Of a stretch of 64,000 nt of DNA, positions 1 through 64,000 are shown piece after piece. Below the pieces are notes generated by a model. That model had not been told where the DNA came from, searched no databases, and saw only the letters and a program-made list of their open reading frames with translations. How positions within the stretch are numbered: the first letter of the stretch is position 1; each line of letters opens with the position of its first letter. This DNA is from Escherichia coli (GTDB lineage Bacteria; Pseudomonadota; Gammaproteobacteria; Enterobacterales; Enterobacteriaceae): the NCBI RefSeq assembly GCF_030384885.1, contig NZ_CP128613.1; one strand, written 5' to 3'. The translations under genes were made by a program, and so were the position numbers.

Positions 1-603
1 ACCCAGGCCGATGCAGCAGAGCAAGGAGTTGTGATCAAGCCTGCACAAAATTCCACCGTTGCTGTTGCGTCGCAACCGACAATTACGTATTCTGAGTCTT
101 CGGGTGAACAGAGTGCTAACAAAATGTTGCCGAACAACAAGCCAACTGGGACCACGGTCACAGCGCCTGTAACGGTACCAACAGCAAGCACAACCGAGCC
201 GACTGTCAGCAGTACATCAACCAGTGCGCCTATCTCCACCTGGCGCTGGCCGACTGAGGGCAAAGTGATCGAAACCTTTGGTGCTTCTGAGGGGGGCAAC
301 AAGGGGATTGATATCGCAGGCAGCAAAGGACAGGCAATTATCGCGACCGCAGATGGCCGCGTTGTTTATGCCGGTAACGCGCTGCGCGGCTACGGTAATC
401 TGATTATCATCAAACATAATGATGATTACCTGAGTGCCTACGCCCATAACGACACAATGCTGGTCCGGGAACAACAAGAAGTGAAGGCGGGGCAAAAAAT
501 AGCAACCATGGGTAGCACCGGAACCAGTTCAACACGCTTGCATTTTGAAATTCGTTACAAGGGGAAATCCGTAAACCCGCTGCGTTATTTGCCGCAGCGA
601 TAA
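1..603 (+). CDS. nlpD: NlpD lipoprotein (LysM/M23 peptidase-like), C-terminal part; 5' end lies outside the window
   Basis: ORF runs to window edge; M23 peptidase-like C-terminus; immediately upstream of rpoS as in E. coli. Confidence 0.85.
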
Positions 604-665
604 ATCGGCGGAACCAGGCTTTTGCTTGAATGTTCCGTCAAGGGATCACGGGTAGGAGCCACCTT

Positions 666-1658
666 ATGAGTCAGAATACGCTGAAAGTTCATGATTTAAA
701 TGAAGATGCGGAATTTGATGAGAACGGAGTTGAGGTTTTTGACGAAAAGGCCTTAGTAGAAGAGGAACCCAGTGATAACGATTTGGCCGAAGAGGAACTG
801 TTATCGCAAGGGGCCACACAGCGTGTGTTGGACGCGACTCAGCTTTACCTTGGTGAGATTGGTTATTCACCACTGTTAACGGCCGAAGAAGAAGTTTATT
901 TTGCGCGTCGCGCACTGCGAGGAGATGTTGCCTCCCGCCGCCGGATGATCGAGAGTAACTTGCGTCTGGTGGTAAAAATTGCCCGCCGTTATGGCAATCG
1001 TGGTCTGGCTTTGCTGGATCTTATCGAAGAGGGCAACCTGGGGCTGATCCGCGCGGTAGAGAAGTTTGACCCGGAACGTGGTTTCCGCTTCTCAACATAC
1101 GCAACCTGGTGGATTCGCCAGACGATCGAACGGGCGATTATGAACCAAACCCGTACTATTCGTTTGCCGATTCACATCGTAAAGGAGCTGAACGTTTACC
1201 TGCGAACCGCACGTGAGTTGTCCCATAAGCTGGACCACGAACCAAGTGCGGAAGAGATCGCAGAGCAGCTGGATAAGCCAGTTGATGACGTCAGCCGTAT
1301 GCTTCGTCTTAACGAGCGCATTACCTCGGTAGACACCCCGCTGGGTGGAGATTCCGAAAAAGCGTTGCTGGACATCCTGGCCGATGAAAAAGAAAACGGC
1401 CCGGAAGACACCACGCAAGATGACGATATGAAACAAAGCATCGTCAAATGGCTGTTCGAACTGAACGCCAAGCAGCGTGAAGTGCTGGCACGTCGATTCG
1501 GTTTGCTGGGATACGAAGCGGCAACACTGGAAGATGTAGGTCGTGAAATTGGCCTCACCCGTGAACGTGTTCGCCAGATTCAGGTTGAAGGCCTGCGCCG
1601 TTTGCGCGAAATCCTGCAAACGCAGGGGCTGAATATCGAAGCGCTGTTCCGCGAATAA
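666..1658 (+). CDS. rpoS: RNA polymerase sigma factor RpoS (sigma-38), 330 aa, full length
   Basis: Protein begins [21 protein letters not shown], recognisable as RpoS; start taken at internal ATG of the longer track ORF (630..1658). Confidence 0.95.
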
Positions 1659-1674
1659 GTAAGCATCTGTCAGA

Positions 1675-1708
1675 AAGGCCAGTCTCTTATGAGGCTGGCC
1701 TTTTTCTT
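1675..1708 (+). terminator. Rho-independent terminator after rpoS
   Basis: GC-rich hairpin ggccagtctc/gaggctggcc (1677..1700) followed by TTTTTCTTTT. Confidence 0.7.
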
Positions 1709-1778
1709 TTGTATGGGGAGTTGGTGTGTTTCGTCGCCTGGATAAGACACGTCAGCGTCCCATCCGGCAATCAACATC

Positions 1779-2186
1779 CTATTTGCTCATCATCTTGCGC
1801 ACCAGCTGCATAAACAGCTCCTGCTCTTCTCCACTCAAACGCCCCAAAAATTCCTCATCCACACTGTCGCCAATCGGTATCGCCGCAGCAAGTACCTTTT
1901 CTCCTTCGGCAGTCAGCCAGACAAAGCGTCGCCGCTTATCAGCGGTGTCATGTTCACGTCTGACTAAGCCACGATTTTCCATTCTTGCCAACATTTCTGC
2001 CAGCGTTGCTTTGGTGCTGACGGCTGCTTCCATCAGTGCCACCTGTTCGATACCAGGTTTATCAGCAATGGCGCGCATCACCGCGTACTGTGGTTTGGTC
2101 AGGTCAGGTAACTCGTGCTGCCAGCGGGCCGTATGCTGCTGAAAAAGCTGTCGTAACTGATGGAACGCTTTATTTCGTAACGCCAT
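1779..2186 (-). CDS. MarR/SlyA-family transcriptional regulator, 135 aa
   Basis: Size and winged-helix region typical of MarR family; divergent from the decarboxylase genes. Confidence 0.75.
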   Translation of the reverse strand: MALRNKAFHQLRQLFQQHTARWQHELPDLTKPQYAVMRAIADKPGIEQVALMEAAVSTKATLAEMLARMENRGLVRREHDTADKRRRFVWLTAEGEKVLAAAIPIGDSVDEEFLGRLSGEEQELFMQLVRKMMSK

Positions 2187-2301
2187 GTAAACTCCGGGCT
2201 AATTCTCTGTCGCTATCATAGCGGTTTTTCAGTGACGAAGAAGATGTTGTTACTTTTCAATCCTTGCCGCTGTGGAAATGAAGGAGTATGTTAATAATAA
2301 C

Positions 2302-2315
2302 GTTCGTATACGAAC
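2302..2315. promoter_or_regulatory. Perfect 14-bp palindrome GTTCGTATACGAAC, candidate MarR-type operator upstream of ecdB
   Basis: Read directly; lies 18 bp upstream of the ecdB ATG in the divergent intergenic region. Confidence 0.4.
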
Positions 2316-2332
2316 AATTAAGAGAGTAAGCA

Positions 2333-2926
2333 ATGAAACTGATCGTCGGGATGACAGGGGCTACCGGTGCGCCTCTTGGTGTGGCATTACTGCAAGCGCT
2401 GCGGGAGATGCCGAATGTCGAGACTCATCTGGTGATGTCGAAGTGGGCGAAAACCACTATTGAACTGGAAACGCCTTACAGCGCTCGCGATGTTGCCGCC
2501 CTCGCTGACTTCAGCCATAACCCGGCAGATCAGGCTGCGACCATCTCTTCCGGCTCCTTTCGTACCGACGGCATGATCGTTATTCCATGCAGTATGAAAA
2601 CGCTCGCCGGTATCCGCGCTGGTTACGCCGATGGTCTCGTAGGGCGCGCGGCGGACGTCGTGCTCAAAGAAGGCCGCAAACTGGTGCTGGTGCCGCGTGA
2701 AATGCCGCTTAGCACCATCCATCTCGAAAATATGCTCGCACTTTCGCGCATGGGCGTGGCGATGGTGCCGCCGATGCCTGCCTTTTATAACCATCCCGAA
2801 ACGGTAGATGACATTGTCCACCACGTGGTAGCCCGCGTGCTGGATCAATTTGGCCTCGAACATCCTCACGCCAGGCGCTGGCAAGGGTTGCCGCAGGCCC
2901 GGAATTTTTCTCAGGAGAATGAATAA
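2333..2926 (+). CDS. ecdB: UbiX-like flavin prenyltransferase (phenolic acid decarboxylase subunit B), 197 aa
   Basis: N-terminal MKLIVGMTGATGA flavoprotein motif and UbiX/Pad1 length; first gene of a B-C-D operon. Confidence 0.8.
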   Translation: MKLIVGMTGATGAPLGVALLQALREMPNVETHLVMSKWAKTTIELETPYSARDVAALADFSHNPADQAATISSGSFRTDGMIVIPCSMKTLAGIRAGYADGLVGRAADVVLKEGRKLVLVPREMPLSTIHLENMLALSRMGVAMVPPMPAFYNHPETVDDIVHHVVARVLDQFGLEHPHARRWQGLPQARNFSQENE

Positions 2927-4353
2927 TGGCATTTGATGATTTACGCAGCTTCTTACAGGCGCTTGATGACCACGGCCAGTTACTGAAAATCAGCGAAGAG
3001 GTGAACGCGGAACCGGATCTGGCAGCCGCTGCCAACGCCACCGGGCGTATCGGCGACGGCGCGCCCGCGCTGTGGTTTGATAATATTCGCGGCTTTATCG
3101 ATGCCCGCGTTGCAATGAACACCATCGGTTCTTGGCAGAACCACGCAATTTCTCTCGGTCTGCCGCCAAACACCCCGGTTAAAAAACAGATTGATGAGTT
3201 TATCCGCCGCTGGGATAACTTCCCGATAGCCCCGGAGCGCCGTGCGAATCCTGCCTGGGCGCAGAACACCGTCGATGGCGACGAGATCAATTTGTTCAAT
3301 ATCCTGCCGCTGTTTCGTTTAAACGATGGCGATGGCGGTTTCTATCTCGACAAAGCGTGCGTGGTTTCCCGCGATCCGCTCGATCCGGATAACTTCGGCA
3401 AGCAGAACGTCGGCATCTATCGCATGGAAGTGAAGGGTAAGCGTAAGCTCGGCCTGCAACCGGTGCCGATGCACGATATCGCCCTGCATCTGCATAAAGC
3501 GGAAGAACGTGGTGAAGATTTGCCAATTGCCATCACGCTGGGTAACGATCCGATCATCACCCTGATGGGCGCCACCCCGCTGAAATATGATCAATCGGAG
3601 TACGAAATGGCGGGCGCGCTACGCGAAAGCCCGTACCCGATCGCCACCGCCCCGCTGACCGGTTTTGATGTGCCGTGGGGTTCAGAAGTGATCCTCGAAG
3701 GGGTTATCGAAAGCCGCAAACGTGAAATCGAAGGGCCGTTCGGTGAGTTTACCGGGCACTACTCCGGTGGGCGCAACATGACCGTAGTGCGCATCGATAA
3801 AGTCTCTTACCGCACCAAACCGATTTTTGAATCGCTCTATCTCGGCATGCCGTGGACCGAAATCGACTACCTGATGGGGCCTGCCACCTGCGTGCCGCTT
3901 TACCAGCAGTTGAAAGCCGAGTTCCCGGAAGTGCAGGCGGTGAACGCTATGTACACCCACGGCCTGCTGGCGATTATCTCCACCAAAAAACGCTATGGCG
4001 GCTTTGCCCGCGCAGTGGGCCTGCGTGCGATGACCACGCCGCACGGTCTGGGTTATGTGAAGATGGTGATTATGGTCGATGAAGACGTTGACCCGTTCAA
4101 CCTGCCGCAGGTGATGTGGGCGCTCTCGTCGAAAGTGAACCCGGCAGGCGATCTGGTGCAACTGCCAAATATGTCCGTGCTGGAACTCGACCCAGGCTCA
4201 AGCCCGGCGGGGATCACCGATAAGCTGATTATCGACGCCACCACGCCTGTCGCCCCGGACAACCGTGGTCACTACAGCCAGCCGGTGGTGGACTTACCGG
4301 AAACCAAAGCCTGGGCTGAAAAACTGACCGCTATGCTGGCCGCACGTAAATAA
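2926..4353 (+). CDS. ecdC: UbiD-family phenolic acid (4-hydroxybenzoate/vanillate-type) decarboxylase subunit C, 475 aa
   Basis: UbiD-family size and sequence character; start overlaps ecdB stop (translational coupling). Confidence 0.8.
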   Translation: MAFDDLRSFLQALDDHGQLLKISEEVNAEPDLAAAANATGRIGDGAPALWFDNIRGFIDARVAMNTIGSWQNHAISLGLPPNTPVKKQIDEFIRRWDNFPIAPERRANPAWAQNTVDGDEINLFNILPLFRLNDGDGGFYLDKACVVSRDPLDPDNFGKQNVGIYRMEVKGKRKLGLQPVPMHDIALHLHKAEERGEDLPIAITLGNDPIITLMGATPLKYDQSEYEMAGALRESPYPIATAPLTGFDVPWGSEVILEGVIESRKREIEGPFGEFTGHYSGGRNMTVVRIDKVSYRTKPIFESLYLGMPWTEIDYLMGPATCVPLYQQLKAEFPEVQAVNAMYTHGLLAIISTKKRYGGFARAVGLRAMTTPHGLGYVKMVIMVDEDVDPFNLPQVMWALSSKVNPAGDLVQLPNMSVLELDPGSSPAGITDKLIIDATTPVAPDNRGHYSQPVVDLPETKAWAEKLTAMLAARK

Positions 4354-4363
4354 GGAGAACAAG

Positions 4364-4600
4364 ATGATTTGTCCACGTTGTGCCGATGAACAGATTGAAG
4401 TGATGGCGAAATCGCCGGTGAAAAATGTCTGGACGGTCTACCAGTGCCAGCATTGCCTTTATACATGGCGCGATACTGAACCGCTACGTCGCACCAGCCG
4501 CGAACATTATCCCGAAGCCTTCCGTATGACGCAGAAAGATATTGATGACGCACCGATGGTGCCGAGCATTCCGCCGCTGCTGGCGGAAGGTAAGCGCTAA
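4364..4600 (+). CDS. ecdD: Small decarboxylase subunit D (BsdD/YclD-like), 78 aa, Cys-rich
   Basis: Small ORF with CPRC ... CQHC motifs immediately after the UbiD gene, as in bsdBCD-type operons. Confidence 0.65.
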   Translation: MICPRCADEQIEVMAKSPVKNVWTVYQCQHCLYTWRDTEPLRRTSREHYPEAFRMTQKDIDDAPMVPSIPPLLAEGKR

Positions 4601-4602
4601 AT

Positions 4603-4631
4603 AAAAGGTCCGATGCCCATCGGACCTTTTT
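4603..4631. terminator. Bidirectional rho-independent terminator between convergent ecdD and ygbN
   Basis: Stem ggtccgat/atcggacc with loop gccc, flanked by AAAA and TTTTT. Confidence 0.7.
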
Positions 4632-4638
4632 ATTAAGG

Positions 4639-6003
4639 TCAAATTACCGCCCATACGCACCAGGTAATTAAGAATCCGGTAAAACCGAGAATGGTCGTTA
4701 ACACTGTCCAGGTTTTCAGACCGTCTGCTACCGACAACCCCAGATATTTGGTCACAATCCAGAACCCTGAGTCATTAATATGTGACGCGCCAAGCCCACC
4801 AAAGCAGGCTGCCAGCGTCACCAATACGCACTGAATCGGATTCAATCCCATCACAGCTTCTGAGAGTAACCCGCCGGTTGTCAGGATTGCTACGGTTGCT
4901 GACCCCTGCGATGCACGCAGCGCCAGTGAAATAATAAATGCGGCTGGTAACAGAGGCAGGTCAATCATTTGTAGCATGTTGGCAAGGGCTTTGCCGACGC
5001 CCGATTCCACCAGCACTTTGCCAAATACCCCTCCAGCACCAGTAACCAAAATCACTACCGCCGCAGTGGGAAGGGCTGAGCCCATAATGTCGCTGGTGTG
5101 TTGTAAGCTCCAGCCGCGACGTAAAGCCAATAACCAGAATGCCAGCACCAGCGCAATCATTAGAGCTACCATTGGTGAGCCGATCAGCTGTAGCGTACCA
5201 AGCAGGGGATGCGAAGGCGGCATCAGTGTTGCGGAAACCGTACCCGCCATGATAATCGCGATAGGAATAACAATTAGCGAGGTGACCAGCGCGACGCCCG
5301 GTGGATTTATTTTATCGCTTAATTTTGTCGCGCCTTCCTCACTGGCCGGAGCCAGTTGCATCTGTTCCAGTACTTCCACCGACATCGCATATTGGCGCTT
5401 ATTGATTATTTTCGCTGCAAAGTAGCCAACAATCCCTACGGGAATAGAAATCGCAATACCGATGATGGTTAGCCAGCCGATGTCTGCGTGGAGTAACCCC
5501 GCTGCGGCGACAGGGCCTGGATGCGGCGGTACCGCCACATGAACAGTTAGCATGATTCCAGCGACAGGCAGGCCAAATTTGAGTGGCGATATTTTGGCAA
5601 CCTTGGCAAAACCGTAAATGATTGGCGCAAGAATAATAAAGCCGACATCAAAGAAGACGGGAATACCGAGGAAGAACGCTGCCAGAGTCAGCGCAGCGAT
5701 AGTTCGTTTGTCACCTAACTTGCGACTGAAATAATTAGCCAGTGACTCTGCACCACCAGAGTGTTCGATCATACGCCCCAGCATAGCGCCCAGACCAATA
5801 ATAATAGTGACGGAACCAAGCACACCGCCCATCCCGGCGATCATCACTTTACCCACTTCGCCCGCCGGTATACCCGCCGCAAGTGCGACTAACAGGCTGA
5901 CGAGGAGCAGAGCAACGAATGGTTGTACCTTTGCCTTGATGACCAGCAGCAACAGCATGATTACGCCAGTTAACGCAATGCATAACAATGTAATTGTGGA
6001 CAT
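4639..6003 (-). CDS. ygbN: GntP-family permease (putative threonate/tetronate transporter), 454 aa
   Basis: Polytopic membrane protein of GntP type; position and length match ygbN. Confidence 0.85.
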   Translation of the reverse strand: MSTITLLCIALTGVIMLLLLVIKAKVQPFVALLLVSLLVALAAGIPAGEVGKVMIAGMGGVLGSVTIIIGLGAMLGRMIEHSGGAESLANYFSRKLGDKRTIAALTLAAFFLGIPVFFDVGFIILAPIIYGFAKVAKISPLKFGLPVAGIMLTVHVAVPPHPGPVAAAGLLHADIGWLTIIGIAISIPVGIVGYFAAKIINKRQYAMSVEVLEQMQLAPASEEGATKLSDKINPPGVALVTSLIVIPIAIIMAGTVSATLMPPSHPLLGTLQLIGSPMVALMIALVLAFWLLALRRGWSLQHTSDIMGSALPTAAVVILVTGAGGVFGKVLVESGVGKALANMLQMIDLPLLPAAFIISLALRASQGSATVAILTTGGLLSEAVMGLNPIQCVLVTLAACFGGLGASHINDSGFWIVTKYLGLSVADGLKTWTVLTTILGFTGFLITWCVWAVI

Positions 6004-6091
6004 GGGAAACCCTGTCTGAAAGTTATAGTTAACCTACCCCATCCGTAGATGGGGGGATGTATGGGTACGTTGTAATTAGGGATTTAACGAA

Positions 6092-6868
6092 TTAGCGCCA
6101 GGCGTCAAACCAGCCAAGCCCTTCTTCGGTGAGGCCACGAGGTTTATATTCACAACCGATCCAGCCCTGATATCCCACCTCATCGAACAGGCGGAACAGC
6201 CACGGATAGTTGATTTCTCCATCGTCCGGTTCATGTCGATCAGGTAGTCCGGCAATTTGTACGTGCGCATATTTCCCGGCGTAATCGCGGATTAAATGTG
6301 TCAGGTTGCCATCTACTTTTTGCGCATGGAAAGTATCTAGTTGAATAAACACGTTATCTCGCGCAACCTCTTCAACAATAGCCAGTGCCTGATACTGGCT
6401 GGAGAAGAGATAATGAGGCTTAACGCCGGGGCTGAGTGCTTCAACCAATATTCGCTTGCCGTGTGGCGCAAAGCGGTCGGCAGCGTAGCGGAGATTATCA
6501 ATAAATACTGCCCGGTACCGTTCAGCATCTTCGCCAGCGGGCACGACGCCTGCCATCACATGGACTTGTTCACAATTGAGCGCCAATGCATATTCCAGTG
6601 CCAGGTCGATGTCTGCGCGTGCTTCGTGCTCACGTCCAGGAAGGGCGGATAATCCCCATTCTCCCGCATTAATATCTCCGGGAGCGGTATTGAACAGCGC
6701 CAGTGTCAGATGGTTTTGCACCAGTTGCTTTTGGATTTGCAGGGGGGAGTAGTCATAGGGAAACAGAAATTCCACAGCATCGAACCCGGCTTTTCGCGCT
6801 GCGGCGAAGCGTTCAATAAAAGGCACTTCGGTGAACATCATGGATAAATTAGCTGCAAAACGAGGCAT
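6092..6868 (-). CDS. ygbM: Hydroxypyruvate-isomerase-like TIM-barrel enzyme (2-oxo-tetronate isomerase), 258 aa
   Basis: Xylose-isomerase-like fold protein in the ygbJKLMN operon position. Confidence 0.85.
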
Positions 6869-6872
6869 TGCA

Positions 6873-7511
6873 TTAACTCCTTAATTCCGCAATTTCACCT
6901 GCGGTCAGATAACGGATCGGGCGGTCACCGAGAATAAAAATCAGCTTTGCCGTTTCCTCCAGCTCTTCCATATTGTTGGCGGCTTCTTGCAGGCTTTCAC
7001 CGCAAACCACTGGGCCATGATTTGCCAGTAAAAAAGCCTGATTGTCTGCTGCCAGTTCCGCCAGATCCTGTGCGATGCGTTTATCGCCCGGTCGGTAATA
7101 GGGCACCAGCGGGACATTACCCATCCGCATCACCACGTATGGTGTGAACGGCCGAATAACGTTATTGCTGTCCAGCCCTTCCAGGCAGGAAAGCGCCGTC
7201 GACCACGTACTGTGCAAATGCACTACCGCTTTACAGCGCGGATTGTTGCGATACAGCGCCAGATGAAAGAGCACCTCTTTCGAGGGTTTGTCACCACTTA
7301 ACCATTCGCCATCCACGGCGACTTTGGAAAGCCGCTGCGGATCGAGATTGCCCAGGCATGAACCTGTCGGTGTCGCCAGTAAATTCCCATCAGGTAAAAG
7401 CAGCGACAGATTGCCAGCCGAACCGGTTGCATAGCCGCGCTGAAAGAATGAACTGGCAATCCGCGTCATCTCCTCTCGCAAAGACTGCTCTACTTTTGCG
7501 AAATCGCTCAT
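6873..7511 (-). CDS. ygbL: Class II aldolase/adducin-family protein (3-oxo-tetronate 4-phosphate decarboxylase), 212 aa
   Basis: Class II aldolase-like sequence; operon position. Confidence 0.85.
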
Positions 7512-8770
7512 GATAAAAACTCTCTTTGGGCTCGTGAAAAAAAGGCTTCATCACCGAAGTTGCCAGATTTAAGGGCGAGTGAGACAGGCTTATCCAGTGC
7601 GTTTACCCACGGCACGCCGGGGGAAATGGTTGGGCCAATATGAAACCCTTTTATTCCCAGGCTCTGTGTGACTACGCCGGAGGTCTCACCGCCTGCGACA
7701 ATAAAGCGTGTCACGCCTTCCGCTGCTAACTGCGCCGCTAGTTGAGAAAACAGTGTTTCTACTGCCTGACTGGCTTTTTGTGCACCGTATTGCTGTTGAA
7801 TTGCTGCCAATGCGTCAGTGCTGGCGGTGGCAAAAACCAGTGGAGCAAGTACACTTTCCTGGCCCAGAACCCACTCTGCCAGCTCGTGTGCATAAGCGGC
7901 CAGAGTTTCAATTGAGAGGCAGCGTGCAACATCAACTTCACGGGCTGGTGCAATTTGACGGTAATGTGCCACCTGGCGGTTGGTCATTTGAGAGCATGAA
8001 CCGGAGAGCACTACGCCGCGCCCTGCGAGCGGACGCCCTGCTTCGCGAGCCTGGTTACCATTTTCTTGCGCCCACTGCCGGGCCAGGCCAATTGCCAGAC
8101 CAGAACCGCCCGTTACCAGTGGGGCATCGCGCAAGGCTTCCCCCTGAATTTCCAGATGGTGTTCGGTCAGCGCATCAAGCACCGCGTAGCGATAGCCCTC
8201 TTGCTGTAAGCGAGCCAGCTCCTGACGAACGGCTTTCACACCTTGTTCGAAAACATGTGCTGAAACGACGCCGCAGCGCCCTGTGGATTGCGCTTCAACC
8301 AGACGGGGAAGATAGCTGTCGGTCATGGGATTTACCGGGTGATGGCGCATCCCGGATTCGGCCAGCAGTTGATTCATTACGAACAAATACCCCTGATAAA
8401 CCGTACGTCCGTTGACCGGCAGGGCCGGAGAGAAGACCGTAAACGGCGTGTCGAGAGCATCCATTAATGCATCGGTAACCGGGCCGATATTACCTTTCGC
8501 CGTACTGTCGAAAGTAGAGCAGTATTTGAAATAGATCTGTTTGCAACCTTGCTGTTGCAACCAGCTCAGAGCCGCCAGCGATTGCTGTGTGGCTTCAACC
8601 ACCGGACAGGAGCGCGTTTTCAGGCTGATCACCAGTGCGTCGATTGCTTCCGGCATTTTACCTGTTGGAACACCGTTAATTTGTACCGTTGGTAGACCGT
8701 TTTCCACCAGAAAACTGGCGATATCCGTCGCGCCGGTAAAATCATCGGCGATAACGCCAATCTTGATCAT
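7508..8770 (-). CDS. ygbK: Four-carbon acid sugar kinase (3-oxo-tetronate kinase), 420 aa as read
   Basis: N-terminal IADDFTGATD motif typical of this kinase family; start not verified against K-12 length. Confidence 0.8.
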   Translation of the reverse strand: MIKIGVIADDFTGATDIASFLVENGLPTVQINGVPTGKMPEAIDALVISLKTRSCPVVEATQQSLAALSWLQQQGCKQIYFKYCSTFDSTAKGNIGPVTDALMDALDTPFTVFSPALPVNGRTVYQGYLFVMNQLLAESGMRHHPVNPMTDSYLPRLVEAQSTGRCGVVSAHVFEQGVKAVRQELARLQQEGYRYAVLDALTEHHLEIQGEALRDAPLVTGGSGLAIGLARQWAQENGNQAREAGRPLAGRGVVLSGSCSQMTNRQVAHYRQIAPAREVDVARCLSIETLAAYAHELAEWVLGQESVLAPLVFATASTDALAAIQQQYGAQKASQAVETLFSQLAAQLAAEGVTRFIVAGGETSGVVTQSLGIKGFHIGPTISPGVPWVNALDKPVSLALKSGNFGDEAFFSRAQREFLS

Positions 8771-9675
8771 GATTTCGCTCCCGGTAGAGTGATGCCAGAG
8801 AAAATCTTGATAACTGCGCTATCGTCTTCTTTCCCGTAACCCGCGTTACTGGCGCTGGTGAACATATTCAATGCTGTTGAGGCCAATGGCAGCGGAAAGT
8901 GCAGGGCTTTGGCTGTATCGGCAACCAGACCAAGATCCTTAACAAAAATATCGACGGCTGAATGCGGGGTGTAATCGCCATCCACCACATGACGCATCCG
9001 GTTTTCGAACATCCAGGAATTTCCGGCGGCATTGGTCACGACGTCATACATCACATCCAGCGGGATCCCCGCACGGGCTGCAAGTGCCATCGCTTCGGCT
9101 CCGGCAGCAATATGTACGCCCGCTAACAACTGGTGAATAATTTTTACGGTCGAACCTAGTCCCGGTTCTGCACCTATGCGATAAACTTTTCCGGCAACGG
9201 CTTCCAGCACGGGTGCCAGTCGTTCAAAGGCAATATCGCTACCGGAGGCCATGACAGTCATTTCACCGTTAGCGGCTTTTACTGCACCACCAGAAACTGG
9301 CGCATCCAGCATTTCCAGATCGAATCCAGCCAGAGCGGTAGCAATTTCTTGCGCATCAGCACTGGCGATAGTGGAAGAAACCATTACTGCCGTACCGGGT
9401 TTCAGATGTTGTGCAACGCCTGTTTCACCAAACAGCACCTGTTTAACCTGGGCCGCATTGACCACCAGCACCAGCAGAGCGTCCAGTTTTTCGGCAAACG
9501 TCGCGGCGTTATCAGAAACCCCGCAAGCACCTGCCTCTTTCAACGTAGCGCAGGCATTGCTGTTTAGGTCTGCGCCCCAGGTAGAAAGACCTGCGCGGAC
9601 ACATGACAGTGCTGCTCCCATTCCCATTGACCCTAAGCCAACGATACCGACATGAAACTCAGATCCCGTTTTCAT
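8767..9675 (-). CDS. ygbJ: NAD-dependent 3-hydroxyisobutyrate-dehydrogenase-like enzyme (L-threonate dehydrogenase), 302 aa
   Basis: N-terminal GxxGxxG Rossmann motif (VGIVGLGSMG); operon position. Confidence 0.85.
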   Translation of the reverse strand: MKTGSEFHVGIVGLGSMGMGAALSCVRAGLSTWGADLNSNACATLKEAGACGVSDNAATFAEKLDALLVLVVNAAQVKQVLFGETGVAQHLKPGTAVMVSSTIASADAQEIATALAGFDLEMLDAPVSGGAVKAANGEMTVMASGSDIAFERLAPVLEAVAGKVYRIGAEPGLGSTVKIIHQLLAGVHIAAGAEAMALAARAGIPLDVMYDVVTNAAGNSWMFENRMRHVVDGDYTPHSAVDIFVKDLGLVADTAKALHFPLPLASTALNMFTSASNAGYGKEDDSAVIKIFSGITLPGAKS

Positions 9676-9870
9676 CTGCTCTCCTTGTTAATTTAAGTGA
9701 TATTTTGTTTGATAATGTGAATATAAGCGCTGGAAGATAACGATATGGTGAGCTGATTCACAAAAATTAACATTGTGTGTTATTTTATGTGAACTAAGCG
9801 TTAGTTGCGCCGCGCACGTTTCGCAGGCAAATAGCGTAGAATGTCAGCAGGACAAAGGAAGGAGCAAAAG

Positions 9871-10638
9871 TTGATACCCGTAGAGCGTCGCCAAATCATC
9901 CTTGAGATGGTAGCTGAAAAAGGCATTGTCAGTATTGCTGAACTAACGGACAGAATGAATGTGTCACATATGACCATTCGTCGGGATTTACAAAAACTGG
10001 AGCAGCAGGGAGCCGTTGTGCTGGTGTCCGGAGGCGTCCAGTCTCCGGGACGCGTGGCGCATGAACCTTCTCATCAGGTAAAAACTGCGCTGGCAATGAC
10101 GCAAAAAGCGGCTATTGGCAAGCTGGCGGCAAGTCTTGTTCAGCCGGGAAGTTGTATCTATCTGGATGCGGGAACGACCACGCTAGCGATAGCACAGCAT
10201 CTGATTCACATGGAGTCACTGACTGTGGTCACAAACGATTTCGTTATTGCGGACTACTTGCTCGACAACAGTAATTGCACAATTATTCACACTGGCGGTG
10301 CAGTATGTCGGGAAAACCGTTCCTGTGTCGGGGAAGCCGCTGCGACCATGCTGCGCAGCCTGATGATTGATCAGGCTTTTATTTCTGCATCGTCATGGAG
10401 TGTGCGGGGGATTTCTACGCCAGCGGAAGATAAAGTCACGGTGAAACGGGCGATTGCCAGTGCCAGCCGCCAGCGAGTTTTGGTCTGTGATGCGACGAAA
10501 TATGGTCAGGTGGCGACATGGCTGGCGTTACCATTAAGCGAGTTTGATCAGATTATTACAGACGACGGTTTGCCGGAGAGTGCCAGTCGCGCGCTGGCGA
10601 AGCAGGATCTCTCTTTGCTGGTAGCGAAAAATGAATAA
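9871..10638 (+). CDS. ygbI: DeoR-family transcriptional regulator, 255 aa from a TTG start
   Basis: DeoR HTH N-terminus; AAGGAAGGA RBS upstream of TTG at 9871; the longer track ORF starts at 9841. Confidence 0.75.
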   Translation: MIPVERRQIILEMVAEKGIVSIAELTDRMNVSHMTIRRDLQKLEQQGAVVLVSGGVQSPGRVAHEPSHQVKTALAMTQKAAIGKLAASLVQPGSCIYLDAGTTTLAIAQHLIHMESLTVVTNDFVIADYLLDNSNCTIIHTGGAVCRENRSCVGEAAATMLRSLMIDQAFISASSWSVRGISTPAEDKVTVKRAIASASRQRVLVCDATKYGQVATWLALPLSEFDQIITDDGLPESASRALAKQDLSLLVAKNE

Positions 10639-10688
10639 TGGCCTGCAATAACACCGGGTTACTCATGCTTCACAGAAGAAGCATGAGA

Positions 10689-11345
10689 CTACTTTATTTT
10701 ATAAAATGACAGGCGCCCACTTTCCGGCGAACCGGTATCAATATAAACCTGGTTGGCGAATGTCTGGATGTTATCAAACATCATATGTCCGAAGATAAAG
10801 CAGTCGGCGCCGTTTATTTCCTGTAACTCGCCTTTGAGCGATTTCAGTACGCGATCAACAGGCCAGAGCAATTCTCTCTCCGCTATTTCTTTGCCAAAGA
10901 GATATTCATTCCCCGGATAATCTGCATGCGCGATGACATATTTTATTATGTCGTTAGTGATTTAAACAATATGCGGAAGATTATGAAAACGTAGCAACAG
11001 GTCTATTGCTTCTTTTTGTTCCGTATCACTTAACTCAAAGAACCAGTCGCCACCACTGGCAAGCCACATATTGCCATCGCCGGTCGCGAACGCATCCAAT
11101 GCCATCGCTTCATGGTTGCCTTTGACCGATGTAAACCAGGGCTGGTTTAGCAGGCGCAGCACGTTAAGACTCTCCGGCCCACGATCAATATTATCGCCGA
11201 CAGAAATAAGTAAGTCGGTTTCAGGGCAAAAAGAGAGTTGATGTAAGCGGGATTGTAATAATTGATAGTCACCATGAATATCACCAACGGCCCATATATG
11301 GCGATAGTGATGGGCATTAATTTTTTGATAGCGTGTAGATGGCAT
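10689..11345 (-). pseudogene. pphB: Serine/threonine protein phosphatase 2 gene interrupted by an in-frame TAA (rc of 10962..10964) at codon 128 of 218
   Basis: Two track ORFs (127 aa and 60 aa) are in the same frame with 30 sense codons between them; GDxHG, GDxxDRG and GNHE motifs lie before the stop, the GH motif after. Confidence 0.7.
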
Positions 11346-11450
11346 GGTTTTACCCTGTAAAATAAGATTTCCTATTATACAGGGTATTTTTATTTGATTC
11401 GTCAGTTGTCGTTAATATTCCCGATAGCAAAAAACTATCGGGAATTGTTA

Positions 11451-14012
11451 TTACACCAGACTCTTCAAGCGATAAATCCATTCCAGCGCCTGACGCGGGG
11501 TAAGTGAATCCGGGTCAAGATTTTCCAGCGCTTCGACCGCTGGCGACGTTTCTTCTGGCACTGAAAGCAAAGACATTTGCGTACCATCCACTTGCGTAGC
11601 GGCGGCGTTCGGCGAAATGCTTTCCAGCTCACGCAGTTTTTGCCGTGCGCGCTTAATAACCTCTTTTGGTACGCCCGCCAGAGCTGCAACCGCCAGACCG
11701 TAGCTTTTGCTCGCCGCGCCATCCTGCACGCTGTGCATAAAGGCAATGGTGTCGCCGTGCTCCAGCGCATCAAGATGCACGTTGGCGACGCCTTCCATTT
11801 TCTCCGGCAGTTGAGTCAGTTCAAAGTAGTGGGTAGCAAACAACGTCAACGCTTTAATCTTATTCGCCAGATTTTCAGCGCACGCCCATGCCAGCGACAG
11901 ACCATCGTAAGTGGACGTTCCGCGCCCAATCTCATCCATCAACACCAGGCTGTACTCCGTGGCGTTATGCAGAATATTGGCGGTTTCGGTCATCTCCACC
12001 ATAAAGGTTGAACGCCCGGATGCCAGATCGTCAGCCGCGCCCACACGGGTAAAGATACGGTCAATCGGGCCAATCTCGACTTTTTGCGCCGGTACGTAGC
12101 TGCCGATATAGGCCATCAGCGCAATCAGTGCGGTCTGGCGCATATAGGTACTTTTACCGCCCATGTTCGGACCGGTGATGATCAACATGCGACGCTGCGG
12201 CGACAGGTTCAGCGGGTTAGCGATAAACGGCTCATTCAGTACCTGTTCAACCACCGGATGGCGACCTTCGGTAATGCGAATGCCCGGTTTATCAATGAAG
12301 GTCGGGCAGGTGTAGTTCAGGGTATAGGCCCGTTCCGCCAGGTTTACCAGTACGTCGAGTTCTGCCAGTGCGCTCGCGCTCTGTTGCAACGCTTCCAGAT
12401 GCGGCAACAGCAGGTCGAACAACTCTTCATAAAGCTGTTTTTCCAGTGCCAGCGCTTTACCTTTCGAGGTGAGTACTTTGTCTTCATACTCTTTTAGCTC
12501 TGGAATAATGTAGCGTTCGGCGTTTTTCAGCGTCTGGCGACGCATATAGTTGATGGGTGCGAGATGGCTTTGTCCACGGCTAATCTGAATGTAATAACCA
12601 TGCACCGCGTTAAAGCCAACTTTCAGCGTGTCCAGGCCGGTACGTTCACGCTCGCGAACTTCCAGACGCTCCAGATAATCTGTCGCGCCGTCAGCCAGCG
12701 CTCGCCACTCATCCAGCTCTTCGTTATAGCCTGATGCGATAACACCACCGTCGCGTACCAGCACCGGCGGTGTGTCGATGATTGCTCGCTCCAGCAGATC
12801 GCGCAGCTCTGCAAACTCGCCCATTTTCTCACGCAGCGCCTGTACCGGTGCACTAGCGACATTTTCTAACTGCGCACGCAGCTCCGGCAGTTGCTGGAAA
12901 GCGTGACGCATACGGGCCAGATCGCGTGGGCGGGCAGTCCGTAAAGCCAGACGTGCCAGAATACGTTCCAGGTCGCCGACCTGACGCAGTACCGGCTGCA
13001 GCTCAGCGGTGAAATCCTGCAATGCGCCAATAGTTTGCTGGCGCTCAAGCAACACGCGGGTATCGCGCACTGGCATATGCAGCCAGCGTTTCAGCATTCG
13101 ACTCCCCATCGGCGTTACAGTGCAATCGAGCACGGAAGCCAGCGTGTTTTCCGCACCGCCCGCCAGGTTCTGGGTAATTTCCAGGTTACGACGCGTCGCG
13201 GCATCCATAATGATGCTGTCCTGCTCACGTTCCATAGTGATAGAACGAATATGCGGCAGAGTCGTACGTTGAGTATCTTTCGCATACTGCAACAGACAAC
13301 CGGCGGCACAAAGTCCGCGCGGCGCGTTCTCGACGCCAAAACCGACCAGATCGCGAGTGCCAAATTGTAGATTCAACTGCTGGCGCGCGGTGTCGATTTC
13401 AAACTCCCACAGCGGGCGACGGCGCAAGCCGCGACGACCTTCAATCAGCGACATTTCAGCAAAATCTTCTGCATACAGCAGTTCCGCCGGATTAGTGCGT
13501 TGCAGTTCTGCCGCCATCGTTTCGCGGTCAGCCGGTTCACTCAGGCGAAAACGACCGGAACTGATATCCAGCGTCGCGTAGCCGAAACCTTTACTGTCCT
13601 GCCAGATAGCCGCCAGCAGGTTGTCCTGACGCTCCTGCAACAGCGCTTCATCGCTGATGGTGCCCGGCGTAACGATACGCACAACTTTGCGCTCAACCGG
13701 ACCTTTGCTGGTCGCCGGATCGCCAATTTGTTCGCAGATGGCAACGGACTCGCCCTGATTCACCAGTTTGGCGAGGTAGTTTTCCACCGCATGGTATGGA
13801 ATCCCCGCCATCGGGATCGGCTCTCCCGCTGAAGCGCCGCGTTTGGTCAGTGAAATATCCAGCAGTTGTGACGCACGTTTTGCGTCGTCATAAAACAGTT
13901 CGTAAAAGTCACCCATCCGGTAGAACAGCAGGATCTCGGGATGCTGGGCTTTCAGCTTGAGATACTGCTGCATCATTGGCGTGTGGGCGTCGAAATTTTC
14001 TATTGCACTCAT
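11451..14012 (-). CDS. mutS: DNA mismatch repair protein MutS, 853 aa
   Basis: Length and Walker A region (GPNMGGKST) typical of MutS. Confidence 0.95.
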
Positions 14013-14298
14013 GGAGTTATGTCCGGTTCCCTGATTTTAAATGGGGTGTGATGATTTTTATTTTCGTTGTAATCACATAAGGCGCACATGATACCGGAGT
14101 TAATCATTTCAGGGGAAGAAGCGAACGGCGAGTTCTTGATGTCGGTTCCGCGAAAAATGCTGCTTTGCAGCTTTTGCGTGATGCTTATGAAGCAAGTACG
14201 CAAAATTGTATCAGTTGGCGAACCCTTCTTCTTCAGAGACATAGTCCCCTTTAAAATTAAGTTGTAATATAAATGCACCTTAAGAGTATGGAGGCAGC

Positions 14299-14652
14299 AT
14301 GTCCGGCAAGCGTACCTCTCGTGAAAAACTGACGATTAAAAAAATGATCGATCTTTATCAAGCGAAATGCCCGCAGGCGTCAGCAGAGCCGGAGCATTAC
14401 GAAGCGCTGTTTGCCTACGCGCAAAAACGGCTGGATAAATGTGTGTTCGGCGAAGACAAACCCGCCTGTAAGCAGTGCCCGGTGCACTGTTACCAGTCTG
14501 CAAAGCGTGAAGAGATGAAACAGATTATGCGTTGGGCCGGGCCGCGCATGCTGTGGCGTCATCCGATCCTAACCGTACGCCATCTCATTGATGACAAGCG
14601 TCCGGTGCCGGAGTTGCCAGAAAAATATCGCCCGAAAAAACCTCGTGAATAG
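14299..14652 (+). CDS. ygbA: Small Cys-rich protein YgbA (nitrosative-stress regulon member), 117 aa
   Basis: Position between mutS and fhlA; recalled as ygbA. Confidence 0.75.
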   Translation: MSGKRTSREKLTIKKMIDLYQAKCPQASAEPEHYEALFAYAQKRLDKCVFGEDKPACKQCPVHCYQSAKREEMKQIMRWAGPRMLWRHPILTVRHLIDDKRPVPELPEKYRPKKPRE

Positions 14653-14690
14653 TATACCGGACAGGCAGATCTGTCCGGCACCTCATGCAG

Positions 14691-16769
14691 TTAAACCAAT
14701 GCCGATTTATCAATCCCCAGTCGTTTCATCCGTGATAGCAGTGTGGTGCGTTTTAGTCCCAGACGTTGCGCCGCGCCTTTCGGCCCGGCAACCACGCCGT
14801 TAGTCTCTTTTAATACACGCACAATTAGCTGATATTCATCTTCGCCCTCCTGAGCGACGACCGTTGCAGTCGGCGGCGTTTTAGGTTCCGGTAAAGCAAT
14901 ATCAGGCAATGACAGCTGCAGCACGTTGCCACGTGTCAGCAATACCGCGCGCTCAATGACGTTTTCCAGCTCGCGTACGTTACCTGGCCACTCCATATTG
15001 CTCAACGCGCGCAACGTTTCGGCAGGAATGCTGTCGATATTACGCCCCAGACGGCGGGCAATTTTAAAAGTAAAGGCTTTCGCCAGCAGCGGAATATCTT
15101 CCGGACGCTCGCGTAGTGGCGGCAGGTGGATCGGGAATACGTTCAGACGGTAATAGAGATCGCTACGGAACTCGCGGTCGGCAACCATTTTTTTCAGATC
15201 GCGGTTAGTCGCGGCAATTAAACGCACGTCCGTCTGTATAATTTTATTACTGCCGAGACGTTCAAACTCCTGTTCCTGTAATACACGCAGCAACTTCGGT
15301 TGTAACTCCAGCGGCATATCACCCACTTCATCGAGGAACAGGGAGCTTTTATCCGCCAGTTCAAAACGACCGATACGCTGGGCGCTGGCTCCGGTAAACG
15401 CACCACGCTCATGACCAAACAGATCGCTTTCTAACAATCCGGCAGGCATCGCCGCGCAGTTCATTTTTACCATGCGGCGATTATTACGCCCACTGAGATT
15501 ATGGATCGCGCGGGCAATCAGCTCTTTACCGGTGCCAGTTTCACCGAGGATCAGAACTGTACTGTCACTTTGTGCCACCATTTCAACTTGTTTAAGCACG
15601 CTGTACATGGCTTCACTGCGACCAATAATCTCTCCAAATTCACTATCAACATTGTTGAGCTGCTCGGTCAGGGCGAGATTTTCATCAACCAGTCGTTCTT
15701 TCAGACGATGAATTTCCTGATAGGCAAGGGCGTTATCGACAGCGATTGCCACACGTTCGGCAATCTGGCGCAGTAAATTCAGATTGGTCGTGGTAAACAC
15801 TTTCTCTTCGCATTGCGCCAGTTTCAGCACGCCCAGCATGGTGTCGCCAGACATCAGCGGTAACAGGCACAAGGTTTGAATCTGGTTGCCCCAGGTGTCG
15901 AACAACATGCGTTCGTAGGGGGCTAAATTATCTCGCTCGTGGAGATTAATCAGCAGCATCTCTTTGCTTTTAAACACGCGTTCGGTGAGGGTTCCAGCTT
16001 CATCGACTTCGCTCTGTTCGTGAGCGGGATGCTGTTTATCAAGATAGTGAGTGGAGTAGATGTTGAGTTTGTTTTTACGGTGGCTGCGTAAGACGATGCT
16101 TATATCGTCAATGTCGAAATAGTAATGGATTTCTTTGGCGACTTCGCTGACCAGTTCGTCCATATCCAGGCGAGAAAGCACCGCGTTGGTGATGGCAACC
16201 AGGATGCGGAAGTTATCGCGTTCCCGGCATAACAACTCATAGTCGACATTATTGACGACGCGGCTCTGGATTTGTTCGGTGACGACAGAAATGATCTGCG
16301 TAAAAGTTTGCAGGCGATTGAACTCTTTTTCACTCCACGGGCGATCGTCATAACGAATAAATTCACAGCCACCAAAAATATGCCCTTCCGCCGCCAGTGG
16401 CATCAGGCAATAGTGACCAAATTTGGGGTATAGCCCACCAGCGGCCAGCTGCGGCCAGGTTTCACAAAATTCTTCGTAACTGCAATGCAGTGTATCAGGG
16501 CGCGACAAAATGCTGCGCACCGGACCGTGTGCCAGAACAGTTTCGTCTTCATAATTTATGGGGGTGTCTTTTTCACGCGACGCGTAATAAGACGCACGTT
16601 GAGTCTGCGCTTGCCACAACACAATAGCTGCATTGTCGGCGAGCGCAGAACGCTTTACCAATTGCGAAAGAGCCTCACACAGCGAGGCCAGATCGGGCTG
16701 CTGCAATAGTGTCCGAGTGATGTCGAACAACCCTTGTTGTCCGAGATCACTCATCGGTGTATATGACAT
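14691..16769 (-). CDS. fhlA: Formate hydrogenlyase transcriptional activator FhlA (sigma54-dependent), 692 aa
   Basis: GAF domains plus sigma54-interaction AAA+ domain ([14 protein letters not shown]); start at internal ATG (MSYTPMSDLGQ). Confidence 0.9.
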   Translation of the reverse strand: MSYTPMSDLGQQGLFDITRTLLQQPDLASLCEALSQLVKRSALADNAAIVLWQAQTQRASYYASREKDTPINYEDETVLAHGPVRSILSRPDTLHCSYEEFCETWPQLAAGGLYPKFGHYCLMPLAAEGHIFGGCEFIRYDDRPWSEKEFNRLQTFTQIISVVTEQIQSRVVNNVDYELLCRERDNFRILVAITNAVLSRLDMDELVSEVAKEIHYYFDIDDISIVLRSHRKNKLNIYSTHYLDKQHPAHEQSEVDEAGTLTERVFKSKEMLLINLHERDNLAPYERMLFDTWGNQIQTLCLLPLMSGDTMLGVLKLAQCEEKVFTTTNLNLLRQIAERVAIAVDNALAYQEIHRLKERLVDENLALTEQLNNVDSEFGEIIGRSEAMYSVLKQVEMVAQSDSTVLILGETGTGKELIARAIHNLSGRNNRRMVKMNCAAMPAGLLESDLFGHERGAFTGASAQRIGRFELADKSSLFLDEVGDMPLELQPKLLRVLQEQEFERLGSNKIIQTDVRLIAATNRDLKKMVADREFRSDLYYRLNVFPIHLPPLRERPEDIPLLAKAFTFKIARRLGRNIDSIPAETLRALSNMEWPGNVRELENVIERAVLLTRGNVLQLSLPDIALPEPKTPPTATVVAQEGEDEYQLIVRVLKETNGVVAGPKGAAQRLGLKRTTLLSRMKRLGIDKSALV

Positions 16770-16842
16770 TTTGTTCTTCCAGGAAAGCACCGCAAAGCGG
16801 TGCAAAAGGTCATTGACTAACTATAGGAGATTTAGAATTTTA

Positions 16843-17853
16843 TTAGCATATACGCGGAAGCGGTTCGGCGTGTGGTAAATCGAGGGTTCGTTTCACGCCA
16901 TACAGACCGGCAAGACGAACACCTTTACGTTCCACCACTTCACCAATCAGCGCCGCGTCTTTCCCCAGTGGATGGGAATGTAACGCCGCCAGCACTTGCT
17001 CTGCTGCGTTGCGTTCAACGGCGATCACCAGTTTGCCTTCGTTGGCAAAGTTAAGGGCGTCCAGCCCCAGCAGTTCGCAAACGCCGCGCACGGCAGGTTT
17101 AACCGGCAGTGCCGCTTCTGAAATTTCAATACCACAACCGCAGGCTGCCGCGAACTCATGAACTACCGCGTTCACTCCACCACGGGTGGCGTCACGCAGT
17201 GCCTTCACACCGGGAATATCACGCAGCGTCTGGATGAGCGGCGTCAGCACTGCGCAGTCGCTGACCAGTTCGCCATCCAGCCCCAGTTGCTCGCGCAGAT
17301 TAAGAATAGTTGCTCCGTGGTCGCCGAGAGTTCCACTCACCAGCAGAACATCGCCTGCGGTTAGCGTCTGTGCGCCCCAGTGAATATTCGCCGGGATCGC
17401 GCCCATGCCAGCGGTGTTGATAAACAGTTTATCTGCCGCGCCGCGTTGCACCACTTTAGTGTCGCCAGTAACGATGGCAATGCCTGCCGCGCGGGCGGTT
17501 TCTGCCATGCTGGTCACCACGGCTTTTAGCGTCTCCATCGGCAATCCCTCTTCGAGGATAAAGCCACAAGAGAGATAGCGCGGAATAGCGCCACTGACCG
17601 CAACGTCATTCGCGGTGCCACAAATCGCCAGCTTGCCAATATTGCCACCAGGAAAGAACAGCGGGTCGATGACGTAGCTGTCGGTGGAGAACGCCAGCCG
17701 GTCGCCTTCTGCCACCAGCTGCGCCAGCTCAAGGCGCGCCTGGTCTTCCTGTTCTGCCAGCCACGGATTGGCAAAGGCTTCCATAAACAGGCTGTTGATT
17801 AATTGCTGCATCGCCTGGCCGCCGCTACCGTGGGCGAGTTGGATATTATTCAC
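16843..17853 (-). CDS. hypE: Hydrogenase maturation protein HypE, 336 aa
   Basis: Recognisable HypE sequence and hyp operon position. Confidence 0.9.
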   Translation of the reverse strand: MNNIQLAHGSGGQAMQQLINSLFMEAFANPWLAEQEDQARLELAQLVAEGDRLAFSTDSYVIDPLFFPGGNIGKLAICGTANDVAVSGAIPRYLSCGFILEEGLPMETLKAVVTSMAETARAAGIAIVTGDTKVVQRGAADKLFINTAGMGAIPANIHWGAQTLTAGDVLLVSGTLGDHGATILNLREQLGLDGELVSDCAVLTPLIQTLRDIPGVKALRDATRGGVNAVVHEFAAACGCGIEISEAALPVKPAVRGVCELLGLDALNFANEGKLVIAVERNAAEQVLAALHSHPLGKDAALIGEVVERKGVRLAGLYGVKRTLDLPHAEPLPRIC

Positions 17854-18971
17854 GCTTCACTCTCCTGCTGACGATACTGATACCACGCGGCGCACGCTCC
17901 TTCGGAGGAAACCATCAGCGCACCAAACGCGGTTTGAGGATTACAGGTGTTACCAAACAGCGGGCATTGATGCGGCTTACATTTGCCCGTCAAGACTTCG
18001 CCACAACGCGCGCGCGGGTCATCGCAGACCTGCTGCGGTGCCGGGCGGAAATGCGCTTCGGCGTCAAATCGTTGATAATCCGGCGTCAGGTGTACACCAG
18101 AAGATTCAATCACGCCTAAGCCGCGCCATTCGCTGTCGCCGTTGACGCAGAAGACATCCGCAATCGCCTGTTGCGCCAGCAGGTTACCGGCATCCGGCAC
18201 CACCCGACGATACTGATTCTCCACCTTGCTGTGGGCCGCTATTTTCTGCTCCACCAGCATGACCACGCCTTGTAGTAGATCAAGCGGTTCGAATCCAGCA
18301 ACCACCAGAGGACGATGAAAATCACTGGCGATAAAATTATAGGCGTCGGTGCCGATAACCATACTGACGTGGCCCGGCGCGAGGAACGCATCGATACCGT
18401 TATCCGGCTGTTCCAGCAAACTGCGTAGCGTTGGGATCAGCGTAATATGCTGGCAGAAAAAGTAAAAATTTTGCACATCGCGGGCTTTCGCCTGTTGCAG
18501 AGTGATGGCCGTCGTCGGCATGGTGGTTTCAAACCCTAAGCCGAAGAACACCACTTTACGAGTTGGATTCTCCTGCGCCAGTTTTAACGCATCCATTGGC
18601 GAGTAAACGATGCGAACATCGGCACCGCGCGCTTTTGCCTGTAACAGCGACCCCTGTTTCCCCGGCACGCGCATGGCGTCGCCAAAGGTACAGAAGATGA
18701 CTTCCGGATGGCTGGCAATCTCCACGCAGGTGTCGATTCTTCCCATCGGCAGTACACATACCGGGCAACCCGGACCGTGGATAAACTCAACGTTTTCCGG
18801 CAGTAACTGGTCGAGGCCGAATTTAAAAATGGCGTGGGTATGACCGCCGCACACTTCCATAATCCGCAGAGGGCGTTCAGCGGTGTAAGAGAGATGTGAA
18901 GCACGTTCGCGTAGATGCTCAATTAACTGCATCACCTGTTCCGGCGCGCGATATTCATCAACAAAACGCAT
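17850..18971 (-). CDS. hypD: Hydrogenase maturation protein HypD, 373 aa
   Basis: Cys-rich HypD; operon position. Confidence 0.9.
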   Translation of the reverse strand: MRFVDEYRAPEQVMQLIEHLRERASHLSYTAERPLRIMEVCGGHTHAIFKFGLDQLLPENVEFIHGPGCPVCVLPMGRIDTCVEIASHPEVIFCTFGDAMRVPGKQGSLLQAKARGADVRIVYSPMDALKLAQENPTRKVVFFGLGFETTMPTTAITLQQAKARDVQNFYFFCQHITLIPTLRSLLEQPDNGIDAFLAPGHVSMVIGTDAYNFIASDFHRPLVVAGFEPLDLLQGVVMLVEQKIAAHSKVENQYRRVVPDAGNLLAQQAIADVFCVNGDSEWRGLGVIESSGVHLTPDYQRFDAEAHFRPAPQQVCDDPRARCGEVLTGKCKPHQCPLFGNTCNPQTAFGALMVSSEGACAAWYQYRQQESEA

Positions 18972-19243
18972 TATTTTTCCTCGCCATACAACAGCGCGCC
19001 GACATCCGGCTCAACGTCAAACATGTTTTGTAAGGCGTCGAGGGTGTCGCGCGCTTCGGCTTCATTAATTACGCTCATGGCAAAGCCAACGTGAACCAGT
19101 ACCCACTGGCCCACGCGTGGCTGACCGTTTTCATCGCAGCTGCCGACTAACGTTAGATCGACGTCGCGCTGAATACCGCAGACGTCGACTTTCGCCTGGT
19201 TGCCGTCAATGGTGCGGATCTGGCCGGGAACGCCTATACACAT
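18971..19243 (-). CDS. hypC: Hydrogenase maturation chaperone HypC, 90 aa
   Basis: Begins MCIGVPG; overlaps the hypB stop. Confidence 0.9.
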
Positions 19244-20106
19244 CGCTGTGTCTCCAGCCAGTTCAGCCACTGGTCCATCCCTTCGCCGCTGGTGGCGGAA
19301 ATAAGGATGATTTCAATTTCTGGATTGACTTCGCGGGCGCAGGCGATGCACTTCTCAACGTCGAAATTGAGATACGGTAGCAGGTCAACTTTGTTGAGCA
19401 GCATCAGTGAGGCGGCGGCAAACATATGTGGATATTTCAGCGGTTTGTCTTCACCTTCGGTAACGGAAAGCACCGCCACTTTGTGTTTTTCACCAAGATC
19501 GAAGCTCGCCGGACATACGAGGTTGCCAACGTTTTCGATAAACAGAATACCGTTATCGTCCAGTGGCAGGCGCGGCGCGGCGTCGGCAATCATCTGTGCG
19601 TCAAGATGGCAACCTTTACCGGTATTCACCTGAATCGCTGGCGTGCCGGTAGCGCGAATGCGCGCGGCATCGTTCACGGTTTGCTGGTCACCTTCAATAA
19701 CTGCGCACGGAACGCTGTCTTTCAGGCGCATCAAGGTTTCCGTCAGCAGGGTGGTTTTACCGGAACCAGGGCTGGAAACCAGGTTGAGTACCAACTGATT
19801 GCGGGCAGCAAAGCGCGCTCGGTTGCGTTCAGCCAGACGGTTGTTTTTGTCTAGCACGTCAATTTCGACTTCCAGCATCCGACGCTGGCTCATGCCCGGC
19901 GCGTGAGTGCCCGCTTCGCCATGACCGTAATGCAGGTCGCCTTCTTCAGTCTGGCTGGGGGTAAATTCAGGCGCTTTAATGCCGGTGATTTTCATCTTCG
20001 GGCGTGCCGCCGGGGCAAATGGCGCGCTACGAAACGCGGAATGAGGGTTATGTTCATCACCCTCGATATACAGGTTGCCTTCACCGCAACCGCATGTTGT
20101 ACACAT
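19234..20106 (-). CDS. hypB: Hydrogenase nickel-incorporation GTPase HypB, 290 aa
   Basis: His-rich N-terminus and GSGKTT P-loop. Confidence 0.9.
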
Positions 20107-20109
20107 CGC

Positions 20110-20460
20110 TCACTCCTGGTCTATTTCTATCCGCCGAATCTGTAAACCGTCGTCTGCCACAATTTGTAGCATGTCGCCATGACACTGTGGACAGCGCCGG
20201 ACGCGCTGGGTTAATAGCGTCACATATTGTTGGCATGTTTCGCACCAGCATTCGGCCTCTTGTTCTTCGAGGTGCAGTTTACAACCTTCCGCTACGCTGC
20301 CGCGGCAAACCAGATCAAAACAAAAGGCAAGAGAGCTGGTTTCGACACAAGAAAATGCGCCAATTTTGAGCCAGACCCCAGTTACGCGTTTTGCACCGTG
20401 TTTTGCGGCCTGCTGTTCGATCAATTCCAGTGCCCGTTGGCAGAGGGTTATTTCGTGCAT
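20110..20460 (-). CDS. hypA: Hydrogenase nickel-insertion protein HypA, 116 aa
   Basis: Begins MHEITLCQ; CxxC ... CxxC zinc motifs. Confidence 0.9.
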   Translation of the reverse strand: MHEITLCQRALELIEQQAAKHGAKRVTGVWLKIGAFSCVETSSLAFCFDLVCRGSVAEGCKLHLEEQEAECWCETCQQYVTLLTQRVRRCPQCHGDMLQIVADDGLQIRRIEIDQE

Positions 20461-20489
20461 ATCGCCTCCCATTAACTATTGCCAGCTAT

Positions 20490-20507
20490 AAGCAATAATT
20501 GTGCCAG
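20490..20507 (-). promoter_or_regulatory. Sigma54 (-24/-12) promoter of the hyp operon
   Basis: Minus-strand CTGGCACAATTATTGC, GG-N10-GC spacing. Confidence 0.65.
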
Positions 20508-20532
20508 TGTTGATTATCCCTAAAGTGAATAA

Positions 20533-20562
20533 TGTCGATGATGTCGAAATGACACGTCGACA
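20533..20562. promoter_or_regulatory. Candidate FhlA upstream activating sequence between hyp and hyc
   Basis: TGTCGATGATGTCGAAATGACACGTCGACA, repeated TGTCG/CGACA half sites; FhlA binding inferred. Confidence 0.45.
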
Positions 20563-20618
20563 CGGCGACGAAATTCACCAGAATCATAAAAATCTCTTTT
20601 ATAACAATAAATTAAAAG

Positions 20619-20636
20619 TTGGCACAAAAAATGCTT
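20619..20636 (+). promoter_or_regulatory. Sigma54 (-24/-12) promoter of the hyc operon
   Basis: TTGGCACAAAAAATGCTT, GG-N10-GC spacing. Confidence 0.65.
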
Positions 20637-20671
20637 AAAGCTGGCATCTCTGTTAAACGGGTAACCTGACA

Positions 20672-21133
20672 ATGACTATTTGGGAAATAAGCGAGAAAGC
20701 CGATTACATCGCACAGCGGCATCGTCGCCTACAGGACCAGTGGCATCTCTACTGCAATTCGCTGGTTCAGGGGATCACGTTATCGAAAGCGCGCCTGCAT
20801 CACGCCATGAGCTGTGCGCCAGACAAAGAACTCTGTTTCGTCCTTTTTGAACATTTTCGCATTTACGTCACCCTGGCGGATGGCTTTAACAGCCACACCA
20901 TCGAGTATTACGTCGAAACGAAAGAGGGTGAAGAAAAACAGCGGATTGCGCAGGCACAATTGAGCATTGACGGAATGATAGATGGCAAGGTCAACATCCG
21001 CGATCGCGAACAGGTACTGGAACACTATCTCGAAAAAATCGCTGGCGTTTACGACAGCTTATACACCGCCATTGAAAACAATGTACCGGTGAATTTAAGC
21101 CAACTGGTAAAGGGACAAAGCCCGGCGGCATGA
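20672..21133 (+). CDS. hycA: Formate hydrogenlyase regulatory protein HycA, 153 aa
   Basis: First gene of hyc operon; length match. Confidence 0.9.
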   Translation: MTIWEISEKADYIAQRHRRLQDQWHLYCNSLVQGITLSKARLHHAMSCAPDKELCFVLFEHFRIYVTLADGFNSHTIEYYVETKEGEEKQRIAQAQLSIDGMIDGKVNIRDREQVLEHYLEKIAGVYDSLYTAIENNVPVNLSQLVKGQSPAA

Positions 21134-21257
21134 GCTGAGGCTTTGCCCGTTTTGCAGGCGTTACGCCTGTTTGGGGATGGGCGTGTCGATGAGTGTCGAA
21201 AATAACATTTCATCGGCATGTTTTCGTCAAAAATGACAATCACCTGAGGAATGCCTG

Positions 21258-21869
21258 GTGAATCGTTTTGTAATTGCTGACTCCACGCTCTGTATCGGCT
21301 GCCACACCTGTGAGGCCGCCTGTTCAGAGACGCATCGCCAGCACGGCCTGCAATCAATGCCGCGCCTGCGAGTGATGCTAAATGAAAAAGAATCTGCGCC
21401 GCAGCTCTGTCACCACTGTGAAGATGCACCCTGTGCGGTGGTCTGCCCGGTTAACGCTATCACCCGCGTTGATGGGGCAGTGCAGCTGAATGAAAGCCTG
21501 TGCGTAAGCTGCAAACTGTGCGGCATCGCCTGCCCGTTTGGCGCAATCGAATTTTCCGGCAGCCGTCCGCTGGATATTCCGGCAAACGCCAATACCCCGA
21601 AAGCACCACCGGCACCGCCTGCTCCGGCGCGTGTCAGCACGTTGCTTGACTGGGTGCCGGGTATTCGCGCGATCGCCGTCAAATGTGACCTCTGTAGCTT
21701 TGATGAACAAGGTCCAGCCTGCGTGCGGATGTGCCCAACCAAAGCCCTGCATCTGGTGGATAACACCGATATCGCCCGCGTCAGCAAGCGTAAGCGTGAG
21801 CTGACCTTTAACACGGACTTTGGCGATCTCACCTTGTTTCAGCAGGCTCAAAGTGGAGAGGCTAAATGA
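21258..21869 (+). CDS. hycB: Formate hydrogenlyase subunit 2, 4Fe-4S ferredoxin HycB, 203 aa
   Basis: Multiple CxxCxxCxxxCP motifs. Confidence 0.9.
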   Translation: MNRFVIADSTLCIGCHTCEAACSETHRQHGLQSMPRLRVMLNEKESAPQLCHHCEDAPCAVVCPVNAITRVDGAVQLNESLCVSCKLCGIACPFGAIEFSGSRPLDIPANANTPKAPPAPPAPARVSTLLDWVPGIRAIAVKCDLCSFDEQGPACVRMCPTKALHLVDNTDIARVSKRKRELTFNTDFGDLTLFQQAQSGEAK

Positions 21870-23692
21870 GCGCAATTTCCCTGATCAATAGCGGCGTGGC
21901 GTGGTTTGTTGCCGCCGCTGTTCTGGCATTTCTCTTTTCTTTTCAAAAGGCGTTAAGCGGCTGGATTGCCGGAATTGGCGGCGCGGTGGGTAGCCTGTAT
22001 ACGGCAGCCGCAGGCTTCACTGTGCTGACTGGCGCGGTTGGCGTGAGCGGCGCGTTGTCGCTGGTAAGCTACAATGTGCAAATCTCTCCGCTTAATGCGA
22101 TTTGGCTGATTACCCTCGGCCTGTGCGGTCTGTTTGTCAGCCTTTACAACATTGACTGGCATCGCCATGCGCAGGTGAAATGCAACGGTTTGCAAATCAA
22201 TATGTTGATGGCTGCTGCCGTCTGTGCCGTCATTGCCAGCAATCTGGGCATGTTCGTAGTAATGGCAGAAATCATGGCCCTGTGTGCGGTGTTCCTCACC
22301 AGCAACAGCAAAGAGGGCAAACTGTGGTTTGCGCTGGGGCGTCTTGGCACTTTGCTGCTGGCGATTGCTTGCTGGCTGCTGTGGCAACGTTACGGCACGC
22401 TGGATCTGCGCCTGCTGGATATGCGCATGCAACAGCTGCCGCTTGGTTCCGATATCTGGCTGCTCGGTGTGATTGGTTTTGGCCTGCTGGCCGGGATTAT
22501 CCCGCTGCACGGCTGGGTGCCACAGGCTCATGCTAACGCCTCTGCGCCAGCTGCCGCGCTGTTTTCCACGGTGGTGATGAAAATTGGCCTGCTGGGTATT
22601 TTAACCCTGTCTCTGCTGGGCGGTAATGCGCCGCTGTGGTGGGGAATTGCACTTCTGGTACTCGGCATGATCACCGCGTTCGTCGGCGGTCTGTATGCGC
22701 TGATGGAGCACAACATTCAGCGTTTGCTGGCTTACCACACTCTGGAAAATATCGGCATCATCCTGCTGGGGCTGGGCGCTGGCGTAACGGGTATCGCGCT
22801 TGAACAACCGGCGCTGATTGCCCTTGGCCTGGTCGGTGGTCTGTACCATCTGCTTAACCATAGCCTGTTCAAGAGCGTACTGTTCCTCGGGGCTGGGAGC
22901 GTCTGGTTCCGTACCGGTCATCGCGATATCGAAAAACTCGGCGGTATTGGCAAAAAAATGCCGGTTATCTCCATCGCCATGTTGGTCGGTCTGATGGCAA
23001 TGGCTGCGCTGCCACCGCTGAACGGTTTTGCCGGGGAATGGGTTATCTATCAATCCTTCTTCAAACTGAGCAATAGTGGCGCGTTTGTTGCTCGTCTTCT
23101 CGGGCCGCTGCTCGCCGTGGGGCTGGCAATTACCGGTGCGCTGGCAGTGATGTGTATGGCGAAAGTTTATGGCGTTACTTTCCTTGGCGCGCCGCGTACC
23201 AAAGAAGCCGAAAACGCCACCTGTGCGCCGCTCCTGATGAGCGTAAGCGTAGTGGCACTGGCGATTTGCTGCGTGATTGGCGGTGTTGCTGCGCCGTGGC
23301 TGCTGCCGATGTTGTCTGCTGCCGTACCTCTGCCGCTGGAGCCTGCTAATACAACCGTTTCTCAACCAATGATCACGTTGCTGCTGATTGCCTGCCCGCT
23401 TCTGCCATTCATCATTATGGCGATTTGCAAAGGCGACCGTCTGCCGTCGCGTTCCCGCGGCGCTGCCTGGGTATGTGGCTACGACCATGAAAAATCAATG
23501 GTGATTACCGCTCACGGTTTTGCCATGCCGGTGAAACAGGCATTTGCGCCAGTGCTGAAACTGCGCAAATGGCTGAATCCGGTGTCGCTGGTACCAGGCT
23601 GGCAGTGCGAGGGGAGTGCGTTGCTGTTCCGCCGGATGGCGCTGGTTGAACTGGCGGTACTGGTGGTGATTATTGTTTCACGAGGAGCCTGA
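21866..23692 (+). CDS. hycC: Formate hydrogenlyase subunit 3, membrane antiporter-like HycC, 608 aa
   Basis: Polytopic membrane protein; operon position. Confidence 0.9.
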   Translation: MSAISLINSGVAWFVAAAVLAFLFSFQKALSGWIAGIGGAVGSLYTAAAGFTVLTGAVGVSGALSLVSYNVQISPLNAIWLITLGLCGLFVSLYNIDWHRHAQVKCNGLQINMLMAAAVCAVIASNLGMFVVMAEIMALCAVFLTSNSKEGKLWFALGRLGTLLLAIACWLLWQRYGTLDLRLLDMRMQQLPLGSDIWLLGVIGFGLLAGIIPLHGWVPQAHANASAPAAALFSTVVMKIGLLGILTLSLLGGNAPLWWGIALLVLGMITAFVGGLYALMEHNIQRLLAYHTLENIGIILLGLGAGVTGIALEQPALIALGLVGGLYHLLNHSLFKSVLFLGAGSVWFRTGHRDIEKLGGIGKKMPVISIAMLVGLMAMAALPPLNGFAGEWVIYQSFFKLSNSGAFVARLLGPLLAVGLAITGALAVMCMAKVYGVTFLGAPRTKEAENATCAPLLMSVSVVALAICCVIGGVAAPWLLPMLSAAVPLPLEPANTTVSQPMITLLLIACPLLPFIIMAICKGDRLPSRSRGAAWVCGYDHEKSMVITAHGFAMPVKQAFAPVLKLRKWLNPVSLVPGWQCEGSALLFRRMALVELAVLVVIIVSRGA

Positions 23693-23694
23693 GA

Positions 23695-24618
23695 ATGAGT
23701 GTTTTATATCCGTTAATTCAGGCGCTGGTGTTATTTGCCGTTGCGCCGCTGCTCTCCGGTATTACCCGCGTGGCGCGCGCCCGCTTGCATAACCGTCGCG
23801 GTCCGGGCGTGTTGCAGGAGTATCGCGACATTATCAAACTGCTGGGTCGTCAGAGCGTTGGTCCCGATGCCTCCGGCTGGGTGTTCCGCCTGACACCGTA
23901 CGTAATGGTTGGCGTCATGTTGACTATCGCTACCGCGCTGCCGGTAGTGACTGTCGGTTCTCCGCTGCCGCAACTGGGGGATTTGATCACTTTACTGTAT
24001 CTCTTCGCCATTGCGCGTTTCTTCTTTGCCATTTCTGGTCTGGATACCGGTAGTCCGTTTACTGCTATTGGCGCGAGCCGTGAAGCGATGCTGGGCGTGC
24101 TGGTTGAACCGATGCTGCTGCTTGGTCTGTGGGTCGCCGCGCAGGTGGCCGGTTCCACCAACATCAGCAACATCACCGACACCGTTTATCACTGGCCGCT
24201 GAGCCAGAGCATTCCGCTGGTGCTGGCGCTCTGTGCCTGCGCATTCGCCACCTTTATCGAAATGGGCAAACTGCCGTTCGACCTGGCGGAAGCCGAGCAG
24301 GAGCTGCAGGAAGGTCCGCTCTCTGAGTACAGCGGCAGCGGCTTTGGCGTCATGAAATGGGGTATCAGCCTGAAACAGCTGGTGGTGTTACAGATGTTCG
24401 TCGGGGTGTTTATTCCGTGGGGACAAATGGAAACCTTCACTGCCGGTGGGCTGCTGCTGGCGCTGGTGATTGCCATCGTCAAACTGGTGGTCGGCGTACT
24501 GGTTATCGCGCTGTTCGAAAACAGCATGGCCCGTCTGCGTCTTGATATTACACCACGCATTACCTGGGCTGGTTTTGGCTTTGCATTTTTAGCGTTCGTC
24601 TCCTTGCTGGCGGCGTGA
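23695..24618 (+). CDS. hycD: Formate hydrogenlyase subunit 4, NuoH-like membrane protein HycD, 307 aa
   Basis: Membrane protein; operon position. Confidence 0.9.
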   Translation: MSVLYPLIQALVLFAVAPLLSGITRVARARLHNRRGPGVLQEYRDIIKLLGRQSVGPDASGWVFRLTPYVMVGVMLTIATALPVVTVGSPLPQLGDLITLLYLFAIARFFFAISGLDTGSPFTAIGASREAMLGVLVEPMLLLGLWVAAQVAGSTNISNITDTVYHWPLSQSIPLVLALCACAFATFIEMGKLPFDLAEAEQELQEGPLSEYSGSGFGVMKWGISLKQLVVLQMFVGVFIPWGQMETFTAGGLLLALVIAIVKLVVGVLVIALFENSMARLRLDITPRITWAGFGFAFLAFVSLLAA

Positions 24619-24635
24619 TTAAAGAGAGTTTGAGC

Positions 24636-26345
24636 ATGTCTGAAGAAAAATTAGGTCAACATTATCTCGCCGCGCTGAATGAGGCATTTCCGGGCGTCGT
24701 GCTGGACCACGCCTGGCAGACCAAAGATCAGCTGACTGTCACCGTGAAGGTGAACTATCTGCCGGAAGTGGTGGAGTTCCTCTACTACAAGCAGGGGGGC
24801 TGGCTGTCGGTGCTGTTTGGTAACGACGAACGCAAACTGAATGGTCATTACGCCGTTTATTACGTGCTGTCGATGGAGAAGGGCACCAAGTGTTGGATTA
24901 CGGTTCGCGTCGAAGTTGACGCCAACAAACCAGAATATCCGTCCGTGACGCCGCGCGTTCCGGCGGCGGTGTGGGGCGAGCGTGAAGTGCGCGATATGTA
25001 CGGTTTGATTCCGGTAGGGCTTCCGGATGAACGCCGTCTGGTGCTGCCGGATGACTGGCCGGATGAACTCTACCCGCTGCGTAAAGACAGCATGGATTAT
25101 CGTCAACGTCCGGCACCAACTACTGATGCTGAAACCTACGAGTTCATCAACGAACTGGGCGACAAGAAAAACAACGTCGTGCCGATTGGTCCACTGCACG
25201 TCACTTCTGATGAACCGGGCCACTTCCGTCTGTTCGTTGATGGCGAAAACATTATCGACGCCGACTACCGCCTGTTCTATGTCCATCGCGGCATGGAAAA
25301 ACTGGCGGAAACCCGCATGGGTTACAACGAAGTGACCTTCCTCTCTGACCGAGTTTGTGGGATCTGCGGCTTTGCCCACAGCACCGCTTACACCACGTCG
25401 GTGGAAAACGCGATGGGTATTCAGGTGCCAGAACGTGCGCAGATGATTCGCGCCATTTTGCTGGAAGTGGAACGCCTGCACTCGCATCTGCTCAACCTTG
25501 GCCTTGCCTGCCACTTCACTGGCTTTGACTCCGGTTTTATGCAGTTCTTCCGCGTGCGTGAAACCTCCATGAAAATGGCGGAGATCCTTACCGGTGCGCG
25601 TAAAACCTACGGCCTGAACCTGATCGGCGGGATTCGTCGCGATCTGCTGAAAGATGACATGATCCAGACCCGTCAACTGGCGCAGCAGATGCGTCGTGAA
25701 GTGCAGGAGCTGGTGGATGTGCTGCTGAGCACACCGAACATGGAACAGCGCACTGTCGGCATTGGTCGTCTGGACCCGGAAATTGCCCGCGACTTCAGTA
25801 ACGTCGGCCCGATGGTCCGCGCCAGCGGTCACGCCCGCGATACCCGTGCCGATCACCCGTTTGTTGGTTATGGCCTGCTGCCAATGGAAGTCCACAGCGA
25901 GCAGGGCTGCGACGTGATTTCCCGTCTGAAAGTGCGTATCAACGAAGTCTATACCGCGCTGAACATGATCGACTACGGTCTGGATAACCTGCCGGGTGGC
26001 CCGCTGATGGTGGAAGGCTTTACCTACATTCCGCACCGTTTTGCGCTGGGCTTTGCCGAAGCGCCGCGCGGTGATGATATTCACTGGAGCATGACCGGCG
26101 ACAACCAGAAGCTGTACCGCTGGCGCTGCCGTGCCGCGACCTACGCGAACTGGCCGACCTTGCGCTACATGCTGCGCGGCAACACCGTTTCTGATGCGCC
26201 GCTGATTATTGGTAGCCTGGACCCTTGCTACTCCTGTACCGACCGCATGACCGTGGTCGATGTGCGTAAGAAGAAGAGCAAAGTGGTGCCGTACAAAGAA
26301 CTTGAGCGCTACAGCATTGAGCGTAAAAACTCGCCGCTGAAATAA
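24636..26345 (+). CDS. hycE: Hydrogenase 3 large subunit HycE, 569 aa
   Basis: Begins MSEEKLGQHYL; NiFe large-subunit motifs (RVCGICG); start at internal ATG of the track ORF. Confidence 0.9.
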   Translation: MSEEKLGQHYLAALNEAFPGVVLDHAWQTKDQLTVTVKVNYLPEVVEFLYYKQGGWLSVLFGNDERKLNGHYAVYYVLSMEKGTKCWITVRVEVDANKPEYPSVTPRVPAAVWGEREVRDMYGLIPVGLPDERRLVLPDDWPDELYPLRKDSMDYRQRPAPTTDAETYEFINELGDKKNNVVPIGPLHVTSDEPGHFRLFVDGENIIDADYRLFYVHRGMEKLAETRMGYNEVTFLSDRVCGICGFAHSTAYTTSVENAMGIQVPERAQMIRAILLEVERLHSHLLNLGLACHFTGFDSGFMQFFRVRETSMKMAEILTGARKTYGLNLIGGIRRDLLKDDMIQTRQLAQQMRREVQELVDVLLSTPNMEQRTVGIGRLDPEIARDFSNVGPMVRASGHARDTRADHPFVGYGLLPMEVHSEQGCDVISRLKVRINEVYTALNMIDYGLDNLPGGPLMVEGFTYIPHRFALGFAEAPRGDDIHWSMTGDNQKLYRWRCRAATYANWPTLRYMLRGNTVSDAPLIIGSLDPCYSCTDRMTVVDVRKKKSKVVPYKELERYSIERKNSPLK

Positions 26346-26354
26346 GGAATCGCC

Positions 26355-26897
26355 ATGTTTACCTTTATCAAAAAAGTCATCAAAACCGGCACGGCGACCT
26401 CGTCTTACCCGCTGGAGCCGATTGCGGTTGATAAAAACTTCCGTGGTAAGCCAGAGCAGAACCCGCAGCAGTGCATCGGCTGTGCAGCCTGCGTCAATGC
26501 CTGCCCGTCAAACGCCTTAACGGTTGAAACTGACCTCGCCACCGGTGAGCTGGCGTGGGAGTTCAATCTTGGACGCTGCATCTTCTGTGGACGCTGCGAA
26601 GAAGTCTGCCCGACGGCGGCAATCAAACTGTCGCAAGAGTACGAACTGGCGGTGTGGAAGAAAGAAGATTTCCTGCAACAGTCCCGCTTCGCGCTGTGCA
26701 ACTGCCGCGTCTGCAATCGTCCTTTCGCCGTCCAGAAAGAGATCGACTACGCCATTGCGCTGCTTAAGCACAATGGTGACAACCGTGCGGAAAACCACCG
26801 CGAAAGCTTTGAGACTTGCCCGGAATGTAAGCGCCAGAAATGCCTGGTGCCGTCTGACCGTATTGAACTGACTCGCCATATGAAAGAGGCCATCTGA
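26355..26897 (+). CDS. hycF: Formate hydrogenlyase subunit 6, Fe-S protein HycF, 180 aa
   Basis: Ferredoxin-like Cys motifs. Confidence 0.9.
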
Positions 26898-27664
26898 TGA
26901 GCAATTTATTAGGCCCCCGTGACGCCAACGGCATTCCGGTCCCGATGACGGTGGATGAATCCATCGCCAGTATGAAGGCGTCGTTACTGAAAAAAATCAA
27001 ACGTTCTGCCTACGTTTACCGCGTGGACTGCGGCGGCTGCAACGGCTGCGAAATTGAAATTTTCGCTACCTTATCGCCGCTGTTCGATGCAGAACGCTTC
27101 GGCATTAAAGTTGTGCCGTCTCCGCGTCATGCGGATATTTTACTGTTTACCGGCGCGGTCACCCGTGCAATGCGATCCCCTGCGCTGCGTGCGTGGCAGT
27201 CTGCGCCGGACCCGAAAATCTGTATCTCCTACGGCGCCTGCGGTAACAGCGGCGGGATCTTCCACGATCTCTACTGCGTGTGGGGTGGTACGGATAAAAT
27301 CGTCCCGGTGGATGTCTACATTCCGGGGTGCCCGCCAACGCCTGCCGCCACGCTGTACGGCTTTGCAATGGCGCTTGGCCTGCTGGAGCAGAAAATTCAC
27401 GCCCGTGGGCCGGGTGAACTGGATGAACAACCAGCAGAGATCCTGCATGGCGATATGGTGCAGCCGCTGCGTGTAAAAGTAGATCGCGAAGCACGCCGCC
27501 TGGCGGGTTATCGTTACGGTCGCCAGATTGCCGATGATTTCCTGACGCAGTTAGGGCAGGGTGAAGAGCAGGTTGCACGCTGGCTGGAAGCGGAAAACGA
27601 TCCGCGTCTGAACGAGATTGTCAGCCATCTGAATCATGTTGTTGAAGAGGCGCGTATTCGATGA
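26897..27664 (+). CDS. hycG: Hydrogenase 3 small subunit HycG, 255 aa
   Basis: NuoB-like small subunit; operon position. Confidence 0.9.
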
Positions 27665-28071
27665 GTGAAAAGGTGGTGTTCAGTCAACTGAGCCGTAAAT
27701 TTATTGATGAGAACGATGCCACGCCCGCCGAGGCGCAGCAGGTGGTCTATTACAGCCTGGCGATTGGTCACCACCTTGGGGTTATCGATTGCCTGGAAGC
27801 CGCGCTCACCTGCCCGTGGGATGAATATCTGGCATGGATTGCCACTCTGGAGGCGGGCAGTGAAGCCCGCCGTAAAATGGAAGGCGTGCCGAAATATGGT
27901 GAGATCGTTATCGACATTAACCATGTGCCGATGCTGGCCAACGCATTCGATAAAGCCCGGGCAACGCAAACTTCGCAGCAGAAAGAATGGAGTACCATGC
28001 TGTTAAGTATGCTGCATGATATTTATCAGGAAAATGCCATCTATTTGATGGTGAGGAGACTGCGTGACTGA
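27661..28071 (+). CDS. hycH: Formate hydrogenlyase maturation protein HycH, 136 aa
   Basis: Operon position and size. Confidence 0.85.
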
Positions 28072-28534
28072 CGTTTTACTCTGTGTTGGCAATAGCATGA
28101 TGGGCGATGATGGCGCAGGTCCGCTGCTGGCGGAAAAGTGCGCCGCCGCGCCGAAAGGTAACTGGGTGGTGATTGACGGCGGTAGCGCACCGGAAAACGA
28201 CATTGTCGCCATCCGCGAACTGCGCCCGACGCGACTGCTGATTGTCGACGCCACGGATATGGGGCTAAACCCCGGCGAGATCCGCATCATCGACCCGGAT
28301 GACATCGCTGAGATGTTTATGATGACTACCCATAACATGCCGCTGAACTACCTTATCGACCAGTTGAAAGAAGATATTGGTGAAGTGATTTTCCTCGGTA
28401 TCCAGCCGGATATCGTCGGTTTTTACTACCCGATGACCCAGCCGATTAAAGATGCGGTAGAAACCGTTTATCAACGACTTGAAGGCTGGGAAGGGAATGG
28501 TGGATTTGCGCAGTTAGCGGTGGAAGAAGAGTAG
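28064..28534 (+). CDS. hycI: Hydrogenase 3 maturation endopeptidase HycI, 156 aa
   Basis: Operon position and size. Confidence 0.9.
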   Translation: MTDVLLCVGNSMMGDDGAGPLLAEKCAAAPKGNWVVIDGGSAPENDIVAIRELRPTRLLIVDATDMGLNPGEIRIIDPDDIAEMFMMTTHNMPLNYLIDQLKEDIGEVIFLGIQPDIVGFYYPMTQPIKDAVETVYQRLEGWEGNGGFAQLAVEEE

Positions 28535-28701
28535 TTCGTAGACAAACATATTCACGTTTTTGAATCTGGACGTGCTATTGTGACGTTTAGACGGGTGTTT
28601 ACATATTGTGAATACTCGTGTGATCAACTACTATAGAAAAATAAAACCGAAGGAACGGGTAGTCCAGGCTTAGTCATTCAGGCGCTGATAAGGAAGTTAA
28701 A

Positions 28702-29013
28702 ATGCACATCATTTCGAAAGCGCCATTTGAAGAGTGCGCGCGCAAATATCCTAACGACGCTCTGGCTTTACACTCATTGTATCGGGTTATTAAGGAAACG
28801 GATTTTTCTACGCCAGAAGAAATGCGAACGGCGTTTCCCAACCTCGACAATTTTAAATATCGTAACAAATGGTACGTTCTGGATGTAGGCGGGAACAATC
28901 TTAGGGTTATTGCCTACATAAACTTTGTTAATAAGCGGTTCTTTGTGAAGCACATAACGAATCATGCCGAGTATGACAAACTGACACGTTACTACAGAGA
29001 GAACAGAGAATGA
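28702..29013 (+). CDS. HigB-like type II toxin (RelE/ParE-superfamily mRNA interferase), 103 aa
   Basis: Close architectural and sequence resemblance to K-12 HigB/YgjN (VFPNLDNFKY, VGGNNLRV); AAGGAAG RBS; not placed here in K-12 as I recall. Confidence 0.75.
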   Translation: MHIISKAPFEECARKYPNDALALHSLYRVIKETDFSTPEEMRTAFPNLDNFKYRNKWYVLDVGGNNLRVIAYINFVNKRFFVKHITNHAEYDKLTRYYRENRE

Positions 29014-29429
29014 CTGCTAATGCTGCACGCGCTGTTAAAGCAACAAGAGAACTGGTCAATGCAGTCCCCTTTCTGGGAGGCAGTGACTCAGAAGATGATT
29101 ATCGTGAAGCACTGGAACTGGTCGAATATTTGATTGAAGAAGATGACACCAATCCACTTATCGACTTTCTGGCGAGCCGCATTGCAGAGTATGAAAACAA
29201 CCACGAAAAGTTTGCAGAGTTCGACAAAGCCGTTGCTGCAATGCCGGTTGGCGTGGCGTTACTTCGCACGTTGATTGATCAACATAATCTGACCTATGCG
29301 GATTTGAAGAACGAAATCGGCTCTAAATCCCTGGTCAGTCAGATTTTGTCTGGACAAAGATCCCTGACGATATCCCACATTAAGGCACTTTCAGCCCGAT
29401 TTGGCGTTAAGCCGGAATGGTTTCTTTGA
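29010..29429 (+). CDS. HigA-like antitoxin with C-terminal XRE-type HTH, 139 aa
   Basis: 4-bp ATGA overlap with the toxin gene; C-terminal HTH (SLVSQILSGQRSLTISHIKALSARFGV). Confidence 0.75.
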   Translation: MTANAARAVKATRELVNAVPFLGGSDSEDDYREALELVEYLIEEDDTNPLIDFLASRIAEYENNHEKFAEFDKAVAAMPVGVALLRTLIDQHNLTYADLKNEIGSKSLVSQILSGQRSLTISHIKALSARFGVKPEWFL

Positions 29430-29440
29430 TTTTTGACAGA

Positions 29441-29540
29441 TGCCAAACGCCAGATTGCCCGATGTGCTGCGCTTATCGGGCCTACATGTCGCACGAACTA
29501 TGTAGGCCGGATAAGGCGTTCACGCCGCATCCGGCACGTT
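29441..29540. repeat. REP/BIME element cluster
   Basis: Two inverted REP-like palindromes (gccggataaggcgttcacgccgcatccggc type). Confidence 0.7.
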
Positions 29541-29543
29541 TGC

Positions 29544-32434
<2,891 letters not shown>

Positions 32435-32519
32435 CGGATTTTATCCTGTTATCAGTAGGGTAGAGGTAGTTGTTATCAGTCGACGTGACGGGAAATTGCC
32501 GATGCTGAAACGGAATTAA

Positions 32520-32607
32520 GAAACCGGTTTCACAAAATCATGAATAGTTGATACTGATTAAGCAAGAGGGTTAATTGCTCATTTTTTATATTTGTGAAAC
32601 CGGTCAC
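32520..32607. promoter_or_regulatory. Two LacI/GalR-type operator palindromes in the ascF-ascG divergent region (candidate AscG operators)
   Basis: Perfect 12-bp palindrome GAAACCGGTTTC at 32520..32531 and related GTGAAACCGGTCAC at 32594..32607. Confidence 0.55.
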
Positions 32608-32693
32608 CTGAATATTTTTCCCGCTGCTTGCGCAAGGACAATCAGCCAACGGTGCAGTACACTGCGTTGATTGCGTGTTAAGGGATGAAAATG

Positions 32694-33704
32694 ATGACGA
32701 CAATGCTGGAAGTGGCGAAGCGCGCCGGGGTTTCAAAAGCGACCGTTTCCCGCGTGCTTTCAGGTAATGGCTACGTCAGCCAGGAAACTAAAGATCGCGT
32801 GTTTCAGGCGGTGGAAGAGAGCGGCTACCGCCCAAATTTGCTGGCGCGCAATCTGTCAGCGAAGAGTACCCAGACGCTGGGGCTGGTAGTGACCAACACG
32901 CTTTACCACGGCATTTATTTTAGTGAATTACTGTTTCATACCGCGAGAATGGCGGAAGAGAAAGGGCGTCAGCTGCTATTGGCAGATGGCAAACATAGCG
33001 CCGAAGAAGAACGCCAGGCGATTCAGTATCTACTGGATCTGCGCTGCGACGCCATTATGATTTACCCGCGCTTTTTAAGCGTGGATGAGATTGATGACAT
33101 CATTGATGCGCACAGTCAGCCGATAATGGTGCTCAATCGACGCCTGCGCAAAAACAGCAGCCATAGTGTCTGGTGCGATCATAAACAGACCAGCTTTAAC
33201 GCCGTGGCAGAGTTGATAAACGCCGGACATCAGGAGATTGCTTTCCTTACCGGTTCGATGGATTCCCCCACCAGCATTGAACGCCTTGCCGGATATAAAG
33301 ACGCGCTGGCGCAGCATAGTATTGCACTCAATGAAAAACTTATCGTCAACGGTAAATGGACGCCTGCCAGCGGGGCCGAAGGGGTAGAAACGTTGCTCGA
33401 ACGTGGGGCTAAATTTAGCGCGTTAGTTGCCAGTAACGACGATATGGCGATAGGTGCGATGAAAGCGTTGCATGACCGTGGTGTAGCGGTGCCGGGGCAA
33501 GTATCGGTTATTGGATTTGATGATATCGCAATTGCCCCCTACACCGTTCCGGCGCTCTCCAGCGTAAAAATTCCGGTGACTGAGATGATTCAGGAAATAA
33601 TTGGGCGGCTGATATTTATGCTCGATGGTGGTGCTTATACACCGCCGAAAACCTTCAGCGGAAAACTGATCCGCCGCGACTCCCTCATTGCTCTTTCGCG
33701 ATAA
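32694..33704 (+). CDS. ascG: LacI-family repressor AscG, uninterrupted
   Basis: LacI-type HTH N-terminus (MLEVAKRAGVSKATVSRVL); exact start among three clustered ATGs is uncertain. Confidence 0.85.
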   Translation: MTTMLEVAKRAGVSKATVSRVLSGNGYVSQETKDRVFQAVEESGYRPNLLARNLSAKSTQTLGLVVTNTLYHGIYFSELLFHTARMAEEKGRQLLLADGKHSAEEERQAIQYLLDLRCDAIMIYPRFLSVDEIDDIIDAHSQPIMVLNRRLRKNSSHSVWCDHKQTSFNAVAELINAGHQEIAFLTGSMDSPTSIERLAGYKDALAQHSIALNEKLIVNGKWTPASGAEGVETLLERGAKFSALVASNDDMAIGAMKALHDRGVAVPGQVSVIGFDDIAIAPYTVPALSSVKIPVTEMIQEIIGRLIFMLDGGAYTPPKTFSGKLIRRDSLIALSR

Positions 33705-33717
33705 GCATTGTCATCAC

Positions 33718-33745
33718 ATGTCATCGTCACTAGTGTCGATGACAT
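33718..33745. promoter_or_regulatory. Dyad ATGTCATCG-N10-CGATGACAT, candidate FhlA UAS upstream of hydN
   Basis: Perfect 9-bp inverted arms read directly; FhlA binding inferred from operon context. Confidence 0.4.
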
Positions 33746-33780
33746 CGTTTATTCTGCATTGCAGAATTTAATTTCTTTAA

Positions 33781-33818
33781 ATAACAATCAATTAAAAGTT
33801 GGCATGATTTGTGAATGT
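33781..33818 (+). promoter_or_regulatory. Putative sigma54-type promoter region of hydN-hypF
   Basis: ATAACAATCAATTAAAAGTTGGCA matches the hycA promoter -24 region at 23 of 24 positions; the -12 GC is not at canonical spacing. Confidence 0.4.
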
Positions 33819-33852
33819 ATCGGCGCATTAACTGTCATTGCTGGAGAATTTG

Positions 33853-34380
33853 ATGAACCGTTTCATCATTGCTGACGCGAGTAAATGTATTGGTTGTCGT
33901 ACCTGTGAAGTGGCGTGCGTGGTTTCTCATCAGGAGAATCAGGACTGTGCATCGCTGACCCCGGAAACTTTTTTACCGCGAATCCATGTCATTAAAGGTG
34001 TGAACATTTCCACGGCGACAGTCTGCCGTCAGTGTGAAGATGCACCGTGCGCTAACGTCTGCCCGAATGGTGCTATCAGCCGTGATAAAGGGTTTGTTCA
34101 TGTCATGCAGGAACGTTGCATTGGTTGCAAAACCTGCGTTGTGGCTTGCCCGTATGGTGCGATGGAAGTGGTAGTGCGTCCGGTGATTCGCAACAGCGGC
34201 GCAGGGCTTAACGTACGCGCTGACAAAGCCGAAGCTAATAAATGCGACCTCTGTAACCATCGTGAAGACGGCCCGGCCTGTATGGCTGCTTGCCCGACCC
34301 ATGCGCTGATTTGTGTCGATCGTAATAAACTTGAACAACTGAGCGCAGAAAAACGCCGCCGCACGGCGCTGATGTTCTAA
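33853..34380 (+). CDS. hydN: 4Fe-4S ferredoxin-type electron transport protein HydN, 175 aa
   Basis: Begins [22 protein letters not shown]; several Cys clusters. Confidence 0.9.
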
Positions 34381-34532
34381 AAATCTTACAGAACTGTTCT
34401 GGCATCAAAGGAATTCCCGGAAATATTCGTAGAATACGGAGCGGGCGGTATCGCCAACCTGTGACTACCGGATGCGACGCGGTCGTGTCCGGCTGGGCGG
34501 GTTACGCAATTCATGATGGCGGGAATAACTCA

Positions 34533-36785
34533 ATGGCAAAAAACACATCTTGCGGTGTCCAACTGCGTATTCGTGGCAAAGTGCAGGGCGTCGGTTTTCG
34601 TCCATTTGTCTGGCAACTGGCACAGCAATTAAATCTTCACGGCGATGTCTGTAATGACGGCGATGGCGTGGAAGTCCGGTTGCTGGAAGATCCGGAAACG
34701 TTTCTTGTTCAATTGCATCAGGATTGTCCGCCGCTGGCGCGTATTGATAGCGTCGAATGTGAGCCGTTTATCTGGATGCAGCCGCCCACTGAGTTCACCA
34801 TCCGCCAGAGCGCGGGCGGCGTCATGAATACGCAAATTGTTCCCGATGCCGCGACTTGTCCTGCCTGTCTTGCCGAAATGAATACCCCAGGCGAACGGCG
34901 TTATCGTTATCCGTTTATCAACTGTACCCACTGCGGCCCGCGTTTCACCATTATTCGCGCGATGCCTTACGACCGTCCGTTTACCGTGATGGCGGCGTTT
35001 CCGCTATGTCCGGCCTGCGATAAAGAATATCGCGACCCGCTCGATCGTCGCTTTCACGCCCAGCCGGTGGCCTGCCCGGAGTGTGGCCCACATCTTGAAT
35101 GGCTAAGTCATGGTGAACATGCGAAACAAGAGGCGGCATTACAGGCGGCTATCGCTCAGTTAAAAATGGGCAACATTGTCGCTATCAAAGGGATTGGCGG
35201 ATTTCATCTCGCCTGCGATGCGCGTAACAGTAACGCGGTGGCGACACTACGGGCGCGCAAACATCGCCCGGCGAAACCGCTGGCGGTTATGTTGCCAACG
35301 GCAGAAGGTTTGCCCGACGCTGCCCGTCAGTTGCTCACCACGCCCGCCGCGCCGATTGTACTGGTGGATAAAATATATGTTCCGGAACTTTGTGACGATA
35401 TCGCCCCTGGCCTTAACGAAGTCGGGGTGATGTTGCCTGCGAATCCGCTCCAGCATTTGCTGTTACAGGAACTGCAATGCCCGCTGGTGATGACCTCCGG
35501 CAACCTGAGCGGTAAACCACCGGCTATCAGCAACGAACAGGCGCTGGAGGACTTGCAGGACATTGCCGACGGATTCTTGATTCATAACCGCGACATCGTG
35601 CAGCGGATGGATGATTCAGTGGTGCGCGAAAGTGGCGAAATGTTGCGCCGCTCGCGGGGGTATGTACCGGATGCGCTGGCTTTGCCTCTGGGCTTTAAAA
35701 ATATTCCTCCTGTGCTGTGTCTCGGTGCGGATCTGAAAAATACCTTCTGTCTGGTGCGTGGTGAACAGGCGGTGTTGAGTCAACATTTGGGCGATTTAAG
35801 TGACGATGGCATTCAGATGCAGTGGCGCGAAGCGTTGCGCCTGATGCAAAACATCTACGATTTTACTCCACAGTTTGTGGTGCATGATGCGCATCCGGGC
35901 TATGTCTCCAGCCAGTGGGCGCGTGAAATGAATCTGCCGACGCAAACGGTGCTGCATCACCATGCCCACGCGGCGGCGTGTCTGGCAGAACATCACTGGC
36001 CGCTGGATGGCGGTGATGTCATTGCGTTGACGCTCGACGGTATTGGTATGGGGGAGAACAGCGCTTTATGGGGCGGCGAGTGCCTGCGGGTGAACTATCG
36101 CGAATGCCAGCACCTGGGCGGCTTGCCAGCGGTGGCGCTTGCTGGGGGCGATTTGGCGGCGAAGCAGCCGTGGCGTAACCTGCTGGCGCAGTGCCTGCGC
36201 TTTGTGCCGGAGTGGCAGAATTACCCTGAAACGGTAAGTGTGCAACAGCAAAACTGGAGCGTGCTGGCGCGGGCCATTGAGCGTGGAATTAACGCGCCGC
36301 TGGCGTCATCGTGTGGGCGTTTGTTCGATGCTGTGGCGGCGGCACTGGGCTGTGCGCCAGCCACGTTAAGTTATGAAGGTGAAGCGGCTTGCGCCCTTGA
36401 GGCGCTGGCGGCTTCGTGCCAGGGAGTGACGCATCCGGTGACGATGCCGCTGGTGGACAATCAACTGGATCTCGCCACTTTCTGGCAGCAGTGGCTGAAC
36501 TGGCAGGCTCCGGTTAATCAACGCGCGTGGGCATTTCATGATGCGCTGGCGCAGGGTTTTGCCGCGTTGATGCGTGAGCAGGCCACGATGCGTGGTATCA
36601 CTACGCTGGTATTTAGCGGCGGGGTTATTCATAACCGTTTGCTGCGTGCACGTCTGGCGCATTATCTTGCTGATTTTACGTTGCTCTTCCCGCAGAGTTT
36701 ACCTGCGGGGGATGGCGGGTTGTCTCTGGGGCAGGGGGTTATTGTTGCGGCCCGTTGGGTGGCGGGTGAAGTCCAGAATGGATAA
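34533..36785 (+). CDS. hypF: Carbamoyltransferase HypF (hydrogenase maturation), 750 aa
   Basis: Acylphosphatase-like N-terminus, zinc-finger CxxC pairs, YrdC and Kae1-like domains; start at internal ATG ([10 protein letters not shown]). Confidence 0.9.
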
Positions 36786-36805
36786 ACGTGTTGCATTTGG
36801 GCGCA

Positions 36806-36892
36806 GTGCCGGATGCGGCGTGAACGCCTTATCCGGCCTACACATGCGCTCCCCGTAGGTCGGATAAGACGCGCCAGCGTCGCATCCGACAT
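36806..36892. repeat. REP/BIME element pair after hypF
   Basis: gccggatgcggcgtgaacgccttatccggcctaca and gtaggtcggataagacgcgccagcgtcgcatccgacat. Confidence 0.7.
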
Positions 36893-36911
36893 TTTGGGCA
36901 CAGTAGTCCGC

Positions 36912-38045
36912 CTACATCGGCAAGGTTTTCAATAATCCAAACGCCTCTTTCATCCGATCCTCACTGACTACAAAGGCGCGAAGCTGGTCGGCATCGTCAA
37001 CGCCGCGCGCCACCATTCCCTGGCTTTCGGTACAAATCTGCCAGCGCAAATCCCGACGCTGGGTTTCCCCTGCCAGATGCAGCGGTAATTCCGGCGTTTT
37101 GATTTTCACCAGCATCGCCGGTAGTTTCAGCGGTGCGTTTCCACCGAGCAAGTTCTTCGCCAGCACCATCGCGCTAAGTTGAATCGGCTGCAGGAACGGC
37201 AATACCTGACCATTAATTTCTGCGCAATCGCCCAGCGCGTAAATATCGGCATTACTGGTTTGCAGATAACTATCGACGCAAACGCCGCGATTAATCGTCA
37301 GCCCGGCGCGTCGTGCCAGGGCGGTTTCCGGGCGCAGTCCGGTGGCGGCAATTACCGCATCCACTTCGGTGCTGCGCTGGCGGTCCAGCGTTGCCAGAAT
37401 GCCAGAATTCGTTTTTTCCAGCCCCTGCAACTGAGATTTCAACAGCAGATGAACGCCCATCTCCGTCAACCGATGCTGTAAGCGACTGCTTACTTCCGGT
37501 GGCATTAACGACGCCAGAATACTGGCAGCGTTGTCGATTAGCGTGACCGCTTTGCCTGCCCGACAAAAATCCATCGCCAGTTCGCTACCAATCAAACCAC
37601 CGCCTACAATCAACACCCGTCGGGCATCCCGCAGTTGTGTTTCACAGGCGCGATACTCTTGCTGACTATTTAACGTCAGCATTAACTCACGCCCAGGCAC
37701 CGGCGGGACAAAGGCGTTGGCACCGGTTGCCAGCACTAGCTTGTCGTATTGCCACTGATTATTCTGGCTTTTCACCACATGGGCTTCGGCATCGATATCC
37801 GTCACCCAGGTGTGCGGAAACAGGCGCAGATTAAACTGCTCGGCAAATTCACCCGCCGTCTGGCGGGTAAGGTCGTCGGCACGTTGCCCCTGACTGATCA
37901 CATGGCTAAGATCAGGTTTGTTGTACTCATCCATGCTGTCGGCGGCAATCAGGGTCAATGGAATACCGGTATCCTGTTTACGAATATTTTTCACCAGTTG
38001 GCGGGCGGCGAAGCCTGAACCAATGATCACAATGCCGTTGCTCAT
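36912..38045 (-). CDS. norW: NADH:flavorubredoxin reductase NorW, 377 aa
   Basis: FAD/NAD-binding GxGxxG motifs; follows norV. Confidence 0.9.
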
Positions 38046-39481
38046 TTTGCCTCCGATGCCAGTTCGTCAAAGACGTCTTTGCCGATGGAGCATTCCGGGC
38101 ACAGGAAGTTATCCGGGACTTCACTCCACGGCGTGCCTGGCGCAACGTCCTGCATTGGCTCGCCTTTTGCCGGATCGTAAATCCACTGGCAGACACTGCA
38201 CTGCATCCGCGGACCGAGATCAGCCGTCGTGGCGGCACAGGTTTCTTCTTTAACCACCGTATTCACCGTGCTTTGCGGCAGCGGCGAAAGCGCCCACTGA
38301 CGGGCAATTTCACGACCGTGTTCACGGCATAACTCCAGCGCGTCCTGGTCCGGTCGCCATTTGGCTTTCAGGCTAAGCGACATTTCGAAACCTGCATCCT
38401 GCAGGCGTGTGGAAAGACGATCCACCGCACCGCCGCTCCAGCCGTGAGAGCCGAAAGCACTGGCGCGTTTGTTACGGAAGCGTAATCCGGTCATCTCCTC
38501 CACCAGCCCGGCGATTTTCGGCATCATCACGTTATTCATCGTCGAAGTGCCAACCAGCACGCCTTTTGAGCGGAAGACATTGGTCAGGATTTCGTTTTTA
38601 TCGCTTCGGGCGACGTTGAAAATTTTCACCGCTACGCGCGGGTCGGTTTCCGCAATCCCCTGGGCGATAGCGTCAGCCATCATGCGGGTGTTATTCGACA
38701 TGGTGTCGTAGAAAATGGTGATTCTGTCTTCCTGATAATCCGCCGCCCATTTCAGGTACAGCTCGACAATTTGCGTCGGGTTATCGCGCCACACCACACC
38801 GTGAGAGGTGGCAATCATATCGACCGGCAAGTTAAAGCCCAGGATCTCGGTGATTTTCGGCGTTACCAGGCGGCTGAACGGTGTCAGGATATTGGCGTAG
38901 TAACGCTGGCACTGCTCGAAAAGCTCGGTCTGATCCACTTCATCGTTGAACAGATGCTCGTCGCAGTAGTGCTGACCGAAAGCATCGTTACTGAACAGCA
39001 CCGCGTCGCCCGTCAGGTAAGTCATCATGCTGTCCGGCCAGTGCAGCATTGGCGTTTCGACAAAAATGAGCTGTTTGCCGTTGCCGATATCCAGCGTGTC
39101 GCCGGTTTTCACCACGTTGAAATTCCACTCTGGATGATGGTGATGACCATTTATTGAGTCGATAGCGTTGGCAGTACAATAGATCGGCGTATCGGGAATT
39201 TGCGCCATCAGTTCGGTCAGCGCCCCGGCGTGGTCCTCTTCAGCATGGTTAATCACGATGTAATCGATATCCGCCAGATCGATTTCATTACGCAGGTTCT
39301 GCACAAATTCGCGGCTGAATTTATGGTCGACGGTGTCGATCAGCACGTTTTTTTCTTCGCGAATGAGGTAGCTGTTGTAGCTGCTGCCGCGCAGCGTTTT
39401 ATATTCTGTACCGTGAAAATCACGCACTTCCCAGTCACGTTGACCAACCCAATGAATGTTATTTTTCACCACAATAGACAT
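38042..39481 (-). CDS. norV: Anaerobic nitric oxide reductase flavorubredoxin NorV, 479 aa
   Basis: Metallo-beta-lactamase-like, flavodoxin and C-terminal rubredoxin (CxxC) modules. Confidence 0.9.
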
Positions 39482-39527
39482 AGCAACCTCAATTTATTCA
39501 GCGTGTTCTAAAAAGATGTCTTGTTAA

Positions 39528-39546
39528 TTGCAGATTGCGTGCCAGT
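39528..39546 (-). promoter_or_regulatory. Sigma54 (-24/-12) promoter of norVW
   Basis: Minus-strand CTGGCACGCAATCTGCAA. Confidence 0.7.
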
Positions 39547-39599
39547 TTTTTATCTAATTGTTTTTAATATATAAATTAATTTATGCTCATTAATGAGTA

Positions 39600-39655
39600 G
39601 TCAAAATGACTATCAATCAAATGGTCGATATGACAATATCTATAGTCAAATTGAC
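39600..39655. promoter_or_regulatory. Three NorR enhancer sites (GT-N7-AC)
   Basis: GTCAAAATGAC (39600..39610), GTCGATATGAC (39624..39634), GTCAAATTGAC (39645..39655). Confidence 0.75.
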
Positions 39656-39667
39656 AGTGAGGCAAAG

Positions 39668-41182
39668 ATGAGTTTTTCCGTTGATGTGCTGGCGAATATC
39701 GCCATCGAATTGCAGCGTGGGATTGGTCATCAGGATCGTTTTCAGCGCCTGATCACCACGTTGCGTCAGGTGCTGGAGTGCGATGCGTCTGCGTTGCTAC
39801 GTTACGACTCGCGGCAGTTTATTCCGCTTGCCATCGACGGACTGGCGAAGGATGTACTCGGTAGACGCTTTGCCCTGGAAGGGCATCCGCGGCTGGAAGC
39901 GATAGCCCGCGCCGGGGACGTGGTGCGTTTTCCCGCAGACAGCGAATTGCCCGATCCCTATGACGGTTTGATTCCAGGGCAGGAGAGTCTGAAGGTTCAC
40001 GCCTGCGTTGGTCTGCCGTTATTTGCCGGACAAAACCTGATCGGTGCATTGACACTCGACGGGATGCAGCCCGATCAGTTCGATGTTTTCAGCGACGAAG
40101 AGTTACGGCTGATTGCCGCGCTGGCGGCGGGAGCGTTAAGCAATGCGTTGCTGATTGAACAGCTGGAAAGTCAGAATATGCTGCCGGGCGATGCCGCGCC
40201 GTTTGAAGCGCTGAAAGAGACGCAGATGATCGGCCTGTCGCCAGGCATGACGCAATTGAAAAAAGAGATTGAGATTGTGGCGGCGTCCGATCTCAACGTC
40301 CTAATCAGTGGTGAGACGGGAACGGGTAAGGAGCTGGTGGCGAAAGCGATTCATGAAGCCTCGCCACGGGCGGTGAATCCGTTAGTCTATCTCAACTGTG
40401 CCGCACTGCCGGAAAGTGTGGCGGAAAGTGAGTTGTTTGGGCATGTGAAAGGGGCGTTTACTGGCGCTATCAGTAACCGCAGTGGGAAGTTTGAAATGGC
40501 GGATAACGGCACGCTGTTTCTGGATGAGATCGGCGAGTTGTCGTTGGCATTGCAGGCCAAGCTGCTGAGGGTATTGCAGTATGGCGATATTCAGCGCGTT
40601 GGCGATGACCGTAGTTTGCGGGTCGATGTGCGCGTGCTGGCGGCGACTAACCGCGACTTGCGCGAAGAGGTGCTGGCAGGGCGATTTCGTGCCGACTTGT
40701 TTCATCGCCTGAGTGTGTTTCCGCTTTCGGTGCCGCCGCTGCGTGAGCGGGGTGATGACGTCATTCTGCTGGCGGGGTATTACTGCGAACAGTGCCGCCT
40801 GCGGTTGGGGCTTTCCCGCGTGGTGTTAAGTTCCGGGGCGCGGAATTTATTGCAACATTATAGTTTTCCGGGAAACGTGCGTGAACTGGAACATGCTATT
40901 CACCGGGCGGTAGTGCTGGCGAGAGCGACCCGCAGCGGCGATGAAGTGATTCTTGAGGCGCAACATTTTGCTTTTCCTGAGGTGACGTTGCCGCCGCCAG
41001 AAGCGGCGGCGGTGCCTATTGTTAAGCAAAACCTGCGTGAAGCGACAGAAGCGTTCCAGCGTAAAACCATTCGCCAGGCACTGGCACAAAATCATCACAA
41101 CTGGGCTGCCAGCGCACGGATGCTGGAAACCGACGTCGCCAACTTGCATCGGTTGGCGAAACGTCTGGGGCTGAAAGATTAA
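39668..41182 (+). CDS. norR: NO-responsive sigma54-dependent regulator NorR, 504 aa
   Basis: GAF domain plus sigma54 AAA+ domain ([14 protein letters not shown]); start at internal ATG ([11 protein letters not shown]). Confidence 0.9.
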
Positions 41183-42144
41183 ATAATCCCGGCCTGATAG
41201 AAATCCTGCAGGTTAATCGCGCCGACGAGTTTGCCGTTTTCATCTACCACCGGTGCGGCGGTGATTTTGCGTTTCATCAGAACTTCTTTGGCGTCGATGG
41301 CGCGGCTTTGCGCCTGTAATGTGGTGCCGCCTGTCGTCATCGCTTCATTAACTGGCGTGGTGAGTGCGCCGCCGCCAACCAGCCAGCGACGTAAATCCCC
41401 GTCGGTAAAGACGCCTTTCACCAGCCGTTGATCGTCGCACACGGCTACCAGTCCCAGACCGGTGCGACTAAGTTCCAGCATCGCATCCATCACGCTGGCG
41501 GTTAACGCCACCTGCGGGATGGCGTCATCACGGCGCATCAGATGATGCACTTTGTTCAGCAAGCGAGCGCCCAGAGCCCCAGCTGGGTGGGAGCGGGCAA
41601 AATCTTCTTCATTAAATCCGCGCGCCTGCATGACCGCCATCGCCAGCGCGTCGCCCATCATCAGGGTATTGACGGTGCTGGAGGTCGGCGCAAGATGCAT
41701 CGGGCAGGCTTCGCGTTCTACAGAGATATCCAGCACCGCTTTCGCCGCCAGGCCCAGCGGTGATGTCGGTTTACCGGTCATCGCCAGCAGCGCGATAGAT
41801 TTGTCTTCTAGACGCGGAATAATCAGATCCAGTTCCTTTGCGCCACCGGAGTAAGAGATAAACAGCATCACATCGCGGCTTTCAATCATCCCCAGATCGC
41901 CGTGCAGTGCTTCTGCCGGATGGACAAAAAAAGCAGGCGTGCCGGTACTGGCAAGCGTTGCGGCGATTTTCTTACCAATGTGGCCCGATTTGCCAATTCC
42001 CGAAACCACCACTTTGCCTTCGCAGTGCAGGATGATATTGGCGGCGCGAACAAAATCATCGCCCAGACGTTCTGGTAAACGGCTTGCTTCCTGCAACTCC
42101 AGCATTAACGTCTGACGTCCCGCGTTCAGTAGTGCTTCACTCAT
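41179..42144 (-). CDS. gutQ: Arabinose-5-phosphate isomerase GutQ (SIS + CBS domains), 321 aa
   Basis: SIS-domain sequence; last gene of the srl/gut operon. Confidence 0.9.
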
Positions 42145-42910
42145 TGCTCTCTCCGGTTATGATCACATCGATCCCTTTCTCTTCCAGCGCCTGACGAAAC
42201 GCCGGATCGATACCTGCGTCGGTAATTAGCTTATCGACGCTTTCAAGACTGCAAACTACGTTGGGGCTTTTACGGCCAAACTTTGATGAGTCCGCCATCA
42301 AAATCACTTCGCGCGCGGCATTACACATCGCTTTACTGACGGTATAGACCTCGTTGAAGGTGGTTACGCCTGCATTGAGATCGATGCCATCGGTGCCCAT
42401 AAACAATTTATCGAAGCTGAAATGTTCGAAGGCGTTCTCTGCCAGCTGCCCGTGAAATGAGGCCGATTTTTTACGAAATGTGCCGCCTGGCATCAGGATA
42501 GTTTGTTCGTTATCCAGTTCGGATAGCGCATTGACGATGTGCAGGCTGTTGGTCATCACCGTGATGTTATTAAAGCGCGAGAGCAGAGGCACCATCTGTA
42601 ATACGGTACTGCCAGCATCAAGAATGATTGAATCGCCATCATGAATAAAACTGACGGCAGCTTCTGCAATCAGCTCTTTCTTGTGGGTGTTGATGAGCGT
42701 TTTATGATCGATAGGTGGATCGGATTCCTCTTTATTTAACACCACGCCGCCATAGGTACGAATGACGGTTCCAGCATGTTCCAGAATGACCAGATCTTTG
42801 CGAATGGTTGTGCCTGTGGTGTCAAAGTATTGCGCCAATTCTTCAACCGAGCATTTCCCCTGCTTTTGCAGATACTCCAGAATGGCGGCCTGACGCTGAC
42901 GAGGTTTCAT
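42137..42910 (-). CDS. srlR: DeoR-family glucitol operon repressor SrlR/GutR, 257 aa
   Basis: DeoR HTH; operon position. Confidence 0.9.
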
Positions 42911-42976
42911 GGGCGTGATTACCTGATTTAGGTTTCAAAATGATAACTTCGCAAGCTAGTAACATTCACAACGAAA

Positions 42977-43336
42977 TTATCCACGTTTCAGTTTAAGCGC
43001 CAATGATAGAGCATTCTGTGATAGTGGATCATGGGGAAAGATCACATCGGGCTGTAAATCAGCAGAATGCATGCCTGTAATTGCGGGAATTTTTTGCGGT
43101 CGGGCGAAGACGGTCAGTCCTTTCATAAACAAGGTGTCGACGATGCGTTGCTGATCGTCCAGCGCGATGGCGACCACGACCCGCGGTTTAAAGCGCCCGC
43201 TGGAACGGCCCACGCCAACCCGCCCTTGCTGGCATAGTGTGTCGAAGGCACGGTTAAAACGAGAAATTTGCCAACCGCCTAAGGCCAGTTGCGCACACCA
43301 GGCGATAACGGCGACGGTGATGAGTGCGGATACCAT
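42977..43336 (-). CDS. gutM: Glucitol operon activator GutM, 119 aa
   Basis: Operon position and size. Confidence 0.85.
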   Translation of the reverse strand: MVSALITVAVIAWCAQLALGGWQISRFNRAFDTLCQQGRVGVGRSSGRFKPRVVVAIALDDQQRIVDTLFMKGLTVFARPQKIPAITGMHSADLQPDVIFPHDPLSQNALSLALKLKRG

Positions 43337-43370
43337 AACTTTTCCTTAATGTAGTGGCGGAAGTCCTGTA

Positions 43371-43435
43371 TGCCTGATGAGCGTAGCGCATCAGGCATTT
43401 TATTAGTCTCGCGGAGATCCTTAACGGATCTCCGC
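43371..43435. repeat. REP-like palindrome plus perfect 10-bp-stem hairpin between srlD and gutM
   Basis: tgcctgatgagcgtagcgcatcaggca; gcggagatcc-ttaac-ggatctccgc. Confidence 0.6.
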
Positions 43436-43441
43436 TGTTAA

Positions 43442-44596
<1,155 letters not shown>

Positions 44597-44606
44597 GTTT
44601 CAGCCT

Positions 44607-46144
<1,538 letters not shown>

Positions 46145-46185
46145 TTATTGTTTTATTACCAAACGGCAACCTAATCTAATCAGAT

Positions 46186-46258
46186 TGAAAGATTTAAAAG
46201 TGTTATTTTGATCGCAAAATGAAAGATAAATATTTTAACTTGAAAGTTTAAATGAAAG
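46186..46258. promoter_or_regulatory. Four direct TGAAAG repeats in the srlA upstream region (candidate operator/activator sites)
   Basis: TGAAAG at 46186, 46220, 46241 and 46253 in AT-rich context. Confidence 0.4.
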
Positions 46259-46381
46259 GATAGCGAGGAGAATGAGTTGAGTTATGTAAAGTCCGTATCG
46301 GGCGGTGACTACCGCTTCCTTGTGCGGGGCGTGATGCTTTACCATACTTGCCCCTGGTTGAATCTGTTAAATGGACCCCTC

Positions 46382-47467
46382 ATGTTCAAGCGTCGTTATG
46401 TAACATTGCTTCCCCTTTTTGTGTTGCTTGCCGCCTGTAGCAGCAAGCCAAAACCTACTGAGACTGAAACGACCACCGGAACGCCGTCTGGCGGCTTCCT
46501 GCTTGAGCCGCAGCACAATGTGATGCAGATGGGCGGTGACTTCGCTAACAACCCGAATGCCCAGCAGTTCATCGACAAAATGGTGAGCAAACACGGTTTC
46601 AATCGTCAGCAGTTGCAGGAAATTCTCTCCCAGGCGAAACGTCTGGATTCGGTATTGCGGCTGATGGATAACCAGGCACCAACCACATCGGTGAAGCCGC
46701 CATCAGGTCCGAACGGCGCATGGCTGCGTTATCGCAAAAAATTTATTACGCCGGACAACGTGCAAAACGGCGTGGTTTTCTGGAATCAGTATGAAGATGC
46801 GCTGAATCGTGCGTGGCAAGTGTATGGCGTACCGCCAGAAATTATCGTCGGGATTATCGGCGTTGAAACCCGTTGGGGGCGCGTGATGGGGAAAACCCGT
46901 ATCCTCGATGCGCTGGCAACGTTGTCATTTAACTACCCACGCCGCGCGGAGTATTTCTCTGGTGAGCTGGAAACCTTCTTGCTGATGGCGCGCGACGAGC
47001 AGGACGATCCGCTCAATCTGAAAGGCTCGTTTGCCGGTGCGATGGGCTACGGTCAGTTTATGCCATCGTCTTATAAACAATATGCAGTGGATTTTAGCGG
47101 CGACGGGCATATCAACCTGTGGGATCCGGTTGATGCCATCGGTAGTGTGGCGAACTATTTTAAAGCGCACGGCTGGGTGAAAGGTGATCAGGTTGCGGTG
47201 ATGGCAAACGGTCAGGCTCCAGGCTTACCGAATGGCTTCAAAACCAAGTACAGCATTTCACAACTTGCTGCAGCTGGACTAACGCCACAGCAGCCGCTGG
47301 GCAATCATCAGCAGGCCAGCTTACTGCGCCTGGATGTTGGCACCGGTTACCAGTACTGGTACGGTTTGCCGAACTTCTACACTATCACCCGTTACAATCA
47401 CAGCACCCATTACGCAATGGCCGTCTGGCAGTTAGGACAAGCCGTGGCACTGGCGCGCGTTCAGTAA
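46382..47467 (+). CDS. mltB: Membrane-bound lytic murein transglycosylase B, 361 aa lipoprotein
   Basis: Lipobox LLAACSS after signal peptide; start at internal ATG (MFKRRYVTLL). Confidence 0.9.
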   Translation: MFKRRYVTLLPLFVLLAACSSKPKPTETETTTGTPSGGFLLEPQHNVMQMGGDFANNPNAQQFIDKMVSKHGFNRQQLQEILSQAKRLDSVLRLMDNQAPTTSVKPPSGPNGAWLRYRKKFITPDNVQNGVVFWNQYEDALNRAWQVYGVPPEIIVGIIGVETRWGRVMGKTRILDALATLSFNYPRRAEYFSGELETFLLMARDEQDDPLNLKGSFAGAMGYGQFMPSSYKQYAVDFSGDGHINLWDPVDAIGSVANYFKAHGWVKGDQVAVMANGQAPGLPNGFKTKYSISQLAAAGLTPQQPLGNHQQASLLRLDVGTGYQYWYGLPNFYTITRYNHSTHYAMAVWQLGQAVALARVQ

Positions 47468-47611
47468 CTCTTTGCAAGAGGGGGGCGTGAGCTTCCCTCT
47501 GGCTAATCAGCTTTTTTCTGAATCCTCCTCGTAAAATTGCAACGCCAACACCATCTTCCTGACGAAAGTGCTATCTTGTCCGGCATAAATTTTTGACTGA
47601 CAGAGGTTGTG

Positions 47612-48105
47612 ATGACTGACAGTGAACTGATGCAGTTAAGCGAACAGGTTGGGCAGGCGCTGAAAGCCCGTGGCGCAACCGTAACAACTGCTGAGTCTTG
47701 TACCGGCGGTTGGGTAGCGAAAGTGATTACCGATATTGCCGGTAGCTCCGCCTGGTTTGAACGCGGATTTGTCACCTACAGTAACGAAGCGAAAGCGCAA
47801 ATGATCGGTGTACGCGAAGAGACGCTGGCGCAGCATGGCGCGGTGAGCGAGCCTGTCGTGGTGGAAATGGCGATAGGCGCACTGAAAGCGGCTCGTGCTG
47901 ATTATGCCGTGTCTATTAGTGGTATCGCCGGGCCGGATGGCGGCAGTGAAGAGAAGCCTGTCGGCACCGTCTGGTTTGCTTTTGCCACTGCCCGTGGTGA
48001 AGGCATTACCCGGCGGGAATGCTTCAGCGGTGACCGTGATGCGGTGCGTCGTCAGGCTACTGCGTATGCATTGCAAACCTTGTGGCAACAATTTCTACAA
48101 AACAC

Positions 48106-48109
<4 letters not shown>
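47612..48109 (+). CDS. pncC: NMN amidohydrolase PncC (CinA-like C-terminal domain protein, YgaD), 165 aa
   Basis: Position upstream of recA and size. Confidence 0.85.
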
Positions 48110-49250
<1,141 letters not shown>

Positions 49251-49270
49251 TCGTCTTGTTTGATACACAA

Positions 49271-49298
49271 GGGTCGCATCTGCGGCCCTTTTGCTTTT
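49271..49298 (+). terminator. Putative terminator/attenuator hairpin between recA and recX
   Basis: gggtcgca-tc-tgcggccc followed by TTTTGCTTTTT. Confidence 0.6.
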
Positions 49299-49317
49299 TA
49301 AGTTGTAAGGATATGCC

Positions 49318-49818
49318 ATGACAGAATCAACGTCCCGTCGCCCGGCATATGCTCGCCTGTTGGATCGTGCGGTACGCATTCTGGCGGTGCGCGATCACAG
49401 TGAGCAAGAACTGCGACGTAAACTCGCGGCACCGATTATGGGCAAAAATGGCCCGGAAGAGATTGATGCCACGGCAGAAGATTACGAGCGCGTTATCGCC
49501 TGGTGCCATGAACATGGCTATCTCGATGACAGCCGATTTGTTGCGCGCTTTATCGCCAGCCGTAGCCGCAAAGGTTATGGTCCTGCGCGTATTCGTCAGG
49601 AACTGAATCAGAAAGGTATTTCCCGCGAAGCGACAGAAAAAGCGATGCGTGAATGTGACATCGACTGGTGCGCACTGGCGCGCGATCAGGCGACGCGAAA
49701 ATATGGCGAACCTTTGCCAACTGTCTTTTCAGAAAAAGTTAAGATCCAGCGTTTTCTGCTCTATCGCGGCTATCTGATGGAGGATATCCAGGATATTTGG
49801 CGAAATTTTGCCGACTGA
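49318..49818 (+). CDS. recX: RecA regulator RecX, 166 aa
   Basis: Position directly after recA and size. Confidence 0.9.
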
Positions 49819-49945
49819 ACGCATACGGTATTTTACTTCCCAGTCAAGAAAACTTATCTTATTCCCACTTTTCAGTTACCAGCCCAGCGGTTAAGACACG
49901 CTGTCGCTGGTGGCGATATTTCGTTAGCTTGATTTCAGGATAATT

Positions 49946-52576
49946 ATGAGCAAGAGCACCGCTGAGATCCGTCAGGCGTTTCTCGACTTTTTCCATAGTA
50001 AGGGACATCAGGTAGTTGCCAGCAGCTCCCTGGTACCCCATAACGACCCAACTTTGTTGTTTACCAACGCCGGGATGAACCAGTTCAAGGATGTGTTCCT
50101 TGGGCTCGACAAGCGTAATTATTCCCGCGCTACCACTTCCCAACGCTGCGTGCGTGCGGGTGGTAAACACAACGACCTGGAAAACGTCGGTTACACCGCG
50201 CGTCACCATACCTTCTTCGAAATGCTGGGCAACTTCAGCTTCGGCGACTATTTCAAACACGATGCTATTCAGTTTGCATGGGAACTGCTGACCAGCGAAA
50301 AATGGTTTGCCCTGCCGAAAGAGCGTCTGTGGGTTACCGTCTATGAAAGCGACGACGAAGCCTACGAAATCTGGGAAAAAGAAGTAGGGATCCCGCGCGA
50401 ACGTATTATTCGCATCGGCGATAACAAAGGTGCACCATACGCATCTGACAACTTCTGGCAGATGGGTGACACTGGTCCGTGTGGCCCGTGCACCGAAATC
50501 TTTTACGATCACGGCGACCACATTTGGGGTGGCCCTCCGGGAAGTCCGGAAGAAGACGGCGACCGTTACATTGAGATTTGGAACATCGTCTTCATGCAGT
50601 TCAACCGCCAGGCAGATGGCACGATGGAACCGCTGCCGAAGCCGTCTGTAGATACCGGTATGGGTCTGGAGCGTATTGCTGCGGTGCTGCAACACGTTAA
50701 CTCTAACTATGACATCGACCTGTTCCGCACGCTGATCCAGGCGGTAGCGAAAGTCACTGGCGCGACCGATCTGAGCAATAAATCGCTGCGCGTAATCGCT
50801 GACCACATTCGTTCTTGTGCGTTCCTGATCGCGGATGGCGTAATGCCGTCCAATGAAAACCGTGGTTATGTACTGCGTCGTATCATTCGTCGCGCAGTGC
50901 GTCACGGTAATATGCTGGGCGCGAAAGAAACCTTCTTCTACAAACTGGTTGGTCCGCTGATCGACGTTATGGGCTCTGCGGGTGAAGACCTGAAACGCCA
51001 GCAGGCACAGGTTGAGCAGGTGCTGAAGACTGAAGAAGAACAGTTTGCCCGCACTCTGGAGCGCGGTCTGGCGCTGCTGGACGAAGAGCTGGCGAAACTT
51101 TCTGGCGATACGCTGGATGGCGAAACTGCTTTCCGTCTGTACGACACCTACGGTTTCCCGGTTGACCTGACGGCTGATGTTTGTCGTGAACGCAACATCA
51201 AAGTTGACGAAGCTGGTTTTGAAGCAGCAATGGAAGAGCAGCGTCGTCGTGCGCGCGAAGCCAGCGGCTTTGGTGCCGATTACAACGCAATGATCCGTGT
51301 TGACAGTGCATCTGAATTTAAAGGCTATGACCATCTGGAACTGAACGGCAAAGTGACCGCGCTGTTTGTTGATGGTAAAGCGGTTGATGCCATTAATGCA
51401 GGCCAGGAAGCGGTAGTCGTGCTGGATCAAACGCCATTCTATGCGGAATCTGGCGGTCAGGTTGGCGATAAAGGCGAACTGAAAGGCGTTAACTTCTCCT
51501 TTGCGGTGGAAGATACGCAGAAATACGGCCAGGCGATTGGTCACATCGGTAAACTTGCTGCGGGTTCTCTGAAAGTGGGCGACGCGGTGCAGGCTGATGT
51601 TGATGAGGCTCGTCGCGCTCGTATTCGTCTGAATCACTCCGCAACGCACCTGATGCACGCTGCGCTGCGCCAGGTTCTGGGTACTCATGTATCGCAGAAA
51701 GGTTCATTGGTTAACGACAAAGTGCTGCGCTTCGACTTTTCACACAACGAAGCGATGAAACCAGAAGAGATTCGTGCAGTCGAAGACCTGGTGAACGCGC
51801 AGATTCGCCGTAACTTGCCGATCGAAACCAACATCATGGATCTCGAAGCGGCGAAAGCGAAAGGTGCGATGGCGCTGTTTGGCGAGAAGTATGATGAGCG
51901 CGTACGCGTGCTGAGCATGGGCGATTTCTCCACCGAGCTGTGTGGCGGTACTCACGCAAGCCGCACCGGTGATATTGGTCTGTTCCGCATCATCTCTGAA
52001 TCGGGTACTGCTGCAGGTGTTCGTCGTATCGAAGCGGTAACCGGAGAAGGCGCTATCGCCACCGTTCATGCAGACAGCGATCGCTTAAGCGAAGTCGCAC
52101 ATCTGTTGAAAGGCGATAGCAATAATCTGGCTGATAAAGTGCGCTCAGTACTGGAGCGTACGCGTCAGCTGGAAAAAGAGTTACAACAGCTTAAAGAACA
52201 AGCTGCCGCACAGGAGAGCGCAAATCTTTCCAGTAAGGCAATTGATGTTAATGGTGTTAAGCTGTTGGTTAGCAAGCTTAGCGGTGTTGAGCCGAAAATG
52301 TTGCGTACCATGGTTGACGATTTAAAAAATCAGCTGGGGTCGACAATTATCGTGCTGGCAACGGTAGCCGAAGGTAAGGTTTCTCTGATTGCAGGCGTAT
52401 CTAAGGACGTCACAGATCGTGTGAAAGCAGGGGAACTGATTGGTATGGTCGCTCAGCAGGTGGGCGGCAAGGGTGGTGGACGTCCTGACATGGCGCAAGC
52501 CGGTGGTACGGATGCTGCGGCCTTACCTGCAGCGTTAGCCAGTGTGAAAGGCTGGGTCAGCGCGAAATTGCAATAA
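49946..52576 (+). CDS. alaS: Alanine--tRNA ligase AlaS, 876 aa
   Basis: Begins [24 protein letters not shown]; length match. Confidence 0.97.
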
Positions 52577-52810
52577 TATAAGCGTCAGGCAATGCCGTGG
52601 ACTCGCTTCACGGCATTCGCATTAACGCTATCGACAACGATAAAGTCAGGTTGAAGTTGTGTATATCGGCTAAACTTAGGTTTAACAGAATGTAATGCCA
52701 TGACTGCTTACATGTAATGTGTTTGTCATTGCTTACTTTTTGGCGTTATATGATGGATAATGCCGGGATACAGAGAGACCCGACTCTTTTAATCTTTCAA
52801 GGAGCAAAGA

Positions 52811-52996
52811 ATGCTGATTCTGACTCGTCGAGTTGGTGAGACCCTCATGATTGGGGATGAGGTCACCGTGACAGTTTTAGGGGTAAAGGGCAACCAGGTA
52901 CGTATTGGCGTAAATGCCCCGAAGGAAGTTTCTGTTCACCGTGAAGAGATCTACCAGCGTATCCAGGCTGAAAAATCCCAGCAGTCCAGTTACTAA
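52811..52996 (+). CDS. csrA: Carbon storage regulator CsrA, 61 aa
   Basis: [48 protein letters not shown]. Confidence 0.97.
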
Positions 52997-53002
52997 TCTT
53001 TC

Positions 53003-53028
53003 CGCGTCTCATCTTTATCGGTGAGACG
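53003..53028 (+). terminator. Stem-loop after csrA (putative terminator)
   Basis: gcgtctca-tctttatcgg-tgagacgc; weak U-tract. Confidence 0.5.
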
Positions 53029-53310
53029 CACCCTCAAAATTCCTCCTTCACTCCATTGTTTTTTCGCTTTACTCCCGTTCATTCAACTTTAGTCTCCATT
53101 TTTTGCATTACTGCTATCTGTCAGACCTCCGTTTTTCTGTTGATAAAACACTCTTTTTGACGTTTTTACAGACTAATTGAGCGTGAAGTGTGCAAGCGAT
53201 AAAAGTGTGGGAAAAATTGTTTGACTTATAAGTCTCAGAAAGTAATATGTGCGCCACGCAGCGACGATGAGCGATAAACAAGTTCTTCGAAGCACTCGTA
53301 AGAGGCGTGT

Positions 53311-53403
53311 GGTGAGGTGGCCGAGAGGCTGAAGGCGCTCCCCTGCTAAGGGAGTATGCGGTCAAAAGCTGCATCCGGGGTTCGAATCCCCGCCTCACCG
53401 CCA
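53311..53403 (+). tRNA. serV: tRNA-Ser (anticodon GCU)
   Basis: Cloverleaf with long variable arm, anticodon loop cuGCUaa, 3' CCA; read directly. Confidence 0.9.
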
Positions 53404-53406
53404 TTT

Positions 53407-53483
53407 GCATCCGTAGCTCAGCTGGATAGAGTACTCGGCTACGAACCGAGCGGTCGGAGGTTCGAATCCTCCCGGATGCACCA
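53407..53483 (+). tRNA. argV: tRNA-Arg (anticodon ACG), copy 1
   Basis: GCATCCG acceptor stem, anticodon loop ctACGaa, CCA end. Confidence 0.9.
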
Positions 53484-53682
53484 TATTCTCCGAAATCTTC
53501 AGCGATGAAGGTGTCGAAGAGGTGGCGGTACTAACCGCAAGCACCAGGGAGGATAACGTTGCTTTAGCAACGGGCCGAAGGGCGAGCCGTAAGGCGAGTA
53601 ATCCTCCCGGATGCACCATCTCTTACTTGATACGGCTTTAGTAGCGGTATCAAAAAATCTGCAGTAAAGTAAGTTTCCCGAT

Positions 53683-53759
53683 GCATCCGTAGCTCAGCTG
53701 GATAGAGTACTCGGCTACGAACCGAGCGGTCGGAGGTTCGAATCCTCCCGGATGCACCA
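53683..53759 (+). tRNA. argY: tRNA-Arg (ACG), copy 2
   Basis: Identical 77-nt sequence to copy 1. Confidence 0.9.
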
Positions 53760-53955
53760 TATTCTACGAAATCTTCAGCGATGAAGGTGTCGAAGAGGTG
53801 GCGGTACTAACCGCAAGCACTAGGGAGGATAACGTTGCTTTAGCAACGGCCAGAAGGGCGAGCCGCAAGGCGAGTAATCCTCCCGGATGCACCATCTCTT
53901 ACTTGATATGGCTTTAGTAGCGATATCAATATCAGCAGTAAAATAAATTTCCCGA

Positions 53956-54032
53956 TGCATCCGTAGCTCAGCTGGATAGAGTACTCGGCTACGAACCGAG
54001 CGGTCGGAGGTTCGAATCCTCCCGGATGCACC
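53956..54032 (+). tRNA. argZ: tRNA-Arg (ACG), copy 3
   Basis: Identical 77-nt sequence to copy 1. Confidence 0.9.
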
Positions 54033-54231
54033 ATATTCTACGAAATCTTCAGCAATGAAGATATCGAAGAGGTAGCGGAATTAACCGCAAGCACCAGGAA
54101 GGATAACGTTGCTTTAGCAACGGCCCGAAGGGCGAGCCGCAAGGCGAGTAATCCTCCCGGATGCACCATCTCTTATTTGATATGGCTTTAGTAGCGGTAT
54201 CAATATCAGCAATAAAGTAAGTTCTCCCGAT

Positions 54232-54308
54232 GCATCCGTAGCTCAGCTGGATAGAGTACTCGGCTACGAACCGAGCGGTCGGAGGTTCGAATCCTCCCGG
54301 ATGCACCA
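54232..54308 (+). tRNA. argQ: tRNA-Arg (ACG), copy 4
   Basis: Identical 77-nt sequence to copy 1. Confidence 0.9.
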
Positions 54309-54588
54309 TATTCTCCGTAATCTTCAGCGATGATGGCATGGAAGAGGCGATGGTAATCACCGTCTGCTCCAGGGAGGATAACGTTGCGGCAGCAACGGCC
54401 CGAAGGGCGAACGCCAGTGAGTCATCCTCCCGGATGCACCATCTTCTCCAAAAAATCCCCTTCAAAAATATTTCATTTCTAAATAACTATTTTATCCATT
54501 TCCTGAATATTCTTCTCCTTCGCCATCAGCGACAAAATCAAGCAATTACGCTAAAGTAGCGTCATATTTTTCGACTTGCGAGAAGACC

Positions 54589-55155
54589 ATGTACGAGCGT
54601 TATGCAGGTTTAATTTTTGATATGGATGGCACAATCCTGGATACGGAGCCTACGCACCGTAAAGCGTGGCGCGAAGTATTAGGGCACTACGGTCTTCAAT
54701 ACGATGTTCAGGCGATGATTGCGCTTAATGGCTCGCCCACGTGGCGCATTGCTCAGGCGATTATTGAGCTTAATCAGGCCGATCTCGATCCCCATGCATT
54801 AGCCCGCGAGAAAACCGATGCCGTAAGAAGCATGTTGCTCGATAGCGTCGAACCACTCCCCCTTGTTGAAGTGGTGAAAAGCTGGCACGGACGTCGACCA
54901 ATGGCTGTAGGAACGGGGAGTGAAAGCGCCATCGCTGAGGCACTGCTAACGCACCTGGGATTACGCCGTTATTTTGACGCCGTCGTTGCTGCCGATCACG
55001 TCAAACATCATAAACCTGCGCCAGACACATTTTTGTTGTGCGCGCAGCGTATGGGCGTGCAACCAACGCAGTGTGTGGTCTTTGAAGATGCCGATTTCGG
55101 TATTCAGGCGGCCCGTGCTGCAGGCATGGACGCTGTGGATGTTCGCTTGCTGTGA
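54589..55155 (+). CDS. yqaB: HAD-family sugar phosphatase YqaB, 188 aa
   Basis: HAD motif I (IFDMDGTILDTE); position after the tRNA cluster. Confidence 0.85.
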   Translation: MYERYAGLIFDMDGTILDTEPTHRKAWREVLGHYGLQYDVQAMIALNGSPTWRIAQAIIELNQADLDPHALAREKTDAVRSMLLDSVEPLPLVEVVKSWHGRRPMAVGTGSESAIAEALLTHLGLRRYFDAVVAADHVKHHKPAPDTFLLCAQRMGVQPTQCVVFEDADFGIQAARAAGMDAVDVRLL

Positions 55156-55580
55156 GTGAAGCTTTATCGCTTTTCTCGTTGTTTGCCAGTAGTTTCCTCA
55201 GCGCTACACTATTACCCGGTAATTCCGAAGTCGTGCTGGTTGCAATGTTGCTTTCCGGGGTAAGTCATCCCTGGGTTTTAGTTTTAACAGCAACAATGGG
55301 TAATAGCCTTGGAGGGTTAACTAACGTTATCCTTGGGCGTTTCTTTCCATTGCGTAAAACATCGCGCTGGCAAGAGAAAGCTACTGGTTGGCTGAAACGC
55401 TATGGTGCAGTCACGCTATTATTAAGCTGGATGCCCGTGGTTGGCGATTTACTGTGTCTGTTAGCGGGATGGATGCGCATCTCCTGGGGGCCAGTAATCT
55501 TTTTTTTGTGCCTTGGTAAAGCGTTACGTTATGTTGCAGTTGCAGCAGCGACCGTTCAGGGCATGATATGGTGGCACTAA
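55152..55580 (+). CDS. yqaA: DedA/SNARE-associated-family inner membrane protein YqaA, 142 aa
   Basis: Small membrane protein; position. Confidence 0.8.
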   Translation: MSEALSLFSLFASSFLSATLLPGNSEVVLVAMLLSGVSHPWVLVLTATMGNSLGGLTNVILGRFFPLRKTSRWQEKATGWLKRYGAVTLLLSWMPVVGDLLCLLAGWMRISWGPVIFFLCLGKALRYVAVAAATVQGMIWWH

Positions 55581-55625
55581 TTGTAGGCCTGCACACATGG
55601 TCACCATTACAGTTATGCTAATTAA

Positions 55626-57209
<1,584 letters not shown>

Positions 57210-57217
57210 CAGAAAAG

Positions 57218-57290
57218 AAAAAGGCCACTCGTGAGTGGCCAAAATTTCATCTCTGAATTCAGGGATGATGATAACAAATGCGCGTCTTTC
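57218..57290 (-). ncRNA. micA: MicA (SraD) small regulatory RNA
   Basis: Minus-strand sequence gaaagacgcgcatttgttatcatcatccctgaattcagagatgaaattttggccactcacgagtggccttttt matches MicA as I recall it; 3' hairpin plus U-tract. Confidence 0.85.
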
Positions 57291-57323
57291 ATATACTCAG
57301 ACTCGCCTGGGAAGAAAGAGTTC
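57291..57323 (-). promoter_or_regulatory. SigmaE-type promoter of micA
   Basis: Minus-strand GAACTC-N16-TCTGA immediately upstream of the MicA 5' end. Confidence 0.6.
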
Positions 57324-57358
57324 AGAAAATTTTTAAAAAAATTACCGGAGGTGGCTAA

Positions 57359-57874
57359 ATGCCGTTGTTAGATAGCTTCACAGTCGATCATACCCGGATG
57401 GAAGCGCCTGCAGTTCGGGTGGCGAAAACAATGAACACCCCGCATGGCGACGCAATCACCGTGTTCGATCTGCGCTTCTGCGTGCCGAACAAAGAAGTGA
57501 TGCCAGAAAGAGGGATCCATACCCTGGAGCACCTGTTTGCTGGTTTTATGCGTAACCATCTGAACGGTAATGGCGTTGAGATTATCGATATCTCGCCAAT
57601 GGGCTGCCGCACCGGTTTTTATATGAGTCTGATTGGTACGCCAGATGAGCAGCGTGTCGCTGATGCCTGGAAAGCGGCAATGGAGGACGTGCTGAAAGTG
57701 CAGGATCAGAATCAGATCCCGGAACTGAACGTCTACCAGTGTGGTACTTATCAGATGCATTCGTTGCAGGAAGCGCAGGATATTGCGCGTAATATCCTGG
57801 AACGTGACGTACGCATCAACAGCAACGAAGAGTTGGCGCTGCCGAAAGAAAAGTTGCAGGAATTGCACATCTAG
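57359..57874 (+). CDS. luxS: S-ribosylhomocysteine lyase LuxS, 171 aa
   Basis: [23 protein letters not shown] ... HTLEHL metal motif. Confidence 0.95.
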
Positions 57875-57887
57875 TCAATTGAAGAGG

Positions 57888-57917
57888 CCGGGCAGGTGAT
57901 ATCACCGCCCGGTTTTT
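57888..57917 (+). terminator. Rho-independent terminator after luxS
   Basis: Hairpin ccgggcaggtgatatcaccgcccgg followed by TTTTT; abuts the stop of the convergent gene at 57919. Confidence 0.75.
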
Positions 57918-57918
57918 A

Positions 57919-59031
57919 TTACCTGTCAGTCACCCGATATTCCACGCTATGTGCTTCATCAGGTTGAGGAACTTCCAGCCTTGAGGCCATCCGCATCACG
58001 ACCGCTTCAGGAACGGCATACTCGCGCCTGGCATTTTGCTGCTTCCATTGCGCCCATGGCACTTCCAGATAAACGATTTTTACTCGTGCGCCGTAAGCCG
58101 TAAACAGACTGATGAGCTGGCTACGCAGTTGGCGGGTAATGTTCGTTGCATTCCAGATGAACGGCTTTTTCTGGCGTAAAAAAACGCGCGCCTCTTCTTT
58201 TGCCTGTTGCACAATACGCCCGGTCGCGGTTTTGTCGTCCGGGCTGGCATTGATTCGCCGCCGCATATCATCAAGGCTGATAACGTCCATTCCCTGGCAC
58301 TGTTCACTGATATAGCGATCTTTGCCCATACCCGGTAAGCCACACAGCAAAATGACCTCAAAAGGTTCAGCCTCCCAGGGAACAAAATCAGGAGAACTTT
58401 GTTCATGGGTCAGATAATGCCAGCGTGCGGAATCAGACACGAACGAGCGCACTTTTCCCCAACACTGTTGCTCCTGGCAAAATAGCTCGAACAGATCGAT
58501 GCGTTCCAGCATTGATTGCTGATCATGACAATGGCGACCAAGCAGATCGGCACGAGCAAGCAAAGCGAGCAGACGCGTGTCGATACGCATTGCAGCCGTG
58601 AGCAGCAAACGCTCCGGTTCCGGACGTTCTAGTAACCATAGCGGTAACCCATGCAGACGCACCAGTGCAACAATTTGCTCGCGTAGCACGAACGGCGTCG
58701 GGATATCGCGCCATAAAATTTGTCGGGCCGTCAATTCACCCCGACGAGCATGACCAGGAGACTGAATACGTCCGTTTTCCTGCACGGTAGTACTGCGCTT
58801 TTCAACGTCATGCAATAACGCCGCCGCCCATAAAATTTCCTGCTGCTGAGCGGGGAGTTGCTGGAACTCTGGCAGAGCCACGAGTGCATTCAGCACCATT
58901 TCAGTATGCACACCAACGTCGCCTTCACCATGATGCTCCGGGTCTTGCGGCGTATTATGCATATCCTCAACCCAGCTAAAACGCTGGCGTAGCGTCGACC
59001 AGCGTTTGTCGTCGGTAAGTTGCCAAATCAT
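57919..59031 (-). CDS. HD-domain phosphohydrolase fused to a P-loop polynucleotide-kinase-like domain, 370 aa
   Basis: N-terminal HD signature ([10 protein letters not shown] ... LLHDVEK); C-terminal Walker-A-like GLPGMGKD and DVISLDD; not present between luxS and emrB in K-12 as I recall. Confidence 0.6.
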
Positions 59032-59735
59032 GACTGTTCTCCATAAGCGAACTCATGGGCCATCCGCGCCCGTCGCCAGTGGCGTTTCCAGTGCTCGGTG
59101 GTTTTGACATGATTTTTGCGTACATACTTGAAGACGTTATGCGAAAAGTCAGCGACGGAAAACGCATCACTATTCCGGCTGACAATGCCTTCCAGCGTAC
59201 AGGGTTGTCCGGTTTGCGTATCCCAGGGATCGAACGCACCGCGCGCATTGGTCAGCGCCAGAAAATCACGTTGCCAGCTTTTTTCATCATTCCCCGGCTG
59301 CGGGCCGGAGATTTCGGGAACGCAGGGGAAATCAAACAGAGCGGCGTAAAACTGCACCTCTTCCCAGCTCAGCCACATATCCTGGCAGCGAACGGCAAAC
59401 AGATAAAAATCCTGCTCCAGGGCGCGATATTCAATCGAATGAACGGCATAAAGATTTTCACCAAACAACTCCAGATCGCCGAGATCGTTTTTCAGCAGTT
59501 GCCAGCGTTGGCGAATTTTATAGGTCCATGCCGATTGTGTAGGCGCGGCATGGGAACGGGCAAACACGCCGTAGCGGTTAAGGCAGTTATTTTCACCGTC
59601 GAGTTTTTCAGTATGTACCAACTGCGAAATTGCCTGCATATCTTGCCAGTAACTGGCGTTAATGCGGTCATCGCTGGTGGTGCCAGGGGAGAAGGGGTAA
59701 TGCCAGGTTCTCCCGTATTTACGTTGGGTATTCAT
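59028..59735 (-). CDS. Small ATP-dependent nucleic-acid (RNA) ligase-like nucleotidyltransferase, 235 aa
   Basis: Covalent nucleotidyltransferase motifs in order: [41 protein letters not shown]; 4-bp overlap with the downstream gene. Confidence 0.6.
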
Positions 59736-59954
59736 AATAATCCATTATTTTTTGTGTAATAAACGTACGCCCGCGAGGGTGCGAGTTATGGGGTTAAAAA
59801 AAATGTGAGTATCACCCGCGAAAGCGAGGGCGAAGAAAAAAGAGAATTAACAACCTGAGCGAATGCTCAGAACCGGTTAATGGTGAATGGAAGAGTTTGG
59901 AGCGGCGAAAAGATACACCGTTTGAGATGATAAAACAACCGTTTACAGAATGAG

Positions 59955-59980
59955 CAAATAAAAAGGGAGCCGCAGCTCCC
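59955..59980 (-). terminator. Rho-independent terminator after emrB
   Basis: Hairpin gggagc-cgca-gctccc with U-tract on the minus strand. Confidence 0.7.
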
Positions 59981-59990
59981 TTTAACAACC

Positions 59991-61529
59991 TTAGTGCGCA
60001 CCGCCTCCGCCGCCACCTGCGCCAAATGGCGGTTTAGCAAACCACACCAGCCCCAGCAGGACGAGGAATATCCCGGCTGACATCCAGAAGATCTCATTGG
60101 CGGAAATAATCAGCCCCTGATTAGTGATCTGCTGGGCAATCCAGCCTGATGCCTGTTGTTGCGTCATCCCCAGCCCTTCCAGTTGGCTGTACATCGCCTG
60201 AGCGTTCGGGTTAAACGGGTTTACCGACTCGGTTAACTGTGCGTGGTGCATCGACTCGCGGTTAGTCCACATGGTGGTGGTGATGGATGTGCCGATAGAC
60301 CCCGCCAGCGTTCGCGTAAAGTTAGAGAGGCTCGATGCCGCCGCCAGTCGCTCCGGTGGCAAACCAGACAGCGTAATGGTGGTCAGCGGCATAAAGAAGC
60401 AGGCCACCGCGAAGCCCTGGATAAACTGCGGCCAGGCCGACGCGCCAAAATCCATCCCCGGTTCAAAGGTATAAGCACGCCAGTAGAAGCAGACGGCATA
60501 CATGATAAAGCTGAAGGTTACCAGTCGCCGCATATCCAGTTTATGCGCGAAGCGGCCGATAATCGGCGACAGGATCACCGGAATAATCCCTACCGGCGCA
60601 GAGGCAAGCCCCGCCCAGGTTGCTGTATAGCCGTAGACTTCTTGCAATAACTGCGGCAGCAGAACAATCGCGCCGAAGTAGAGCATATACGCGAGGCTGA
60701 TACACAAGCAGCCGATGGTGAAGTTGCGCGATTTAAACAACGACAGATCCACTATCGGATTATCGTCGGTCAGCTCCCAGACAATCAGGAAGCAGATAGC
60801 CACCACCGCCACCACGGTGAGGATGATTATTTCCTGCGATGAGAACCAGTCCAGCTCTTTACCGCGGTCGAGCATAATCTGCAGGCTGCCGATACCAATC
60901 ACCAGCAGTGCCAGCCCCACGGCATCAATCCGCCGCCGTTCGGTGCGGGTTTCGCGTCCGCGCAGGGTTTGCAGTGTCATCAACACCACCGCCACGCCAA
61001 TCGGCACGTTGATGAAGAATATCCAGCCCCAGTGGTAATTATCGCTGATATAACCGCCGAGGATCGGGCCGCAAATTGGCGCGACAATCACCGTCATCGA
61101 CCACAACGCCAGCGCGATCGAGCGTTTTGCTGGCGGGTAGTTATTCAGCAATAGACTTTGCGAAAGCGGGATCAACGGCCCGGCGACAATTCCCTGAATC
61201 ACGCGGAAGAAGATCAGCATATTCAGGCTGCTGGAGACACCACACGCCCACGACGCAATAGCAAAGGCGATGGTCGACCAGAGGAACAGCTTCACTTCCC
61301 CAACGCGCTTTGCCAGCCAGCCGGTAAGCGGGATCGAGATGGCATTCGCCACCCCGAAAGAAGTGATTACCCACGTTCCCTGGCTGAGCGATGAGCCCAG
61401 ATTCCCGGCGATAGTGGGGATCGCCACGTTAGCAATGGTGGAGTCCAGCACCTGCATGAATGTCGCCAGTGACAGCGCAATCGTCATAATGACCAGTTGC
61501 GCGCCTTCCAGCGGTTTTTGCTGTTGCAT
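59991..61529 (-). CDS. emrB: Multidrug efflux MFS transporter EmrB, 512 aa
   Basis: 14-TMS MFS protein beginning MQQQKPLEGAQLVIMTIALSLATF. Confidence 0.92.
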   Translation of the reverse strand: MQQQKPLEGAQLVIMTIALSLATFMQVLDSTIANVAIPTIAGNLGSSLSQGTWVITSFGVANAISIPLTGWLAKRVGEVKLFLWSTIAFAIASWACGVSSSLNMLIFFRVIQGIVAGPLIPLSQSLLLNNYPPAKRSIALALWSMTVIVAPICGPILGGYISDNYHWGWIFFINVPIGVAVVLMTLQTLRGRETRTERRRIDAVGLALLVIGIGSLQIMLDRGKELDWFSSQEIIILTVVAVVAICFLIVWELTDDNPIVDLSLFKSRNFTIGCLCISLAYMLYFGAIVLLPQLLQEVYGYTATWAGLASAPVGIIPVILSPIIGRFAHKLDMRRLVTFSFIMYAVCFYWRAYTFEPGMDFGASAWPQFIQGFAVACFFMPLTTITLSGLPPERLAAASSLSNFTRTLAGSIGTSITTTMWTNRESMHHAQLTESVNPFNPNAQAMYSQLEGLGMTQQQASGWIAQQITNQGLIISANEIFWMSAGIFLVLLGLVWFAKPPFGAGGGGGGAH

Positions 61530-61545
61530 CACACGCACCTCTGGA

Positions 61546-62718
61546 TTAGCCAGCGTTAGCTTTTACGATATCGTCGATCAGTTTATTGACAGGTGCCAGG
61601 CTGATTTCACGCGCGGTGCTTACCGCGACCGGTGTGGAACGTACTTTATTTGCCAGTACCTGACCGTCACGGTTAGTGGTATTGACGCTCACCAGCGTGG
61701 ATAAACCGATACGCAGCGGGTATTGCTCCAGCTGTTTCTGGTCCAGTTCAATACGAACAGGCAGACGCTGAACGACTTTGATCCAGTTACCGGTGGCGTT
61801 TTGCGCCGGAAGCAGCGAGAACGCGCTACCTGTGCCCATATCCAGACCAACCACTTTACCGGTGTATTTCACATCATCGCCGTAAATATCGGTGGTGATG
61901 GTGACCGGCTGACCGATGCGCATATTGGCAATCTGCGTTTCTTTAAAGTTGGCATCCACCCACATATTGGTGGCTGGAACGACCGCCATCAGCGGCGTCG
62001 TTGGGCTAATTTGCGCGCCAGGCTGTACTGCGCGGCGGGAGACATAACCGGTCATCGGACTGACAATACGGGTACGCTCCAGCGCCAGCCAGGCGTTACG
62101 TACTTCGGTGGCAGCCTGTTGCACGGCAGGCTGATCTTCCAGTTTAGTCCCCAGAATCATCGCCTGATTGGCATTGTATTGTTGAATGGCGACATCCAGT
62201 TGCGCCTGGGCACTGGTCACCGCGTCGCGGGCGTGTTGCAGCTCTTCGCGACCAATCAGGTTGGCATTGCCCAGCGGCACACGGCGGTTGTAGTCGCTTT
62301 GTGCTTTCGCGAGGGCGATTTTCTGCACCTCAATATTCGCCTGCAACTGTTTGCTGTTAATCATCAGCTGGTGGGTTTGGCGCACGCTGGAAGCCAGTGC
62401 CGTTTTGGCTTTTTCAAACGCCTGGCGAGCATCTGTCGGGTCGAGAGTGACCAGCACATCGCCTTCTTTTACAAAATCGGTGTTATCGGCCCAGACTTTC
62501 GTCACGCTGCCAGACACCTGAGACATAATTTGAATCTGATTCCCTGCCACATATGCGTCATCGGTTTCTTCGAAATGACGCAGTACCAAAAACCAATAAA
62601 TCCCTATCGCTACGGCAATAATTATAAAGAGCAAGGTGAGAAGGAGGAGCAGACGCTTACGTTTGCCGCTCTTCTTTACCGGTTGCTGCGGGGTTTGAGT
62701 CTCCGCATTTGCGCTCAT
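61546..62718 (-). CDS. emrA: Multidrug efflux membrane fusion protein EmrA, 390 aa
   Basis: Begins MSANAETQTPQQPVKK; HlyD-family periplasmic adaptor. Confidence 0.92.
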   Translation of the reverse strand: MSANAETQTPQQPVKKSGKRKRLLLLLTLLFIIIAVAIGIYWFLVLRHFEETDDAYVAGNQIQIMSQVSGSVTKVWADNTDFVKEGDVLVTLDPTDARQAFEKAKTALASSVRQTHQLMINSKQLQANIEVQKIALAKAQSDYNRRVPLGNANLIGREELQHARDAVTSAQAQLDVAIQQYNANQAMILGTKLEDQPAVQQAATEVRNAWLALERTRIVSPMTGYVSRRAVQPGAQISPTTPLMAVVPATNMWVDANFKETQIANMRIGQPVTITTDIYGDDVKYTGKVVGLDMGTGSAFSLLPAQNATGNWIKVVQRLPVRIELDQKQLEQYPLRIGLSTLVSVNTTNRDGQVLANKVRSTPVAVSTAREISLAPVNKLIDDIVKANAG

Positions 62719-62844
62719 ATTGTTCTCCACGATCTTCTTAACTCATCGGCTGAGCCGACCTGCTTGCCAAAAAGGCCAGCATGTTGCGATGCTGGCCAGT
62801 CATTTTTTCTTTTATAAATCTGGATTTTTGAGCGAGATGACGCG

Positions 62845-63375
62845 TTAGCTCATCGCTTCGAGAACCACACCGTCTTGTTCCATCTGGTCGAGACGGGAGA
62901 GCAATTTGCGGGTGATTTGCTCGAGCTGATCTTTTTCTGTTGTGCTGAGCGCGGACCAGAGTTGATGCAGGCAGTTATGCTGCGGTGGTAAAACCTCGCG
63001 CAAAAACTCGTGACCTTTTTCCGTTAATTGCAGATGCAGGCAGCGGCGATCGTTATCGCTTTCACGACGTTCGATCCAACCGCGTTTTTCCAGTTCATCG
63101 GCAATACGCGTCGCGTTGGTACGGGATGATCCAAGAGCACAACTCAATTCAGAAGGCTGAATACTGTGGTTTTCCTGAGACTCCAGCGTAATCAACGCCA
63201 TAAACAACGTCTCGTTAATCCCCTGAGCCTTCAGCATTTTATTGCGGTTCTCCAGCAGCTTGCTTTGCATGTGCATGCAAAGACGAGTCAGAAGGATCTC
63301 CTGATAAGGAAAATCTTCGTGGCGGCTGGCGCGAAATTTTAGCATTTGTTCAATGGGCGTAAACGAACTATCCAT
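62845..63375 (-). CDS. mprA: MarR-family repressor MprA/EmrR, 176 aa
   Basis: Upstream of emrAB; MarR-type sequence. Confidence 0.9.
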
Positions 63376-63465
63376 TTGGGTATGACCTCATTAATTTCAG
63401 CCGATATAGTAACGACAGTGACAAATAAAGTAAATGTATTGTTTTAGAAAAATGATTCTTGTGGG

Positions 63466-63801
63466 TTATATAATCGCCATCACTTTCCAGGCGAGCCCAT
63501 AGGCCAGCGCACTAAGCAGTGTTGGGATGATAATGCTGCGTGTTTTATAGAAACTGGCACCCAGTACCGCGAAGCCGACCAGAGTGGGCACGAAACGGCG
63601 TGTATCGTGCATCACTTCTGGTGCGGTAGAGACAACCAGCAGAGCGCATATCGAGGCGATGCCAATGGTGTCGAGCAAAATACCTACCGCGCCACGTTTG
63701 GTTGGGCGGGCATTACCCACACGCAGGCGCAGCGGCAAATAGCGGAAGCAATAATTCGCCGCGCCAACCAGTAACCCAAGCAGCAGAACCTCATAGCTCA
63801 T
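63466..63801 (-). CDS. ygaH: Branched-chain amino acid exporter small subunit YgaH (AzlD-like), 111 aa
   Basis: Small membrane protein; position. Confidence 0.8.
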
Positions 63802-64000
63802 CGGGCGCTCCTTGCCAGAATGCCTGGATTAACGCAGTGAGGCAGCCACAGACAATGCCTGCCAGAATGGCGACGGGAATAGAAAATAGCGTTACGCCTG
63901 CAAGGGCACCAACTAACGCTGCGGTAACGCAAAGAGATTGTTTGCGCTGGAAAGAGGCGAGCAGGAAACTCATAAAGAGTGCCGGAAGCATAAAACCTAA
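63791..64000 (-). CDS. ygaZ: YgaZ (AzlC-like) exporter subunit, C-terminal part; 5' end beyond window
   Basis: Membrane ORF running to the window edge; overlaps ygaH start. Confidence 0.7.

Follow-up and report, generated by a model that had tools for sequence, protein, structure and literature searches.

The gshA-luxS spacer of an Escherichia coli chromosome carries the small RNA gene micA and its sigma-E-type promoter

Work from 2001-2007 onwards established the small RNA (sRNA) MicA as a repressor of outer-membrane protein synthesis that is under sigma-E control and depends on Hfq. RybB is the other sigma-E-dependent, Hfq-binding sRNA of enterobacteria. Like MicA, it is reported to have a sigma-E promoter and a Rho-independent terminator, to carry a single-stranded 5' seed that is conserved, and to repress omp mRNAs (Papenfort 2006; Gogol 2011). 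RybB is unlike MicA in that its sequence and genomic location are unrelated and it is not antisense to the leader of a neighbouring gene. The interaction of MicA with ompA is Hfq-dependent and has compensatory-mutation support, and further targets include ompX, lamB, phoPQ and others (PMC4618604). Among E. coli sRNAs, MicA has also been described as the first for which action in cis as well as in trans is known (PMC2956633).

Here we describe the gshA-luxS spacer of a 64-kb stretch of E. coli DNA (the window, 64,000 nt), in which an initial annotation had placed MicA and a sigma-E-type promoter at 57218-57323. We conclude, with a probability of about 0.97, that the locus is E. coli micA, encoding the sigma-E-driven, Hfq-dependent omp repressor that is also antisense to the luxS leader. 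The locus is an already known and thoroughly characterised sRNA with its promoter, and its recognition was correct but ordinary. This explanation draws on identity, structure, promoter motif and conservation, synteny and in silico ompA pairing, which were computed here, and on published evidence for dependence on sigma-E and Hfq, for the repression of targets and for the processing of luxS mRNA. The sequence analyses yielded no counter-evidence to the micA identity.

Identity, neighbourhood and structure of the small RNA

The entire window was scanned with the covariance models of all 4227 Rfam families. MicA (RF00078) matched at 57219-57290 on the minus strand with 83.9 bits (E 1.4e-11; family gathering score 41) in a full-length alignment (model positions 1-75 of 75), and the only other matches were five tRNAs. 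The initial annotation had read the minus strand as MicA and had named an Rfam match as the check; the score obtained is about twice the gathering score, and the sequence is that of the curated K-12 gene base for base. Read directly, the minus strand at 57218-57290 is GAAAGACGCGCAUUUGUUAUCAUCAUCCCUGAAUUCAGAGAUGAAAUUUUGGCCACUCACGAGUGGCCUUUUU (also given as GAAAGACGCGCATTTGTTATCATCATCCCTGAATTCAGAGATGAAATTTTGGCCACTCACGAGTGGCCTTTTT). The curated K-12 record places the ncRNA micA (b4442, "small regulatory RNA MicA") between luxS and gshA and maps onto the same 57218-57290 on the minus strand. Identity to E. coli K-12 MG1655 is 100% over the 191 bases from 57190 to 57380, the whole gshA-luxS spacer included. 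A 271-bp stretch around micA was found in 5423 of 5426 complete E. coli genomes, with an identity of at least 99% in 4680.

The gene and its neighbours are the following.

55653 to 57209, plus strand: gshA, convergent with micA (ORF list and annotation of identical DNA in E. coli genomes)
57218 to 57290, minus strand: micA, 73 nt per the K-12 annotation, +1 at the G at 57290 (Rfam and K-12 identity)
57359 to 57874, plus strand: luxS, divergent from micA (ORF list and annotation)

The gshA stop codon lies about 13-14 nt from the MicA hairpin, and 68 nt separate the MicA +1 from the luxS start codon. For comparison, 120 loci from other Enterobacterales genomes (among the genera Citrobacter, Salmonella, Enterobacter, Pantoea, Erwinia, Serratia, Yersinia, Rahnella, Hafnia and Edwardsiella) were retrieved by an exact 21-nt seed corresponding to MicA nt 8-28; the invariance of nt 8-28 across these loci is therefore by construction. 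On the opposite strand, gshA was found on the MicA 3' side at all 113 of the 120 loci with gshA detected and luxS on the 5' side at all 117 with luxS detected, mostly 67-90 nt from the MicA +1 to the luxS start codon. The full gshA-micA-luxS arrangement is present at 110 of the 120 loci, and one flanking gene went undetected at each of the remaining 10. Coordinates and strands in the window, together with this arrangement, agree with the intergenic placement of MicA and its divergence from luxS that had been described.

The PGAP RefSeq annotation of strains 720632 and 2013C-4282 has no feature between gshA and luxS; the DNA of this unannotated spacer matches the curated K-12 micA locus without a difference. 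Raw sequence is enough to recognise a 72-nt sRNA together with its alternative-sigma promoter, and automated RefSeq annotation of matching strains omits micA.

The RNA comprises the following parts.

57267 to 57290, minus strand: single-stranded 5' target-binding region, MicA nt 1-24 (mainly unpaired in the centroid fold)
57248 to 57267, minus strand: stem-loop 1, nt 24-43, CAUC-C-CUG / AAUU / CAG-A-GAUG (MFE and centroid folds, Rfam consensus structure)
57241 to 57247, minus strand: A/U-rich linker AAAUUUU between the two hairpins (read directly from the sequence)
57218 to 57240, minus strand: Rho-independent terminator, hairpin GGCCACU-CACG-AGUGGCC (57240-57223) and U-run (terminator scan)

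The predicted fold has an energy of -20.5 kcal/mol (z = -2.94 versus shuffles) and consists of a mostly open 5' region, an internal hairpin, an A/U linker and the terminator hairpin (nt 51-68). The features that define membership of MicA, namely a free 5' region, an internal stem-loop, an A/U linker and a Rho-independent terminator, are all present. Stem-loop 1 spans nt 23-44 in the MFE fold and nt 24-43 in the Rfam consensus, and the A/U-rich linker between the hairpins is the published Hfq-binding site of MicA (PMC4618604).

Conservation of the structure was assessed by aligning 73 distinct MicA RNA sequences and scoring them against the Rfam structure. The structure is 99% paired over these sequences, with changes on both sides in 4 of 14 pairs, and the pairing and covariation values were reached by none of 500 shuffles and by no slid register. 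Stem-loop 1 has 98.8% of its cells paired across the 73 sequences, and three of its seven pairs have changed on both sides. The terminator hairpin is 99.2% paired and contributes the clearest case, its innermost pair, which occurs as A-U, U-A and C-G. Most stem pairs never vary, so that the covariation support, though genuine, is slim and comes from four pairs. The two Rosenbergiella loci have the MicA copies that diverge most within the fetched set; stem-loop 1 is rebuilt in them, with CCUGACAACUAAGAUG in place of CCCUG....CAGAGAUG, and their linker contains a C.

Six-frame translation lists two short ORFs in the region, of 48 aa (57146-57292, minus strand) and 46 aa (57231-57371, plus strand), and either could be taken to mean that the locus encodes a small protein. 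This is almost certainly not the case. The minus-strand ORF begins with an ATG at 57292-57290, so that a transcript starting at 57290 would include only its G, and it extends antisense into the gshA coding sequence. Loop and linker indels across species are not multiples of three, and the region matches a non-coding RNA model, RF00078, over its full length.

Elsewhere in the window, a tRNA cluster at 53311-54305 on the plus strand begins with a longer tRNA, named tRNA-Ser in the matching RefSeq records, and continues with four identical copies of tRNA-Arg at a spacing of about 275 nt. These tRNA genes are also present in K-12, where one spacing is shorter (139 nt start to start), which indicates that the count or length of the repeat unit varies between strains. 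Two overlapping ORFs of 370 and 235 aa lie between luxS and emrB (57919-59735, minus strand); in K-12 and many other strains luxS is directly followed by emrB. Residues 226-355 of the 370-aa ORF ("ATP-binding protein" in RefSeq) form a kinase-like domain, Pfam AAA_33, and the 235-aa ORF has a Pfam RNA_ligase domain. The insertion occurs in 999 of 5426 complete E. coli genomes, with a 100% match only in strain 2013C-4282, and looks like an accessory RNA-repair-type cassette.

The sigma-E-type promoter and the terminator hairpin

Upstream of the RNA, the following promoter elements were assigned.

57330 to 57340, minus strand: AT-rich upstream element, T6 at -50 to -45 and A-rich on to -40 (conservation)
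57316 to 57323, minus strand: sigma-E -35 element GAACTCTT, -33 to -26 (pattern match and conservation)
57297 to 57302, minus strand: sigma-E -10 element GTCTGA, -12 to -7, followed by the 6-nt discriminator GTATAT (pattern match and conservation)

The sequence GAACTC-N16-TCTGA at 57323-57297 on the minus strand is the single match in the 64-kb window, both strands included, where shuffles give an expectation of 0.02. Six bases, the discriminator GTATAT, lie between TCTGA and the +1 G at 57290. A sigma-E promoter was defined by a GGAACTT-like -35 element that includes AA and a -10 element TCNNA whose C is invariant, separated by about 16 bp, and by a discriminator about 6 bp long, and GAACTC-N16-TCTGA-N6-G(+1) at 57323-57290 has all of these. 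The published micA promoter likewise has a 16-bp spacer, a 6-bp discriminator, the -35 "AA", the invariant -10 C and an AT-rich element upstream of the -35 (PMC1851643).

Promoter conservation was measured in 104 distinct upstream sequences from other Enterobacterales, anchored at +1 and ungapped. The loci had been retrieved through a seed inside the RNA and not through the promoter, so that the upstream DNA is an independent sample. Within the -35 block, AAC (-32 to -30) and TT (-27/-26) are each 99-100% conserved. The -10 block retains G-T-C-T at -12 to -9 and A at -7 at 93-100%, with the C at -10 at 99%, and position -8 varies between G, T and C. Columns -25 to -13 of the spacer are mostly weakly conserved, at about 0.1-0.9 bits. 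Further upstream, positions -50 to -45 are 85-99% T and -41/-40 about 85% A. The span 57218-57323 of the initial annotation thus comprises the gene and the core promoter without this conserved AT-rich element (about 57330-57340).

A motif that is unique in the window, conserved boxes and agreement with PMC1851643 all uphold a sigma-E-type promoter directly upstream of MicA, as had been described. MicA was undetectable in an rpoE deletion and was induced by rpoE overexpression, in a K-12 background whose sequence is identical to that of the window (PMC1851643). Sigma-E dependence of the micA promoter is taken here from that published work. Given the Rfam match, the unique promoter motif and the terminator site, the description of sRNA and promoter was accurate in its coordinates and not a product of chance.

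A terminator scan of 56900-57700 found a sole terminator-like site, on the minus strand, consisting of a 7-bp GC-rich hairpin GGCCACTCACGAGTGGCC at 57240-57223 followed by TTTTTCTTTT. The hairpin and U-run lie where the MicA transcript had been said to end. The same hairpin had been proposed to serve gshA as well, which would make it an intrinsic terminator that works in both directions. Its position some 13-14 nt past the gshA stop codon, a symmetry sufficient for folding in the plus-strand RNA and the convergence of gshA and micA at every related locus with gshA detected speak for this, as does the statement of Udekwu that no gshA-luxS polycistronic message has been reported (PMC2956633). 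A bidirectional terminator has a U-run on each strand, and here the hairpin is followed by UUUUUCUUUU on the minus strand and by AAAAUUUC on the plus strand. The plus strand has AAAATTTC after the hairpin and no U-run, and the terminator scan found no plus-strand terminator in 56900-57700. The same asymmetry was seen across 116 sequences (115 loci and the window), in all of which the 8 nt after the stem contain 6-7 T on the MicA side against 0-4 T on the gshA-sense side. Moreover, the luxS P1 transcript, which starts at -332 inside gshA, crosses the hairpin into luxS (PMC2956633), and a full-text literature search found no paper that calls the hairpin a bidirectional terminator. With a U-run on the MicA strand alone and P1 read-through, the hairpin is not a canonical gshA or bidirectional terminator; a termination role for gshA is unlikely, and this part of the initial annotation is not supported as it was worded. 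For gshA mRNA, the hairpin could at most act as a leaky pause site or stabilise the 3' end. It is commonly assumed that a hairpin lying between two convergent genes ends transcription of both, which does not apply at micA-gshA.

Pairing with ompA and overlap with luxS transcripts

MicA nt 7-24 (CGCGCAUUUGUUAUCAUC) pair with positions -22 to -5 of the K-12 ompA leader (GGAUGAUAACGAGGCGCA), covering the GAGG Shine-Dalgarno sequence. With RNAduplex, nt 1-24 reached -21.7 kcal/mol against this leader, where shuffles gave a mean of -14.35 (sd 2.36) and 11 of 2000 reached -21.7; the pairing is in silico and uses the K-12 copy of the leader, not that of the present strain. Full-length MicA had been run against the same leader with RNAduplex and returned a long, meaningless duplex that unfolds both RNAs and is equalled by 32 of 1000 shuffles; it was replaced by the 24-nt 5' region. 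The computed ompA pairing agrees with the published interaction, which makes the textbook explanation the best one.

According to this explanation, envelope stress would activate sigma-E, which would drive transcription of MicA. The -35 and -10 elements, 16 bp apart, and the AT-rich element upstream would set the start at the G at 57290, and the transcript, about 72 nt long, would end at the hairpin and U-run at 57240-57218. With Hfq, its unstructured 5' end (nt 7-24) is expected to pair with the mRNAs of ompA and other envelope proteins at their ribosome-binding regions, so that translation would be blocked, mRNA decay would be faster and less outer-membrane protein would be made under envelope stress. 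Because micA lies inside the long luxS 5' UTRs on the opposite strand, perfect complementarity may also allow RNase III cleavage of luxS transcripts.

The relation to luxS rests on one further feature.

57027 to 57358, plus strand: long luxS 5' UTR (P1, start at the G at -332), antisense across the whole of micA (coordinates transferred from PMC2956633)

The luxS P1 transcript was mapped to a G at -332 from the luxS AUG (Udekwu 2010, PMC2956633), and the window base at this position is a G (57027), inside gshA. P1 and P2 transcripts span the entire micA gene, and the shortest luxS species, R3, has its 5' end at about 57276-57277 and overlaps MicA nt 1-14/15 (PMC2956633); De Lay and Gottesman 2009, as quoted in PMC2956633, give a luxS-MicA overlap of 15 nt. 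The initial annotation had called MicA "antisense-adjacent" to the luxS 5' region. The antisense orientation holds; mere adjacency does not, since the published luxS 5' UTRs overlap MicA, which on the evidence of those transcripts makes it a true cis-antisense RNA besides a trans-acting one.

The plus strand carries C-TATGAT shortly before the G at -332 (57013-57027), within the 3' end of gshA. This fits the published sigma-S-type luxS P1 promoter (extended -10, C at about -13; PMC2956633) and would place a promoter of the downstream gene within the gshA coding sequence. No recognisable promoter was defined for the R3 5' end (PMC2956633). A sigma-70 scan of 56900-57700 returned one weak plus-strand site, ATGATA-18-TATACT at 57268-57297, where 0.8 are expected from shuffles; it fits neither published luxS 5' end and was rejected.

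Could the main role of the locus then be cis-antisense control of luxS, the AI-2 synthase gene of quorum sensing, instead of trans control of omp mRNAs? The position opposite the luxS leader, kept at every one of the 117 loci with luxS detected and at a gap of mostly 67-90 nt, would be expected on such a reading, as would the processing of long luxS transcripts, which depends on MicA and RNase III; accumulation of R3 needs both (PMC2956633). LuxS protein, however, was unchanged on MicA overexpression (PMC2956633), and a 2015 review describes the effect of MicA on luxS as unclear (PMC4618604). The trans targets ompA, ompX, lamB and phoPQ are backed by compensatory mutations (PMC4618604), and the most conserved part of MicA matches the ompA ribosome-binding site. 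We therefore regard a primary role in luxS control as very improbable and retain trans control of omp mRNAs, with the antisense relation to luxS beside it.

A more speculative reading concerns the DNA itself. The micA start (57290, leftward) faces the R3 luxS 5' end (about 57277, rightward) with an overlap of 14-15 bp, so that the promoter interference suggested by the initial annotation is plausible and sigma-E activation might occlude the proximal luxS promoter, adding DNA-level interference to the antisense RNA. The short distance from the MicA +1 to the luxS start, kept across Enterobacterales, is compatible with occlusion, which we nevertheless consider improbable. If it were true, envelope stress would be coupled to AI-2 synthesis through the DNA itself.

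Comparison with known systems

The closest known system is the MicA of E. coli K-12 itself (SraD, b4442, RF00078), from which the present copy is indistinguishable in sequence, promoter, flanking genes and orientation. There is no difference within the micA locus, and the strain departs from K-12 only further downstream, at the two-gene insertion between luxS and emrB. The present copy is identical to the reference copy, and the known picture is unchanged. MicA resembles the cis-antisense RNAs that are processed by RNase III, such as those of plasmid copy control and toxin-antitoxin systems, in that its complementarity to the long luxS 5' UTRs is complete and these transcripts are reportedly cleaved in an RNase III-dependent manner (PMC2956633). 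It is unlike them in that its best-established targets are encoded in trans, require Hfq and are imperfectly paired.

Follow-up and report, generated by a model that had tools for sequence, protein, structure and literature searches.

A ligase/HD-Pnk operon at the luxS-emrB junction of Escherichia coli: probably an old, often lost resident with a heal-and-seal repair role

Relation to known RNA repair systems

The closest described system is the ligase/HD-Pnk cluster of Runella slithyformis. There, a small ligase-like ORF lies just upstream of the HD-Pnk gene, and its 3' end overlaps the 5' end of that gene (PMC6097658). The ligase of this cluster is reported to adenylate itself, but it failed to seal any 3'-OH/5'-PO4 substrate with which it was assayed (PMC6097658). 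The E. coli operon has the architecture given there, i.e., a fusion of an HD phosphoesterase with a P-loop kinase and a ligase upstream in an overlapping frame. Bacteroidota homologues (Cytophagales, Chitinophagales) show 54-58% identity over their full length and the same ligase-then-HD-Pnk order. The E. coli genes thus appear to match a Runella-type heal-and-seal operon, as judged from the published description and from homologues of the same taxonomic order. In contrast to the Runella cluster, adjacent Tpt1 or methyltransferase-HIT genes are absent from the E. coli locus. The operon also occupies a fixed syntenic slot in Enterobacteriaceae and has a conserved, lineage-specific leader.

Three other systems are comparable. 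Phage T4 Pnkp combined with Rnl1 or Rnl2 provides 3' healing, 5' phosphorylation and ATP-dependent sealing, and the E. coli pair would offer the same activities. T4 Pnk is a homologue of the E. coli kinase domain, and T4 Rnl2 resembles the E. coli ligase in fold. However, 3' healing is performed in T4 by a DxDxT (HAD-type) phosphatase and would be performed in E. coli by an HD domain. The E. coli ligase is a bare nucleotidyltransferase domain of 235 aa lacking the C-terminal domains of Rnl1 and Rnl2, and the operon is chromosomal instead of phage-borne. Bacterial Pnkp-Hen1 is likewise a sporadic repair cassette, and its Clostridium thermocellum Pnkp kinase is related to the P-loop kinase found here. 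Unlike Pnkp-Hen1, the E. coli operon has no Hen1 methyltransferase or metallophosphoesterase domain, and its ligase is a separate protein instead of a Pnkp domain. The rtcBA and rtcB2-prfH operons are, as the E. coli cassette may be, candidates for RNA repair against ribotoxins, and experiments have established that RtcB2-PrfH protects against colicin E3 (PMC9223846). RtcB differs by joining 3'-P/5'-OH ends directly with GTP. The E. coli cassette contains neither rtcB nor prfH, but in Serratia the ligase/HD-Pnk pair is joined to rtcB-prfH behind a related leader.

With a probability of roughly 80%, the luxS-emrB segment is a self-contained rnl-hdpnk operon, long resident in this slot and often lost from it, with a role in heal-and-seal repair. 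In the following, the window is the whole 64-kb stretch of E. coli DNA that was analysed, and the cassette comprises the two genes and their upstream region.

Layout of the locus and flanking terminators

The genes luxS (57359..57874, plus strand, stop codon at 57872-57874) and emrB (stop codon at 59991-93) are convergent, and the segment between them measures 2.1 kb (57875-59990). The gene order is alaS-csrA-tRNA-yqaB-yqaA-gshA-luxS, cassette, emrB-emrA-emrR-ygaH-ygaZ, which is that of canonical core neighbours. Both cassette genes are on the minus strand, the ligase at 59028..59735 and HD-Pnk at 57919..59031. The stop codon of the ligase overlaps the start codon of HD-Pnk by 4 nt (ATGA). The ligase ATG is separated from the emrB stop codon by 255 nt, which end in the emrB terminator.

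The luxS intrinsic terminator (57883..57917, plus strand) consists of the core arms CCGGGC (57888-93) and GCCCGG (57907-12), the inner GGTG/CACC pairing, an AUAU loop and a run of five T (57913-17). It folds with -23.8 kcal/mol (z = -4.7 against shuffles). Read on the minus strand, the hairpin reaches -18.9 kcal/mol and is not followed by a U-run. Relatives of it were seen in E. albertii and Superficieibacter. The original prediction placed the 3' end of the HD/kinase gene against the luxS T-tract, and indeed the hairpin stands directly after the HD-Pnk stop codon on the opposite strand, with the codon (57919-57921) one base past the T-run. The 5' region of the ligase gene was said to run to the emrB hairpin, which now maps to 59962..59983 on the minus strand. 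This terminator reads AAAGGGAGCTGCGGCTCCCTTT followed by TTATTT, and its transcript forms the hairpin AAAGGGAGCUGCGGCUCCCUUU and then UUAUUU (-16.5 kcal/mol, z = -2.9). A hairpin of the same type is located 3' of emrB in Citrobacter, Kosakonia, Phytobacter, UBA3516 and E. albertii, and also in K. pneumoniae, where the cassette is absent. It is a conserved terminator belonging to emrB itself. A simple terminator scan performed at chance level overall (4 found, 3.8 expected); the support for both hairpins comes from their folding energy and their conservation across genera. K-12 has neither of the two and carries one different, bidirectional hairpin in its 63-bp spacer. A candidate XerCD site at the 3' end of emrB, GGTGCGCA, resembled the XerC arm of dif by eye, but the remainder did not (about 15 of 28 positions) and it was discarded.

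Predicted end-healing and ligase proteins

The upstream gene encodes a stand-alone nucleotidyltransferase of the ATP-dependent RNA ligase family (235 aa; Pfam PF09414, 4.1e-28). The expected motifs are present: HTEK44LD46G47EN49 (I), FGE93N (III), E182-G183-IVSR (IV) and VFK203YVRK (V). Motif I has the form KxDGxN, with K44 at the position of the lysine nucleophile. Across 78 diverse homologues, K44, D46, E182, G183 and K203 are invariant, and G47, N49 and E93 nearly so (at least 90%). A first AlphaFold model on a 12-sequence alignment was unusable (pLDDT 42). The AF2 model from the 78-sequence alignment was used instead, with a pLDDT of 94.8 and a pTM of 0.91. Foldseek returned 29 PDB matches at E<=1e-3. 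All of them are RNA ligases or RNA-ligase-family domains (NgrRnl, Rnl3, T4 Rnl2, Trl1, REL1), except 3qwu, which was deposited as a putative DNA ligase. The best matches are the Naegleria ligase (Rnl5), archaeal Rnl3, T4 Rnl2 and Trl1 ligase domains, with a TM-score of about 0.5 at 14-20% identity. Normalised to the target, the TM-score is mostly 0.3-0.4, and 0.53 for 1s68, a nucleotidyltransferase fragment of 233 residues. The alignments to solved ligases span the nucleotidyltransferase domain only. The predicted structure thus has the nucleotidyltransferase fold of RNA ligases in a single domain; the accessory domain of Rnl1-Rnl5 (C-terminal in Rnl1/2/3/4, an N-terminal OB domain in Rnl5) is absent. 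Sequence searches of the PDB with the single sequence and with the 12-sequence profile retrieved no relative, only spurious hemocyanin and designed-repeat matches.

The downstream gene encodes an HD-Pnk-type end-healing enzyme of 370 aa, with a putative N-terminal HD phosphoesterase and a C-terminal P-loop polynucleotide 5'-kinase. The kinase domain matches Pfam AAA_33 (3.6e-32, residues 226-355). For the HD domain, the Pfam match is weak and below the gathering score (0.0076; 17 bits against a cut-off of 22). Weak NCBIfam matches were to Pnkp kinase, HDIG and the HD region of CCA enzymes. In profile searches, T4 Pnk (1ltq), the CthPnkp kinase domain (4gp7) and the tRNA kinase PSTK were matched, as was the HD domain of CCA/A-adding enzymes at about 1e-5. 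The metal-ligand pattern H...HD...H...H...D is present, and none of its residues (H34, H74-D75, H94, H127, D162) varies among 15 homologues that represent three phyla. The N-terminal HD assignment is proposed from these conserved residues and the profile matches. In the same 15 homologues, the kinase residues G236-K237-D238 and D254 are invariant as well; the Walker A motif reads GKD and not GK[ST].

Both genes are under purifying selection, with dN/dS about 0.1, and are probably functional, since dN/dS within E. coli is about 0.07 for the ligase and about 0.12 for HD-Pnk, and dN between genera is well under the saturated dS.

Presence in E. coli and signs of mobility

The cassette is carried by 999 of 5,426 complete E. 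coli genomes (18%). Every one of the 999 copies is chromosomal, single in its genome and located at the emrB-luxS site. Carriers include the B2 strains S88 and ST131 as well as strain W. The allele of the genome studied here is about 94% identical to the common E. coli allele. In K-12, only 63 bp lie between emrB and luxS and the cassette genes are absent, as the original prediction had assumed; this K-12-type junction is found in 4,312 of the 5,426 genomes (about 80%). No sequence is common to the K-12 spacer and the ends of the cassette. The spacer was also considered as a deletion remnant of the cassette, but its local alignment was no better than that of shuffled controls.

The variable presence in E. 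coli (18%), the 94% identity of the studied allele to the common one and one documented inter-genus transfer (see next section) could speak for a recent, horizontally acquired islet, that is, a mobile insertion that has lost its mobility genes. The search for mobility functions went the other way. No integrase, transposase or other recombinase was found in the segment or among its neighbours, and the ligase and the kinase are the only two ORFs of the segment with domain matches. No direct or inverted repeats bracket 57875-59990, where only scattered matches of 10-21 nt at chance level occur. There is no tRNA target. These searches bear out what had been read from the sequence by eye. The host-like codon usage noted earlier also holds when computed against the 47 other ORFs of the window: GC is 0.520-0.530 (0.538 ± 0.025 in the other ORFs), GC3 0.53-0.57 (0.585 ± 0.053), CAI 0.28-0.29 (0.36 ± 0.07), and the z-scores of the codon-choice log-likelihood are -1.2 and +0.2. 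None of the four measures departs from the resident ORFs by more than about 1.2 SD.

The cassette was absent from Enterobacteriaceae plasmids and phages. In plasmid and phage collections, the HD-Pnk protein had no match above 60% identity on true plasmids or phages. More distant homologues (<60% identity) are mostly located on megaplasmids or chromids (secondary chromosomes). Two 'Proteus plasmids' with an HD-Pnk homologue are really 4-Mb chromosomes.

Age and inheritance across Enterobacteriaceae

Besides E. coli, at least 10 further lineages hold the cassette in the same emrB-luxS slot. They include E. albertii, two cryptic Escherichia lineages and Salmonella enterica (salamae and others). 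Citrobacter amalonaticus, C. europaeus, Kosakonia, Klebsiella spallanzanii, Phytobacter and Superficieibacter carry it there too, as do 'Enterobacter' sp. BIGb0383, UBA3516 and ENNIH3. The survey of species relied on exact peptide words, so absence from other taxa does not follow.

The neighbour-joining tree of the cassette is congruent with that of EmrA+EmrB except for one taxon, and cassette and flank distances are correlated (Pearson 0.66). Within Escherichia, the synonymous divergence of the cassette rises and falls with that of its flanks. Between E. coli W and S88, the difference is about 3% in the cassette and in the flanks alike, and the flanks of W and K-12 are near-identical. In the E. 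albertii type strain, a 1.77-kb deletion scar is the remnant of an internal deletion of the cassette, i.e., one loss in progress. Against a recent islet stand the shared slot in at least 10 genera with congruent trees, a synonymous divergence of the same order as in the flanks, the E. albertii scar and the missing mobility and composition signals. The recent-islet reading is largely refuted and highly improbable. The view put forward in the original prediction, an old and variably present islet and not a recent mobile insertion, is sustained by the same slot across genera, the tree congruence, the host-like composition and the scar. The operon would be an ancestral resident of the emrB-luxS slot, present before the enterobacterial genera split. 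It would have been inherited mainly vertically and lost repeatedly, including from most E. coli and from K-12.

Vertical descent is not the whole story because of K. spallanzanii. Between C. amalonaticus and K. spallanzanii, nucleotide identity is 95-99% from the emrB stop codon to the luxS stop codon and 76-84% in the flanks. The fall comes within a few bases on both sides, at both stop codons. The final 60-500 nt of both luxS and emrB in K. spallanzanii are native and Klebsiella-like. Its cassette copy is of the Citrobacter type, with a nucleotide identity of 95-96% as against 79-84% for the flanks. Sequence comparison makes this a clear case of one inter-genus transfer, presumably from a Citrobacter-like donor. 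Such sharp borders, with native luxS and emrB ends, might suggest that the cassette is mobilised in trans or site-specifically as an exact stop-to-stop unit, e.g., guided by the terminator hairpins, and not by homologous recombination in the flanks. The emrB-luxS slot moreover holds different cargo in different genera, which makes it a hotspot. Nevertheless, about 15 lineages show only this single event, neither a recombinase nor an att-like site or conserved terminal repeat turned up, and the cassette tree follows the flanks everywhere else. The 4-5% divergence since the transfer also left time for recombination within the species to erode the imported flanks. Exchange as an exact unit is therefore unlikely, and mainly vertical inheritance with repeated loss stays the preferred reading.

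Proposed function and significance

By homology, the operon would act in three steps. The HD domain would remove 2',3'-cyclic or 3'-phosphate ends, the P-loop domain would phosphorylate 5'-OH ends, and the ligase would seal the 3'-OH/5'-PO4 break via lysyl-AMP on K44. Simple sealing may be wrong, however, because the Runella ligase is reported to have sealed no such substrate. The operon would thereby serve the heal-and-seal repair of broken RNA, possibly of DNA. Its substrates would likely be tRNA or rRNA broken by ribotoxins, for instance by colicins, anticodon nucleases and toxin-antitoxin RNases. In Serratia, the pair is fused into the arrangement acnB-[rtcB-prfH-rnl-hdpnk]-yacL, and RtcB genes adjoin the ligase/HD-Pnk pair in three Bacteroidota loci. 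The Serratia link to rtcB-prfH points to damage of ribosomes or tRNA by ribotoxins.

A role in DNA-break repair or in anti-phage or abortive-infection defence, instead of RNA repair, has some points in its favour. Munir and Shuman (2017) reportedly found that the Runella HD-Pnk acts in vitro on the ends of DNA as well as RNA, and in its sporadic distribution the operon is similar to conflict systems. Nonetheless, PADLOC-DB 2.0 has no family matching the ligase or HD-Pnk at E<=0.01, the ligase belongs to an RNA ligase family in Pfam and in fold, and the genomic partners are RtcB and PrfH and not DNA-repair genes. Such a role is thus considered improbable, and RNA repair is retained as the likely function.

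Judging from the genes, about one in five E. coli would carry an intact heal-and-seal operon under selection. The operon has escaped study because K-12 lacks it, and nothing was found in the literature on the luxS-emrB junction. As the ligase of this family is reported to adenylate itself yet to seal no substrate tried, E. coli would be a tractable organism in which to search for the real substrate. The locus is also an evolutionary case of a family-old islet that is kept at one junction of convergent genes and was lost many times, with one loss seen mid-way (E. albertii) and one precise replacement between genera. The islet is otherwise ordinary and of a known kind, and current ideas are not overturned.

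Putative promoter and leader

The putative promoter and the 5' leader of about 170 nt (59736..59961, minus strand) contain blocks conserved across at least 10 genera; they belong to the cassette and travel with it. The promoter-like element (59910..59938, minus strand) has a -35 hexamer TTGTTT (59933-38), a 17-nt spacer and a -10 hexamer TATCTT (59910-15), which would place the transcription start near 59903. It was recognised by conservation because it falls below the consensus threshold of the scanner. In the alignment of 10 genera, the -10 hexamer always has T, A and T as its first three bases and T as its sixth, and the Superficieibacter counterpart reads TTGCAA-17-TATTAT.

Downstream lies the motif TTCCATTCAC (59883..59892, minus strand), which precedes the ligase ATG by 155-168 nt in all Enterobacteriaceae cassettes. 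Its TCCATT is complementary to AATGGA at the ribosome-binding site of the ligase (about 59741-59752). This pairing is present in the MFE fold and has no covariation support. A hairpin CUGAGC-AUUC-GCUCAG with a U-rich tract (59854..59871, minus strand) was scanned as terminator-like and is a possible attenuator. Its stem is kept in 22 of 22 distinct leaders, with wobble changes in Kosakonia and Superficieibacter and a single mismatch in Enterobacter sp. BIGb0383. By eye, both sides of the closing pair have changed in C. europaeus in a compensating way, from C-G to U-A (CTGAGT...ACTCAG), where the automatic alignment scores U-G. Folding of the E. coli leader gives z = -3.05. With RNAalifold, sets of 10 and 22 distinct leaders yielded a weak consensus limited to the short hairpin, which alone is well supported, and one conserved pairing, CCGC/GCGG, and no structured leader RNA is claimed because the covariation term is about 0. 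At permissive E-values, Rfam matched only MicA (57219-57290) and nothing credible in 59736-59990.

The Serratia rtcB-prfH-rnl-hdpnk operon has a leader start in common with the cassette leader and carries a conserved 16-codon leader ORF. In Serratia oryzae, TTCCATTCAC is located 164 nt upstream of rtcB. It is conceivable, though rather doubtful, that two ideas hold together. The cassette could be swapped between genera as an exact stop-to-stop module including its terminators, by a recombinase-independent or trans-acting route that targets the gap between convergent genes, and the leader could be a switch that turns on RNA-repair operons upon damage to the translation apparatus. In a metagenome scan with the leader-hairpin pattern, only 10 of 56 matches adjoin the cassette; for the remaining 46, neither the ligase nor HD-Pnk nor a flank gene could be detected.

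Layout of the luxS-emrB segment and its occurrence in E. coli

The 2.1-kb segment between the convergent genes luxS (57359..57874, plus strand) and emrB (59991..61538, minus strand) is an old, syntenic and repeatedly lost operon, predicted to act in RNA repair, of an already described family. Two open reading frames lie here on the minus strand, encoding a 235-aa ligase (rnl, 59028..59735) and a 370-aa HD/kinase protein (HD-Pnk, 57919..59031). They overlap by 4 nt (ATGA), and a GGAG is located 7 nt upstream of the second ATG. On the luxS side, a strong hairpin (-23.8 kcal/mol, z -4.7) is followed by T5 at 57913-17, and the stop codon of the 370-aa frame starts one base past this tract. On the emrB side, the hairpin AAAGGGAGCUGCGGCUCCCUUU is followed by UUAUUU (59983..59962, minus strand). 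A hairpin of the same type is kept in K. pneumoniae without the cassette; it is therefore a feature of emrB, and the cassette itself starts past it. The MicA sRNA between gshA and luxS (57219-57290, minus strand; Rfam 83.9 bits, gathering score 41) is ordinary and the same in K-12.

The cassette was found in 999 of 5,426 complete E. coli genomes, chromosomal and single-copy every time, while 4,312 have the K-12-type junction and about 115 have neither. In K-12 MG1655, only 63 bp separate emrB from luxS. This spacer folds as a single hairpin between an A-run and a T-rich stretch, and shows no similarity to the cassette. An IS30 insertion is present at the emrB end of the copy in strain 0H23. 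In strain C325, an IS3 sits in the ligase gene and the kinase gene has an internal stop, and the ligase gene of strain C25 is frameshifted. The coordinates and description given in the original prediction, with the HD/kinase stop codon abutting the luxS T-tract and the ligase 5' region reaching the emrB hairpin, are correct, and the junction counts agree with its claims of variable presence and of absence from K-12.

Age and inheritance

The species survey, in which each species was represented by one genome, was combined with homologue look-ups. It found the ligase-then-HD/kinase pair directly downstream of emrB, with luxS on the other side wherever the fetched DNA reached that far, in a range of lineages. 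The slot is occupied in this way in E. albertii and two divergent Escherichia lineages, Salmonella enterica (subsp. salamae and others), Citrobacter amalonaticus, C. europaeus, Kosakonia, Klebsiella spallanzanii, Phytobacter, Superficieibacter, 'Enterobacter' sp. BIGb0383, and the UBA3516 and ENNIH3 lineages. Ten metagenome contigs also carry the emrB-then-cassette arrangement.

Neighbour-joining trees built from the cassette proteins and from EmrA+EmrB give the same groupings, namely Escherichia, Salmonella with Citrobacter, and Kosakonia with UBA3516 and ENNIH3, to which Phytobacter is close; K. spallanzanii is the only clear conflict. Within Escherichia, dS is of the same order in the cassette (0.17-0.30) and in the flanks (0.08-0.38). 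E. coli W and S88 diverge by about 3% in cassette and flanks alike. Between W and K-12, the flanks are virtually identical, and the presence or absence of the cassette is the sole difference. The E. albertii type strain (locus L029, 4960-5465) bears a deletion scar in which window positions about 58180-59948 are lost, and the last 88 HD/kinase codons are fused to the stretch that immediately precedes the emrB hairpin. A second E. albertii strain has the cassette intact. Together, these findings mark the cassette as ancestral and the K-12 state as derived.

Signs of mobility and composition were also assessed. The gene order around the cassette is the canonical core-gene order, and a repeat search of the window found no repeat pair bracketing it. 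The GC profile is flat across the segment, and in GC, GC3, CAI (Sharp-Li E. coli weights) and leave-one-out codon-choice likelihood, both genes lie within about 1.2 SD of the 47 other ORFs of the window. Plasmid and phage searches returned no close relative of the HD/kinase protein on Enterobacteriaceae plasmids or phages. The view of an old chromosomal islet rather than a recent mobile insertion, with host-like codon usage and neither mobility genes nor flanking repeats, is supported by these data and by the comparative genomics of the junction, which covers the E. coli counts and the same slot in Escherichia, Salmonella and other genera.

Both E. albertii loci contain an insertion of about 150 nt between the luxS hairpin and the HD-Pnk stop, by eye a REP/BIME element, i.e., a short palindromic repeat element. 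Among E. coli strains, the luxS 3' part (57650-57874) and much of emrB (59991-60800) reach a dS of 0.14-0.20, and the lower values of gshA and emrA are 0.03-0.12. The divergence patterns of the luxS 3' part and emrB are mosaic between strains, and this high, mosaic dS suggests that the haplotypes are old or that recombination is frequent around the slot.

Other cargo and transfer into K. spallanzanii

The emrB-luxS gap is a multi-cargo hotspot. K. pneumoniae lacks the cassette and has an AraC-type regulator and a LeuA-like gene in the slot, as does an Enterobacter. In UBA3516 and ENNIH3, the cassette is accompanied by FKBP-like, YuaE-like and LeuA/AraC genes, and C. europaeus has an added RafY-type porin gene. 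In one E. coli-like metagenome contig, emrB and the cassette leader are separated by an AT-rich insert of 2 kb, which contains a 466-aa ORF and a sequence read by eye as an ERIC element (an enterobacterial intergenic repeat). In Superficieibacter (locus L010, about 3900-4100), the emrB terminator hairpin ATGGGATCTGCGGATCCCAT occurs twice, around an insert of about 110 nt which looks like a small element duplicating the hairpin upon insertion.

Both cassette genes of C. amalonaticus (locus L030) and K. spallanzanii (locus L008) are 95-96% identical, whereas emrA, emrB, luxS and gshA share 79-84%. In a sliding comparison, identity rises to 94-99% at the emrB stop and drops back at the luxS stop (high-identity tract at about 4027-6157 in locus coordinates). 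In K. spallanzanii, luxS and emrB are nearer K. pneumoniae than Citrobacter over their last 60-500 nt. Judging from these sequence comparisons, Klebsiella acquired exactly the block between the two stop codons from a Citrobacter-like donor. The precision of the edges may be due to later within-species recombination trimming the imported flanks, to recombination within very short conserved ends, or to a dedicated mechanism. Only this sharp-edged inter-genus replacement and the shared leader might lead to something new.

Predicted role in RNA repair

The ligase matches Pfam RNA_ligase (4.1e-28) and retains motif I (K44-x-D-G-x-N) and motifs III, IV and V; its family comprises 1,659 clusters at 50% identity. 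PDB sequence searches yielded no relative. The predicted model is confident (pLDDT 94.8) and adopts the RNA-ligase nucleotidyltransferase fold, with Naegleria Rnl5, archaeal Rnl3, T4 Rnl2 and Trl1 as nearest structures (TM about 0.5). Unlike Rnl1-5, the ligase has none of the accessory domains defining these clades.

In the HD/kinase protein, the C-terminal domain is an AAA_33 kinase (3.6e-32), and the HD/HDIG signal is weak. With a 15-sequence profile, the N-terminal half matches the HD domain of CCA/A-adding enzymes and the C-terminal half T4 polynucleotide kinase, the C. thermocellum Pnkp kinase domain and PSTK. The HD-type His/Asp residues, like the GKD and LDD motifs of the P-loop domain, are unchanged across homologues from E. 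coli, Bacteroidota and Lachnospiraceae. The Walker A of HD-Pnk is GLPGMGKD (residues 230-238, window 58320-58343), and the Asp after its Lys, where Ser/Thr is usual, is invariant in 15/15 homologues. A 2017 paper on the Runella HD-Pnk reportedly found homologues in 11 phyla, often accompanied by the ligase. In E. coli, the cassette is a new, unstudied representative of this ligase/HD-Pnk family.

Metal-independent RNases leave a 2',3'-cyclic phosphate and a 5'-OH at the break. Opening the cyclic phosphate and removing the 3' phosphate would fall to the HD domain, phosphorylating the 5' end to the kinase domain, and sealing, via lysyl-AMP, to the ligase. The same gene pair in the same overlapping arrangement was reported in Runella slithyformis by Shuman's laboratory; the Runella HD-Pnk is a 2',3'-phosphoesterase and 5'-kinase, and the upstream ligase-like protein formed enzyme-AMP but did not join any 3'-OH/5'-PO4 substrate that it was given (PMC6097658).

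A Serratia operon of four genes, acnB-[rtcB-prfH-rnl-hdpnk]-yacL, has the pair as its distal half (S. oryzae locus L011, 2225-6116; also in loci L012 and L020). RtcB genes also adjoin the pair, within 1-2 kb, in three Bacteroidota loci (L014, L015, L017), and their products are about 30% identical to Serratia RtcB. RtcB2-PrfH shields E. coli ATCC25922 against colicin E3 (PMC9223846). Based on this protection and on the Serratia and Bacteroidota neighbours, the pair most likely acts in RNA repair. The dN/dS of the cassette is 0.07-0.12 and that of the housekeeping flanks about 0.01; the cassette genes are therefore maintained, although less tightly than the flanks. The cassette proteins had no PADLOC match.

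A conserved leader

Cross-genus conservation of the 255 nt upstream of the ligase is far above that of other intergenic DNA here. The window and loci L004-L010, L030-L034 and L049-L054 were compared. A promoter-like element and a leader of about 170 nt (59736-59961, minus strand) are kept in at least 10 genera, pointing to a putative conserved promoter and leader. The -10-like TATCTT lies 17 nt after TTGTTT, and its T, A and T at positions 1-3 and T at position 6 are invariant. The motif TTCCATTCAC, 155-168 nt upstream of the ligase ATG in all cassettes, and a hairpin CUGAGC-loop-GCUCAG followed by a U-rich tract are conserved across genera. At the ribosome-binding site, ATAATGGATTAT is complementary to TCCATT (anti-Shine-Dalgarno-like).

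Evidence for a folded leader is thin. The E. coli leader is more stable than its shuffles (z -3.05). In the consensus fold of 22 distinct leaders, which include wobble changes in the hairpin, the covariation term is near zero and the hairpin alone is robust. In C. europaeus, a compensatory C-G to U-A change was seen by eye, but is not scored so by the automatic alignment. No Rfam family matched the leader.

The Serratia oryzae leader has the putative promoter and the TTCCATTCAC motif in common with that of E. coli, the motif lying 164 nt upstream of rtcB. It also has a 16-codon ORF (MNYQALFTLCRSYPQA and variants) with a strong Shine-Dalgarno, kept in three Serratia species. By eye, long near-identical non-coding stretches such as GCCTTGTAATCTCATATCGCTTTCACTGACTTCCTC lie about 130-240 nt upstream of the ligase in Bacteroidota loci L015 and L017, with a weaker resemblance in L014.

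Follow-up and report, generated by a model that had tools for sequence, protein, structure and literature searches.

A LIG/HD-Pnk gene pair between luxS and emrB of Escherichia coli: a probable operon for the healing, and presumably the sealing, of broken nucleic-acid ends

What are the two genes that separate luxS from emrB in some Escherichia coli genomes, and which reactions might their products carry out? The question is raised by a 64-kb window (the whole stretch of DNA analysed, 64,000 nucleotides of E. coli contig NZ_CP128613.1, numbered from its first letter), whose list of open reading frames gives two minus-strand ORFs of 235 and 370 aa in the luxS-emrB interval (Table 1). An earlier reading made from the sequence alone (hereafter the sequence-only reading) had described luxS and emrB as adjacent in K-12, and sequence comparison agreed with this, since in MG1655 only a 63-bp spacer, unrelated to either cassette end, lies between the two genes. 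The overlapping two-gene operon that it described was also found in the ORF coordinates. The overlap (ATGA) suggests that the translation of both genes may be coupled, and among 80 related loci collected from other bacteria, the majority likewise have the two genes abutting or overlapping. The region 57800-59990 is 100% identical to that of strain 2013C-4282, in which RefSeq labels the products 'RNA ligase family protein' (here LIG) and 'ATP-binding protein' (here HD-Pnk). Pfam matches, this RefSeq annotation and low dN/dS values demonstrate that both ORFs are real and not due to chance. Neither the ORFs of the window nor the annotation of 2013C-4282 contain a methyltransferase between luxS and emrB; no RNA-repair gene adjoins the cassette in E. 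coli, and no nuclease or toxin partner gene was found at it. We assign the cassette, with a probability of roughly 0.8, to the bacterial LIG/HD-Pnk operon as its E. coli representative; this operon heals and presumably seals broken nucleic-acid ends. This system is already known from Runella and Deinococcus and is widespread in bacteria, so that the E. coli copy is a further member of it.

Table 1. Features of the luxS-emrB interval, in window coordinates
Feature	Coordinates	Strand	Basis or remark
luxS	57359-57874	+	neighbour on the HD-Pnk side of the cassette
GC-rich palindrome and T run at the convergent luxS/HD-Pnk stops	57887..57918	.	sequence GCCGGGCAGGTGATATCACCGCCCGGTTTTTATT
HD-Pnk, 370 aa	57919..59031 (stop codon included)	-	ORF and Pfam AAA_33
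P-loop 5'-OH polynucleotide kinase domain (predicted), about aa 222-370	57922..58368	-	Walker A, folds
HD phosphohydrolase domain (predicted), about aa 1-210	58402..59031	-	invariant residues, NCBIfam, fold
LIG stop/HD-Pnk start overlap, ATGA, 4 nt	59028-59031	-	ORF coordinates
LIG, 235 aa	59028..59735	-	ORF and Pfam RNA_ligase PF09414
Leader/promoter region (putative) with hairpin 59871..59854	59736..59960	-	cross-genus conservation
emrB intrinsic terminator (predicted)	59962..59983	-	9-bp stem followed by a T run
emrB	61538..59991	-	neighbour on the LIG side of the cassette

The product of the first gene had been taken for a covalent nucleotidyltransferase of the ligase type with K44 as its motif I lysine, and both points are upheld by the profile and fold searches. 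Residues 38-205 of LIG match the Pfam family RNA_ligase (PF09414) over model positions 2-171 of 171, with an E-value of 5.3e-28, and motifs I to V are present. In the alignment of 31 LIG homologs, the invariant residues comprise K44, D46, G47 and N49 of motif I (in the context TEKLDGEN, T42 to N49), R60 and S61 of motif Ia, E93 and N94 of motif III, F113 of motif IIIa, E182 and G183 of motif IV, and K203, V205 and R206 of motif V. The AF2 model of LIG (pLDDT 86) forms a single compact domain, and its top Foldseek matches in the PDB are all RNA ligases (NgrRnl, T4 Rnl2, Trl1-LIG and archaeal Rnl) with a probability of 1.00; it aligns to the nucleotidyltransferase part only of these larger ligases, with TMq of about 0.5 and TMt of 0.3-0.4. 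Neither Pfam nor the AF2 model revealed an appended domain of the kind carried by Rnl1/2/3/4/6 (C-terminal) or Rnl5 (N-terminal), and because such clade-specific domains are missing, LIG was placed in none of the clades Rnl1-Rnl6. No NCBIfam model matched LIG. Its sole matches in the PDB sequence search, to mollusc hemocyanin, were rejected as spurious, as they are sums of weak repeats with an i-Evalue of at least 0.2 each. Judged from its motifs and modelled fold, LIG is a minimal ATP-dependent polynucleotide (RNA) ligase-like protein that consists of the nucleotidyltransferase domain only.

The second protein had been described as an HD phosphohydrolase joined to a P-loop kinase, and this architecture was recovered as well. 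The strongest match is that of residues 226-355 to Pfam AAA_33 (E 6.6e-32). The kinase region also matches the NCBIfam model bacter_Pnkp (E 2e-8), but only at model positions 9-137 of 851 and with 32.9 bits against a cut-off of 750. The HD part is seen more weakly: it matches Pfam HD with E 0.014 and, in NCBIfam, HDIG and, at E 6e-5, the HD region of the CCA-adding enzyme of E. coli. Its invariant set among 40 homologs is Q29, H34, E36, H42, H74-D75, K78, H94, H127, D162 and R166, of which H42, H74-D75, H94, H127 and D162 form the predicted metal-binding His/Asp set, and its all-helical model resembles the class II CCA/A-adding enzyme 3wfp in the Foldseek search. The kinase domain contains the Walker A sequence G231-LPGMG-K237-D, which reads GKD against the canonical GK(S/T), and conserves D254 and R257 (SLD..R motif), N294-ATN297, R303 and R336 among 40 homologs. 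By sequence, it matches T4 Pnk and, with an E-value of 2e-4, the CthPnkp kinase (4gp6) in the PDB; by fold, Foldseek matched it to T4 Pnk, to mouse PNKP and, with a TMt of 0.75 and an rmsd of 2.3 A, to CthPnk. The AF2 model of the whole protein has a pLDDT of 96.5. At E<=1e-30, HD-Pnk matches 581 clusters formed at 50% identity; nearly all of the 150 best of them are full-length proteins of 340-450 aa, and the best family representatives align with HD-Pnk end to end, in the order HD then kinase. HD-Pnk is therefore described here as a predicted HD phosphohydrolase, putatively a 2',3'-phosphoesterase, fused to a predicted P-loop polynucleotide kinase of the Runella/Deinococcus type.

The sequence-only reading did not recognise the pair as a named system, which has to be corrected: the pair is of the LIG/HD-Pnk family, known from Runella slithyformis (PMC6097658) and Deinococcus radiodurans (PMC1997131, PMC6300522). 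The Runella operon was characterised by Munir and Shuman (2017, J Bacteriol 199:e00739-16), in whose title HD-Pnk is called a DNA/RNA end-healing enzyme. As summarised in PMC6097658, the Runella protein combines a 2',3'-phosphoesterase of the HD type at its N-terminus with a 5'-OH polynucleotide kinase at its C-terminus, and directly upstream is an ORF for a putative ATP-dependent ligase, which runs with its 3' end into the start of HD-Pnk; according to the same summary, the ligase underwent self-adenylation and did not join the substrates tested. The domain order and the overlapping layout with the ligase upstream are the same in the window, as far as the Runella enzymes can be compared by description only, whereas the adjacent Tpt1 or methyltransferase-HIT genes are not present beside the E. 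coli cassette. In D. radiodurans, the genes DRB0100 (LigB/DdrP), DRB0099 and DRB0098 follow the same order, with the ligase first and HD-Pnk last, but DRB0099, assigned to the TIGR02452 family by NCBI and to poly-ADP-ribose glycohydrolase in the literature, is inserted between them. LIG aligns with DRB0100 over its full length at 36% identity (E 2e-28; K44 corresponds to K40), and residues 5-361 of HD-Pnk align with DRB0098 at 29% identity (E 3e-31; H74-D75 corresponds to H81-D82). DRB0100 was capable of self-adenylation, abolished by the K40A exchange, and ligated none of the DNA or RNA substrates tested (PMC1997131). DRB0098 (named the D. radiodurans HD-Pnk) shows 5'-kinase activity and phosphorylates a DNA oligonucleotide. 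The D. radiodurans operon is located on a megaplasmid, is induced by radiation and is linked to DNA-damage resistance, whereas the E. coli cassette is chromosomal and its genes fall into another clade, which is tightly conserved; their identity to the D. radiodurans proteins is low.

By homology with the Runella and Deinococcus enzymes, the HD domain, together with a transition metal, would convert 2',3'-cyclic-phosphate, 3'-phosphate and 2'-phosphate ends to hydroxyls. The abstract of the original description of the Runella enzyme reportedly includes the removal of the 2'-phosphate too. The P-loop domain would transfer the gamma-phosphate of an NTP to 5'-OH ends, with D254 acting as the general base and with K237 and the Walker A loop holding the NTP. 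LIG would subsequently place AMP onto the healed 5'-phosphate and seal this end to the 3'-OH, as is conjectured for the LIG clade. The split healing-and-sealing scheme put forward in the sequence-only reading is thus the idea already published for the LIG/HD-Pnk family, but its sealing half stays a conjecture, because in the assays that these publications describe, the ligases of Runella and Deinococcus did not go beyond self-adenylation and gave no ligation. Since LIG comprises the nucleotidyltransferase domain only, it probably needs its HD-Pnk partner or a specific structured substrate for the later steps, and a translational coupling of the two genes would fit such a partnership.

The designation 'Trl1-type', by contrast, should not be kept. 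Fungal and plant Trl1 likewise combines ligase, kinase and cyclic-phosphate esterase, and its LIG domain is among the fold matches of LIG; however, Trl1 is one polypeptide, it has a 2H cyclic phosphodiesterase leaving the 2'-phosphate that its ligase requires, and it carries the distinctive C-terminal ligase domain of the Rnl6 clade, whereas the cassette encodes two proteins, an HD esterase and a ligase-like protein with no extra domain. The name also implies the wrong chemistry, because HD-Pnk is described as removing phosphates, which would lead to 3'-OH/5'-PO4 ends in the manner of T4 Pnkp and CthPnkp. The logic of T4 Pnkp and Rnl1/Rnl2 is the same (5'-OH kinase, 3'-phosphatase and ATP-dependent ligase acting on 3'-OH/5'-PO4), and the T4 Pnk kinase fold and the T4 Rnl2 nucleotidyltransferase domain match the window proteins. 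In T4, however, a HAD/DxD phosphatase is C-terminal to the kinase, whereas the HD domain is N-terminal here, and the T4 ligases carry C-terminal domains that LIG does not have. Pnkp/Hen1 of Clostridium thermocellum and Pnkp1-Rnl-Hen1 are bacterial healing-and-sealing systems against ribotoxin damage, and the CthPnkp kinase 4gp6 is the closest solved relative of the HD-Pnk kinase. Pnkp unites kinase, metallophosphoesterase and ligase in one polypeptide and depends on the methyltransferase Hen1; in contrast, the window has an HD phosphoesterase, a separate ligase and no adjacent Hen1. RtcB2-PrfH (PMC9304027, PMC9223846) addresses 2',3'-cyclic-phosphate/5'-OH breaks, as does LIG/HD-Pnk, but RtcB joins the 3'-phosphate directly to the 5'-OH in a GTP-driven reaction, with no end healing.

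Although rtcB2-prfH does not adjoin the cassette in E. coli, it recurs beside the pair elsewhere. In the 80 related loci, which were drawn from Enterobacterales, Bacteroidota, Cyanobacteriota, Chloroflexota, Bacillota, Acidobacteriota and Myxococcota, a LIG homolog accompanies HD-Pnk in 76 and is nearly always located immediately upstream in the same orientation. A gene for rtcB is near the pair in nine loci, prfH in five, a methyltransferase in six, and an RlaP-like gene, identified by eye from sequence, in five. RtcB2-PrfH and LIG/HD-Pnk form one cluster in Serratia and several Bacteroidota. The Serratia cluster has the order rtcB2-prfH-LIG-HD-Pnk, with the first two genes identified by NCBIfam (release_rtcB, 584 bits; release_prfH, 305 bits), and the same cluster is present in Adhaeribacter, where the ligase gene is called in two pieces. 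The E. coli pair shares 55-64% identity with the Bacteroidota/Enterobacterales clade that shows these RNA contexts, but only 27-36% with the Deinococcus proteins. For HD-Pnk, the identity to Bacteroidota homologs, among them those of Spirosomaceae (the family to which Runella belongs), is 50-60%; the genes upstream of the pair in Spirosoma are neither Tpt1 nor MTase-HIT. Because rtcB2-prfH and the RlaP-like gene recur beside the pair, a role in RNA repair is favoured.

The presence/absence survey of the luxS-emrB junction called for by the sequence-only reading found the cassette in 999 (about 18%) of the 5426 complete E. coli genomes, including the ExPEC strains IHE3034 and APEC O1:K1:H7, whereas K-12 is without it. 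In all 999 carriers the cassette is single-copy and chromosomal, at one core-genome locus, and is never plasmid-borne. In E. albertii and Citrobacter, too, it is located between emrB and luxS, and its dS is close to that of luxS, which together argue for vertical descent. In comparison with other E. coli alleles, both genes show a dN/dS of 0.08-0.13, and the cassette is therefore under purifying selection. The common location in E. coli and the two other taxa suggests that the cassette is ancestral to all three and that a short spacer replaced it in about 80% of E. coli. A simple excision giving the K-12 state was rejected, as the K-12 spacer has no sequence in common with the cassette ends.

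Some non-coding sequence also seems to belong to the cassette. The region upstream of LIG (about 230 nt) shows blocks of conservation among E. coli, Citrobacter and Salmonella, and some Salmonella contigs keep it although their upstream gene is not emrB; this pattern points to a leader that is part of the cassette and may have a regulatory function. Its MFE z-score is -2.67, and homologues were found in closely related genera only. The Rfam search of 57200-60100 returned MicA only, with no match for the leader, and no sigma-70 consensus promoter was found upstream of LIG on the minus strand; neither a LexA-box-like site nor a sigma-54 promoter was seen by eye in the leader. The predicted emrB terminator, kept in Citrobacter with one compensatory stem change, would separate emrRAB from the cassette. 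The palindrome between the convergent stops, probably also a terminator, is present in the EcN_Sk allele as well and differs from the hairpin of the K-12 spacer.

The proposed repair of RNA has to be weighed against several other explanations. The operon might act on DNA and not on RNA, repairing breaks whose 'dirty' ends (3'-phosphate, 5'-OH) result from oxidation, radiation or clastogens. LIG and HD-Pnk are full-length homologs of DRB0100 and DRB0098, the latter phosphorylates DNA, and in the account of PMC6300522 the D. radiodurans operon is radiation-induced, mutation of DRB0098 causes sensitivity to ionising radiation and mitomycin C, and DRB0100 ligated DNA in one study when DRB0098 and PprA were supplied. 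These sensitivities, the only in vivo phenotypes of the family, point to DNA damage and not to RNA. However, LIG belongs to the RNA_ligase family of Pfam and its best fold matches are RNA ligases, the neighbours of the pair elsewhere are RNA-repair genes, the identity to the clade with these RNA contexts far exceeds that to Deinococcus, and the leader lacks a visible LexA-box-like site, so that DNA repair is given a minor share of the probability. Another possibility is that LIG is an adenylyltransferase stopping at AMP transfer, which would adenylylate or cap the 5' end of RNA or DNA, or modify some other molecule, while HD-Pnk prepares or reverses the mark. The nucleotidyltransferase domain of T4 Rnl2 in isolation is defective in step 2, and LIG is without all the appended domains that serve substrate binding and step 2 in other clades; the Runella and Deinococcus homologs, as far as the sources cited above report, form enzyme-AMP and no ligation product. 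These assays covered few substrates, though, and did not include the partner protein, whereas all the ligase motifs, with the later-step motifs IV and V among them, are invariant across phyla, and the strict pairing with an enzyme producing 3'-OH/5'-PO4 ends is what sealing needs. This explanation is consequently regarded as quite unlikely.

A function in phage defence, also raised in the sequence-only reading, gained no support. As an anti-phage or abortive-infection module, or as a counter-defence set left by a phage, the cassette would not be of the housekeeping type of repair. A 462-kb uncultured megaphage carries neighbouring homologs of LIG and HD-Pnk, jumbo phages carry LIG homologs, PHROG families match both proteins, and the occurrence of the cassette in E. 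coli is patchy; on the other hand, PADLOC-DB 2.0 matches neither protein at E <= 0.01, and the cassette has no nuclease or toxin partner. Its constant single-copy position and the signs of vertical descent also speak against such a module, and its borders show no terminal direct or inverted repeats, no integrase or other mobile-element marks and a GC content like that of the flanks, with no compositional anomaly. We consider such a role very unlikely. That the cassette is a decaying remnant, currently functionless in E. coli, is hardly credible. About four-fifths of the complete genomes are without it, no consensus promoter was found, the ligase of EcN_Sk is frameshifted by a 10-bp deletion, and the same shortened span occurs in three of 40 evenly sampled carriers. 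However, the window and most carriers have two intact ORFs, every catalytic residue is kept, the upstream region is conserved across genera, and the low dN/dS speaks against decay.

Within the preferred reading of the cassette as a LIG/HD-Pnk repair operon, a more specific picture can be offered tentatively, with a small chance of being right in full. LIG may be inactive alone and act as a true RNA ligase only in a complex with HD-Pnk; the pair might repair a specific ribotoxin lesion, such as tRNA or 16S rRNA cleaved by a colicin or CDI toxin, its carriage would then be a toxin-resistance polymorphism, and the leader would be a damage-responsive control element.

Summarizing, the presented results improve an annotation, from 'ATP-binding protein' to HD-Pnk, and do not reveal a new kind of system. 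Among the papers searched, none names luxS, emrB and 'RNA ligase' together. E. coli is usually regarded as having neither polynucleotide kinase nor ATP-dependent RNA ligase activity, and PMC1997131 assumes this as an argument for the purity of its proteins; yet predicted versions of both are encoded in about 18% of the complete genomes. The family has been studied only in Runella and Deinococcus, to which E. coli adds a natural presence/absence pair. With its colicins, CDI toxins, anticodon nucleases and full genetics, E. coli would be convenient for deciding between RNA and DNA as the substrate and for the question of sealing, and the clustering with rtcB2-prfH seen in Serratia and Bacteroidota leads to the testable hypothesis that the substrate is translation RNA damaged by ribotoxins.

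The luxS-emrB junction of the window is occupied by a two-gene operon on the minus strand, which confirms what the sequence-only reading had described; the two ORFs share a 4-nt overlap with the sequence ATGA. Over the region used as the cassette query (window 57800-59990), E. coli strain 2013C-4282 matches at 100% identity; there RefSeq labels the product of the first gene (LIG) 'RNA ligase family protein' and that of the second (HD-Pnk) 'ATP-binding protein'. The GC content of the cassette is unremarkable. In MG1655, luxS and emrB are separated by a gap of just 63 bp (L002, the MG1655 locus, 5076-5138), and so are adjacent in K-12, as the sequence-only reading had it. Outside the junction, MicA lies at its expected position between gshA and luxS (Rfam RF00078, 83.9 bits). 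The Arg genes of the tRNA array are spaced about 275 nt apart, whereas some spacings in MG1655 and EcN_Sk are about 140 nt, so the repeat-unit length differs among strains.

Features of the window and of the comparison loci
Feature	Location	Strand	Remark
luxS	57359-57874	+	cassette flank
HD-Pnk ORF	59031..57919	-	370 aa
LIG ORF	59735..59028	-	235 aa
Leader hairpin	59871..59854	-	stem conserved, loop variable
emrB terminator	59983..59962	-	strong
emrB	61538..59991	-	cassette flank
MicA sRNA	57219-57290	-	known feature
tRNA-Ser/tRNA-Arg x4 array	about 53311-54308		from L001 annotation
rtcB2-prfH-LIG-HD-Pnk cluster	L014 3480-7116		
rtcB2-prfH-LIG-HD-Pnk cluster	L094 3520-7116		
rtcB2-prfH-LIG-HD-Pnk cluster	L006 5009-9110		
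Porin_8 gene, Citrobacter europaeus	L007 7361-8728		between HD-Pnk and luxS

The cassette belongs to a family described between 2007 and 2018, of which the E. coli member itself is new and unstudied. The architecture is the same as that of the Runella slithyformis operon, in which, according to the summary of Munir and Shuman (2017) in PMC6097658, a putative ATP-dependent ligase gene directly precedes the HD-Pnk gene and overlaps its start; the ligase formed enzyme-AMP, and the substrates tried were not ligated. The Runella HD-Pnk joins an HD 2',3'-phosphoesterase at the N-terminus to a 5'-OH polynucleotide kinase at the C-terminus. The D. radiodurans operon DRB0100-DRB0099-DRB0098 was taken from megaplasmid MP1 for direct protein comparison. 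DRB0100 consists of an adenylation domain only, is adenylylated at K40 and showed no ligation of DNA or RNA (PMC1997131); LIG is 36% identical to it (E 2e-28), and K44 falls on K40 in the alignment. DRB0098, an HD-plus-kinase protein with 5'-kinase activity later named D. radiodurans HD-Pnk (PMC1997131, PMC6300522), is 29% identical to HD-Pnk over the full length (E 3e-31), H74-D75 being aligned with H81-D82. The cassette is not the unrecognised system that it had been taken for, and the label 'Trl1-type' implies the wrong chemistry. The general healing-and-sealing logic was correct, the sealing half being putative, since the studied homologs self-adenylate but did not ligate the substrates tried.

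The proposed fusion of an HD phosphohydrolase with a P-loop kinase was upheld for the 370-aa protein. There is an AAA_33 match at residues 226-355 (E 6.6e-32) and a weak HD match at residues 61-139. The NCBIfam models hit are HDIG, the E. coli CCA-adding enzyme (in its HD region) and bacterial Pnkp (in its kinase part). Among solved structures, the Pnkp kinase domain of Clostridium thermocellum and T4 Pnk are nearest in sequence. A very confident AlphaFold model (pLDDT 96.5) can be superposed through its C-terminal half on CthPnk (TMt 0.75, rmsd 2.3 A), on T4 Pnk and on mouse PNKP; the N-terminal half is helical and similar to class II CCA/A-adding enzymes. The HD residues H42, H74-D75, H94, H127 and D162 do not vary among 40 homologs with identities as low as 30%, and neither do R166 and R303. 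At least 90% of these sequences keep the P-loop (G231..G236-K237), D254/R257, N294-ATN297 and R336. The Walker A motif (residues 231-237, window 58321-58341) reads GLPGMGKD, with Asp replacing the usual kinase Ser/Thr; GKD instead of GK[S/T] is found in most of the family, and the Deinococcus enzyme has GKS.

The 235-aa protein likewise proved to be a covalent nucleotidyltransferase of the ligase type. Its match to Pfam RNA_ligase (PF09414) spans the entire model (E 5.3e-28). Motif I (T-E-K44-L-D-G-E-N), which contains the adenylatable lysine expected at K44, is invariant in an alignment of 31 homologs, as are motifs Ia (R60, S61), III (E93, N94), IIIa (F113), IV (E182, G183) and V (K203..R206). 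The same alignment shows conservation of an N-terminal segment specific to the family, KYxRxxHxPxSPGxxxDDR, and of the C-terminal HVxTxxHW. The best PDB matches of the AlphaFold model (pLDDT 86) are the RNA ligases Naegleria Rnl, T4 Rnl2 (including its isolated nucleotidyltransferase domain, 1s68), fungal Trl1-LIG and archaeal Rnl, and DNA ligases rank below them. LIG is the nucleotidyltransferase domain alone, without the appended domains that define clades Rnl1-Rnl6. The sole matches of a phmmer sequence search of the PDB were mollusc hemocyanins (whole-sequence E down to 3e-9). These are artefactual, because the scores sum numerous weak hits to a repeated W..W.E.Q.Y-like segment.

The cassette was found in 999 of 5426 complete E. 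coli genomes, always as a single chromosomal copy and in no case on a plasmid; ExPEC strains such as IHE3034 and APEC O1:K1:H7 are among the carriers. The window has a divergent allele, with about 94% identity to the common one, and the flanks of the cassette differ from K-12 by about 3%. EcN_Sk carries the cassette although its flanks are 100% identical to K-12 across 7.3 kb. The 63-bp spacer of K-12, which has its own terminator hairpin, has no sequence in common with either cassette end (window 57875-59990), and the two look like alternative alleles rather than the product of clean excision. Neither terminal repeats nor mobility genes were found at the cassette. The dS of its genes (0.17-0.28) is similar to the luxS values (0.14-0.16), and in E. 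albertii and Citrobacter europaeus the cassette occupies the same locus. Taken together with the carriage data, this speaks for an old locus, passed on vertically and replaced by a short spacer in most E. coli lineages, and against a recent insertion. The additional porin gene of C. europaeus indicates that the luxS-side intergenic position takes other cargo too.

No sigma-70 consensus was found upstream of LIG. About 230 nt in this position (59736-59960, minus strand) show block-wise conservation in Escherichia, Citrobacter and Salmonella, also on Salmonella contigs whose upstream gene is not emrB; therefore, this leader travels with the cassette. It folds somewhat better than shuffled sequence (MFE z -2.67), has no Rfam match and may be a cassette-specific regulatory element.

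A scan of 1.84 billion representative proteins matched 581 HD-Pnk clusters at E <= 1e-30, and nearly all of the best 150 are full-length (340-450 aa). The E. coli proteins sit in an unusually tight clade common to Enterobacterales and Bacteroidota, in which homologs from Chryseolinea, Adhaeribacter, Chitinophaga and others are 55-60% (HD-Pnk) and 63-64% (LIG) identical. In 76 of 80 loci, drawn from seven phyla, HD-Pnk comes with a ligase homolog, whose gene almost always lies immediately upstream in the same orientation and touches or overlaps it. Judging from homology and conserved residues, HD-Pnk would leave 3'-OH and 5'-phosphate at ends that carried a 2',3'-cyclic phosphate, a 3'-phosphate or a 5'-OH, and LIG would form K44-AMP and might then seal the healed ends. 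Since LIG has no substrate-binding domain, sealing probably requires HD-Pnk or a particular structured substrate; such a partnership is in line with the translational coupling of the two genes and with their near-obligate pairing in many phyla. That LIG is instead a non-sealing adenylyltransferase, as the behaviour of its homologs could suggest, is less likely.

As to the target, we favour RNA cut by ribotoxins, given the gene neighbourhoods. Across genera, rtcB stands beside LIG/HD-Pnk in 9 of the 80 loci, prfH in 5, an RlaP-like gene (identified by eye from sequence) in 5 and, in 6, a methyltransferase faintly similar to Hen1. In Serratia (release_rtcB 584 bits, release_prfH 305 bits), Adhaeribacter (ligase gene called as two pieces) and several other Bacteroidota, rtcB2 and prfH lie directly upstream in one co-oriented cluster, and RtcB2-PrfH is an experimentally established system for rescue and repair of ribosomes cut by colicin E3-type toxins (PMC9304027). 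The main rival is repair of DNA breaks, which is kept alive by Deinococcus genetics, as resistance to ionising radiation and mitomycin C requires DRB0098 (PMC6300522). A phage-conflict module is less likely; LIG homologs are present in jumbo phages, and a 462-kb uncultured megaphage (LR756500.1, 24519-26287) encodes adjacent homologs (LIG 39%, HD-Pnk 35% identity), which fits the RNA-repair repertoire described for such large phages (PMC7824862). Decay in E. coli is also a less likely explanation, dN/dS of the two genes being 0.08-0.13. In a minority of carriers, such as EcN_Sk (L003 5233-5930), a 10-bp deletion frameshifts LIG and leaves HD-Pnk intact, the shortened span (1807 vs 1817 bp) occurring in 3 of 40 evenly sampled carrier genomes.

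E. coli is commonly assumed to have no polynucleotide kinase, and the cassette bears on that assumption. Moreover, a locus at which it is naturally present or absent would offer a convenient place to find the long-missing substrate of LIG.

Follow-up and report, generated by a model that had tools for sequence, protein, structure and literature searches.

The closest described relatives of the system considered here come from two bacteria. In Runella slithyformis, a putative ATP-dependent ligase ORF is situated directly upstream of, and overlaps, the ORF of HD-Pnk, an enzyme composed of an N-terminal HD 2',3'-phosphoesterase and a C-terminal 5'-OH kinase; the ligase (LIG) self-adenylylates to form enzyme-AMP, and Tpt1 clusters with the cassette (PMC6097658). 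In Deinococcus radiodurans, the ligase DR_B0100 (LigB, also DdrP) forms an enzyme-AMP adduct that is abolished by the K40A replacement, and DR_B0098 displays 5' kinase activity (PMC1997131). Sealing of conventional 3'-OH/5'-PO4 ends of DNA or RNA has been reported for no member of the family, even with the Deinococcus operon partners mixed in (PMC1997131, PMC6097658). In enzymological terms, the LIG family has been an orphan since 2007: its self-charging with AMP is clear, it is strongly conserved and always tied to end-healing enzymes, and the substrate that it joins has never been reported. As to the partner, the Runella HD domain is said to remove 2'-, 3'- and cyclic phosphates, and Runella HD-Pnk reportedly dephosphorylates DNA 3'-phosphate ends as well.

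A two-gene cassette of this kind is present in the window, i.e., the whole 64,000-nt stretch of Escherichia coli DNA analysed here (assembly GCF_030384885.1, contig NZ_CP128613.1); its features are collected in Table 1. We consider it likely (probability of roughly 0.7) that LIG belongs to the LigB/LIG family as its E. coli member and that the cassette represents a heal-and-seal module for nucleic acid (probably RNA) repair, in which LIG operates together with HD-Pnk.

Table 1. Features of the ligase/HD-Pnk cassette and its surroundings (positions in the window).
Feature	Position	Strand	Remarks
LIG, 235 aa, adenylation domain only	59028..59735	-	RefSeq WP_001097123.1, annotated "RNA ligase family protein"
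LIG motif residues			nucleophile K44; Ia R60; III E93; IIIa F113; IV E182-G183; V K203-x-V-R206
HD-Pnk, 370 aa, homologue of bifunctional end-healing enzymes	57919..59031	-	WP_000638149.1, annotated "ATP-binding protein"
Putative HD phosphoesterase domain of HD-Pnk, N-terminal, ~aa 1-200	58432..59031	-	metal-ligand motifs including ARAD
Putative P-loop 5'-OH polynucleotide kinase domain of HD-Pnk, C-terminal, ~aa 223-370	57922..58365	-	Walker A GLPGMGKD; SLDDMRRR Asp/Arg motif
ATGA overlap (LIG stop/HD-Pnk start), 4 nt	59028..59031	-
Whole cassette, 2,112 bp	57878..59989	.	E. coli K-12 has a 59-bp spacer between luxS and emrB instead
Upstream region of the cassette, 255 nt, presumed promoter site	59736..59990	-
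Hairpin CTGAGC-ATTC-GCTCAG, flanked by AACCGGTT	59854-59871		inside the upstream region; conserved across genera
GC-rich hairpin followed by T5, luxS stop to HD-Pnk stop	57886..57917	+	read from the sequence

The LIG protein matches the Pfam family RNA_ligase (PF09414) over residues 38-205 (E 5.3e-28, 98.7 bits, model positions 2-171 of 171), and its structural model comprises one domain with the adenylyltransferase fold, the RNA ligases being the nearest solved folds. In an alignment of 61 sequences, the K, D and G of motif I (T-E-K44-L-D46-G47) are invariant together with R60, E93, E182-G183 and K203, and F113 is retained in 90% of them or more. A profile search of PDB sequences aligned this motif I with the KLDG of NgrRnl; motifs Ia, III, IIIa and IV follow in the canonical order, and the Pfam model is covered end to end. 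The deviation lies in motif V, where the K-x-K pattern is reduced to the first lysine, K203, with V205 at the position of the second; V205 and R206 are each conserved at 90% or more, and homologues self-adenylylate nonetheless (PMC1997131, PMC6097658). These motif V positions were assigned by equal spacing from motif IV and by the end of the Pfam model at residue 205, and they are matched to K225 and K227 of T4 Rnl2. Accordingly, the complete canonical motif set put forward in the original prediction is borne out by alignment, Pfam and fold for motifs I, Ia, III, IIIa and IV, whereas motif V departs from it by the replacement of its second lysine with valine.

The other structural expectations, namely a ligase of minimal size devoid of an OB or other accessory domain, whose motifs align with the nucleotidyltransferase fold, agree with the single-domain model, with the end-to-end Pfam match and with the mere 30 residues that follow motif V; members of the family measure 205-250 aa. 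Among PDB entries, the profile of the family matches ligases weakly, as expected, and the best match is the fungal tRNA ligase 9qw7 (E 7.5e-5), which is covered from motif III through motif IV. The sole PDB matches of the single LIG sequence, mollusc hemocyanins, were dismissed as spurious, their scores being sums of weak repeats, and no NCBIfam model matches LIG. Fold, motifs and homology support the assignment of LIG to the lysine adenylyltransferases of the ligase type, with no domain beyond the adenylation domain. Its family is a known one, that of Deinococcus LigB and Runella LIG; with the RNA ligase annotation already in place and the architecture of the homologues published, the sequence finding is an ordinary one.

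BLASTP aligned residues 6-216 of LIG with DR_B0100 at 36% identity (E 2e-28), the Deinococcus homologues having been found via a plasmid collection. Bacteroidota proteins are closer (about 64% identity to the E. coli protein; about 60-65% in Bacteroidota other than Runella, including its Cytophagales relatives). Judging from the described architecture and from these other Bacteroidota members, we infer that Runella LIG is an ortholog of E. coli LIG.

The product of the second gene resembles DR_B0098 over its full length (BLASTP, 29% identity, E 3e-31). It matches the Pfam family AAA_33 (E 6.6e-32) and, weakly, HD; the matches to NCBIfam, with the models of bacterial Pnkp kinase and of the CCA-enzyme HD domain, are also weak, and the top Foldseek match is the C. 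thermocellum Pnkp kinase. In a paired alignment of 24 sequences, the H/HD/H/D residues of the HD domain are invariant, and the Walker A Lys is conserved, as are Asp and Arg in the LD..R motif. These sequence features support the view of HD-Pnk as an end-healing enzyme in which a predicted HD phosphoesterase is fused to a predicted 5'-OH polynucleotide kinase.

The HD-Pnk gene lies directly 3' of LIG on the same strand in each of the best 80 of at least 583 loci, found in Enterobacterales and Bacteroidota with a profile built from a 12-sequence alignment; the Runella and Deinococcus loci fall outside these 80. LIG and HD-Pnk are taken to be co-transcribed, and the ATGA overlap of the two genes suggests that they are probably coupled in translation as well. 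The early surmise that LIG may depend on a partner protein for end-healing is supported by this strict operon link and by the HD and P-loop kinase domains recognized in the partner by Pfam and by homology to DR_B0098. When LIG and HD-Pnk were joined by a G25 linker and modeled with AF2 from the 24 paired sequences (a shallow alignment; output devoid of PAE or contacts), the pTM was 0.59, and the LIG half was less confident than LIG alone; this weak test thus yielded no confident complex and lends a physical association no support. No natural ligase-HD fusion was found among 150 cluster representatives.

Purifying selection on the LIG gene is strong (dN/dS 0.04-0.09), which, together with the roughly 64% identity shared with Bacteroidota proteins, speaks for a functional gene. 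Both a chance ORF and a pseudogene were ruled out on account of this low ratio and of the invariance of the catalytic residues. The family ranges from bacteria to jumbo phages, which encode LIG homologues, and algae. In eukaryotic proteins, the LIG module is fused with 2H-SAK phosphoesterase, PTP-SAK phosphatase and AAA_33 kinase modules, and in other relatives with an HNH-like module (weak Pfam support, E 0.0012). Among the best 80 of at least 583 loci, RtcB is encoded directly upstream of the cassette in 16 and Tpt1 in its vicinity in two.

In E. coli, the cassette occupies the luxS-emrB interval of about 18% of complete genomes, and its emrB-luxS position is the same in at least five genera of Enterobacteriaceae. 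An origin from a mobile element or a defence island was considered and rejected in view of this shared site and of the lack of mobility genes and repeats in the 2.1-kb insert. Searches of PADLOC-DB v2 gave no model matching LIG or HD-Pnk at E up to 0.01; the missing PADLOC model, like the valine in motif V, counts against the sealing proposal. The hairpin with its T5 tract between the stop codons of luxS and HD-Pnk is unlike the luxS terminator of K-12 and may itself act as a terminator; the consensus terminator scan did not flag it. For the promoter of the cassette, the sigma-70 and terminator consensus scans produced no signal beyond background, and MicA, adjoining luxS, is the only known RNA element detected by Rfam in the cassette and its surroundings.

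By analogy with the relatives, the putative heal-and-seal cycle would start with the attack of K44 on ATP giving ligase-(lysyl-N)-AMP, a step with precedents in two homologues, on which the adenylation test suggested in the original prediction has in effect been carried out. The 5'-OH ends would be converted to 5'-PO4 by the kinase domain of HD-Pnk, and 2',3'-cyclic, 3'- or 2'-phosphates would be removed by its HD domain; these end-healing activities have reportedly been found for the Runella enzyme and, in part, for the Deinococcus enzyme. Eventually, AMP would be passed from LIG to the healed 5'-PO4, which would then be joined to a 3'-OH. Because LIG has no accessory domain for nucleic acid binding, this last step probably requires HD-Pnk or a particular geometry of the substrate. 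Broken RNA, e.g., tRNA or rRNA cut by ribotoxins or damaged under stress, would be a likelier target than DNA: the RNA-ligase folds, the RtcB and Tpt1 neighbours, the fusions with 2H, PTP and kinase modules and the jumbo-phage homologues make RNA repair the more likely role.

The failure of substrates with a 2'-OH would be explained by a requirement for a 2'-phosphate, as expected if LIG were a Trl1-like ligase joining 3'-OH,2'-PO4 ends to 5'-PO4 ends and leaving a 2'-PO4 junction to be cleared later by Tpt1/KptA; we hold this to be unlikely. The invariant H99 (HSIEY) of LIG aligns with the "EEHILEY" histidine of the fungal tRNA ligase 9qw7, but this putative equivalence is drawn from sequence alignment alone, and the histidine follows the motif III glutamate by six residues in LIG vs. 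nine in Trl1. [quoted passage not shown] Basic residues do occur past motif V of LIG (R206 and H209 family-wide, R222 in the close clade), although the helical Trl1 C-domain bearing the two arginines is missing. Among the genomic surroundings, Tpt1 next to the Runella cassette and a PARG/macro gene within the Deinococcus operon speak for such a ligase, but Tpt1 linkage is rare (the two loci mentioned among the best 80 of at least 583). The 2H-type phosphoesterase domain (2H-SAK) of the eukaryotic fusions is also in line with such a ligase, the CPD end-healing domain of Trl1 being a 2H enzyme that yields 2'-PO4 ends, but the Runella HD domain, which is said to strip 2'-phosphates, would destroy the very end required. 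It is comparably doubtful that the LIG family at large has a non-standard end requirement or partner dependence, most specifically as Trl1-like ligases in need of a 2'-PO4 or otherwise modified end and/or of activation by HD-Pnk. If true, this would define a new clade of RNA ligases and offer a physiological pathway for the orphan E. coli RNA 2'-phosphotransferase KptA and for the PARG/macro, Tpt1 and RtcB neighbours.

Alternatively, LIG could repair DNA breaks, as the name LigB/DdrP implies, with the help of accessory proteins engaging the DNA ends, and the reported action of Runella HD-Pnk on DNA 3'-phosphates would fit. According to one account, the Deinococcus operon is induced by radiation, its HD-Pnk mutant shows sensitivity to both ionising radiation and mitomycin C, and DNA ligation by DR_B0100 with DR_B0098 and PprA was obtained by Kota et al. 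in 2010, as summarised there (PMC6300522). However, DNA ligation was absent in the tests of two laboratories, including those with the operon proteins combined (one being PMC1997131), and the same account mentions wild-type radiation resistance of the DR_B0100 mutant in one study (PMC6300522). No PprA-like gene recurs next to the 80 top-ranked loci (of at least 583), in a survey of flanks not aimed at PprA; the closest folds and the Pfam family of LIG are those of RNA ligases, and the RtcB and Tpt1 neighbours and the 2H fusions are RNA-specific. Overall, a DNA-break ligase appears quite improbable. Still, the Deinococcus genetics of resistance to ionising radiation and mitomycin C count against RNA in that they point at least equally to DNA (PMC6300522). 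It is very improbable that LIG is an adenylyltransferase stopping after AMP transfer, for example to the 5' end of RNA or, by AMPylation, to another acceptor, a modification that HD-Pnk would prepare or reverse. Such a role would accord with the deviant motif V, with the missing substrate-clamping domain and with step 1 being the only step ever observed in the family (PMC1997131, PMC6097658). Against it, the step-2 and step-3 residues common to Rnl2 and Rnl5 ligases (R60, E93, E182, K203) are all invariant, and end-healing enzymes, the sole known purpose of which is to prepare ends for ligation, recur as fusion or linkage partners of the LIG module.

The presence/absence polymorphism of the cassette at a fixed locus in the best genetic model organism is of practical use: natural carriers, about 18% of the complete E. 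coli genomes, would allow genetics on the LIG family and thereby access to its substrate and to its physiology, be it tolerance of ribotoxins or colicins, interactions with phages or RNA repair under stress.

Compared with its described relatives, the E. coli cassette shares with the Deinococcus operon (DR_B0100 ligase, DR_B0099 PARG, DR_B0098 HD-Pnk) the order of genes, the ligase coming first and HD-Pnk last, and E. coli LIG shares with DR_B0100 an N-terminal KYP..H.P.SPG..DD segment and a K.VR..HV.T..HW motif. At the same time, DR_B0100 is shorter (210 vs. 235 aa), the PARG gene intervenes between ligase and HD-Pnk in Deinococcus whereas the E. coli cassette has two genes only, and the Deinococcus operon is radiation-induced and located on a megaplasmid, unlike the chromosomal E. 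coli cassette; the Walker A motif of HD-Pnk reads GSGKST in Deinococcus and GMGKD in E. coli. The Runella cassette is adjoined by a Tpt1 plus methyltransferase-HIT pair that is absent from the E. coli locus.

The resemblance to better-known RNA ligases is lower: LIG is only 15-20% identical to Rnl5 and Rnl2 enzymes and differs from them in the segment after motif III (HSIEY) and in motif V (K-x-V-R). Moreover, it lacks both the N-terminal OB domain of Rnl5 (Naegleria NgrRnl, Deinococcus DraRnl) and the C-terminal helical domain of T4 Rnl2 and kinetoplastid REL, each needed there for nick sensing or sealing.

Bacterial Pnkp/Hen1 and Pnkp1-Rnl-Hen1 are likewise heal-and-seal systems in which a 5' kinase and a phosphoesterase accompany an adenylyltransferase-type ligase, and the kinase domain of HD-Pnk is most similar to that of C. 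thermocellum Pnkp. The phosphoesterase of Pnkp is of the calcineurin type, whereas HD-Pnk possesses an HD domain, and the E. coli ligase, unlike that of Pnkp/Hen1, is a separate polypeptide without a Hen1 methyltransferase. As a precedent, the ligase domain of bacterial Pnkp self-adenylylates and seals only once completed by its partner Hen1. Ligase, kinase and phosphoesterase are again combined in fungal and plant Trl1 (Rnl6) and in the eukaryotic "Swiss Army Knife" (SAK) repair proteins, the latter holding the LIG module itself fused to 2H, PTP and kinase domains. A histidine after motif III appears, by alignment, to be common to Trl1 and E. coli LIG, which lacks the Trl1 C-domain. Unlike in Trl1 and the SAK proteins, the functions of the bacterial cassette are split over two genes, with HD chemistry predicted for 3'-end healing.

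The ligase and the protein encoded downstream of it are a LIG-HD-Pnk cassette. The ligase gene is genuine, opening with ATG and annotated in RefSeq as "RNA ligase family protein", and its motifs were located where the original prediction had placed them; the window is 100% identical to the chromosome of E. coli strain 2013C-4282. Pfam RNA_ligase (PF09414) matched residues 38-205 (E 5.3e-28, model 2-171 of 171). More than 2,000 database proteins matched the ligase at E <1e-5, nearly all of them 228-250 aa long and comprising this domain alone, and 1,317 clusters were recovered at E <1e-3 from 1.84 billion cluster representatives. Mollusc hemocyanins (E down to 3e-9) also came up when the PDB was searched by phmmer with the ligase as a single query; they were rejected as relatives since the scores were summed from many weak repeat matches.

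In an alignment of 61 sequences with identity down to 33%, the invariant residues were K44, D46, and G47 of motif I, R60 of motif Ia, E93 of motif III, E182, G183, and V185 of motif IV, and K203 of motif V, besides H99 and Y103; F113 (motif IIIa), V205, R206, H209, and W216 were conserved in at least 90%. Judged from these matches and this conservation, the motif set is not a chance pattern. The full canonical set originally proposed stands for motifs I, Ia, III, IIIa, and IV, but motif V reads K203-x-V205-R206 and not K-x-K. The 21 residues between the motif IV glutamate and K203 equal the E204-K225 spacing of T4 Rnl2; since the Pfam model also ends at residue 205, V205 occupies the canonical position of the second lysine.

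The AlphaFold2 model of the ligase, built from the same 61 sequences (pLDDT 94.3, pTM 0.91), is a single compact domain with secondary structure up to approximately residue 232. No OB or other accessory domain is present in it, in line with the original prediction, and the ligase falls outside Rnl2, Rnl3, Rnl5, and Rnl6, families defined by such domains. Because the model is compact and confidently predicted, it speaks against a mismatch between the motifs and the nucleotidyltransferase fold.

The partner gene overlaps the ligase stop codon in an ATGA. Its product matches the AAA_33 P-loop kinase domain of Pfam strongly (E 6.6e-32) and the HD domain weakly, and sub-threshold NCBIfam matches fell on the bacterial Pnkp kinase and the HD region of CCA enzymes. 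A PDB sequence search retrieved the kinase domain of Clostridium thermocellum Pnkp, also ranked first by Foldseek with the AlphaFold2 model, ahead of mammalian PNKP, T4 Pnk, and fungal Trl1 kinases. Across 24 aligned HD-Pnk sequences, there is no variation in the His and Asp residues of the HD motifs, in the lysine of Walker A, or in the LD..R motif of the kinase. In Walker A, Lys-Asp replaces the usual Lys-Ser/Thr; conservation of this Asp reaches at least 90% within the Enterobacterales/Bacteroidota clade, whereas Deinococcus DR_B0098 and the eukaryotic fusions carry GKST.

In homologues, lysine adenylylation (step 1) and 5'-OH phosphorylation by the kinase domain have been demonstrated, and the HD domain of Runella HD-Pnk is reported to remove 2',3'-cyclic, 3'-, and 2'-phosphates. 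The ligase would then adenylylate the healed 5'-PO4 end and seal it. As it lacks a substrate-binding accessory domain, sealing is likely to require HD-Pnk or a specific substrate; a precedent is the Pnkp ligase domain, which is known to seal only together with Hen1. The AlphaFold2 fold of a linker fusion of both proteins, based on 24 operon-paired sequences, reached a pTM of 0.59 and speaks neither for nor against a complex.

Scanning a single genome for each species yielded at least 583 ligase relatives, the best 80 of which (Enterobacterales and Bacteroidota, 59-96% identity) were taken for neighbourhood analysis. All 80 carried an HD-Pnk homologue directly downstream on the same strand, the gap between the alignments being at most 139 nt in 79; the exception was a Dysgonomonas MAG, where an ORF lacking a family match intervenes. 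No second universally linked gene was found among these 80 loci. In 16 of them (from Bacteroides/Parabacteroides, Flammeovirgaceae, and Serratia), an RtcB-family 3'-phosphate RNA ligase gene lies immediately upstream, so that one end-healing enzyme shares its cluster with two RNA ligases of different mechanism. The RNA 2'-phosphotransferase Tpt1/KptA occurred within 6 kb in 2 of the 80 (L057, the Dysgonomonas MAG, and L018), exceeding the NCBIfam cut-off in the former, where it lies with an unannotated ORF approximately 3 kb upstream of the cassette. More distant homologues carried on plasmids (30-36% identity) have different neighbours, e.g., an AAA ATPase gene upstream in Bacillus cereus.

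The ligase module also occurs in eukaryotic (algal/dinoflagellate-type) "Swiss Army Knife" proteins of 1,000-1,400 aa (P0166, P0168, P0203, P0175, and others), combining a 2H-SAK phosphoesterase, TPR-like repeats, a PTP-SAK phosphatase, an AAA_33 kinase, and two distinct RNA_ligase domains, of which one belongs to the E. coli family. Relatives of ~350-390 aa (e.g., P0124, P0134, P0143) bear a fused N-terminal Cys/His-rich HNH-like module (weak Pfam HNH match, E 0.0012); the phage family phrog_24030 resembles them in length and ligase position. Further homologues reside in jumbo phages of 300-735 kb infecting Caulobacter, Agrobacterium, and Sinorhizobium (matches H56-H70). By their domain content, the fusions independently link the ligase module to end-healing chemistry; the 2H domain, together with RtcB/Tpt1, links it to RNA and not to DNA.

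A 2'-phosphate-dependent activity of the type of Trl1, the fungal/plant tRNA ligase (Rnl6), seems unlikely. It would agree with the best PDB profile match, the Candida glabrata tRNA ligase (E 7.5e-5, motif III-IV stretch), where the histidine of EEHILEY aligns with the invariant H99 of HSIEY. This histidine, described as "adjacent to motif III", enforces the 2'-PO4 requirement of Chaetomium and yeast Trl1 together with two arginines located C-terminal to motif V (PMC11404444). Associations with Tpt1, PARG, and 2H point in the same direction, whereas the ligase lacks the Trl1 C-domain and the linkage to Tpt1 is rare. Moreover, the HD domain reportedly strips 2'-phosphates.

A role as a DNA ligase appears slightly less probable again. 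The Deinococcus radiodurans protein DR_B0100 (LigB/DdrP) formed an AMP adduct, lost in K40A, and sealed no DNA or RNA with or without its operon partners (PMC1997131, PMC5397189). That the ligase is an adenylyltransferase that does not seal is very improbable.

In K-12, luxS and emrB are separated by 59 bp (stop to stop), replaced here by an insert without mobility genes and with a GC content of 51%, similar to its flanks. The cassette is present in 994 of 5,426 complete E. coli genomes, always on the chromosome. The emrB-cassette-luxS order is shared by Klebsiella spallanzanii, Superficieibacter, an Enterobacter sp., and an uncultured Enterobacteriaceae genome; in Phytobacter, emrB adjoins the cassette. 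The ligase dN/dS of 0.04-0.09 (four comparisons) indicates that the gene is kept by selection. Between two E. coli alleles, dS is ~0.28 in the ligase and ~0.19 in HD-Pnk, while the LuxS and EmrB proteins on either side share 99.4% identity; this suggests that the polymorphism is old or that an allele was imported through recombination.

Approximately 120 nt 5' of the ligase start codon, a hairpin lies between the palindrome AACCGGTT ahead of it and a T-rich tract behind it. The hairpin hardly varies between E. coli, Klebsiella, Phytobacter, Superficieibacter, and an Enterobacter sp., the surrounding spacer diverging, and could be an attenuator/terminator, an operator, or a leader structure; it has no Rfam match. 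Elsewhere in the window, an ordinary, K-12-like MicA sRNA lies between gshA and luxS, and overlapping ORFs encode a repeated peptide in a region with a tRNA-Arg annotated at its edge, just upstream of yqaB.

Coordinates of the features in the window and in loci of other genomes
Feature	Sequence	Coordinates	Strand	Remark
Ligase ORF	window	59028-59735	-	235 aa; WP_001097123.1
HD-Pnk ORF	window	57919-59031	-	370 aa
HD-Pnk Walker A	window	58333-58356		residues 226-233, GxxGxGKD
Hemocyanin false positive	window	59031-59735		ligase residues 77-173
luxS-emrB insert	window	57878-59989		2,112 bp
Upstream region	window	59736-59990		
Hairpin	window	59854-59871	-	CTGAGC-ATTC-GCTCAG
MicA sRNA	window	57219-57290	-	Rfam RF00078, 83.9 bits
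Repeated-peptide ORFs	window	53840-54465		
Cassette allele	window	57919-59735		
Second E. coli cassette allele	L003	6001-7814		
RtcB-family ligase	L065	4522-5937		15 other loci, e.g., L041, L058, L074, L009, L010
Tpt1	L057	38-592		
Unannotated ORF	L057	600-1190		196 aa
Inserted ORF	L057	4105-4875		256 aa

The ligase family is widespread and strongly conserved, and its interest lies in the question of substrate rather than in the motifs; natural E. coli carriers open this question to genetics. In the Runella slithyformis cassette described by the Shuman laboratory, HD-Pnk pairs an HD domain with 2',3'-phosphoesterase activity at the N-terminus with a 5'-OH polynucleotide kinase at the C-terminus. 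The same logic is seen in the radiation-induced D. radiodurans operon of DR_B0100, DR_B0099 (PARG), and DR_B0098 (HD-Pnk). PMC6300522 relays a 2010 report that ligation needs DR_B0098 and PprA and summarises conflicting radiation phenotypes of the DR_B0100 mutant; a 2025 paper still names the protein only "an RNA/DNA ligase" (PMC11833690). The megaplasmid locus was recovered and translated, and DR_B0100 (MRVKYPS...VVTEK40LDGEN...) agreed with the published primers. The E. coli ligase is 36% identical to it over residues 6-216 (E 2e-28), and E. coli HD-Pnk aligns end to end with DR_B0098 (29% identity, E 3e-31). Fold, motif conservation, and homology to DR_B0100 thus support the interpretation as a ligase, and the E. 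coli feature is an already annotated orthologue within the known LigB/LIG-HD-Pnk type of repair cassette.

Follow-up and report, generated by a model that had tools for sequence, protein, structure and literature searches.

The window, a 64,000-nt stretch of Escherichia coli DNA (contig NZ_CP128613.1), contains a pair of genes flanked by luxS, which is convergent with them, and by the end of emrRAB, an operon transcribed in the same direction as the pair. The second gene of the pair is a single ORF of 370 aa with an ATG start codon and a TAA stop codon, which occupies 57919..59031 on the minus strand, with the plus-strand translation of this interval interrupted by many stops; this confirmed an ORF noted in a preliminary description of the sequence, in which the strand had been left unstated. 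The ORF is annotated in RefSeq as an intact CDS (WP_000638149.1, product 'ATP-binding protein'), and is referred to here as HD-Pnk. The first gene (59028..59735, minus strand) encodes a 235 aa protein annotated as 'RNA ligase family protein' (WP_001097123.1), which corresponds to a minimal, Rnl2-like ATP-dependent protein of the RNA ligase family with a nucleotidyltransferase domain only. The stop codon of the ligase gene and the start codon of HD-Pnk share 4 nt in an ATGA overlap (59028..59031, minus strand), with a GGAG sequence 9–12 nt upstream, which suggests that translation of the two genes may be coupled. Homology to the E. coli K-12 genome breaks at 57877 and 59990, and the intervening segment of 2,112 bp (57878..59989) is absent from K-12, which at the same place has only a 59-nt emrB-luxS spacer.

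The region 5′ of the ligase gene (59736..59990, minus strand) includes the emrB terminator hairpin (59983–59962) and a palindrome, CTGAGC-N4-GCTCAG (59871–59854), that hardly differs between eight loci taken from several genera of enterobacteria, in contrast to the variable sequence around it. A simple promoter scan of these 255 nt did not give a clear σ70 site on the minus strand, visual inspection showed no LexA-type box, and the leader of the ligase gene had no match in Rfam and a fold z-score of only −2.0, with no claim of an RNA element being based on this leader. At the other end of the pair, a long GC-rich hairpin (CCGGGCAGGTGAT/ATCACCGCCCGG, with a TTTTT tail) was read from the sequence between the luxS and HD-Pnk stop codons (approximately 57886..57917), and is likely to function as a terminator common to these two convergent genes. 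It was not reported by the simple hairpin scan, which allows loops of 3–8 nt only.

The HD-Pnk ORF belongs over its full length to the HD-Pnk family, with a predicted N-terminal HD phosphoesterase domain (approximately residues 1–215, 58387..59031, minus strand) and a predicted C-terminal P-loop 5′-OH polynucleotide kinase domain (approximately residues 222–370, 57922..58368, minus strand). The kinase half matched Pfam family AAA_33 (residues 226–355, 6.6e-32), and the HD half gave a weak Pfam HD match (residues 61–139, 0.014). The HD signature quoted in the preliminary description is present in the translation at 58798–58818 (LLHDVEK), and the HD assignment was backed by single scans of aligned family members, 21/24 of which had an HD match at E ≤ 0.001 (best 1.3e-6). 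Among the NCBIfam models, HD-Pnk gave sub-threshold matches with that of bacterial Pnkp at its kinase end (2e-8), with PSTK, with the multifunctional CCA addition/repair enzyme in its HD region (6e-5) and with HDIG (4.8e-4). Structure prediction, which had been proposed as a check on these domains, gave a confident fold (AF2 model, pLDDT 91.4, pTM 0.91), with the kinase half matching the Pnk fold and the HD half having its best structural and profile match in the HD domain of bacterial CCA-adding enzymes (E. coli Cca; related structures 3wfo and 3wfp). CCA-adding enzymes have a nucleotidyltransferase head domain, which HD-Pnk lacks, having a kinase fused to the HD domain instead. The HD domain of Cca was reportedly found by Yakunin et al. 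in 2004 to have 2′,3′-cyclic phosphodiesterase and phosphatase activities. Homologues of HD-Pnk were numerous, one search giving 2265 at E ≤ 1e-5 and a second search 581 cluster representatives at E ≤ 1e-30, and these many homologues, together with the AAA_33 match and the purifying selection seen in comparison with strain UTI89 (below), show that the ORF is not a chance one.

Both the GLPGMGKD motif and the DVISLDD sequence with the basic-rich region, from which the preliminary description had derived a resemblance to polynucleotide kinases, were found in the translation, and this resemblance was borne out by alignment to the Clostridium thermocellum kinase (CthPnk) and by homology to Deinococcus radiodurans DRB0098 (3e-31). 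In this alignment K237 of the Walker A motif (GLPGMGKD, G231–D238, 58318..58341, minus strand) corresponds to CthPnk Lys21, with D238 at the position of Ser22; D254 and R257 of the D254-D255-M256-R257 stretch in 'ISLDDMRR' (58261..58272, minus strand) correspond to Asp38 and Arg41; T296 of the IWNATN motif (58141..58158, minus strand) corresponds to Thr80; and R336 to the lid residue Arg120. In CthPnk, Ser22 is essential and the sole protein ligand of the catalytic Mg2+, Asp38 is the general base, Thr80 touches the acceptor phosphate and Arg120 is the lid residue (PMC3902929). Conservation was determined in 141 HD-Pnk representatives clustered at 50% identity, in which the CthPnk-aligned kinase residues, as well as the near-invariant HD-domain residues H34, H42, H74, D75, K78, H94, H127, D162 and R166, were kept in 131–141 of the 141 sequences (D254 and R257 in 138/141 each).

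An Asp directly behind the P-loop Lys had been called unusual, which is correct against the canonical GxxxxGK[ST] motif, to which GLPGMGKD with its Asp after the invariant Lys does not conform, but does not hold within the HD-Pnk family. All but one of the close homologues that reach the P-loop have Asp at this position (the exception having Asn), mostly as GLPGMGKD or ALPGMGKD, and GKD was found in 118/118 Bacteroidota relatives and in approximately 78% of the distant representatives, the remainder having S, T or N. Judged from these sequences, GKD is the norm of the family and the kinase is not degenerate. Residue 238 was found to covary with residue 294, which is Asn in the IWNATN motif, whereas CthPnk ('VVDATN') and DRB0098 have Asp at this position: the combination of D238 with N294 occurred in 107 sequences, that of S or T at 238 with D294 in 18, and that of two Asp residues in none (Fisher p 1.7e-18, uncorrected for phylogeny), with approximately 11 switches between states on a crude UPGMA tree. 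DRB0098, with a canonical GSGKS P-loop and the Asp in 'WDATT', has the opposite state to HD-Pnk of the window. The metal site would thus appear to keep exactly one carboxylate, which classic Pnk would draw from the end of the Walker-B-like strand and most HD-Pnk proteins from the P-loop; since one carboxylate is always kept, the kinase should be active, with D238 probably acting as Mg2+ ligand. The equivalent residue of T4 Pnk, Asp85, is essential. This exchange seems unreported in the literature searched, which did not extend to the RNA-repair survey of Burroughs & Aravind (2016), and it offers, through D238 and N294, a simple mutational handle on how the metal site of the kinase is built.

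The upstream ligase matched the Pfam family RNA_ligase (PF09414, 5.3e-28, residues 38–205) and RNA ligase families of the PHROG database (1.6e-32 and 8e-8). Motif I was identified as TEKLDGEN, with K44 as the putative nucleotidylated lysine, and is followed by GEN, FYLFAV, EGIVSR and FKYVRK, so that motifs I (KxDGxN), III, IIIa, IV and V of the covalent nucleotidyltransferases are all present, and K44, D46, G47, N49, E93, F113, E182, G183, K203 and R206 are invariant columns. Every characterised Rnl family has an N- or C-terminal accessory domain that binds the substrate; no such domain was found here, the nucleotidyltransferase domain covering nearly the whole of the 235 aa. Neither a sequence search nor a family-profile search of PDB sequences gave a solved ligase structure related to this protein. 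A phmmer match of the ligase to a mollusc hemocyanin (E 3e-9) consisted of summed weak repeat matches, weakened to 0.009 when the family profile was used, and was rejected as a chance match. The ligase gene was directly upstream of HD-Pnk and on the same strand in all of the best 80 loci from a collection of species-representative genomes; a physical or functional partnership between the two proteins is predicted.

The preliminary description had not recognised the combination of an HD-kinase fusion with a ligase; the arrangement is real, but has already been described in Runella slithyformis and D. radiodurans, and the E. coli member is an ordinary, uncharacterised and poorly annotated one. 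The Runella HD-Pnk (approximately 365 aa) combines an N-terminal HD 2′,3′-phosphoesterase with a C-terminal P-loop 5′-OH kinase (Munir & Shuman 2017, J Bacteriol 199:e00739-16; PMC6097658), and is directly preceded by a putative ATP-dependent ligase ORF, the 3′ end of which overlaps the HD-Pnk start. The Runella ligase formed ligase-AMP and sealed none of the substrates tried, and genes for Tpt1 and a methyltransferase-HIT protein lie beside the pair (PMC6097658). The E. coli pair has the same fusion, ligase order and gene overlap as that of Runella, but consists of two genes only, at the emrB-luxS site. The Runella side was represented in our comparisons by relatives from the same bacterial family, of which the Emticicia and Dyadobacter proteins are 54–55% identical to HD-Pnk of the window, and Spirosoma and Larkinella have full-length members; all four genera carry GKD.

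The named HD-Pnk reference that was aligned directly is DRB0098, which was named HD-Pnk by Schmier & Shuman (2018), as cited in PMC6300522. HD-Pnk of the window aligned to it collinearly over residues 5–361 (29% identity, E 3e-31), and the window ligase aligned to DRB0100 (36% identity, E 2e-28), with K44 placed on K40, the lysine mutated in an earlier study (PMC1997131). In the Deinococcus operon a gene for a PARG-type macrodomain protein (DRB0099) is located between the ligase (DRB0100) and HD-kinase (DRB0098) genes, and 5′-kinase activity of DRB0098 and adenylyltransferase activity of DRB0100 were demonstrated, with no ligation (PMC1997131). The same study reported phosphorylation of a 5′-OH DNA 25-mer by DRB0098, and retention of 3′-phosphatase activity by mutants in its HD motif in an assay contaminated by host phosphatase (PMC1997131). 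Thus Deinococcus and E. coli share the domain order, the motif I lysine and a ligase-first, HD-Pnk-last gene order, and differ in the intervening PARG gene, the megaplasmid location and the length of DRB0098 (413 aa, with inserts).

More distant relatives are the C. thermocellum Pnkp (with Hen1) and the T4 Pnkp (with Rnl1 and Rnl2), which match HD-Pnk in kinase fold and in the Lys, Asp, Arg, Thr and lid Arg residues and share the heal-and-seal logic with the pair. They differ in their phosphatase modules, which are of the calcineurin type in C. thermocellum and of the HAD type in T4 as opposed to the HD domain here, and in being kinase-first, whereas the kinase of HD-Pnk is C-terminal; the C. 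thermocellum enzyme also carries its own ligase domain. HD-Pnk scored 32.9 bits with the bacterial Pnkp model TIGR04075 (cut-off 750), matching it in the kinase region only (profile positions 9–137 of 851), this model describing a kinase, calcineurin-type phosphatase and ligase in one polypeptide of approximately 850 aa.

The surroundings of the gene pair were compared by clustering the ORFs across the best 80 loci. An RtcB-family ligase gene was found on the same strand in 24/80; in 21 of these rtcB is directly upstream of the ligase gene with nothing but prfH in between, and in the other three it lies 2.2–2.3 kb upstream or downstream of HD-Pnk. The prfH gene was present between rtcB and the ligase gene in 12 loci. 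These rtcB(-prfH)-linked pairs came from Serratia and many Bacteroidota, and neither rtcB nor prfH is present in the window. The Serratia proteins matched the NCBIfam models for the release-factor-H-coupled RtcB family (TIGR03073, 584 bits) and PrfH (TIGR03072, 305 bits), and in Bacteroides the PrfH protein scored 306 bits, with the RtcB-like protein below the cut-offs of the RtcB models. The RtcB2-PrfH system rescues and repairs ribosomes cut by colicin E3, and RtcB/RtcA and RtcB2-PrfH act on the type of damage proposed here for the pair, namely RNA ends with a 2′,3′-cyclic phosphate and a 5′-OH left by ribotoxins; RtcB joins 3′-phosphate and 5′-OH ends directly with GTP and without end healing, whereas the ligase/HD-Pnk route would heal the ends first. 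The RtcB and PrfH literature searched contained no mention of adjoining kinase and ligase genes, and this linkage thus seems unreported there (the Burroughs & Aravind survey again being outside the search). RNA is favoured over DNA as the likely substrate by three observations, namely the adjacency to rtcB and prfH, the membership of the partner in an RNA-ligase family and the resemblance of the HD domain to that of CCA enzymes, with the Deinococcus phenotypes discussed below keeping DNA repair as a rival.

Of 5426 complete E. coli genomes, 999 carry the pair, UTI89 and O145 strains among them, in every case at the emrB-luxS site. It is chromosomal and single-copy in E. coli, with no match on a plasmid, and the window allele is uncommon, with only 26 genomes having a version that is ≥95% identical. 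Comparison with the UTI89 alleles gave 36 synonymous and 16 non-synonymous codon differences for HD-Pnk, and 33 synonymous and 9 non-synonymous differences for the ligase gene, which indicates that both genes are under purifying selection, weaker than that on the flanking core genes. The same placement, emrB-[ligase-HD-Pnk]-luxS, was found in Klebsiella spallanzanii, an Enterobacter sp. and Superficieibacter, and in Kosakonia the pair directly follows emrB, with luxS further off. Recent horizontal acquisition was considered and rejected on the basis of the host-like GC content of the cassette, the lack of an integrase in the annotation and of att-like repeats on inspection of the K-12 break points, and the emrB-luxS site shared across genera. 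In the Enterobacteriaceae the cassette rather looks old and repeatedly lost. Outside the bacterial chromosomes, a full-length homologue (34.6% identity) is encoded by an uncultured phage of 462 kb, and PHROG 6931 matches HD-Pnk across its full length.

We propose, with a probability of roughly 0.85, that HD-Pnk is a bifunctional nucleic-acid end-healing enzyme that forms a two-gene 'heal and seal' cassette with the upstream ligase. Direct support for this proposal comes from the domain architecture, the conservation of catalytic residues, the fold, the full-length homology of both proteins to their Deinococcus counterparts, the strict synteny, the purifying selection and the distribution, and the enzymatic activities of the E. 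coli protein are predicted from the homologous enzymes of Runella and Deinococcus. The kinase domain would transfer the γ-phosphate of an NTP to a 5′-OH polynucleotide end, with K237 and Mg2+ stabilising the transition state, D238 serving as Mg2+ ligand in place of Ser/Thr, D254 acting as general base, and R257 and T296 holding the acceptor. The HD domain, with a transition metal bound by its His and Asp residues, would remove 2′,3′-cyclic, 3′- or 2′-phosphates to leave a 3′-OH. The resulting 5′-phosphate and 3′-OH ends would be the substrate of a classic ATP-dependent ligase, and the translationally coupled 235 aa ligase, adenylylated on K44, may then rejoin them. Probable targets are RNA breaks that ribotoxins or metal-independent ribonucleases have made; DNA breaks with dirty ends are a possible further target. 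The ligases of both Runella and Deinococcus auto-adenylylate and sealed no standard substrates, so that sealing by the pair, and its substrate, are putative. The activity kept by the HD-motif mutants of DRB0098 and the lack of a clear σ70 site in the promoter scan also count against the proposal. E. coli already has RtcB/RtcA, and the need for a second RNA-repair pathway beside these is unexplained and counts against this proposal.

Within the heal-and-seal reading, we tentatively consider a more specific role for the pair, as a dedicated repair module for ribotoxin-cleaved tRNA or rRNA in ribonucleoprotein, which would work alongside or as a backup of RtcB2-PrfH, with a ligase, devoid of accessory domains, that is active only in complex with HD-Pnk on this substrate and with GKD/N as a distinct way of building the metal site. 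Although this combination is more doubtful than probable, a requirement of the ligase for the HD-Pnk complex would, if true, explain why self-adenylylation is seen in vitro without sealing. The adjacency to rtcB and prfH in Serratia and Bacteroidota points to the concrete hypothesis that it is ribotoxin damage to the translation apparatus that is dealt with.

The strongest competitor is that the cassette functions mainly in DNA strand-break repair, a role proposed for the Deinococcus operon, with HD-Pnk cleaning 3′-phosphate and 5′-OH DNA ends that arise through oxidation or radiation and the ligase sealing nicks with a helper. Resistance to ionising radiation and mitomycin C requires DRB0098, the mutants of which are sensitive to both (PMC6300522), and the DRB0100-DRB0098 operon is induced by radiation; this link to DNA damage cuts against a role restricted to RNA. 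The kinase activity of DRB0098 on the DNA 25-mer (PMC1997131) also speaks for DNA repair. The membership of the ligase in the RNA-ligase family PF09414, the likeness of the HD half to the corresponding region of the RNA-end-repairing CCA enzyme, the RNA and ribosome repair genes rtcB and prfH linked in 30% of the best 80 loci, and the LexA-type box not apparent by eye upstream of the ligase gene weigh towards RNA, and a function mainly on DNA is in our view unlikely, if still to be taken seriously. The Runella HD-Pnk is reported to act on DNA 3′-phosphates as well as on RNA ends, which speaks for the DNA reading.

Considerably less probable is a function in anti-phage defence or counter-defence, with the pair as a module of a mobile island that was acquired recently. 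Bacteriophage T4 counters the PrrC anticodon nuclease with its Pnkp and Rnl1, the pair is accessory in E. coli (18% of genomes), and the homologue in the 462-kb phage and the PHROG 6931 match are in keeping with such a function. Neither protein matched any family at E ≤ 0.01 in PADLOC 2.0, however, and the host-like GC, the lack of an integrase, of visible att-like repeats and of plasmid copies in E. coli, and the emrB-luxS site kept in Klebsiella, Enterobacter and Superficieibacter, with the Kosakonia pair also behind emrB, all argue against a mobile island.

Action on a small molecule or on one particular tRNA-linked substrate, as in PSTK, KTI12 or zeta toxin-like kinases, or hydrolysis of a nucleotide signal by the HD domain, is very improbable. 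The acceptor-site Asp, Arg and Thr that align with those of Pnk are conserved, the homologue DRB0098 is a 5′-OH polynucleotide kinase, and the synteny with the ligase gene is obligate. The resemblance to zeta toxins suggested at the outset did not survive the comparison, as the combination of Zeta/PezT as closest fold match with an antitoxin partner was not found. Neither Pfam nor NCBIfam gave a match to a (p)ppGpp hydrolase, HD-GYP or cyclic-nucleotide phosphodiesterase family, which speaks against the nucleotide-signalling enzyme that the preliminary description had named as its own alternative. Weakest of all, and hardly credible, is a dead or repurposed kinase half that would leave the protein an HD hydrolase regulated through an NTP-binding domain: nearly all P-loop NTPases have GK[ST], and Ser22 of CthPnk is essential as the only protein Mg2+ ligand (PMC3902929), but the GKD pattern in the relatives reflects selection and not decay, D238 covaries with N294 such that one carboxylate is always kept, the other catalytic residues are conserved, and GKD is found in all Spirosomaceae relatives of the Runella enzyme, which is active in biochemical assays.

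What raises the pair above the routine is the unsolved substrate of the ligase, the adjacency to rtcB and prfH and the exchange of residues between P-loop and Walker B, and not a new kind of system. Approximately one in five complete E. coli genomes has an intact copy under purifying selection, and K-12 is a natural null background; with both carriers and a natural null available in E. coli, the question of the substrate can be tested in the best genetic system available. The cassette is widespread over many phyla, with full-length matches at TM 0.9 or higher in the AlphaFold DB from Proteobacteria, Bacteroidota, Cyanobacteria, Actinobacteria, Firmicutes, Planctomycetes, Myxococcota and others, yet is labelled only vaguely or wrongly in public databases. 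The names given to HD-Pnk relatives are inconsistent and include 'Poly(A) polymerase', 'AAA family ATPase', 'HD domain-containing protein' and 'ATP-binding protein', of which the 'poly(A) polymerase' names reflect the shared HD region only.

Within the best 80 related ligase/HD-Pnk loci from species-representative genomes, 24 carried a gene for an RtcB-family RNA ligase on the same strand as the gene pair encoding the Rnl2-like ligase and HD-Pnk, and in 21 of these it was located directly upstream of the pair, at ~3100–5300 of each locus. The latter were from Serratia (loci L010–L014, same strand) and Bacteroidota (L037, L044, L047–L049, L051, L054, L056, L057, L059, L063, L065, L067, L075, L077 and L079), with the same-strand rtcB-family genes of L018, L070 and L072 falling outside the directly upstream set. 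The release factor H gene prfH was present between rtcB and the ligase/HD-Pnk pair in half of all 24 loci. Clusters of the form rtcB-(prfH)-ligase-HD-Pnk were thus found in two phyla, and no mention of this linkage was found in the RtcB/PrfH literature examined.

The kinase metal site of HD-Pnk displays a coupled residue swap, involving D238 directly after the P-loop lysine (codon at 58318–58320 of the window) and N294 of the WNATN motif (codon at 58150–58152). In a family alignment of 141 representatives, 107 sequences combined a P-loop GKD with the Asn in WNATN, and 18 combined GK[ST] with Asp at the position of that Asn, while the pairing of Asp with Asp had 0 cases in this alignment. A crude tree gave ~11 changes of state at these two positions; the Ser plus Asp state is that of the Deinococcus protein DRB0098 and of CthPnk.

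The two-gene segment (57878–59989) is located in place of the 59 nt emrB-luxS spacer of E. coli K-12, with a host-like GC content, and no repeats were noticed at its breakpoints relative to K-12. Since the same emrB-luxS slot also holds a ligase/HD-Pnk segment in several other enterobacterial genera, this suggests an old resident which has been lost repeatedly. The allele in the window is rare, with at least 95% identity in only 26 of 999 carrier genomes. The region 5′ of the ligase gene (59736–59990) contains a palindrome or hairpin, CCGGTTCTGAGC-N4-GCTCAGGTTGTT (59854–59871, minus strand), which was nearly invariant in Escherichia, Klebsiella, Kosakonia and Enterobacter loci, amid divergent flanking non-coding sequence. 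This palindrome had no match in Rfam, and may be an operator or attenuator.

Homologues of HD-Pnk were named 'poly(A) polymerase', 'multifunctional CCA protein', 'AAA family ATPase', 'predicted kinase' or 'HD domain-containing protein', and neither polynucleotide kinase nor HD-Pnk appeared in any of the database annotations examined, which is a systematic annotation gap. HD-Pnk is also present in phages, as a 462 kb uncultured (jumbo) phage (LR756500.1) encodes a full-length homologue (24519–25559; 34.6% identity, 94% coverage), and the window protein is matched over its whole length (1.8e-16) by PHROG 6931, a family of unknown function. A phmmer match of the ligase (59031–59735) to mollusc hemocyanin (E = 3e-9) was rejected as an artefact of many weak matches to hemocyanin repeats being summed, with the family profile giving 0.009, and illustrates that repetitive targets can make E-values misleading.

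The window further contains the MicA small RNA (57219–57290, minus strand; Rfam RF00078, 83.9 bits) between gshA and luxS, as in K-12. It also has a serV-argVYZQ-type tRNA cluster (~53300–54400), for which RefSeq annotates one tRNA-Ser and four tRNA-Arg. In the mechanical ORF list, this cluster is the source of several overlapping ORFs that are spurious.
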